Shown: one piece after another, positions 1 through 4,650 of the stretch | How the letters are laid out: the number at the start of each line of letters is the position of its first letter | Numbering within the stretch: the first letter of the stretch is position 1 | Source of the DNA: Patescibacteria group bacterium | GTDB taxonomy: Bacteria; Patescibacteriota; Patescibacteriia; Magasanikbacterales; GWA2-37-8 | DNA length: 4,650 nt | Reading direction: 5' to 3' | Assembly: GCA_004321885.1 (NCBI GenBank) | Contig: SCQK01000012.1 | Coordinates: forward strand, 1-4,650 | The notes under the pieces: generated by a model | The model's input: only the letters and a program-made list of their open reading frames with translations | Told to the model about the DNA's origin: nothing | The model's database searches: none | Program-made: the position numbers and the translations under genes

Positions 1-120
1 GATGTTTGATACGTCCCAAACAAAACGTAACAAACCTTGTCCTGATTCACGAACGCGAAAGGTCGAAAAACTTACTTATTGAAACGAGAAAGAGTGTCTT
101 AAAAAAGGGGTACTTGCCAA
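1..120. repeat. Left copy of a perfect 120-bp inverted repeat (terminal inverted repeat of the window); may extend beyond the window edge
   Basis: Bases 1-120 are the exact reverse complement of 4531-4650; I checked all twelve 10-mers by hand. Identity breaks at 121 (g, versus a expected from 4530). By eye the repeat is AT-rich and A-tract-rich and unlike its inner flanks. Confidence 0.95.
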
Positions 121-433
121 GGAGCTCGATGATTCGAGAGTGGAAGTTGGGTGGGGTATTCAGCTTATAGCTTTCGCTCCGCCAACCTCTGACTGGTTCA
201 TCGTGACCAATCTCTCCTGCTCCGCGCAGATCTTTTTTATCCAGCTCGAGACCTGTCTTTGCTTCGTAAAACTCGAGTAGCCAATCGTGCCGGCCGATTT
301 CGTTGTTCCCCACAAGGAGGAGCTCCGAGTCGCCGTCAACGAAGTATAGGAACTTATGGCCGCGATGCTTTGACGGATCGTAAGCGCACACTTCAATATC
401 GCGACCGTCATAGCAAACAAAAAAACGCTTCAT
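47..433 (-). CDS. Hypothetical 128-aa soluble protein; last gene of the murJ operon, translationally coupled. Its C-terminal ~24 aa and stop codon are encoded by the left repeat copy.
   Basis: ATG at 431-433 is preceded by a strong SD: minus-strand UAAGGAGAAAAGCA-AUG, where UAA is the murJ stop and GGAG is 7 nt upstream. The ORF is 128 codons. Codons from about residue 105 onward lie inside the repeat (positions <=120); the stop is at 44-46. No family recognised from the sequence alone. Confidence 0.6.
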   Translation of the reverse strand: MKRFFVCYDGRDIEVCAYDPSKHRGHKFLYFVDGDSELLLVGNNEIGRHDWLLEFYEAKTGLELDKKDLRGAGEIGHDEPVRGWRSESYKLNTPPNFHSRIIELLGKYPFFKTLFLVSISKFFDLSRS

Positions 434-444
434 TGCTTTTCTCC

Positions 445-2091
445 TTACTCATTGTTTGTTATAGCCTCGGTGGTAGGCAGGTTCTTCACCCGCAACCACC
501 GACGGGTCAAGGCGTTTTTGAGCTGTAATAATTCAGGCACCTTTAAGATATAACACAAGAGGCAATAAATTGCCAGACCGGCCAGACCCGCCACCGCTCC
601 TTGTCCGAAAATGCCCCAAAAATACCTTTGGTCAAAAATTTCCGCCAGCGGGTATTTCAAAAATTGCACGGCCAGGGCCATGGGAACGGTCGCGATAATA
701 ATTTTGTAAACGGAGGAGGTGAATGAAAGGGGCTGCTTCGCTTCGCTCGCAGTGACAATAGCGGGTGACCGACTTTTCAGCTCACTTCGCAGGGCCAGCG
801 ACAGGGCGGTGAAGTTTACCACAGCCGCGATGGAAAAGGCCAAAGCCAATCCGGCCACACATAGGGGTTTCATTAAAAGCAAAGAGGCGATGATGCCGAT
901 AAGTTCGGAAATAACGCCAATGACAAACGGGGTTTTGGTATTGGACAAGGCGTAGAAGGCGCGGGCGAGCAGGGGAATGAGCGCCTGGGCGAACAAACTC
1001 AACGCGAACAAAGCCAGGGCGTCGGCTGTGGCAATGGTGGCGGTCCAGTTAAATTCGCCGGTGCCCAGCACCACACGCACGATTTGCGCGCGCAACAGCA
1101 TCATTATTATGGAAAGCGGAACAATCAAAAAAATTATCTGGCGCATGGTGGCCGACAGATTTTTCACGAATTCTACGTGGTCGTTTTTGGCCGCGGCCGC
1201 CGACAGCACGGGAAACACCGCCATGGCAAACGGGATGCCGAAGATGCCGATGGGCACGGCCTGCAAATTGCTCGCGAAATTAAAAATTGCCACACTGCCG
1301 GCCGGCAAAAGCGACGCTAACATGGTGATAATCACCAAGTTAAGTTGGCTGACAGCTAAGCCCATGGTGCGCGGGGCCATCAGCTTGGCCACCGAGAGGG
1401 TATTTTTTTCACGCGGTCTGAAAATCCATTGCCAGCGCCAGCCGTTGGCGTAGGCGCTATACAGTTGAAGCAAAAAATGCATGGCCGCGCCCAAGACCAC
1501 GCCCCAGGCCAAGCCGGAGATGCCGATGGCCGGCACCAAAGCGACCGCGCCCACGATAATCCCCAAGTTGTAAAATATCGGGGCGATGGAGTACATGAAA
1601 AAACTGCGCAGTGATTGTAAGATACCGCCAAGCACCATGGACAGCCCGAGCAAAAAAGTGGAGCCAAACATGATGCGAGTGAAACTTATTACCAGCTCGC
1701 GGCTGAAGCCGTTAAACCCGGGCGCGATAATCGCGGCCAGGGCCGGGGTGAAAATTACACCGAGCGCGCTTAGGGCAAGAAGCGAAACAGCCGTAATGTT
1801 CAAAATGTTATTGGCCAGTTTCCAGGCCGGACTTTTGTCTTCGCCTTCGTGAAAAAGGCGGGTAAAGGTGGGAATAAAGGCGGCGCTAAGCGCGCCCACG
1901 ATGAGCAGGTTATAAATCAGGTCCGGTACTTTGAAAGCGGCGTAGTAGGCGTCCATTATCGGGCCCGCGCCAAAGTAGTGCGCAAAAATACGGTCGCGAA
2001 AAAGGCCGATGAGGCGGCTGATAAGAGTGGTGCCGGCGATAATAATAGCGGCACCGGTGATGGTTTTTGATTGGCCGTTGAGGAATGACAT
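445..2091 (-). CDS. murJ: Lipid II flippase MurJ (MviN), MOP superfamily, about 549 aa
   Basis: Long hydrophobic polytopic ORF. The N-terminal region RLIGLFRDRIFAHYFGAGPIMDAYYAAFKVPDLIYNLL..AFIP matches the conserved MurJ/MviN N-terminus (E. coli [30 protein letters not shown]). Start assigned to ATG 2089-2091 (MSFLNGQ...). The 17-codon upstream extension in the ORF track (to 2142) would translate the structured palindromic element and begins with TTG, so I rejected it. Stop is TAA at 445-447. Confidence 0.9.
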   Translation of the reverse strand: MSFLNGQSKTITGAAIIIAGTTLISRLIGLFRDRIFAHYFGAGPIMDAYYAAFKVPDLIYNLLIVGALSAAFIPTFTRLFHEGEDKSPAWKLANNILNITAVSLLALSALGVIFTPALAAIIAPGFNGFSRELVISFTRIMFGSTFLLGLSMVLGGILQSLRSFFMYSIAPIFYNLGIIVGAVALVPAIGISGLAWGVVLGAAMHFLLQLYSAYANGWRWQWIFRPREKNTLSVAKLMAPRTMGLAVSQLNLVIITMLASLLPAGSVAIFNFASNLQAVPIGIFGIPFAMAVFPVLSAAAAKNDHVEFVKNLSATMRQIIFLIVPLSIIMMLLRAQIVRVVLGTGEFNWTATIATADALALFALSLFAQALIPLLARAFYALSNTKTPFVIGVISELIGIIASLLLMKPLCVAGLALAFSIAAVVNFTALSLALRSELKSRSPAIVTASEAKQPLSFTSSVYKIIIATVPMALAVQFLKYPLAEIFDQRYFWGIFGQGAVAGLAGLAIYCLLCYILKVPELLQLKNALTRRWLRVKNLPTTEAITNNE

Positions 2092-2181
2092 GTCATTGCG
2101 AGGTCGCGTAAGCGACCGAAGCAATCCCATCCGTAATCGCAAGGAATTGCTTCGTCGGCCTACGGCCTCCTCGCAATGACA
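2091..2181 (-). promoter_or_regulatory. Nested-palindrome structured element filling the whole intergenic gap upstream of murJ. Candidates: cis-regulatory RNA or leader structure; REP- or MITE-like palindromic element.
   Basis: Outer 13-bp perfect inverted repeat: TGTCATTGCGAGG (2091-2103) with CCTCGCAATGACA (2169-2181). It encloses three hairpins with 0-2 nt linkers: TCGC-GTAA-GCGA (2104-2115); CGAAGCAAT (2117-2125) with ATTGCTTCG (2146-2154), a 9-bp stem around a 20-nt interior; and GGCC-TAC-GGCC (2157-2167). The upstream gene's stop (TAG, 2182-2184) and the murJ ATG (2089-2091) abut the element directly. Confidence 0.55.
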
Positions 2182-2883
2182 CTACGATGGAGACAAATTC
2201 ACCGTCAGTATGGCCGTGGCCGTGCCTTGTGTGGCTGTTCCCGCGCTACTGGCGAACATGGAGCCGGAAATCTCGTCTTTGCTGAACGAAAATTGTTTGA
2301 CAGTGTCGCTCTCGCTTTCCAAATCAATTTTATAGCCTTTTTTTTGCAGTTCCACTTTGTAGTAGCCGATGACAAAATACGGCTCGGCGTTCATATTCTT
2401 CCATTCTATCTGCACCGTGTCGCGATGGTCGGAAACCGGCGACGCAATCATTTTCCAGATGTTCTTGGCCAGGGCCAGCCGCCCAGCGCCCGCGTCTGTG
2501 GAAGTCGGCGTTAGTTGGTCTTTGTTCATGGCCAAAAATAGGGGAGATAAAATCACTTTTGGAAAAAAGGCCGCGATTTCCACGCCGCGGTTTTTGTATT
2601 TGCCCGAGACAAAAGTGATGCGCTCTATATTGTCTTTGTCGTAAAGAGGAATGTCTTGGGGAAAATTTTCCGGTACGGATTTCAAATTTTGCGGACCGCT
2701 GCCCATGGACAGGCGCAAGACAATCGCGCCGACGATGATGACAATCAAAAGACAACCGCAGCCGCCGAGGCAGGCGCGTTTTATTGAAGAAAAGGCCGAG
2801 TATTTCTTGCTGATTTCTCCAATCGGCGGTTCAACAATTTCCACGTCCTTAATAAGGTCGCGTCGCATAAATACAATTGTCAT
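2182..2883 (-). CDS. Hypothetical single-pass membrane protein (233 aa): short cytoplasmic N-terminus, one TM helix, about 170-aa extracytoplasmic domain. First gene of the murJ operon.
   Basis: ORF of 233 codons with one strongly hydrophobic segment (CLLIVIIVGAIVL) after a K/R-containing N-terminus. The start could be ATG 2881-2883 or the in-frame ATG six codons downstream (2866-2868). No clear SD, and a hairpin overlaps the first ATG. No family recognised. Confidence 0.65.
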   Translation of the reverse strand: MTIVFMRRDLIKDVEIVEPPIGEISKKYSAFSSIKRACLGGCGCLLIVIIVGAIVLRLSMGSGPQNLKSVPENFPQDIPLYDKDNIERITFVSGKYKNRGVEIAAFFPKVILSPLFLAMNKDQLTPTSTDAGAGRLALAKNIWKMIASPVSDHRDTVQIEWKNMNAEPYFVIGYYKVELQKKGYKIDLESESDTVKQFSFSKDEISGSMFASSAGTATQGTATAILTVNLSPS

Positions 2884-2902
2884 CCTGAACTAGTTTCAGG
2901 AT
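2882..2902 (-). promoter_or_regulatory. 8-bp stem hairpin overlapping the first ATG of the 233-aa gene (candidate translational control element)
   Basis: A-TCCTGAA-CTAGT-TTCAGGA-T forms a perfect 8-bp stem with a 5-nt loop. The start codon at 2881-2883 lies at the edge of the stem. Confidence 0.3.
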
Positions 2903-2916
2903 CTCAGGTCGCATTT

Positions 2917-2945
2917 ATTGTAGCATGTTTCCCTCCCCTTGACAA
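2917..2945 (-). promoter_or_regulatory. Sigma70-like promoter for the 233-aa gene and murJ operon (-35 TTGTCA, 17-nt spacer, -10 TACAAT on the minus strand)
   Basis: Plus-strand coordinates: -10 is ATTGTA at 2917-2922 (reverse complement TACAAT). The spacer 2923-2939 is 17 nt. -35 is TGACAA at 2940-2945 (reverse complement TTGTCA). The predicted transcription start near 2910 gives a short leader containing the start-codon hairpin. Confidence 0.4.
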
Positions 2946-2966
2946 AAGTTTTATCCGTGGTATTAT
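2939..2966 (+). promoter_or_regulatory. Strong sigma70-like plus-strand promoter with an extended -10 (TTGACA, 16-nt spacer, TGgTATTAT). It is divergent from the operon promoter, with overlapping -35 elements.
   Basis: TTGACA at 2939-2944 is a perfect -35. TG at 2958-2959 and TATTAT at 2961-2966 form an extended -10. No plus-strand ORF lies downstream; the transcript would be non-coding. Confidence 0.45.
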
Positions 2967-2973
2967 TAGTTTA

Positions 2974-3030
2974 GAAAAAGACTTTCGGCCGTGGTTCATA
3001 TACCACAAACTGGCGGAAAGCCTTTTTTGT
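2974..3030 (+). ncRNA. Candidate small non-coding RNA or 3'UTR-antisense transcript driven by the plus-strand promoter
   Basis: The predicted start is near 2974. Hairpin GTGGT-TCATAT-ACCAC (2991-3006) can be extended by GCC/GGC pairing (2988-2990 with 3012-3014). A short GGC-GGAAA-GCC stem follows, then TTTTTTGTTTT at 3023-3033. The region has no ATG and no ORF. The stems are weak, so termination is uncertain. If the transcript reads through, it is antisense to the 137-aa gene. Confidence 0.25.
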
Positions 3031-3031
3031 T

Positions 3032-3445
3032 TTATTCATCAGGAAATACCGAGATTAGCCATTTCTGATTATTCTTTTTATTTTGTTTGATTTGAACGAG
3101 AAATTTTTCTCTGTCTTTAGTTACGCCGACGAAACGGTGTAATATTTCAGATTTATCGTTCGGGTTATCTTTGGAAATCGGATCAAAGCGGCAATTTTGA
3201 ATTAGTTCAATTGCGCAAGGGTAATATTTCACTCGTCTAATTTTATCTCTGTGATTAAGTTTCGTGTGCAGGTGTTGCCAAAAAAGTTCTAAAAAGATTT
3301 TTTCTTTGTTGAAATACGCCGAACGGATATACGGACGGCGTTTTGTTTTTCTCTTTATTTTTTGGTATTGCGCGAATGCGTGTTTGTAAACTTCGCTGAA
3401 ATTCGTGCCTGACAATTTTGATGATTTGACTTTGTAAACCTCCAT
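3032..3445 (-). CDS. Hypothetical 137-aa lysine/arginine-rich basic protein encoded by AT-rich sequence; function unknown. Possibilities are nucleic-acid binding, a toxin-like protein or a phage-like protein.
   Basis: A 137-codon ORF in AT-rich DNA, where stop codons are expected to be frequent, so it is unlikely to be spurious. There is a single ATG candidate at 3443-3445 with no SD. A putative extended -10 about 10 nt upstream suggests a leaderless or near-leaderless mRNA. No conserved catalytic motif recognised. I looked for an HEPN Rx4-6H motif and found none. Confidence 0.55.
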   Translation of the reverse strand: MEVYKVKSSKLSGTNFSEVYKHAFAQYQKIKRKTKRRPYIRSAYFNKEKIFLELFWQHLHTKLNHRDKIRRVKYYPCAIELIQNCRFDPISKDNPNDKSEILHRFVGVTKDREKFLVQIKQNKKNNQKWLISVFPDE

Positions 3446-3454
3446 AGTGCGGAT

Positions 3455-3463
3455 ATTTTATCA
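3455..3463 (-). promoter_or_regulatory. Extended -10 element (TGATAAAAT on the minus strand) about 10 nt upstream of the 137-aa gene ATG; possible leaderless start
   Basis: Minus strand reads cGTGATAAAATatccgcactATG. The TGnTAAAAT pattern matches an extended -10. The -35 is poor. Confidence 0.3.
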
Positions 3464-3535
3464 CGATAAGGGATAAAATAAAAGATTCGCGGGTTCGCAC
3501 AAAAAAACCGGCGTGAGGTGCTGGTTGCGCAATTT

Positions 3536-4189
3536 TCACGGTTCCGATATTCGCCAGCCAACATTTGGCACTTGTACGAACATCATAGATTCAGATTCGT
3601 CGTCCGCGTAGACCTCGTAGAATCTTGCTTCACCAAGATCCTTGGTTATTTTCATCTCGGCTCGATTGAGCCAGCCAGCAATATCTGCAGTGCCGCCGGC
3701 GGAATGGATGGTTTGGAAAAGTTCGTTGCATCGACGTCGGCTGTCTTGGTCGGGCGCACAGGCCGCTAGCACCAAGTTTAGATCTTGCGCCTGCCAACCG
3801 GCGGCATACAACTTGAACGACTCCTCAGGCGATGCCAATGGAAGCAGTGCGCGTTCTTGTAATTTGGATATCCAGACAAATTTTATTACCCACAAATCTA
3901 ATATTGGGTCAATGTAGGCAGAACGCGGGTTTGCTTTTACTACTTCGGCGCCGTATGGCATTGCCATCAGTTTTGTTTTACCGGCTTCTAAATCAATTGG
4001 ATAACCCGGTGAGGAATATCCGATAACGGAGCCATTGATCCTATCGCGCGTGTCGTTTATAAAAACATAATAATCTGGCATGATTAGGAATATTTTTAAG
4101 ATGCCAATAATTAATAGTATTAAAATTATAAATAGTGTGCTTATTAAAAGTTTTTTGAATCTCCTCATATGACATGAAGTTAACTTCAT
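3536..4189 (-). CDS. Hypothetical 217-aa protein with an N-terminal signal-anchor or TM helix and a C-terminal domain of roughly 170 aa predicted outside the cytoplasm; function unknown
   Basis: ATG at 4187-4189 is preceded by AAGAGGU, 11 nt upstream. An alternative in-frame ATG lies at 4166-4168. The N-terminus MKLTSCHMRRFKK is followed by a hydrophobic stretch of about 25 residues (LLISTLFIILILLIIGILKIFLIM). By eye the gene is GC-mosaic: the anchor region is very AT-rich and the C-terminal domain about half GC. Stop is TGA at 3536-3538. Confidence 0.65.
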   Translation of the reverse strand: MKLTSCHMRRFKKLLISTLFIILILLIIGILKIFLIMPDYYVFINDTRDRINGSVIGYSSPGYPIDLEAGKTKLMAMPYGAEVVKANPRSAYIDPILDLWVIKFVWISKLQERALLPLASPEESFKLYAAGWQAQDLNLVLAACAPDQDSRRRCNELFQTIHSAGGTADIAGWLNRAEMKITKDLGEARFYEVYADDESESMMFVQVPNVGWRISEP

Positions 4190-4224
4190 TCTTAAATTTA
4201 CCTCTTTTGTGGAAATTTGTAAAC

Positions 4225-4245
4225 AAAAAACCGACTGGGTGTCGG
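4225..4245 (-). terminator. Rho-independent terminator on the minus strand (CCGAC-ACCCA-GUCGG followed by UUUUUUGUUU)
   Basis: Plus strand reads AAAAAA (4225-4230), CCGAC (4231-4235), TGGGT (4236-4240), GTCGG (4241-4245). On the minus strand this is a 5-bp GC-rich stem with a 5-nt loop followed directly by six U residues. It sits between the GC-rich fragment and the 217-aa gene. Confidence 0.5.
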
Positions 4246-4354
4246 GGGACCGCCTGTATAGCCATCAGGCTGGCTGCCACAGGACGTGGCGAGGGAAGGT
4301 GCTTACAGCGAGGCGAAGAAGCCGGGCAGGGCCGGCGCTATCTCGCGGGATGAG

Positions 4355-4650
4355 TTAGACCCGCTTTGGGGTTTGGAGCGGCACGCCCACTTCCACAATG
4401 ATGGCACAGTACCACGGATCGAACATCATGATCCGTGTGATGGCCTGTTCCACCTCGGCCCGTTCCATGCCTTCCGCCACCACCTTGCCGAGGCGCACCG
4501 CCATCCAGCGGGATGCCGGGTTGTGTGGCTTTGGCAAGTACCCCTTTTTTAAGACACTCTTTCTCGTTTCAATAAGTAAGTTTTTCGACCTTTCGCGTTC
4601 GTGAATCAGGACAAGGTTTGTTACGTTTTGTTTGGGACGTATCAAACATC
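4355..4650 (-). CDS. 3' portion of a GC-rich gene; product unknown. The frame stays open through the right repeat copy to the window edge. It is either a gene continuing beyond the window or a remnant truncated at the repeat junction.
   Basis: Stop TAA at 4355-4357. The reading frame is open from 4358 to 4650. The first codon in the ORF track is TTG at 4643-4645, which is not a real start. The non-repeat part (4358-4530, ...ASRWMAVRLGKVVAEGMERAEVEQAITRIMMFDPWYCAIIVEVGVPLQTPKRV) looks GC-rich by eye. The repeat part is AT-rich, and there is a sharp compositional break at 4530/4531. Confidence 0.35.
   Translation of the reverse strand, partial: CLIRPKQNVTNLVLIHERERSKNLLIETRKSVLKKGYLPKPHNPASRWMAVRLGKVVAEGMERAEVEQAITRIMMFDPWYCAIIVEVGVPLQTPKRV
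4531..4650. repeat. Right copy of the perfect 120-bp inverted repeat
   Basis: Exact reverse complement of 1-120 (120/120). Identity ends at 4530. Confidence 0.95.

Follow-up and report, generated by a model that had tools for sequence, protein, structure and literature searches.

The DNA analysed here (the window) is the entire 4650-bp NCBI contig of a Patescibacteria MAG, and its two ends are inverted copies of one 120-nt sequence, which we call X. We are highly confident that these copies are a k-1 overlap made by the assembler, the contig ending on both sides in one collapsed repeat. It represents 4.4 kb of the chromosome of a CPR bacterium from groundwater, and is neither a transposon nor a linear element. 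What looks like a 120-bp terminal inverted repeat is a graph overlap. Its length is technical, and no biological terminal repeat of that size is implied; the repeat behind X measures 121 bp or more. An earlier description made without database searches (the sequence-only reading) had listed a contig ending in a collapsed repeat as one of four explanations, with no choice made between them, and this is the one that we favor. Its headline idea, that 120-bp repeats bracket a murJ element, is misleading, as 120 is the technical length.

Geometry and composition of the repeated ends

We searched the window for repeats and found two arms of 120 nt that are 100% complementary and spaced 4410 nt apart. 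A script confirmed that the reverse complement of bases 1-120 is identical to the last 120 bases, in agreement with the complete (120/120) complementarity claimed in the sequence-only reading. The abrupt loss of identity at 121/4530 that it described was also found: the left copy continues from GCCAA into GGAGC, and the right copy, read as its reverse complement, from GCCAA into AGCCA. After this pair, the best inverted repeat of the window is just 25-27 nt long at 74-80% identity, and the perfect 120-nt pair is therefore far beyond chance, as had been supposed. The earlier remark that the window starts and ends exactly on the repeat turned out to be the key point. The window is the complete contig, the exact products of four of its open reading frames are TAN33164-7, and the two termini of the contig are formed by the arms.

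The G+C content of X is 39%, compared to 49% for the interior as a whole and to approximately 50% and 60% for the interior sequence adjoining the left and right copies, respectively. X is rich in A (46 of 120 nucleotides). The copies had been described as AT-rich and of low complexity, but X is not a simple low-complexity sequence.

Assembly parameters and the length of the arms

Tian et al. 2020 (PMC7137472) describe the assembly of 2x151 reads with IDBA-UD ('--mink 31 --maxk 121 --step 10') and also mention a PCAP merge of assemblies; their libraries were prepared from genomic DNA by a ligation-based method (KAPA Hyper Prep), with no amplification or MDA step described. The length of the arms, 120 nt, equals 121-1, the maximum k of this project's IDBA-UD run minus one. 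We infer that the NCBI contig came from the published run on the basis of the run accession of an identical Logan contig and the matching project. Identity between this Logan contig, SRR8426592_150265, and the window is 100% over positions 91-4228, and SRR8426592 falls within SRR8426587-98 of PRJNA513876, the project of Tian et al.

The Logan contig also provided an independent view of the repeat. Logan assemblies use k = 31, with every 31-mer distinct within one accession, and this contig reaches window base 91, where it breaks off after exactly 30 nt (k-1) of X. The k-1 = 30 signature applies to the left junction only, as the contig ends at 4228, before the right junction at 4530/4531. We looked for a Logan contig over the right junction by means of its predicted partial product, and none was on record.

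Contigs that adjoin in an IDBA-UD graph should overlap by k-1, and a toy graph that we built agrees with this. The toy was a bidirected de Bruijn graph of the arrangement U1-R-I-rc(R)-U2, in which I was window 121-4530 and R ended in X. With R of at least 121 nt and k = 121, the graph gave a 4650-nt unitig identical to the window, and with k = 31 it gave arms of 30 nt. When R was exactly 120 nt there was no break.

These results suggest how the contig would have arisen. At a final k of 121, neighboring contigs from IDBA-UD would have 120 bases (k-1) in common. The interior, 4410 bp of unique sequence, would join the same repeat node at both ends, entering it in opposite orientations, and the printed contig would show the inner 120 bases of the repeat twice, once at each end, with one copy as the reverse complement of the other. 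In the organism, a Magasanikbacteria-like CPR bacterium in Oak Ridge groundwater, a sequence of at least 121 bp would then lie inverted on both sides of a 4.4-kb segment composed of the murJ core pair and strain-specific genes. We infer that both copies of X are in one genome because no alternative branch survives at either end of the interior.

Searches for X in other sequences

The sequence-only reading had proposed counting copies of the 120-mer and looking for an adjacent transposase. In public collections we found no further copy, and within the window no transposase. The exact 120-mer, a 37-mer (35-71), a 29-mer (92-120) and a 36-mer (1-36) were absent from the contigs of IMG/VR, JGI metagenomes and GTDB genomes. 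There was no blastn match of X to PLSDB or INPHARED, and with no match in these plasmid and phage collections we rejected vector, phiX or adapter sequence as the origin of X. A blastn-short comparison of X to 70 fetched loci gave a single match, a 30-nt self-overlap in locus L002, and no other copy was seen in 68 related loci. The residues encoded by X, taken from the two reading frames that enter it and from a concatenated six-frame translation, had no match among 5.8 billion proteins, a collection that seems to leave out products cut at contig ends (the truncated 114-aa product of L002 was missing from the matches). A scan of the window against Rfam found no RNA family at E ≤ 1. In the literature on assembly artefacts with inverted terminal repeats we found only a formal graph-theory preprint, which is not directly applicable.

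The interior is chromosomal

All credible genes of the interior are on the minus strand (Table 1). The earlier identification of murJ was correct according to both protein family models. The true start of murJ is likely the ATG at 2091; alignments with relatives begin at residue 1-4 of the 548-aa form. Gene order (RNase J-like / F0 (228-aa) / murJ / lepA / recJ) is conserved in 12 Magasanikbacteria relatives, and the synteny of the F0-murJ pair in these relatives shows that the interior is chromosomal. In the window, strain-specific genes flank this pair instead of the usual neighbors, and tblastx of the window ends and the AT-rich block against the murJ neighborhoods of the relatives gave no match.

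Table 1. Features of the 4650-bp window, in order of their first position.
Feature	Position	Strand	Basis or comment
Left copy of X	1..120	+	Inner 120 nt (k-1) of the collapsed repeat; its outer edge is where the contig stops and marks no biological boundary
Orphan ORF of 128 aa, downstream of murJ; ribosome-binding site AAGGAG	47..433	-	ORF listing
Unique interior, 4410 bp, chromosomal segment of a Magasanikbacteria-like CPR bacterium	121..4530	.	Logan identity over 91-4228; synteny
murJ, lipid II flippase, 561 aa per NCBI (TAN33164.1)	445..2130	-	Pfam MurJ 2e-91; TIGR01695 7e-101
228-aa membrane-anchored protein, family F0 (TAN33165.1)	2182..2868	-	Partner of murJ, conserved upstream of it in relatives
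Basic protein of 137 aa, encoded in the AT-rich block (TAN33166.1)	3032..3445	-	Protein search
217-aa protein with N-terminal hydrophobic segment; NCBI version 210 aa (TAN33167.1)	3536..4189	-	ORF call
Terminator-like hairpin (4245-4231), then promoter-like TTTACA/17 nt/TAAATT (4223-4195)	4195..4245	-	Ahead of the 217-aa gene
3' gene fragment, 58 codons and stop	4355..4530	-	Only known homologue P0001, 119 aa
Right copy of X, inverted orientation	4531..4650	-	Repeat search, script, graph simulation

Genes at the junctions with X

Reading frames cross both inner boundaries of the repeat. At the left junction, the final 24 codons and the stop of the 128-aa frame downstream of murJ lie inside X, and its 3' end is therefore supplied by the repeat. 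This frame has no homologue among 5.8 billion proteins, and its exact sequence is absent from the NCBI annotation.

At the right junction, the homology of the terminal gene fragment to P0001/L001 stops at the repeat boundary, so the gene is truncated there relative to its one homologue. Its frame stays open upstream, through X to the contig end. As the homology ends at the boundary of X, we regard this boundary as one of rearrangement or insertion and not as a designed terminus. L001 (SRR8426596) has an identity of 90% over 180 nt and is organized differently.

Alternative explanations for the inverted ends

The collapsed repeat itself allows several kinds of underlying biology. It is possible that it is the end of an IS or a MITE, or that it is a segmental inverted duplication. 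Dispersed inverted copies just outside the window, or a segment that can be inverted by recombination, both listed in the sequence-only reading, are also possible as the underlying arrangement. A more ambitious version, which we regard as rather unlikely, is that a long inverted duplication or an inverted pair of mobile elements in a genome of approximately 1 Mb brackets, and possibly flips, the 4.4-kb segment with the essential flippase gene murJ. If so, this segment would have been cut out of the otherwise invariant neighborhood of RNase J, F0, murJ, lepA and recJ. Few cases are documented in which repeats have rearranged a core locus of a Patescibacteria genome, and this would be one of them.

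In another reading, inverted copies of X, or of a longer repeat, recombine with each other, and the 4.4-kb murJ segment is present in both orientations in the population. We consider this unlikely. The attachment of both ends to one node is like that of the chloroplast small single-copy region and fits either orientation or both, but the assembly is blind to the number of orientations and no data require inversion. Moreover, the window has no gene for a site-specific recombinase.

Another possibility is that the graph was tangled by a mixed population, with X present once per genome, or present in a mobile element or another organism, and with X next to base 121 in some cells and next to base 4530 in others, or with one junction coming from chimeric reads, the assembler having linked both to one node. 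Related strains with other arrangements are indeed in the sample, as L001 illustrates. Both Logan contigs break at a common 30-mer (4228-4199), which is a branch node in each, the independent assembly covers the left junction only, and no neighboring contigs were seen. However, a sizeable fraction of cells lacking X at either end would have branched the k = 121 graph inside the interior and stopped the contig before X. Instead, each end of the contig extends 120 nt into X, and the Logan contig (k = 31) crosses the left junction unbranched. Random ligation chimeras would not attain assembly depth at k = 121, and the libraries were ligation-based with no MDA described. We therefore consider a tangle to be improbable.

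It is very improbable that the contig is a real element bounded by terminal inverted repeats of 120 bp (a complete transposon, a non-autonomous cargo transposon or a small linear replicon) that was captured whole. Such an element would have perfect inverted repeats at the exact contig ends, as seen here, AT-rich orphan genes lie inside, and the truncation of the right-hand gene at the repeat boundary is what an insertion would cause. Against this, the length of the arms is the assembler's k-1, and the independent assembly has the corresponding signature of 30 nt. Searches of the window ORFs with Pfam, NCBIfam, PHROGs and PADLOC found no transposase or recombinase, which agrees with the earlier claim that the interior has no transposase, and protein family searches found no polymerase, terminal protein, replication gene or structural gene. 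The cargo would be a gene pair of the chromosomal core whose synteny is conserved, genes extend over both inner boundaries and into X, and X was found nowhere else in the collections searched.

A foldback or amplification chimera, as the sequence-only reading had also suggested, is not supported: between the arms lie 4410 nt of sequence that is unique, collinear and chromosomal, the library was made by ligation with no amplification described, and the left junction is reproduced in the independent Logan assembly.

Comparison to known arrangements

With the collapsed repeat as our preferred explanation, the contig resembles other de Bruijn k-1 end overlaps, in that arms that are 100% identical sit at the exact contig ends and have a length of the final k minus 1. 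It is the inverted-orientation counterpart of the direct terminal overlap of length k that is used to call circular contigs. It is no different in kind from the usual k-1 overlaps. Its one unusual point is that a single node receives both ends, in opposite orientations, and this requires that the segment be flanked by an inverted repeat of 121 bp or more.

In plastid genomes, the small single-copy region between IRa and IRb is a unique unitig whose ends lie on one repeat node in opposite orientations, and short reads cannot orient it. The graph topology of our contig is the same, but here the organism is a CPR bacterium, for which flip-flop isomers would be hypothetical.

The arrangement is also reminiscent of a composite transposon, in that an inverted repeat flanks a segment of several genes and one inner boundary truncates a gene. 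Unlike in a composite transposon, no transposase or IS was seen here, X has no match in the collections searched, and the cargo consists of a syntenic pair of core genes; membership of the contig in this class cannot be claimed. Similarly, no transposase expected of an insertion sequence was found in the window ORFs or in the reading frames of X. The window lacks the replication and structural genes of a linear replicon or a virus with inverted terminal repeats, and its content is murJ and a chromosomal partner.

These comparisons call for caution in the interpretation of terminal repeats. Contigs that carry inverted or direct terminal repeats with a length of k-1 or k should not be taken for transposons, for linear replicons or for "complete genomes with ITRs", and a comparison of arm length to the assembler's k provides a quick filter in genome scans. 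The biology to be drawn from this contig is limited to a repeat of at least 121 bp that is inverted around the murJ locus, and to the position of a core locus amid strain-specific DNA.

Strain-specific genes of the AT-rich block

The sequence-only reading had pointed out an AT-rich block, and we found a G+C content of 30-42% over about 2800-3500 and 4000-4300. The orphan reading frames, including the 217-aa frame, matched no family in PHROGs, PADLOC or NCBIfam. The 137-aa basic protein belongs to a family with 247 representative clusters. This family also occurs as the C-terminal domain of larger proteins, namely P0050, which has HNH and STAND-type ATPase domains, and P0088, for which there is only a weak match to AAA_16.

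The terminal repeats have the length of an assembler overlap

We confirmed that the window begins and ends with an exact inverted repeat (X). A repeat-finder returned two arms of 120 nt each, 100% complementary and spaced 4410 nt apart, and a re-check by script gave the same identity, with different bases beyond X (GGAGC on the left, AGCCA in reverse complement on the right). The remaining inverted repeats of the window were at most 27 nt long and at most 93% identical, which excludes a chance origin of the pair, as the sequence-only reading had held. That reading also described X as AT-rich and of low complexity; X is A-rich, with 39% G+C compared to 49% in the interior, but it did not prove to be a simple repeat. 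Dispersed copies of the 120-mer had been proposed as well, and there were none in IMG/VR, JGI metagenome contigs, GTDB genomes, PLSDB, INPHARED or the 70 fetched loci. No Rfam family matched X, and its six reading frames were contained in no predicted protein in a protein search. Candidate identities for X are an IS or MITE end and the border of an inverted segmental duplication.

By exact-sequence look-up, four ORFs of the window were TAN33164.1 (MurJ), TAN33165.1, TAN33166.1 and TAN33167.1 (locus tags EPN28_02885-02895). Because each is recorded on one 4650-nt contig ('MAG: Patescibacteria group bacterium'), the window is the entire contig and X lies at its true ends.

Contigs that halt at a branch of a de Bruijn graph overlap their neighbours by k-1 bases, which is 120 at k = 121 (k-mer-vertex graph of IDBA). 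The arms of X have exactly this length. The Logan contig SRR8426592_150265 (L002, 4138 nt), reached via the same proteins, was 100% identical to window 4228..91, and thus ended at base 91, exactly 30 nt within X, with the same inner boundary. Logan contigs are 31-mer based and 'all 31-mers are distinct' per accession (PMC12424806), so neighbouring Logan contigs overlap by 30 nt. We also modelled a genome U1-R-I-rc(R)-U2 as a toy bidirected graph, in which I was window 121-4530 and the repeat R ended in X. At k = 121 and with R of at least 121 nt, the unitig holding I was 4650 nt long and identical to the window; at k = 31 the arms were 30 nt. An R of exactly 120 nt, with (k+1)-mer-supported edges, produced no break. 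The arm length, the L002 endpoint and the toy graph all indicate that the contig consists of a unique segment plus a k-1 overlap into a single repeat node, entered from both sides, which bears out the earlier suggestion of a contig ending in a collapsed repeat. De Bruijn contigs are familiar for k-length end overlaps, and X behaves likewise, but in inverted orientation; a single-copy region between two inverted repeat copies has the same graph topology. The length of 120 nt is technical, and the underlying repeat measures 121 bp or more. No real feature corresponds to a '120-bp terminal inverted repeat element'; what this CPR genome probably does have is an uncharacterised inverted repeat, 121 bp or longer, flanking its murJ locus.

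Junctions with X and alternative explanations

The ORF fused to X at the right end had one homologue among 5.8 billion proteins, P0001 (119 aa), encoded on a Logan contig (L001) from the sister sample SRR8426596. The similarity, to window 4535..4356 (86% amino acid, 90% nucleotide), ended at the repeat boundary, and P0001 has 60 unrelated N-terminal residues in place of X. Judging from where this homology ends, X takes the place of the 5' part of a gene, as an insertion or rearrangement breakpoint would give.

On both sides the contig continued for 120 nt into X, and on the left L002 did so for 30 nt, in neither case with an earlier branch. We infer that essentially all assembled cells have X at these positions, which fits one genome with two inverted copies better than a mixture of strains. 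Active inversion of the interior segment is possible. A population-level tangle, with X beside different ends in different cells, is possible, though the absence of interior branches argues against it. The shotgun runs (SRR8426587-SRR8426598, PRJNA513876) were from Oak Ridge groundwater, with KAPA Hyper Prep libraries and 2x151 reads, and that study assembled them with IDBA-UD up to k = 121 (--mink 31 --maxk 121 --step 10; Tian et al. 2020, Microbiome 8:51, PMC7137472). A foldback or amplification chimera, also raised earlier, is not supported, given the ligation-based library, the 4.4 kb of unique interior sequence and the independently reproduced left junction. We consider it very unlikely that the contig is a genuine TIR-bounded transposon or linear replicon: the arms measure k-1, the window has no mobility or replication genes, its content is core and syntenic, and both inner boundaries of X are crossed by genes.

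Genes of the interior and their synteny

The credible genes are all on the minus strand. Both murJ and the AT-rich two-gene block (G+C 30-42%) noticed earlier were recovered, and the reported lack of a transposase held up in family searches of the window, which detected no transposase, recombinase, polymerase or phage families. The 128-aa ORF has its final 24 codons and stop within X, so that its 3' end comes from the repeat. It had no homologues among 5.8 billion proteins, and its exact sequence is absent from the contig's NCBI annotation.

Features of the window, listed by increasing coordinate
Feature	Position	Strand	Remarks
X, left arm	1-120	+
128-aa orphan ORF	47-433	-	directly after murJ; strong AAGGAG ribosome-binding site
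murJ		-	after 228-aa gene; Pfam 2e-91; TIGR01695 7e-101
95-nt hairpin-forming element	2088-2182		between 228-aa gene and murJ
228-aa protein	2182..2868	-	between 137-aa gene and murJ
Short hairpin element	2872-2904		upstream of 228-aa gene
137-aa basic protein	3032-3445	-	AT-rich block, after 217-aa gene
217-aa protein		-	AT-rich block, after promoter-like site; hydrophobic N-terminus
30-mer shared with L001 and L002	4199-4228
Terminator-like hairpin, then promoter-like site			predicted; after small-gene fragment
40-nt non-coding stretch	4264-4303		downstream of small gene
Small-gene fragment	4530..4355	-	upstream frame open through X to contig end
X, right arm	4531-4650	-

We scanned GTDB species genomes with MurJ, which returned 68 loci. 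The best, with up to 72% amino-acid identity, were from Magasanikbacteria or Parcubacteria MAGs. All 12 of the 12 closest had the order RNase J-like beta-CASP (opposite strand), 228-aa homologue, murJ, lepA, (small ORF), recJ. The window retains just the 228-aa gene and murJ of this order; its left 445 nt and right 1.75 kb had no nucleotide or translated match in the relatives' murJ neighbourhoods. This conserved pair between unmatched flanks argues that the interior is a core chromosomal pair within strain-specific DNA rather than a cargo module of a mobile element.

The uncharacterised 228-aa membrane protein was always encoded directly upstream of murJ in the 12 closest MAGs, and this constant position suggests that it is a functional partner of the flippase. 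Many GTDB-representative TPA MAG contigs (L007, L008, L010, L015-L017 and others) are titled 'uncultured Gammaproteobacteria bacterium' and have clearly Magasanikbacteria-like murJ neighbourhoods, which looks like a labelling problem in the submissions.

The 137-aa protein matched no Pfam, NCBIfam, PHROGs or PADLOC family, and its own family comprised 247 representative clusters (E <= 1e-3). The domain also forms the C-terminus of larger proteins, including P0050 (685 aa), with HNH nuclease and NACHT/NB-ARC-type ATPase domains, and P0088 (736 aa), with a weak AAA_16 match only. These architectures could point to a module of defence or effector type.

Hairpins and small repeats

The 95-nt element (GTCATTGCGAGG...CCTCGCAATGAC) forms a near-perfect hairpin (RNA MFE -48 kcal/mol) and had no copies in the 68 related loci. 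The NCBI murJ start (2130) and the longest-ORF start (2142) both lie inside it. Since the MurJ proteins of relatives begin to align at the ATG at 2091, the annotation probably extends the N-terminus too far, into a palindromic intergenic repeat.

The short hairpin element GTCATCCTGAACTAGTTTCAGGATCTCAGG had three intergenic copies (94-97% identity) on one related MAG contig (CAZXML010000004.1, L010; 5033-5061, 6609-6636 and 8191-8223). The element resembles a small, dispersed palindromic repeat shared by Magasanikbacteria-like genomes.

The 40-nt non-coding stretch had no Rfam match and was 87.5% conserved in L001 (1028-1066), where an extra 68-aa gene lies between it and the P0001 gene. L001 and L002, which come from two different samples, share an identical 30-mer at positions 1-30, TTTTGTTTACAAATTTCCACAAAAGAGGTA, and diverge after it into different genes. 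It overlaps the promoter-like site (TTTACA, 17 nt, TAAATT) directly after the terminator-like hairpin, and seems to mark either a promoter cassette in repeated use or a site of recombination within a hypervariable gene island.

Follow-up and report, generated by a model that had tools for sequence, protein, structure and literature searches.

Inverted copies of one sequence on both sides of a central segment are found in several described systems. In composite transposons such as Tn5 and Tn10, the same end of the same sequence is present at both sides in inverted orientation, and in the invertible G segment of Mu and C segment of P1 a kilobase-scale stretch lies between inverted repeats situated within reading frames. 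Elements of the IS200/IS605 type insert 3' of a fixed tetra- or pentanucleotide without target-site duplication. A computational counterpart is the repeat-collapsed node of a de Bruijn graph, for instance that of the chloroplast small single-copy region, in which both ends of a unique segment show k-1 bases of the repeat, in opposite orientation. The window, that is the whole stretch of 4650 nt analysed here, has at its exact ends a perfect inverted repeat, hereafter R (1-120 versus 4531-4650; 120 nt, 100% complementary), and the identity ends at position 121, where a G is found versus an A (the complement of T4530). The window is probably a single de Bruijn-graph contig from the chromosome of an uncultivated member of Candidatus Magasanikbacteria (Patescibacteria) in Oak Ridge groundwater, whose segment 121-4530 is bounded by inverted copies of R, probably a repeated mobile element inserted twice. 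On this reading the inner edges of R are genuine junctions. The same end of R would face inward in both insertions, in a layout resembling the centre of a composite transposon.

The neat 120-nt size of the repeat was most likely set by the assembler (k-1) and not by biology. In the paper on runs SRR8426587-98 the assembly is reported to be from IDBA-UD with --maxk 121 (PMC7137472), and, since contigs that adjoin in the graph share k-1 bases, a maximum k of 121 predicts exactly 120 nt of R at each end. The length of R is thus 120 nt or more, and what the window displays is the inner 120 nt of one of its ends. Upon simulation, any inverted repeat of at least 120 nt around 121-4530 yielded exactly this 4650-nt unitig at k=121 and, at k=31, a contig starting at position 91. 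In fact, Logan contig SRR8426592_150265 (L001; k=31), the only Logan contig carrying this strain, equals window positions 91-4228 with 0 mismatches and starts exactly 30 nt (k-1) inside R; the k=31 graph thus branches at 120|121, which implies that in the reads R is followed on the right by two or more different sequences. The terminal overlap matches k-1 in both cases (120 nt at maxk 121, 30 nt at k=31) and the inner edge of R is a branch point of the read graph, both as found for collapsed-repeat unitigs. Based on the identity with the Logan contig of one run and on the k-1 match, the window presumably derives from the published k=121 assembly. From the logic of the graph, contig ends that both reach the whole 120 nt into R would imply that neither junction had a competing continuation at k=121. 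A mixture of two strains giving one junction each was considered and rejected, because the own continuation of either would branch and cut the contig before R. We infer that both R copies reside in one genome.

The segment between the copies is chromosomal, as MurJ and its conserved neighbour match Candidatus Magasanikbacteria, and it does not correspond to a small linear replicon. The MurJ start (ATG at 2091) is backed by homology, with matches beginning at query residue 18, and the identity to the closest Magasanikbacteria MurJ is 57-72%. The pairing of MurJ with the 233-aa gene is conserved in synteny across 60 Magasanikbacteria/Patescibacteria loci. The genes for the 128-aa, 137-aa and 217-aa products and the gene fragment on the right are absent from 68 related loci, which places R in variable regions. 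Pfam, NCBIfam, PHROGs and PADLOC scans of the accessory proteins returned no match, and exact-protein look-ups found no record of the 128-aa, 96-aa, 233-aa and 137-aa ORFs or of a guessed 67-aa partial product. The k=31 assembly also branches at 4228, near the promoter-like and terminator-like sites. The features are collected in Table 1.

Table 1. Features of the 4650-nt window, with positions, strand and supporting evidence.
Feature	Position	Strand	Evidence or remark
R, left copy	1..120	.	inner 120 nt visible; outer edge is the contig end; 39% GC
R-encoded 23-aa tail and stop of the 128-aa ORF	47..120	-	absent from 20/20 aligned homologues; pLDDT 55-60
GCCAA, inner tip of left R copy	116..120	+	on the minus strand TTGGC, end of L105 plus G106
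Native part of small accessory gene (residues 1-104 and first base of L105)	121..433	-	
Unique 4410-nt chromosomal segment between R copies	121..4530	.	Logan identity; MurJ/233-aa synteny
MurJ lipid II flippase, chromosomal core gene	445..2091	-	Pfam PF03023, E = 2e-91
233-aa gene, conserved upstream partner of MurJ	2182..2883	-	tblastn matches directly upstream of MurJ, 60 loci
Terminator-like hairpin (4245-4231), then promoter-like site (4223-4195)	4195..4245	-	between gene fragment and 217-aa gene
3' fragment of P0001-like gene (~57 codons and stop)	4355..4530	-	86% aa, 90% nt identity to P0001/L002
Fused 96-aa ORF	4355..4645	-	38 R-encoded residues and GC-rich gene fragment
Antisense ORF ending in the same 23 R-encoded residues	4398..4604	+	antisense to frame with protein homologue
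R, right copy, inverted	4531..4650	.	perfect inverted repeat with 1-120
TTGGC, inner tip of right R copy	4531..4535	+	present at aligned position in homologue L002

At the left junction, the 128-aa ORF (47-433, minus) crosses 120|121 within codon L105 (C|TT), and its residues 106-128 (GKYPFFKTLFLVSISKFFDLSRS) together with the stop codon are encoded by R. Homologues were found by an exhaustive HMMER search, a word-based search having returned nothing, and among the 20 that could be aligned homology is limited to residues 1-105/107. Eighteen of these 20 end 2-6 residues past an invariant L105 and one has a 27-aa tail, the R-encoded tail being present in none. In the predicted structure the tail displays a pLDDT of 55-60 versus 95-98 for the domain. 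This uncharacterised family of ~110 aa possibly has a fold like that of phosphohistidine phosphatase; its profile gave no match to PDB sequences. R would here take the place of the stop and a few terminal codons in a ~110-aa accessory gene and supply a meaningless 23-aa tail. The comparison at this junction has low power, as the family ends a few residues later anyway and one homologue carries a 27-aa tail. Given that tail and a GC step with p = 0.09, the left junction could also be native.

At the right junction, the sole homologue of the GC-rich fragment is P0001, a protein of 119 aa that is 86% identical (DNA L002, run SRR8426596), and no relatives of P0001 were found in viral contigs. The 70-aa N-terminus of P0001 is unrelated to the 38 R-encoded residues of the fused ORF, and the DNA homology to L002 covers window positions 4356-4535 only, ending 5 nt inside R. 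The fragment is devoid of ~70 N-terminal codons, ribosome-binding site and promoter; we hypothesize that R replaced the promoter and the first ~70 codons of a 119-aa-type gene and left a dead 3' fragment. Likewise, the fused 96-aa ORF is probably not a functional gene. GC content falls from 70% (4451-4530) to 40% (4531-4570), with a Fisher p = 1.7e-4 for 120 nt on each side and a third-codon-position GC of 0.79 versus 0.47, whereas the left step is weaker, from 53% to 40%, and not significant (Fisher p = 0.09). On the opposite strand, the openness of ORF 4398-4604 is uninformative, because its antisense frame is open in L002 too, and the inverted repeat by itself accounts for the 23-aa tail that it shares with the 128-aa ORF. 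The in-frame fusion is no more than expected by chance, given that one of the six frames of R is open end to end and that phases match in one case out of three. Both the shared tail and the fusion are by-products of the inverted repeat, not protein modules.

These results bear out most of the first-pass annotation, which was made from the letters of the window. It had located the repeat junctions inside open reading frames, and both inner junctions do cut ORFs, the 128-aa one at L105 and the 96-aa fused one; the 23-aa tail that it described as shared and repeat-encoded ends the 128-aa ORF and ORF 4398-4604 with the same 23 residues; and the GC-rich fragment that it saw fused in frame to the repeat is joined to 38 R-encoded residues (4355-4645, minus). 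Its interpretation of the junctions as breakpoints inside genes is supported by where the homologues end on the left and by the unrelated P0001 N-terminus on the right. It had named two outcomes that would speak for native coding sequence, homologues sharing the R tail and a full-length homologue of the right-hand gene with the R-encoded N-terminal region; the tail occurs in 0/20 aligned homologues and the 70 aa of P0001 are unrelated. The sharp compositional break that it perceived by eye on the right is real, and comparing GC content across both junctions gave a clear step on that side and a weaker one on the left.

R is found in two copies and both of its inner junctions interrupt host sequence, as is the case for insertion sequences and transposons. 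Of the different 25-30-mers of R that served as queries, three found nothing in a viral collection, two nothing in JGI metagenomes and one nothing in GTDB genomes; nor was there a match by blastn against the 68 related loci, or by blastn of the whole window, R included, against phage and plasmid records. A protein search with all six frames of the 120 nt visible gave no match and detected no transposase, and neither Rfam at E up to 1 nor a tRNA search revealed an RNA family. Folding of the DNA at 1-125 gave no better result than shuffled sequences (z = -0.08); a 10-bp stem is present in R at 4-35, at least 85 nt from the inner tip, which bears on the subterminal hairpin of IS200/IS605. As a counterpoint to the mobile reading, R thus displays no detectable transposase, RNA family, unusual fold or relative in the collections searched. 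The possibility that R is half of a bidirectional terminator (A6-GGGGTAC...) was discarded, as the partner arm is missing at both junctions.

A pentanucleotide is found at the inner tip of each copy, and the insertions may have taken place beside a TTGGC target. When L002 (...CGCCGCCAAAGCCACGC) is aligned with the reverse complement of the window (...ACTTGCCAAAGCCACAC), TTGGC is common to both, with a chance of ~1 in 1000. This TTGGC adjoining the right copy looks native to the interrupted gene and may be a target site, a target-site duplication or microhomology. On the left, TTGGC fits the family consensus ELLG, with a G at that position in 8/20 homologues, which is weak evidence. A more specific proposal, that R forms the left end of a so far undescribed mobile element from Candidatus Magasanikbacteria (candidate phyla radiation) which inserts in a fixed orientation immediately 3' of TTGGC, as IS200/IS605 do, with two inverted copies bracketing the MurJ region, is tentative and rather unlikely as it stands.

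The same five nucleotides allow a different history, in which R and a long tail are native to the 128-aa gene and a single in-vivo fold-back (inverted duplication), through a template switch at TTGGC, copied R and beyond in reverse next to 4530, truncating only the P0001-like gene. The 5-nt microhomology at the right junction, the non-significant left GC step, the long tail in one member of the 128-aa family, the lack of resemblance of R to any mobile element and the similarity of its GC content (39%) to that of the 2884-3031 spacer (40.5%) are all in agreement with this history. Nevertheless, the boundary would then lie within one or two codons of the end of the family homology by chance, which we estimate at ~1-2%, and 18/20 homologues end 2-6 aa past that point. 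Moreover, large near-palindromic duplications are unstable and unexpected as the sole configuration in a streamlined genome, and we regard this origin as improbable. Microhomology at a junction is also typical of template-switch chimeras, and the first-pass annotation had offered both an inserted or repeated element and a chimera; the repeated element became our most likely reading, whereas a library or assembly chimera, with the right or both junctions present only in artefactual reads or a mis-join and a single R in the genome, is quite improbable. The right junction does lack a second assembly, the Logan contig ending at 4228 and the guessed partial protein not being on record. However, an overlap of 5 nt is too short to produce a mis-join at k >= 31, a native continuation at normal depth would stop the k=121 contig near 4535 and not 120 nt into R, which runs for the full k-1 at both ends, and the branch of the k=31 graph lies precisely at 120|121, with at least two right-hand neighbours of R. 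DNA is reported to have been obtained by direct extraction without whole-genome amplification (MDA) (PMC7137472), which also argues against a chimera.

Inverted repeats around a 4.4-kb segment, with one frame of R open inward and fused in one orientation to the C-terminal half of a genuine protein family, would also be compatible with R being the sites of a site-specific invertase, as in Mu G, P1 C and shufflons, where an outside ORF running through R gains alternative C-termini. This is very unlikely: no recombinase is found among the window proteins, the other orientation gives only 16 antisense residues in the same frame, core genes with their own signals lie inside, and the peptide encoded by R bears no relation to the N-terminus of P0001 itself. 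True terminal inverted repeats of 120 bp in a small, complete linear replicon or virus would likewise show as a perfect inverted repeat at the exact sequence ends. Yet the repeat is as long as k-1 of the reported assembler, the branch in the k=31 graph coincides with the inner edge of R, the content is MurJ and a conserved chromosomal neighbour, replication or structural genes and phage-family matches are lacking, and nothing was retrieved from viral, phage and plasmid collections, so that we give this reading hardly any credence. Our preferred interpretation is that of a repeated and probably mobile element which was inserted twice and of which R forms the end.

In biological terms, the window records two junctions of rearrangement, both in the variable regions that surround the conserved 233-aa/MurJ pair of a streamlined genome of the candidate phyla radiation. 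Should R turn out to be mobile, the element would be an uncharacterised one. The case serves chiefly as a warning: when a perfect inverted repeat at the ends of a contig has a length of k-1, a repeat has collapsed in the assembly graph; such repeats should not be taken for linear or viral genome ends, nor the resulting ORF fusions be annotated as proteins.

Among the known systems, the repeat-collapsed node is matched in its unique segment and in the k-1 repeat bases at both ends in opposite orientation, although the window is not part of a plastid genome and its repeat is seen for 120 nt only. With Tn5 and Tn10 it shares the inverted placement of the same end at both sides and the interruption of host ORFs at both junctions; in contrast to these transposons, the window holds no transposase, element-internal terminal repeats or outer ends, and its central segment consists of core genes in conserved synteny, which are unlikely to move as a unit. 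The succession, read towards the element, of host DNA, TTGGC and the same element end in both copies recalls IS200/IS605, but no tnpA/tnpB or significant subterminal hairpin is visible and the left-hand evidence is weak; to our knowledge, no element with TTGGC as target sequence has been described. Finally, the window resembles the G segment of Mu and the C segment of P1 in its scale and in having flanking inverted repeats inside reading frames, and differs from both in the lack of an invertase within its 4650 nt and of a meaningful second-orientation fusion and in the housekeeping genes that it encloses.

The window, which is the complete source sequence of 4650 nt, begins and ends with 120 nt that form a perfect inverted repeat (R), and all its credible genes are carried by the minus strand. 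GC content along the contig ranges from 21% to 67%.

Features of the 4650-nt window
Feature	Position	Strand	Remarks
128-aa ORF	47-433	minus	
MurJ	445-2091 or 445-2142	minus	Pfam PF03023, E = 2e-91
233-aa gene	2182-2883	minus	
137-aa orphan ORF	3032-3445	minus	
217-aa orphan ORF		minus	
GC-rich ORF fragment	4355-4530	minus	in-frame continuation into right R copy

The 120-nt length at which R is seen is most likely explained by the assembly. A Logan contig (k=31) from SRR8426592 is identical to window positions 91-4228 and extends exactly 30 nt, or k-1, into R, and therefore the read graph branches at 120/121. The runs SRR8426587-98 are Oak Ridge groundwater metagenomes obtained by direct DNA extraction from filters, with IDBA-UD (--mink 31 --maxk 121 --step 10) as the assembler (PMC7137472). 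In a vertex-centred de Bruijn graph neighboring contigs overlap by k-1, here 120, and in simulation any inverted repeat of at least 120 nt placed around 121-4530 reproduced the 4650-nt window exactly at k=121 and gave, at k=31, a contig beginning at 91. Accordingly, the outer edge of R appears to have been set by the assembler, the 100% identity of the two copies follows from graph construction, and R itself is at least 120 nt long; that the window originates from the k=121 assembly itself we infer.

Both inner junctions lie inside open reading frames, as the first-pass annotation had reported. On the left, 120/121 splits codon L105 of the 128-aa ORF, and residues 106-128 and the stop codon are encoded by R. 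A word-based search retrieved no homologues of this protein; with exhaustive HMMER, 23 relatives were recovered, most of them 102-116 aa long, and the alignment with them spans residues 1-105/107. In 18 of 20 homologues the chain ends 2-6 residues (median 4) beyond the invariant L105, and the remaining two continue for 9 and 27; the window protein has 23, encoded by R, and no aligned homologue carries this tail. In the AlphaFold2 model residues 1-106 are predicted very confidently (pLDDT 95-98) and the tail poorly (55-60). The same 23 residues close the plus-strand ORF 4398-4604, in agreement with the shared tail described earlier; the inverted repeat produces this mechanically, and the ORF is antisense to the frame for which a homologue exists.

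On the right, 4530/4531 falls within the GC-rich ORF, for which the sole relative found is P0001, a full-length 119-aa protein from the sister run SRR8426596, 86% identical over the GC-rich part. Its 70-aa N-terminus, preceded by a ribosome-binding site, is unrelated to the 38 residues encoded by R, and DNA identity to its contig, L002, is 90% over window 4356-4535, that is, 5 nt (GCCAA/TTGGC) into R. Since only one of the six R frames is open throughout, the in-frame fusion amounts to a 1-in-3 coincidence. The sharp compositional break claimed in the first-pass annotation holds at this junction, where GC falls from 70% to 40% (p = 1.7e-4) and, at third codon positions, from 0.79 to 0.47; the step on the left is weaker (53% to 40%, p = 0.09). 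Taken with homologues that end near L105, the unrelated N-terminus of P0001 supports the view that the junctions are breakpoints inside genes.

Compared with L002, the window lacks a 68-aa gene between the stop codon of the fragment and the module at 4303-4264. The 217-aa gene is preceded by a module with terminator and promoter-like elements (window 4173-4303) that recurs in L002 (1-55, 1028-1066): L002 starts with an identical 30-mer (reverse complement of window 4199-4228) followed by a different 88-aa gene, window 4303-4264 matches its 3' end, and the k=31 contig from the sample of the window itself is interrupted at 4228. The pattern suggests an intergenic unit that is repeated, cassette-like, before different small genes. 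GC content changes sharply over 300 nt of this region: it is 21% in 4051-4200, which holds the 5' region of the 217-aa gene and the codons for its N-terminal membrane anchor, and 67% in 4229-4354, an apparently non-coding stretch downstream of the gene fragment.

Identity of the window MurJ to its counterparts in the closest Candidatus Magasanikbacteria and Patescibacteria genomes found is 57-72%, and in 60 of the retrieved loci the 233-aa gene is the immediate upstream neighbor of MurJ. None of the 68 related loci has a counterpart of the 128-aa, 137-aa, 217-aa or fragment gene, and in the closest relative other small variable genes flank the conserved pair. This synteny with variable flanks indicates that the segment is chromosomal and that R lies in variable regions. 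The lysine-rich 137-aa ORF (35% GC), likewise absent from related loci, has no family match, and the Logan annotation does not call it as a gene on the identical contig; whether it is coding is uncertain. A 91-nt nested palindromic element (2091-2181) separates the stop of the 233-aa gene from the MurJ start that homology supports (ATG at 2091); it has perfectly complementary outer arms (2091-2103/2169-2181), inner arms at 2107-2133/2138-2164 and an RNA fold of -48 kcal/mol. It is absent from related Magasanikbacteria loci, encodes residues 1-17 of the 565-aa MurJ ORF as listed, and may be a small MITE-like insertion.

No exact match to 25-30-mers of R was found (three against a viral collection, two against JGI metagenomes, one against GTDB genomes), nor was any match obtained by blastn against phage and plasmid records, by Rfam and tRNA searches, or by protein searches with all R frames; R shows no unusual folding (z = -0.08). 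In both copies the host DNA passes into R through TTGGC, followed by the same end, AAGTACCCCTTTTTT. The right-hand TTGGC also occurs in the uninterrupted homologue (chance ~1e-3), and the left-hand one encodes L-G, which is compatible with the consensus of the 128-aa family; the motif may represent a target sequence, a portion of a target-site duplication, or recombination microhomology. The inner tip of R (101-120, 4531-4550) reads A6-GGGGTAC-TTGCCAA, like the 5' half of an intrinsic terminator (A-run, stem arm, loop), with the matching arm GTACCCC and T6 only in the other copy, and R may have been cut within a terminator hairpin.

We consider it likely that R is a genuine repeat and that true breakpoints lie in both genes; a repeated element, probably mobile, would then be present in two inverted copies that turn the same end toward the central segment, mobility being the less secure part of this proposal. 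The foremost alternative is one fold-back event, an inverted duplication at the 5-nt microhomology in which the left tail would be native; this is unlikely, as the duplication boundary must then match the end of the family homology by chance. A chimera is less probable still. The contig reaches the full k-1 into R at each end, and by graph logic neither end of the unique segment should therefore have had a competing continuation at usable depth; a native continuation of the P0001-like gene would have stopped the contig near 4535. This topology speaks against a rare chimeric junction, and likewise against one junction from each of two strains, and favors a single genome arranged as R, unique segment, inverted R. 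To a segment inverted by an invertase we assign a very low probability, and to a replicon with true terminal repeats almost none, a 4.65-kb linear replicon being ruled out for practical purposes by the chromosomal gene content.

The striking features, namely the perfect terminal repeat of 120 nt, the 23-aa tail shared by two ORFs and the fusion in frame, are by-products of the assembler k and of inverted-repeat symmetry, and the phenomenon is an ordinary one: a contig ending in a collapsed repeat that truncated two small accessory genes.

Follow-up and report, generated by a model that had tools for sequence, protein, structure and literature searches.

The described systems closest to the element reported here are the CGTC REPs, the REPINs and the NTS/SRM repeats. 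According to Di Nocera, De Gregorio & Rocco (2013, BMC Genomics 14:522; PMC3733652), CGTC REPs carry an unpaired terminal tag (CGTC, in many repeats TGTC), a stem of 8-9 bp starting with A, T, a loop of 4-5 nt and a short unpaired tail, mostly CCA. They are mostly arranged as 'HH' dimers with the tags outside, heterodimers included, and their spacers sometimes hold small stem-loops; they are intergenic, lie near 3' ends and in unidirectional or convergent gaps, have in-frame intragenic copies, and occur in several phyla without a transposase of their own. REPINs are doublets of inverted REP units that form one long hairpin, with a GTAG tag, a Y1 (IS200/IS605-like) RAYT transposase and lineage-specific families (Bertels & Rainey 2011; PMC3116915). 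The NTS/SRM repeats are cut as ssDNA by the Ssn single-strand nucleases, which are small GIY-YIG proteins, and cutting and binding depend critically on the GTC just 5' and the C just 3' of the hairpin (Chenal et al. 2025, Nat Commun 16:2388; PMC11893778).

The window, namely the whole stretch of 4,650 nt that was analyzed, is the part of the source genome covered here (4.6 kb). A nested palindrome of 91 nt was found to occupy the whole gap between the TAG of a 233-aa ORF and the ATG of murJ (Pfam MurJ, E = 1.9e-91), as the first-pass annotation of this DNA had noticed. The 13-bp outer stem, the three hairpins and the 14-bp palindrome on the murJ ATG that it described were all present in the sequence, the last of these being perfect and made up of TGTCATTCC together with the end of the element; the outer stem, which had been placed 1 nt past the TAG, actually lies at a distance of 0 nt. 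The architecture is that of a dimer whose two units, TGTC-ATTGC-GAGG[..]CGAA-GCAAT-C, are inverted so that their tags lie outside. Each unit (∼36 nt) consists of a TGTC tag, a 5-bp stem (ATTGC/GCAAT) and a large loop (GAGG-[optional hairpin]-CGAA), followed by C. When folded alone as ssDNA, the left unit left its tag unpaired and formed the 5-bp stem and the nested hairpin (-10.4 kcal/mol, z = -4.5); the DNA fold of the right unit alone gave -5.3 kcal/mol (z = -0.95). Directly 3' of its stem the right unit has a T, where the family has C, and it was missed by the strict unit scan solely because of this T tail. The coordinates are given in Table 1.

Table 1. Features of the window, with positions counted from its first letter.
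Feature	Position	Strand	Composition and remarks
Whole element	2091..2181		'HH' heterodimer: two TGTC-tagged REP-type units in inverted arrangement, tags outward; from sequence, folds, module parsing and 124 further copies with the same ends among the matches listed
Outer stem	2091-2103 with 2169-2181		TGTCATTGCGAGG with CCTCGCAATGACA
Hairpin 1	2104-2115		TCGC-GTAA-GCGA
Central hairpin	2117-2125 with 2146-2154		CGAAGCAAT with ATTGCTTCG; 20 nt enclosed
Hairpin 3	2157-2167		GGCC-TAC-GGCC
Left unit	2091..2128	+	Tag TGTC 2091-2094; picked up by the generic unit scan
Left-unit stem	2095-2099 with 2121-2125	+	ATTGC with GCAAT
Left-unit loop and tail	2100-2120; 2126-2128	+	GAGG-[TCGC GTAA GCGA C]-CGAA; tail CCC
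Spacer between unit tails	2129..2142		14 nt (ATCCGTAATCGCAA); falls in the family's variable 'loop' (2-45 nt among other copies)
Right unit	2143..2181	-	TGTC (2181-2178), ATTGC (2177-2173), GCAAT (2150-2146), tail TCC
Right-unit loop		-	GAGG-[A GGCC GTA GGCC GA]-CGAA
Upstream ORF (233 aa)	2182-2883	-	
Upstream stop codon TAG	2182..2184	-	Ends the 233-aa ORF (2184..2182); directly adjoins the helix's 5' arm on the mRNA
murJ start codon	2089..2091	-	Its A closes the element; TG opens a third, tag-like TGTCATTCC
TGTCATTCC, look-alike of tag and stem start	2082..2090	- (2090 down to 2082)	Encodes the first MurJ residues M-S-F
14-bp palindrome	2084-2097		AATGACATGTCATT, centred on the murJ AUG
In-frame REP-type unit within murJ	724..757	-	TGTC-ACTGC-GAGCGAAGCGAA-GCAGC-CCC
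Single CGTC-2-type REP unit	2878..2905	+	TGTC-ATCCTGAA-CTAGT-TTCAGGAT-CTC; from the unit scan
Promoter-like site	2917..2945	-	TTGTCA-17-TACAAT, TG-extended; consensus scan only

Folding was compared with shuffled controls on both strands. As RNA, the energy was -58.9 kcal/mol for the minus strand (z = -8.0) and -48.0 kcal/mol for the plus strand (z = -6.6), and none of 200 shuffles equalled either value; the DNA folds of the element had z-scores of -9.0 and -6.7. The compact four-helix junction that had been described was the minimum-energy fold of the plus-strand RNA and of both strands as DNA, whereas the minus-strand RNA, which corresponds to the murJ mRNA, folded into a nearly continuous rod. 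On this mRNA the loops that had been read as GNRA-type are UUAC and UAC, and the pair probabilities of the outer stem were ∼1.0. The G of UAG was paired with the U of AUG in the fold. When the footprint of a terminating ribosome was masked, the AUG was freed (unpaired probability of A 0.99, U 0.94 and G 0.68) and came to lie in the loop of a small hairpin. The proposal of a two-state switch via the hairpin AAUGA-CAUG-UCAUU found no favor, since this hairpin is worth -0.5 kcal/mol alone and forcing it put the RNA 7.1 kcal/mol above the minimum-energy fold. The statement that murJ lacks an SD sequence and its neighbors have one was borne out by the 128-aa ORF (AAGGAG) and the 217-aa ORF (GAGG), but not by the 137-aa ORF, which has none.

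Copies of the family were sought by the two outer ends spaced by 40-70 nt, and the inner arms were not demanded by the query. At least 120 genome stretches, from a dozen phyla or more, had the pattern TGTCATTGCGAGG-N40-70-CCTCGCAATGACA at unrelated sites; the record titles of the matches listed name Bacteroidota, Chloroflexota, Patescibacteria, Pseudomonadota, Planctomycetota, Gemmatimonadota, Verrucomicrobiota, Desulfobacterota, Omnitrophota and others. The inner arms CGAAGCAATC/GATTGCTTCG were also present in 123 of the 125 copies among the matches listed. Such conservation of 13 + 10 nt across phyla is unusual for REPs. Several genomes supplied 3-4 loci each, and further ends were found in 49 of 120 8-kb loci (matches listed). 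Copies were located on plasmids of cultured isolates, e.g., Methylosinus trichosporium OB3b, where the copy has the canonical CGTC tag and a CCA tail, and inside a Helicobacter canis prophage; CGTC-tagged variants of the family were present at other loci as well. Among the matches listed, 98 of 125 copies were intergenic, the median distance was 40 nt to a stop codon versus 116 nt to a start codon, and the surrounding genes were convergent in 24 cases, unidirectional in 45 and divergent in 9. Copies occurred in both orientations.

The matches listed range from 66 to 96 nt and have perfect terminal inverted repeats opening TG...CA. In the count of units, ∼131 dimers (262 ends) stood against roughly 8-15 lone units, 15 ends forming a complete unit without a partner. 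The side arms were exactly complementary in just 41 of 123 dimers among the matches listed, so that many dimers pair unlike units. The commonest unit tails were CTC, CGC and CCC; the left unit of the window has CCC-A, the right unit TCC and the Methylosinus copy CCA. In the window the loop of the unit measures 21-22 nt and encloses a nested hairpin, whereas Bacteroidota copies have a loop of 10 nt (GAGGAACGAA). No target-site duplication beyond chance was detected for k = 2-8 in the flanks of the 125 listed copies: direct repeats at k = 2 were found in 6 of 125 versus ∼7.8 expected, and none at k >= 4 (matches listed). A flank starting with TGTCAT was seen once among the 248 flanks of the matches listed, namely at the window copy.

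The junction between the two genes was then compared with that of 54 relatives having the orthologous upstream gene. In 35 of them the stop-to-start distance was only -14 to +11 nt, so these junctions cannot hold the element, and the expectation that a structured element is kept at this position was not borne out. The junction sequence was read at 12 loci of the 19 longer gaps, and palindromes were found at 8. One of these (L141) belongs to the same family as the window element, one (L200) is a CGTC-1-type dimer, two (L142 and L162) are of the TGTCATCC type, and three contigs with one identical sequence (L124-L126) carry an unrelated palindrome. The L141 and L200 elements begin 1 nt after the stop codon and end 35 and 10 nt short of the ATG, respectively. 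The N-terminus MSFLNGQSK of the window MurJ aligned with ML-KILNGQSK of relatives. A start reading 'MSF...' is likewise produced where gene callers run into REPs of the TGTCATTCC type that precede ssn genes; the family gives rise to spurious gene-call extensions, and the 559-aa MurJ call here begins within the repeat.

The element probably belongs within the CGTC/TGTC-tagged REP superfamily or to a sister family of it. In line with the description of CGTC REPs (PMC3733652), it has a 4-nt TGTC tag at both ends, unpaired in lone-unit folds, the stem begins with AT, and the family is made up mostly of tags-outward dimers with some single units; it is likewise dispersed, intergenic, near ORF 3' ends and rare between divergent genes. 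Heterodimers, spacers that at times contain small stem-loops, in-frame copies within genes, the occurrence in several phyla and the want of a transposase of its own are shared as well. It differs from that description in having a unit stem of 5 bp instead of 8-9 and a loop of at least 10 nt with fixed ends (GAGG...CGAA), often with a nested hairpin, instead of 4-5 nt. None of the peptides given there for four published CGTC families corresponds to the window element, the families being compared by peptides and description. With REPINs (PMC3116915) the family shares the inverted doublet, the non-autonomous nature, the tens to hundreds of copies, the lack of target duplication and the presence of repeats on both sides of a single-copy associated gene. 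In contrast to REPINs, there is no GTAG at either end, the gene associated with sister variants encodes a GIY-YIG nuclease (PF01541) and not Y1_Tnp, and the sequence is nearly constant across phyla instead of lineage-specific.

The left unit also resembles the SRM, with GTC 5' and C 3' of the hairpin (TGTC-ATTGC...GCAAT-C); the right unit has T for C. The published SRM pattern, HGTCWYN(0-2)YYVSBRHN(0-5)WNVSBRGN(0-2)RNCYNB (PMC11893778), was applied as a regular expression that finds the Neisseria NTS, and gave no match on four versions of the window unit or on the whole window. Tagged hairpins were found within ∼200 nt of the gene in all 17 distinct ssn loci inspected, with tags outward in 11; in Neisseria (L250) and L227 the units closest to the gene are directed inward, tags are degenerate in L226 and L253, and units lie on one side only in L229 and L231. 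The nearest tags face the gene at the Neisseria locus, in contrast to the outward tags of Patescibacteria and Bacteroidota loci. The ssn genes of four loci (L248, L249, L251 and L252) are bracketed by sister variants whose stems covary and whose loop ends are unchanged. The units beside ssn are TGTC-ATCCC-GAGGAACGA-GGGAT-C in Spirosoma, TGTC-ATTCT-GAGTGAAACGA-AGAAT-C in Planktothrix, TGTC-ATTTC-..-GAAAT-C in Mucilaginibacter and TGTC-ATCTC-GAGCGAGCGTAGCGACGA-GAGAT-C in strain KBS0705; their loop ends are identical to those of the window family, and their 5-bp stems are fully compensated. Close variants bracket cd10448-type GIY-YIG genes, as in the repeat-gene-repeat arrangement of Chenal et al. 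2025 (PMC11893778). In 83 kb of ssn loci the generic unit pattern was matched 83 times, versus once in shuffles. An ssn gene directly bracketed by the ATTGCGAGG (ATTGC) type was not found: 0.89 Mb around the 125 listed copies contained no ssn gene at all, and three targeted look-ups in Bacteroidota for this arrangement returned sister variants only. Patescibacteria carry small GIY-YIG genes too, one of them between dnaK and dnaJ.

Two further REP-type units were found in the window. The unit within murJ, the 13-mer of which equals the end of the element with 2 mismatches, encodes an 11-residue insertion (VTASEAKQPLS) in a loop region of MurJ that is missing in all 6 aligned relatives (72-75% identity). 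It recalls the Rickettsia palindromic elements (RPE), as discussed in PMC3733652, in being a palindromic unit in frame in an essential gene that is not destroyed, and differs from them in its sequence family and host phylum, the peptide being known from the sequence. The single unit upstream overlaps the first ATG (2883..2881) of the 233-aa ORF, has an 8-bp stem and a 5-nt loop (-6.1 kcal/mol as DNA, z = -3.3), and fits the CGTC-2 description and the peptide RHSELVSGS given in Di Nocera 2013 (PMC3733652). The promoter-like site, a consensus match, would yield one mRNA with the 233-aa ORF, the element and murJ. No terminator-like site was found at 2084-2184 or adjoining the element on either strand, the helix being followed by UGUCAUUCCUC without a U-tract. 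An integron attC site was considered and rejected: the ends are TGTCATT / AATGACA and not RYYYAAC ... GTTRRRY, and there is no integrase nearby.

The element is most probably a dispersed REP-type repeat that landed at the murJ junction, any coupling of murJ being probably a by-product. What was observed directly is that the repeat is dispersed and has the architecture given above, that it is absent from most orthologous junctions and lacks target-site duplications, and that close variants bracket ssn genes. In this Patescibacteria lineage a non-autonomous repeat, presumably handled by an Ssn-type nuclease, would have been inserted between the stop and start codons of two genes that form a conserved operon (the 233-aa gene and murJ) and normally lie very close together, and the murJ start codon would now consist of the last base of the repeat and the tag-like TGTCATT. 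The helix on the mRNA would bury the 13 nt before the AUG, so that translation of murJ may depend largely on the melting of the 5' arm by a ribosome that terminates at the adjacent UAG. According to this model, a thermodynamic calculation, the element probably ties the translation of murJ to that of the preceding gene, as a side effect of the insertion site. Points that speak against the overall reading are the lack of an ssn gene bracketed by the exact type in the loci covered, the mismatch with the published SRM pattern and with the stem and loop sizes of CGTC REPs, and the unusual conservation across phyla. The element is not a regulator built for murJ. A riboswitch, thermosensor or two-state switch dedicated to flippase synthesis, the first candidate of the first-pass annotation, might account for the very stable fold at the initiation region and the palindrome centred on the AUG, but it is scarcely credible for a sequence dispersed at unrelated sites of many phyla in both orientations and missing from most orthologous junctions. 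Furthermore, no Rfam family matched at E <= 1, variants of the inner helix were compensated in only 2 of 54 copies among the matches listed, the GNRA-like loops are on the non-coding strand, and the alternative hairpin is costly. The annotation was supported in part, namely in its second candidate, a palindromic insertion element of REP/MITE type; the strict MITE label is not supported, since target-site duplications are lacking and half-elements are found alone. The size, the perfect terminal inverted repeats and the many copies among the matches listed would suit a classical MITE that arose by deletion from a DDE-transposase insertion sequence and was mobilised via these repeats, but such an origin is highly improbable given, in addition, that dimers often pair unlike units and that sister variants bracket a ∼100-aa GIY-YIG gene and not a transposase.

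The flush fit to both codons, and its recurrence next to the stop in L141 and L200, could reflect selection for a function and not chance plus tolerance, which would weigh against the main reading. An exapted regulator, i.e., a REP by origin whose exact placement was selected, would set the translation ratio of murJ to the upstream gene and open only when the upstream ORF is translated. The 5' arm against the UAG and the 3' arm ending in the AUG fit this idea, as does the AUG freed into a hairpin loop in the footprint model; the junction of relatives is normally coupled, so that coupling had to be kept after the insertion. Such exaptation is nevertheless unlikely, for the arrangement is on one contig only, the L141 and L200 elements fall short of the ATG, REPs are generally near stop codons (in the listed copies here, and in Di Nocera 2013, PMC3733652), and neither conservation nor covariation points to selection. 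It is also quite unlikely that the main role lies at the 3' end of the upstream message, where an mRNA-stabilising or processing hairpin or a ribosome-stalling REP would change the expression of the 233-aa gene and not of murJ. The helix does begin right after the stop codon, and the listed copies are biased to gene 3' ends. REP hairpins of E. coli reportedly stabilise upstream mRNA and, at <= ∼15 nt from the stop, lower upstream translation, which would favor such a role; however, there is no U-tract or terminator, and murJ must still be expressed from the same transcript.

On the reading as a landed REP-type repeat, a tempting false positive is removed: what sits at the start of an essential cell-wall gene, very stable and fitted exactly, is a copy of a mobile-looking repeat. 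A wider proposal is put forward as a speculation that we consider doubtful when its parts are taken jointly. REP doublets may be tolerated or recruited in tight stop-start junctions of operons in the small genomes of CPR bacteria via ready-made start codons (A + TGTC...; ...ATGACA) and a helix flush to the stop that restores coupling over 90 nt, the ribosome unzipping the 5' arm and the 3' arm showing the AUG in a hairpin loop; in related lineages several elements of this kind may each have entered the same junction on their own; and the ATTGC family, missed by published SRM searches, might be an uncharted branch of Ssn specificities reaching Patescibacteria. The family is very widespread, with ends almost invariant across a dozen or more phyla, and follows the tag/stem/tail logic of Ssn-associated REPs. 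As it escapes the published SRM pattern, motif counts and the range of Ssn specificity are probably underestimated. Patescibacteria, their tiny genomes notwithstanding, carry such repeats, in frame inside MurJ as well as in operon junctions, and this locus offers a clean natural test case for the tolerance of a 90-nt helix between coupled genes.

The palindrome described in the first-pass annotation was confirmed. Because the upstream 233-aa ORF ends and murJ starts at the positions listed in the table, the element exactly occupies the gap between stop and start, and its last mRNA base is the A of the murJ ATG. The distance of 1 nt assigned to the interval between the TAG and the outer stem is 0 nt, as the first element base abuts the TAG on the mRNA. 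When folded as RNA, the mRNA strand reached -58.9 kcal/mol (z = -8.0) and the opposite strand -48.0 kcal/mol (z = -6.6), neither value being equalled in 200 shuffles; when folded as DNA, the two strands gave z = -9.0 and -6.7. The folding energy is well outside chance for both RNA and DNA. The GNRA-type loops were found on the non-coding strand and not in the murJ message, for which the RNA minimum-energy fold was a near-continuous rod rather than the four-helix junction that had been drawn.

Features of the window, and tagged units beside ssn (small GIY-YIG nuclease) genes of other genomes
Feature	Window position	Strand	Sequence or basis
Element	2091-2181		TGTCATTGCGAGG-TCGCGTAAGCGA-C-CGAAGCAAT-(20 nt)-ATTGCTTCG-TC-GGCCTACGGCC-T-CCTCGCAATGACA (read from sequence)
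murJ start codon	2091..2089	minus	Pfam MurJ E = 1.9e-91
TAG stop of upstream 233-aa ORF	2184..2182	minus	ORF call
In-frame REP-type unit in murJ	724-757	minus	TGTC-ACTGC-GAGCGAAGCGAA-GCAGC-CCC
Single CGTC-2-type REP unit	2878-2905	plus	TGTC-ATCCTGAA-CTAGT-TTCAGGAT-CTC; 8-bp stem, 5-nt loop
First ATG of upstream ORF	2883..2881
Promoter-like site	2945..2917	minus	Consensus scan
Strong promoter-like site	region 2939-3030	plus	TTGACA-16-TATTAT with TG, 11/12 match
Hairpin with T-run	near 2980-3030		GACTTTCGGCC...GGCGGAAAGCC; no Rfam match
Spurious N-terminus of P0001	2092-2124	minus	LLRSLTRPRND
Perfect 120-nt inverted repeat	1-120 and 4531-4650
Unit beside ssn, Spirosoma			TGTC-ATCCC-GAGGAACGA-GGGAT-C
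Unit beside ssn, Planktothrix			TGTC-ATTCT-GAGTGAAACGA-AGAAT-C
Unit beside ssn, Mucilaginibacter UYCu711			TGTC-ATTTC-...-GAAAT-C
Unit beside ssn, strain KBS0705			TGTC-ATCTC-GAGCGAGCGTAGCGACGA-GAGAT-C

One genome per species was scanned for both 13-mer ends 40-70 nt apart, which gave at least 120 stretches, with Mucilaginibacter, Flavobacterium, Chloroflexota, Patescibacteria, Acetobacteraceae and Burkholderiales among the record titles. Among the matches listed, further carriers were Gemmatimonadota, Verrucomicrobiota, Jettenia, Desulfomonilaceae, Omnitrophota, KSB1 and others, and several assemblies held 3 or 4 separate loci. The inner arms CGAAGCAATC and GATTGCTTCG, absent from the query, were present in 123 of the 125 copies among these matches, which are one homologous family. 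The element is thus not specific to murJ but dispersed at unrelated sites across phyla, and on this dispersal the second candidate of the first-pass annotation, a selfish (REP/MITE-like) repeat, was right. Among the matches listed, 98/125 copies were intergenic, the median distance was 40 nt to a stop codon versus 116 nt to a start codon, and copies between divergent genes were 3 times rarer than those between convergent genes; additional ends, nested arrays included, occurred in 49 of the 120 8-kb loci. In the nested "onion" arrays (locus L033, 1315-1547 and 5123-5342; locus L043, 23-213), several left ends at ~25-50-nt spacing are followed by several right ends, which points to insertion of units into each other or to expansion through slippage. 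Plasmid copies were found in the cultured isolates Methylosinus trichosporium OB3b, Methylocystis, Halomonas, Calothrix and Novosphingobium; BLAST of the window's own copy gave no match to plasmids at E <= 0.01 and a single match to phages, a Helicobacter canis prophage. Phages are not the main carrier, because a pattern scan of IMG/VR found the family on 5 contigs only.

From the comparison of copies, the repeated module is half of the 91-nt palindrome and not the whole palindrome. The unit reads, in order, tag TGTC, stem ATTGC, loop GAGG-X-CGAA, stem GCAAT and then C, where X is 2 nt in Bacteroidota, with the whole dimer a plain rod, and 8-24 nt outside Bacteroidota, often with its own hairpin. 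Lone units numbered roughly 8-15, against ~131 dimers, and each window unit folded alone as DNA gave an unpaired tag, a 5-bp stem and a nested hairpin. Unlike units were often paired, exactly complementary side arms being present in only 41/123 dimers. The covariation check on the inner 9-bp helix was negative, since among the 54 copies whose inner arm varied (CGTGGC or CGCGGC instead of CGAAGC), only 2 had a compensated partner arm; this helix is a consequence of two related units placed head to head, and the side hairpins are the loop inserts of the two units. A four-way junction as the selected structure was rejected, because these variants are uncompensated and because the Bacteroidota copies are without any side hairpins. 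In the right unit of the window, position 2145, immediately 3' of the stem, carries T instead of the C of the family; the corresponding position is reported to be the most critical one for SsnA binding in Neisseria (Chenal 2025, PMC11893778), and the right unit may be a decayed copy.

This architecture resembles that of CGTC-tagged REPs, in which an unpaired CGTC tag, often TGTC, precedes a stem beginning with A, T and a short tail, usually CCA (Di Nocera 2013, PMC3733652). These REPs occur mainly as "HH" dimers of two inverted units with the tags outside, heterodimers included; their spacers can contain small stem-loops, they adjoin the 3' ends of ORFs, with in-frame intragenic copies, and they span several phyla without a transposase of their own (PMC3733652). 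In the family copy of Methylosinus, tag and tail are the canonical CGTC and CCA. The unit of the element lies outside the published stem and loop sizes. The Neisseria member, the NTS repeat (CGTCATTCCCGCGMAVGCGGGAATCYRG), and related hairpins termed SRM lie on either side of small GIY-YIG genes (ssn, cd10448), whose products cleave these hairpins when the DNA is single-stranded; the GTC on the 5' side of the stem has a role in cutting and the C on its 3' side a role in binding (Chenal 2025, PMC11893778). The unit of the element did not match the published SRM pattern. An attC site, a CRISPR repeat and a terminator were each rejected on sequence features.

Small GIY-YIG homologues were collected, and 17 distinct loci were inspected; one of the homologues, P0125, is 54% identical to the product of a repeat-flanked Neisseria gonorrhoeae gene. 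Tagged hairpins were located within ~200 nt of ssn in 17/17 loci, with outward tags in 11; the nearest units pointed inward in Neisseria (L250) and L227, tags were degenerate in L226 and L253, and units were one-sided in L229 and L231. In a Patescibacteria locus (L212/L213, 1929-2312), dnaK and dnaJ are separated by a GIY-YIG gene of the Ssn type (100 aa), which has TGTC-tagged hairpins on both sides and a stop codon that falls within the downstream repeat. Units with the architecture of the element were found beside ssn in four loci, and the loop of the KBS0705 unit is nearly identical to the GAGG-AGCGTAGCGA-CGAA of many family copies. Across the variants, the three variable stem positions were always compensated (TGC/GCA, CCC/GGG, TCT/AGA, TTC/GAA, CTC/GAG), so that the unit stem shows the covariation that the inner helix of the dimer lacks. 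A generic scan for tag, AT-stem, loop, stem and C over 83 kb of ssn loci returned 83 units, versus 1 in shuffles. No GIY-YIG gene was detected beside the 125 copies among the matches listed, either by regex or with an HMM from 120 Ssn homologues. No ssn call carried an N- or C-terminal extension translating the ATTGC unit, such extensions being of the CGTC-1 type only (MSFPRKRES, VIPAEAGIQ), and three targeted Bacteroidota ssn look-ups gave sister variants and not the exact ATTGC family. Since the published sizes and SRM pattern failed and no ssn bracketed by the exact ATTGC type was found in the surroundings of the copies or the targeted look-ups, the element was filed as a new family of a kind already described. 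That Ssn handles it is inferred. A full-text literature search with the 12-mers of the element returned unrelated PCR primers only; the family is very widespread across phyla and without a description by sequence in the literature searched.

The window contig is from a Magasanikbacteria-like member of Patescibacteria, and its best MurJ relatives are 72-75% identical. The comparison of the murJ junction covered 54 relatives, metagenomic or genomic, in which the orthologous upstream gene is retained. Relatives do not generally keep a structured element there, the stop-to-start distance being -14 to +11 nt in 35/54. The gap was longer in the other 19, and palindromes were present in 8 of the 12 longer junctions whose sequence was read. 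The L141 junction contains a copy of the element's own family and the L200 junction a CGTC-1-type dimer (TGTCATTCCCGC...GGGAATGACA), each starting 1 nt after the stop, while L142 and L162 have an element of the TGTCATCC type. Three contigs with a single sequence (L124-L126; 142-nt junction) carry an unrelated palindrome, whose outer stem of ~20 bp (CCCAGTAATACAACCCCGTA/TACGGGGTTGATATACTGGG) is 6 nt from the stop at one end and 1 nt from the ATG at the other. The junction has thus undergone repeated invasion. Unrelated long palindromes were also seen in the murJ-upstream gap of L145 (244 nt), L176/L177 and L203. The remaining four of the 12 junctions read, L122, L123, L169 and L192 (25-77 nt), contained no element of these kinds. 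The MurJ N-terminus is MSF- in the window and MLKI- in relatives, and the first nine murJ bases after the A, TGTCATTCC, resemble a REP tag and stem start, a resemblance seen in 1 of 248 flanks among the matches listed, that of the window.

The 233-aa gene and murJ are probably co-transcribed, as the 233-aa ORF is preceded by a promoter-like site and no terminator coincides with the element. In a 166-nt mRNA context, the outer stem had a pair probability of ~1.0, and all 13 nt that precede the AUG were paired. The alternative hairpin proposed as the second state of a switch was worth -0.5 kcal/mol and cost +7.1 kcal/mol to force, so a two-state switch that operates by itself lacks credibility. 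When the ribosome footprint for termination at the UAG was made unpairable, the 3' arm was freed and the small hairpin appeared in the computed minimum-energy fold, with unpaired probabilities of 0.99, 0.94 and 0.68 for the A, U and G of the start codon. According to this model, a ribosome that stops at the neighbouring UAG would release the 3' arm and expose the murJ AUG; the most likely local consequence would be that murJ translation is coupled to that of the upstream gene, a by-product of the site at which the repeat landed.

Placement fixed by selection, with the element as a regulator, was judged unlikely, and a main effect on the upstream message, through its stability or termination, was considered slightly less likely still. 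A dedicated riboswitch-like RNA, the cis-regulatory RNA first put forward, is close to excluded; the whole window had no match to any Rfam family at E <= 1. A DDE-type MITE is unlikely, as the flanks of the copies show no target-site duplications and half-elements occur alone. The element is ordinary in kind.

At the window ends, the inverted repeat resembles a fold-back or chimera from assembly more than a genuine terminal repeat; a public Logan contig of the same sequence spans only 91-4228, and GC is 0.60 at 4201-4500, beside stretches of 0.35-0.41. Downstream of the strong plus-strand promoter-like site, the hairpin with its T-run could be a bidirectional terminator for a 137-aa ORF or a short transcript. 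Two other repeat units were found in the window. The unit within murJ encodes an 11-residue insertion (VTASEAKQPLS) missing from six relatives of 72-75% identity, and can be compared with the palindromic elements that Rickettsia carries inside genes. The single CGTC-2-type unit lies between the minus-strand promoter-like site and the upstream ORF, and its tag region provides the first ATG of this ORF, for which the public call uses the second ATG (228 aa). The public MurJ call (P0001), of 559 aa versus the 548-aa MurJ, begins at a TTG inside the repeat, from which its spurious N-terminus derives. Repeats of this family regularly generate false gene-call extensions and small false ORFs.

What the first reader, a model, noticed from the sequence alone, without database searches (positions are those of the whole stretch)
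2903..4250. AT-rich two-gene block (basic 137-aa protein plus membrane-anchored 217-aa protein) inserted between the murJ operon and a GC-rich gene remnant
The block spanning 2903-4250 looks clearly more AT-rich than murJ (by eye) and far more than the right-hand fragment. It carries its own promoter signals. It encodes two unrecognisable proteins. One is strongly K/R-rich and cytoplasmic, possibly a nucleic-acid-binding protein or toxin-like. The other is N-terminally anchored with an extracytoplasmic domain. A terminator at 4225-4245 and the promoter cluster at 2913-2967 delimit it. A compositionally distinct two-gene module embedded in a housekeeping context is a typical signature of a small acquired accessory cassette, such as a toxin-immunity or defence-like pair. 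Its function cannot be read from the sequence.
Basis: partly seen in the sequence, partly recalled or inferred. Interest (0 to 1): 0.5.

Follow-up and report, generated by a model that had tools for sequence, protein, structure and literature searches.

The report
Predicted RNase gene with convergent hairpin RNA
The AT-rich block is not a protein-protein cassette: its conserved core is a predicted phage-type (BECR-fold) RNase gene paired tail-to-tail with a tiny, strongly promoted hairpin RNA gene. This undescribed module recurs in hundreds of Patescibacteria genomes, and the 217-aa membrane protein beside it is an unrelated orphan.

Summary
The AT-rich shift is real but patchy. GC is 0.35 for the 137-aa gene and 0.35 / 0.53 for the two halves of the 217-aa gene, against 0.54 for murJ.

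The two proteins are not a pair:
- The 217-aa membrane-anchored protein has no relative in any database searched.
- The 137-aa protein belongs to a family of at least 779 protein clusters across Patescibacteria (45-100% pairwise identity). No Pfam or NCBIfam model reaches its cut-off. The family has no conserved protein neighbour, and some genomes hold several or tandem copies.

The AlphaFold model of the 137-aa protein (pLDDT 94) matches phage polyvalent and MuF-C proteins, which carry PBECR RNase domains, and weakly matches RelE and CdiA-CT toxins. The family conserves the PBECR/colicin-D signature: His58 in a helix and an invariant Ser132 in the last strand.

The true partner is an RNA. In 85 of 85 family loci, a conserved ~55-nt hairpin follows the stop codon. 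It is preceded on the opposite strand by a near-consensus promoter (window 2939-2966, predicted start ~2973). Pairing is supported by covariation, and G-U pairs favour the antisense strand. Rfam has no matching family.

Best reading: an RNA-controlled, toxin-antitoxin-like accessory module, meaning a predicted RNase plus a convergent small RNA.

The parts
2917..2945 (-). Promoter-like site facing the orf233-murJ operon: -35 TTGTCA 2945-2940, 17-nt spacer, TG-extended -10 TACAAT 2922-2917. It belongs to the housekeeping operon, not to the block's genes. Its -35 overlaps the -35 of the small-RNA promoter, back to back.
   Evidence: 10 of 12 matches, with TG. The orf233 ATG is at 2883. orf233 and murJ are syntenic in relatives.
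2939..2966 (+). Near-consensus sigma-70-type promoter of the predicted small RNA: -35 TTGACA 2939-2944, 16-nt spacer, TG 2958-2959, -10 TATTAT 2961-2966. Predicted start is near A2973.
   Evidence: 11 of 12 matches, with TG. The same promoter sits at a fixed distance from the hairpin in 71 of 81 family loci (at least 9 of 12 matches; perfect TTGACA in 54; TG in 53). 68% of loci reach 10 of 12, against 1.4% of shuffles.
2973..3030 (+). Predicted ~55-nt hairpin small RNA, convergent with the 137-aa gene. Its U-tract runs up to the gene's stop codon (3032-3034). The same hairpin read on the minus strand is the terminator of the 137-aa mRNA, so it is a bidirectional terminator.
   Evidence: Covariance model R1 hits window 2970-3030(+) at 81.6 bits, E = 7e-19. 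Folding gives -22.2 kcal/mol, z = -5.0. The consensus structure is 91.5% paired, has 12 pairs with compensatory changes, and no shuffle of 500 reaches it. No Rfam family matches.
3032..3445 (-). 137-aa basic protein: a standalone (solo) PBECR-like, BECR-fold predicted RNase. It belongs to an unnamed Patescibacteria-wide family.
   Evidence: family size and conserved residues. (AlphaFold pLDDT 94). (fold matches). (sub-threshold PBECR2 and PBECR3 hits).
3455..3463 (-). Extended -10 element (TGaTAAAAT) of the 137-aa gene, ending 9 nt before the ATG (3445). No Shine-Dalgarno sequence is present, so the mRNA is predicted to be leaderless or nearly so.
   Evidence: Sequence. 25 of 66 family loci have a -10-like hexamer ending 6-11 nt before the ATG, against 4.4% at random ATGs. 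Only 4 of 66 have an SD-like sequence.
3536..4189 (-). 217-aa orphan protein (NCBI aa) with an N-terminal membrane anchor and a predicted extracytoplasmic domain. It is not part of the conserved module. The N-terminal half has GC 0.35 and the C-terminal half 0.53.
4195..4223 (-). Weak promoter-like site upstream of orf217 (TTTACA / TAAATT, 9 of 12 matches). A GAGG at 4204-4201 lies 11 nt before the ATG.
   Evidence: and sequence. A consensus match only.
4231..4245 (-). Intrinsic-terminator-like hairpin plus T-run on the minus strand. It ends the right-hand gene (4355-4645) and lies upstream of orf217. A second assembly stops at 4228, just before it.

Best explanation
The block holds two unrelated things.

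(A) Window ~2939-3463 is one copy of a compact, widespread Patescibacteria module with two convergent genes.
- The first gene is leaderless and encodes a 137-aa basic protein with a phage-type BECR (PBECR / colicin-D-like) fold. It is predicted to be a metal-independent endoribonuclease using His58 and Ser132.
- The second is a ~55-nt hairpin RNA, transcribed from a near-consensus promoter on the opposite strand and ending at the same bidirectional terminator. The RNA is therefore fully complementary to the 3' end of the protein's mRNA.
- I propose it works as an RNA-controlled toxin-antitoxin-like or accessory module. The abundant small RNA holds the RNase in check. It could do so by pairing with the mRNA 3' hairpin, followed by duplex cleavage and decay, which is the geometry of 3'-overlapping type I systems. 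Alternatively it could bind the protein directly, as in type III systems; the sequence-conserved bulges and loop hint at this.
- SHOWN: the family, the fold similarity, the conserved residues, the 100% linkage of gene and hairpin, the conserved promoter, the covariation and the strand asymmetry.
- INFERRED: that the RNA is transcribed, that the protein has RNase activity, that it is toxic, and how the RNA acts.

(B) orf217 (3536-4189) is a lineage-specific orphan membrane-anchored surface protein with its own expression signals. It is not a partner of the 137-aa protein.
For: PROTEIN FAMILY
- 779 clusters at 90% identity with E <= 0.01, the listed ones 60-78% identical to the window protein.
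- 292 clusters at 50% identity.
- 217 tblastn-confirmed hits in GTDB species genomes labelled Magasanik-, Uhr-, Moran-, Peregrini-, Gracili-, Kerfeld-, Doudna-bacteria and others.

FOLD AND RESIDUES
- AlphaFold pLDDT 94.
- Foldseek against viral models: the top hits are phage polyvalent and MuF-C proteins. The top six have E = 4.5e-4 to 1.5e-2, probability 0.99-1.0 and TM-score (query-normalised) 0.51-0.60.
- The distant member P0220 hits Pfam PBECR2 (E = 0.0019, 83 of 120 profile positions) and PBECR3 (E = 0.026).
- His58 is conserved in at least 90% of members and lies in helix 53-61. Ser132 is invariant and lies in the last strand. This matches the PBECR/colicin-D site described in PMC5512222.

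NO PROTEIN PARTNER
- The commonest neighbour family occurs in 5 of 87 loci.
- Median gaps to the nearest ORF are 103 nt upstream and 143 nt downstream.

RNA
- A conserved element lies right after the stop codon in all loci.
- Model R1 hits 85 of 85 family loci, always on the convergent strand. 26 of those loci were not used to build the model. It hits neither of the two murJ control loci.
- Structure and covariation.
- 165 G-U cells against 40 A-C cells. The hairpin is more stable on the antisense strand in 57 of 59 loci.
- A promoter at a fixed distance in 71 of 81 loci.

ACCESSORY BEHAVIOUR
- Variable context.
- Two or three copies per genome and tandem copies.
- Identity within a taxon is about the same as between taxa (0.58-0.61 against 0.57-0.60).
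- Not next to murJ in relatives.
Against: - There is no expression data. The small RNA and its start site are predictions.
- I could not inspect coordinates, so I do not know whether His58 and Ser132 lie next to each other.
- His103 is replaced by Tyr in most distant members. His58 is Arg in the fusions to STAND NTPases.
- A mean pairwise identity of ~59% across class-level lineages is unusually high for a toxin. It would suit a housekeeping factor.
- Classical type I toxins are small hydrophobic peptides, and type III antitoxin RNAs are tandem repeats upstream of the toxin gene. Neither matches.
- In the window itself the hairpin is equally stable on both strands (-22.2 against -23.3 kcal/mol).
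- A cis-antisense RNA does not by itself explain why the hairpin's primary sequence is so conserved.
Confidence: 0.5

Rival explanations
1. A housekeeping or regulatory RNA-processing factor specific to Patescibacteria. The 137-aa protein would be a non-toxic RNase or RNA-binding protein acting on a conserved cellular RNA. The convergent RNA would simply tune its expression, or be its substrate or cofactor (a small RNP).
For: - Very strong sequence conservation (mean 59%, invariant basic residues) across class-level lineages.
- Chromosomal only: no hit in IMG/VR, the phage collection or the plasmid collection.
- The gene usually stands alone with its own promoter and terminator.
- Conserved unpaired nucleotides in the hairpin suggest specific protein recognition.
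Against: - Distribution is patchy.
- Some genomes hold several divergent paralogues and tandem copies.
- There is no conserved genomic position and no phylogenetic signal by taxon.
- The nearest fold relatives are conflict-system effectors.
Confidence: 0.25
2. A small mobile element of IS200/RAYT type. The protein would be a recombinase or transposase, and the conserved hairpin a DNA recognition site at the element's end.
For: - Variable context, multiple copies and tandem copies.
- Extra solo hairpins in L046, L069 and L042.
- In a subset of loci both ends carry inverted copies of CCGATATGCG...TTTTGGCCTTTTC.
- A tyrosine recombinase is adjacent in 3 loci.
- The 'HLH' at residues 58-60 of the window protein resembles an HUH motif.
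Against: - The fold is BECR/RelE-like, not HUH/Y1. No transposase appears among the fold hits.
- The second His of 'HLH' is not conserved.
- There is no dispersed hairpin family: within ~525 kb searched, every hit lies beside a family gene.
- A consensus promoter aimed at the hairpin and the G-U asymmetry point to an RNA.
- The window copy has no terminal repeats.
Confidence: 0.08
3. One reading: orf137 and orf217 form an acquired toxin-immunity or defence pair.
For: - The two genes are adjacent on the same strand, 90 nt apart.
- Both are partly AT-rich.
- orf137 has a toxin-like fold.
Against: - orf217 has no relative in 5.8 billion protein clusters, the phage collection or JGI metagenome contigs.
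- No family locus has a comparable conserved neighbour.
- orf137 has its own promoter directly upstream.
- PADLOC has no hit for either protein.
Confidence: 0.03
4. The hairpin is only an unusually conserved bidirectional terminator, and the facing promoter is incidental. No functional small RNA exists.
For: - The A-tract / hairpin / T-tract architecture is that of a bidirectional intrinsic terminator.
- No transcript data are available.
Against: - Intrinsic terminators are not normally sequence-conserved across classes.
- The promoter is conserved in position and quality in 71 of 81 loci, against ~10% of shuffles at the same cut-off of 9 of 12 matches.
- G-U pairs favour the antisense strand in 57 of 59 loci.
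Confidence: 0.12

Closest known systems
PBECR domains (Pfam PBECR1-5; phage Barnase-EndoU-ColicinE5/D-RelE-like nucleases; Iyer et al. 2017, PMC5512222) and the colicin-D-like BECR RNases
   Same: - Predicted fold: helices followed by a four-stranded sheet.
- The best structural matches are phage polyvalent and MuF-C proteins.
- A family member gives sub-threshold hits to PBECR2 and PBECR3.
- A conserved His in the helix and a conserved Ser in the C-terminal strand. The Arg variant in the STAND fusions parallels the sixth PBECR family, which has Arg at the same position.
   Different: - Cellular and chromosomal in Patescibacteria, not in phages, plasmids or polyvalent proteins.
- Carries an extra basic N-terminal ~50 residues.
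- Far more conserved than conflict effectors usually are.
- Paired with a dedicated small RNA.
- Does not reach any Pfam cut-off.
Type I toxin-antitoxin systems with 3'-overlapping convergent RNAs (par/fst RNA I-RNA II of pAD1; txpA/RatA and bsrG/SR4 of Bacillus subtilis). Comparison from my own knowledge of the field.
   Same: - Convergent toxin mRNA and small RNA sharing a bidirectional terminator.
- The small RNA's promoter is much stronger than the protein gene's.
- Patchy, multi-copy, variable-context distribution.
   Different: - The protein is a 137-aa soluble basic predicted RNase, not a hydrophobic peptide under 60 aa.
- The RNA is only the shared hairpin, with no extra 5' targeting region.
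- The hairpin's sequence is conserved across lineages, which cis-antisense pairing does not require.
SymE/SymR of E. coli (a type I pair whose toxin is reported as RNase-like). From my own knowledge.
   Same: A soluble protein of ~110-140 aa with proposed RNA-cleaving activity, controlled by a cis-antisense small RNA.
   Different: - SymE has an AbrB-type fold, and SymR overlaps the 5' end and ribosome-binding site.
- Here the fold is BECR and the overlap is at the 3' end.
Type III toxin-antitoxin systems (ToxIN, AbiQ/antiQ). From my own knowledge.
   Same: - An endoribonuclease toxin neutralised by a dedicated structured RNA.
- Conserved unpaired nucleotides in the RNA suggest protein recognition.
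   Different: - Type III RNAs are tandem repeats encoded upstream on the same strand and processed by the toxin.
- Their toxins have a different fold. No tandem repeats occur here.
RelE/ParE-superfamily type II toxins (Gerdes 2025, PMC11980606)
   Different: - No adjacent protein antitoxin in any conserved form.
- No hit to any of the Pfam toxin families of this superfamily.

Membership tests
PBECR / colicin-D-like BECR RNases | [quoted passage not shown] | tested here: met
PBECR / colicin-D-like BECR RNases | Active site: His (or Arg) in the N-terminal helix plus a C-terminal Ser/Thr | tested here: inconclusive
   His58 (at least 90% conserved; Arg in the STAND fusions) lies in helix 53-61, and Ser132 (invariant) lies in the last strand.
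PBECR / colicin-D-like BECR RNases | Sequence match to a Pfam PBECR model above its gathering score | tested here: not met
   The window protein has no hit. The best family member scores 18.8 bits against a cut-off of 27.1 for PBECR2, and 14.9 against 30 for PBECR3.
PBECR / colicin-D-like BECR RNases | Encoded by phages or conjugative elements, often inside polyvalent proteins | tested here: not met
   No relative in IMG/VR, in 50,697 phage records or in 72,556 plasmid records. The genes are solo, in chromosomal contexts.
Type I toxin-antitoxin system | A cis-encoded antisense RNA overlapping the toxin mRNA | tested here: inconclusive
   Predicted only: convergent promoter, shared terminator and covarying hairpin in 85 of 85 loci. 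No transcript evidence.
Type I toxin-antitoxin system | Toxin is a small (under ~60 aa) hydrophobic membrane peptide | tested here: not met
   The protein is 137 aa, basic and predicted to be a soluble globular alpha/beta fold.
Type I / type III toxin-antitoxin system | The protein is toxic and the RNA neutralises it | not testable with these tools
   Needs expression experiments.
Type III toxin-antitoxin system | Antitoxin RNA made of tandem repeats upstream of the toxin on the same strand | tested here: not met
   The RNA is a single hairpin, downstream of the gene and on the opposite strand.
Type II RelE/ParE toxin-antitoxin module | Adjacent, co-transcribed protein antitoxin gene | tested here: not met
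   No conserved neighbour. Only 11 of 75 loci have a same-strand ORF of at least 80 aa within 30 nt upstream, and 5 of 78 downstream; no neighbour family recurs in more than 5 of 87 loci. The window's neighbour, orf217, is an orphan.
IS200/IS605 or RAYT-type element | HUH/Y1 transposase fold and conserved HUH motif | tested here: not met
   No transposase among the fold hits. Residue 60 is variable.
Known RNA families (Rfam 15) | Match at or above a family's gathering score | tested here: not met
   No hit at E <= 1 over the whole window. The best hit in 2930-3045 is 16.3 bits against a gathering score of 50.

The most novel reading that the evidence does not exclude
The module could be a new class of RNA-partnered effector system that is widespread in Patescibacteria. 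In this reading a phage-type BECR RNase has been domesticated. It is held inactive by, or acts together with, a dedicated sequence-conserved ~55-nt hairpin RNA that binds the protein directly, rather than working only as an antisense RNA. In about a third of loci the RNA promoter appears coupled to a DnaA-box-like site, which would tie the module to replication or cell-cycle state. The same protein domain also sits at the C-terminus, the usual sensor position, of HNH-STAND NTPases. That placement suggests it recognises a specific RNA ligand.
Probability: 0.2. Interest if true: 0.8.

Novelty: new variant of a known kind. Interest (0 to 1): 0.62.

Why it matters
Patescibacteria (CPR) make up a large share of bacterial diversity, yet most of their conserved small genes have no assigned function, and almost nothing is known about their small RNAs or toxin-antitoxin biology.

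This analysis gives a concrete, testable two-part unit: a protein plus an RNA, with predicted promoter, start site, structure and catalytic residues. The unit recurs in hundreds of genomes, and no Pfam, NCBIfam or PHROGs model reaches significance for the protein (the single PADLOC hit is at E = 0.13) and no Rfam family for the RNA.

If the RNA controls a BECR RNase, RNA-antitoxin systems would extend to a toxin fold so far tied to protein antitoxins, polymorphic toxins and phage polyvalent proteins.

For genome annotation, it shows that an AT-rich 'island' next to murJ is a family-typical compositional signature and not proof of recent transfer.

Tried and rejected
- **Family libraries.** Pfam, NCBIfam, PHROGs and PADLOC on all six ORFs found only MurJ.
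- **PDB by sequence.** Profiles A1 and A3 gave nothing below E ~0.9.
- **PDB by structure.** Foldseek found no significant hit, best E = 0.19. The afdb50 library was unavailable.
- **orf217.** No relatives among 5.8 billion protein clusters, phage records or JGI metagenome contigs. The single-sequence AlphaFold model has pLDDT 43 and could not be used for fold search.
- **Phage or plasmid origin of the family.** No hits in IMG/VR, the phage collection or the plasmid collection.
- **Conserved protein partner.** Clustering neighbouring ORFs of at least 60 aa found a maximum of 5 of 87 loci (Bro-N-like), then FtsH in 4, and a tyrosine recombinase in 3. Rejected as partners.
- **Small 'ORFs' downstream.** They clustered across 36 loci but are conserved in several frames and on both strands. 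They are therefore the RNA/DNA element and not a peptide.
- **tRNA or a known RNA in the window.** None found.
- **Recent insertion inferred from GC alone.** Rejected, because the family is AT-shifted everywhere.
- **Other copies of the contig's 120-nt terminal repeat.** An exact-match scan of metagenome contigs found none.
- **The NCBI contig's own gene calls.** The look-up by protein P0001 was not on record.
Full report
**1. What the window is**

The 4650-nt window is a whole NCBI contig of a 'Patescibacteria group bacterium' MAG. Both block proteins match NCBI entries from a 4650-nt contig, with locus tags EPN28_02890 and EPN28_02895. All the larger ORFs read on the minus strand:
- orf128, 47-433
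- murJ, 445-2142 (Pfam MurJ 2e-91; TIGR01695 7e-101)
- orf233, 2182-2883
- orf137, 3032-3445
- orf217, 3536-4189
- a partial ORF, 4355-4645

A second assembly (Logan, run SRR8426592) reproduces window 91-4228 at 100% identity.

**2. The observation**

The compositional shift is real but not uniform.

| Region | GC | GC3 |
|---|---|---|
| murJ | 0.536 | 0.67 |
| orf233 | 0.49 | 0.60 |
| orf137 | 0.35 | 0.37 |
| orf217, N-terminal half | 0.35 | 0.36 |
| orf217, C-terminal half | 0.53 | 0.53 |
| 4250-4530 | 0.64 | not computed |

- The minus-strand promoter at 2945-2917 faces orf233-murJ.
- The plus-strand promoter at 2939-2966 faces the hairpin at 2974-3028.
- The terminator at 4245-4231 is on the minus strand and lies upstream of orf217, so it ends the right-hand gene.
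- orf137 has its own extended -10 (TGaTAAAAT, 3463-3455) ending 9 nt before its ATG, with no Shine-Dalgarno sequence. It ends at a strong hairpin.

**3. orf217**

Its only match among 5.8 billion protein clusters is itself. The phage collection and JGI metagenome contigs gave nothing, and no family library has a hit. A single-sequence AlphaFold model is confident only for the N-terminal helix (pLDDT 43 overall). I read it as a lineage-specific, membrane-anchored, outward-facing orphan.

**4. orf137 is a member of a large family**

- It has 779 relatives at E <= 0.01. The 120 listed are 60-78% identical over the full length.
- There are 292 clusters at 50% identity.
- There are 217 tblastn-confirmed hits in GTDB species genomes, labelled Magasanik-, Uhr-, Moran-, Peregrini-, Gracili-, Kerfeld-, Doudna-, Kuenen-, Falkow- and Buchananbacteria among others.
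- Genomic context is completely variable.
- Among 87 independent loci, no neighbour family occurs in more than 5.
- Several MAGs hold two or three copies, and four loci hold tandem copies.
- Copies in the same genome are as divergent as random pairs (0.53-0.73). Identity within a taxon is about the same as between taxa.
- The family is absent from IMG/VR, the phage collection and the plasmid collection.
- The gene is AT-shifted relative to its flanks in general: mean -0.069, and the slope of gene GC on flank GC is 0.48. The window copy is not an outlier, with z = -1.3.
- In the closest murJ relatives found (72% identity), orf233-murJ is syntenic (orf233 62% identical). Neither orf137, orf217 nor the RNA motif is nearby.

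**5. What the protein looks like**

The AlphaFold model has pLDDT 94 and pTM 0.86. It shows a long basic helix (16-33), a beta-hairpin (39-51), three helices (53-84) and a four-stranded sheet (90-135). Four lines of evidence point the same way.
- Foldseek against PDB finds nothing significant.
- Foldseek against viral models gives phage 'large polyvalent protein', 'PolyVal ADP-ribosyltransferase' and 'MuF C-terminal domain' proteins as top hits. The top six have E = 4.5e-4 to 1.5e-2, probability 0.99-1.0 and query-normalised TM-score 0.51-0.60 over 122-160 alignment columns. These are the proteins in which Iyer et al. defined the PBECR RNase domains (PMC5512222).
- The distant family member P0220 hits Pfam PBECR2 (E = 0.0019, profile positions 27-109 of 120) and PBECR3 (E = 0.026). 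Both are below the cut-offs.

In the broad alignment, F51, R71, G107 and S132 are invariant. R36, S42, K49, W56, H58 and K62 are conserved in at least 90% of members. A His in the helix plus a C-terminal Ser/Thr is the PBECR/colicin-D configuration, and one PBECR family has Arg in place of His. The same Arg substitution appears where this domain forms the C-terminus of HNH-STAND NTPases (P0162, P0189).

I therefore call it a solo, cellular, PBECR-like predicted RNase. Formal Pfam membership is not met.

**6. The real partner is an RNA**

Clustering small 'ORFs' around the gene showed that the DNA just after the stop codon is conserved in several frames and on both strands. Inspection showed a ~55-nt element in every locus. 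The evidence that it is a small-RNA gene on the opposite strand is as follows.

- **Promoter.** On the strand opposite the gene, the element is preceded by a promoter at a fixed distance.
  - 71 of 81 loci have at least 9 of 12 matches to the sigma-70 consensus.
  - 54 have a perfect TTGACA, and 53 have a TG-extended -10.
  - The -10 ends 15-18 nt before the TTCGGCC core.
  - 68% of loci reach 10 of 12 matches, against 1.4% of shuffles.
- **Start site.** The predicted start is the purine at the foot of the hairpin, so the transcript is essentially the hairpin plus a U-tract.
- **Structure**.
  - The consensus is an A/U-rich outer stem and a GGCUUUC/GGAAGGUC stem.
  - It has a conserved G-G mismatch, a 3-bp stem and a 5-nt 3' bulge.
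  - It ends in a 5-bp GUGGU/ACCAC stem with a 6-nt UUAUAU loop.
  - 91.5% of cells are paired, against 50-61% when the partners are slid.
  - 12 pairs show compensatory changes, and no shuffle of 500 reaches the observed values.
- **Strand.** G-U pairs (165 cells) far outnumber A-C (40 cells). The hairpin is more stable on the antisense strand in 57 of 59 loci, mean -24.9 against -17.0 kcal/mol. The window is one of the exceptions, at -22.2 against -23.3.
- **Linkage.** Covariance model R1 finds the element in 85 of 85 family loci, always convergent with the gene. 26 of those loci were not used for training. Tandem gene copies each have their own element. The two murJ control loci have none.
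- **Not a known family.** Rfam 15 has no match.

Window coordinates:
- -35 at 2939-2944
- -10 at 2961-2966
- predicted start ~2973
- hairpin 2974-3028
- U-tract abutting the stop codon at 3032-3034

**7. Mechanism**

What is shown is a protein gene and a convergent hairpin-RNA gene, inherited together, sharing a bidirectional terminator, with a strong RNA promoter and a weaker leaderless protein promoter. A -10 element ends 6-11 nt before the ATG in 25 of 66 loci, against 4.4% at random ATGs, and an SD-like sequence occurs in only 4 of 66.

This is the geometry of 3'-overlapping type I toxin-antitoxin loci. The fold is that of conflict-system RNases. I infer a toxin-antitoxin-like module in which the small RNA restrains the RNase.
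- It could pair with the mRNA 3' hairpin, leading to duplex cleavage and decay.
- It could bind the protein directly. The conserved mismatch, bulge and loop make this plausible.

The main rival is a non-toxic RNA-processing or RNA-binding factor specific to Patescibacteria with antisense control. That reading is favoured by the unusually strong conservation. A mobile-element reading and a 'terminator only' reading are less likely (see the rival explanations).

**8. Verdict on the finding**

The AT-rich stretch and both ORFs are real. The boundaries and signals were assigned to the wrong genes.
The 137-aa protein is toxin-like and behaves as an accessory gene. The protein-protein cassette is rejected.
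- The interesting object is the 137-aa gene plus small-RNA module at ~2939-3463, which appears undescribed. No Pfam, NCBIfam, PHROGs or Rfam entry matches, and three full-text searches found no description. I cannot exclude a description in papers outside the library.

Noticed in passing
window 1-120 and 4531-4650: The contig ends are a perfect 120-nt inverted repeat. The second assembly (Logan) stops at 91, which is 30 nt into the left arm, and at 4228. It therefore does not confirm the junction to the GC-rich right fragment (4250-4530, GC 0.64). This may be an assembly-graph artefact or chimera, or a real inverted repeat of at least 120 nt flanking the 4.4-kb segment. An exact-match scan of metagenome contigs found no other copy.
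   Followed up: partly
window 2092-2181: A long palindromic element (gtcattgcgagg...cctcgcaatgac; inner arms 2107-2133 / 2138-2164) fills the spacer between orf233 and the likely murJ start at M18 (ATG 2091-2089). The 565-aa murJ ORF probably starts too far upstream, since relatives are 538 aa. It resembles the short dispersed palindromic repeats common in such genomes; that comparison is from memory and was not tested.
   Followed up: no
window 2881-2905: A small perfect hairpin (catcctgaa-cta-gtttcaggat..) overlaps the orf233 start codon and lies in the 5' leader downstream of the 2945-2917 promoter. The Logan assembly calls orf233 from M6 (228 aa).
   Followed up: no
family loci, e.g. L013, L012, L001, L054, L065, L088 (not in the window): A DnaA-box-like TTATCCACA (at most 1 mismatch) lies just upstream of the small-RNA promoter's -35 in 24 of 78 loci, against 2.7% of background 80-nt windows. 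This may mean DnaA-linked control of the small RNA.
   Followed up: partly
family loci L065, L073, L076, L013, L084, L091, L024, L030 (flanks of the module): In a subset of loci, both ends of the module carry inverted copies of CCGATATGCG...(A)AnTTTTGGCCTTTTCTTTT. One copy sits upstream of the protein-gene promoter and one upstream of the small-RNA promoter. The TTTTGGCCTTTTC part occurs in 12 of 78 loci against 0.7% background. It could be a shared regulatory site or the terminal repeats of a mobile unit. The window copy lacks it.
   Followed up: partly
L050, L073, L078, L035 (tandem gene copies); L046 2891-2949 and 3526-3586; L069 2824-2883; L042 1754-1814: Some loci hold tandem copies of the whole module, and some hold extra solo hairpins next to the gene. 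In L078 a tyrosine recombinase (Phage_integrase, 3e-41) sits between two copies, and L037 and L022 also have one adjacent.
   Followed up: partly
proteins P0162 (685 aa), P0189 (736 aa), P0209 (299 aa): The 137-aa domain also occurs as the C-terminal domain of STAND/NACHT-type NTPases, once with an N-terminal HNH nuclease. In these fusions His58 is replaced by Arg. Their source organisms and contexts were not retrievable.
   Followed up: partly
window 3536-4189: orf217 is compositionally two-part: the N-terminal half has GC 0.35 and GC3 0.36, the C-terminal half GC 0.53 and GC3 0.53. This may mean a fused or mosaic gene. No homologue exists to test the idea.
   Followed up: no
window 47-433 and 4355-4645: orf128 and the right-hand partial ORF have no hit in any family library and no counterpart beside murJ in relatives. 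Both run into the terminal repeat arms, so their ends are uncertain.
   Followed up: no
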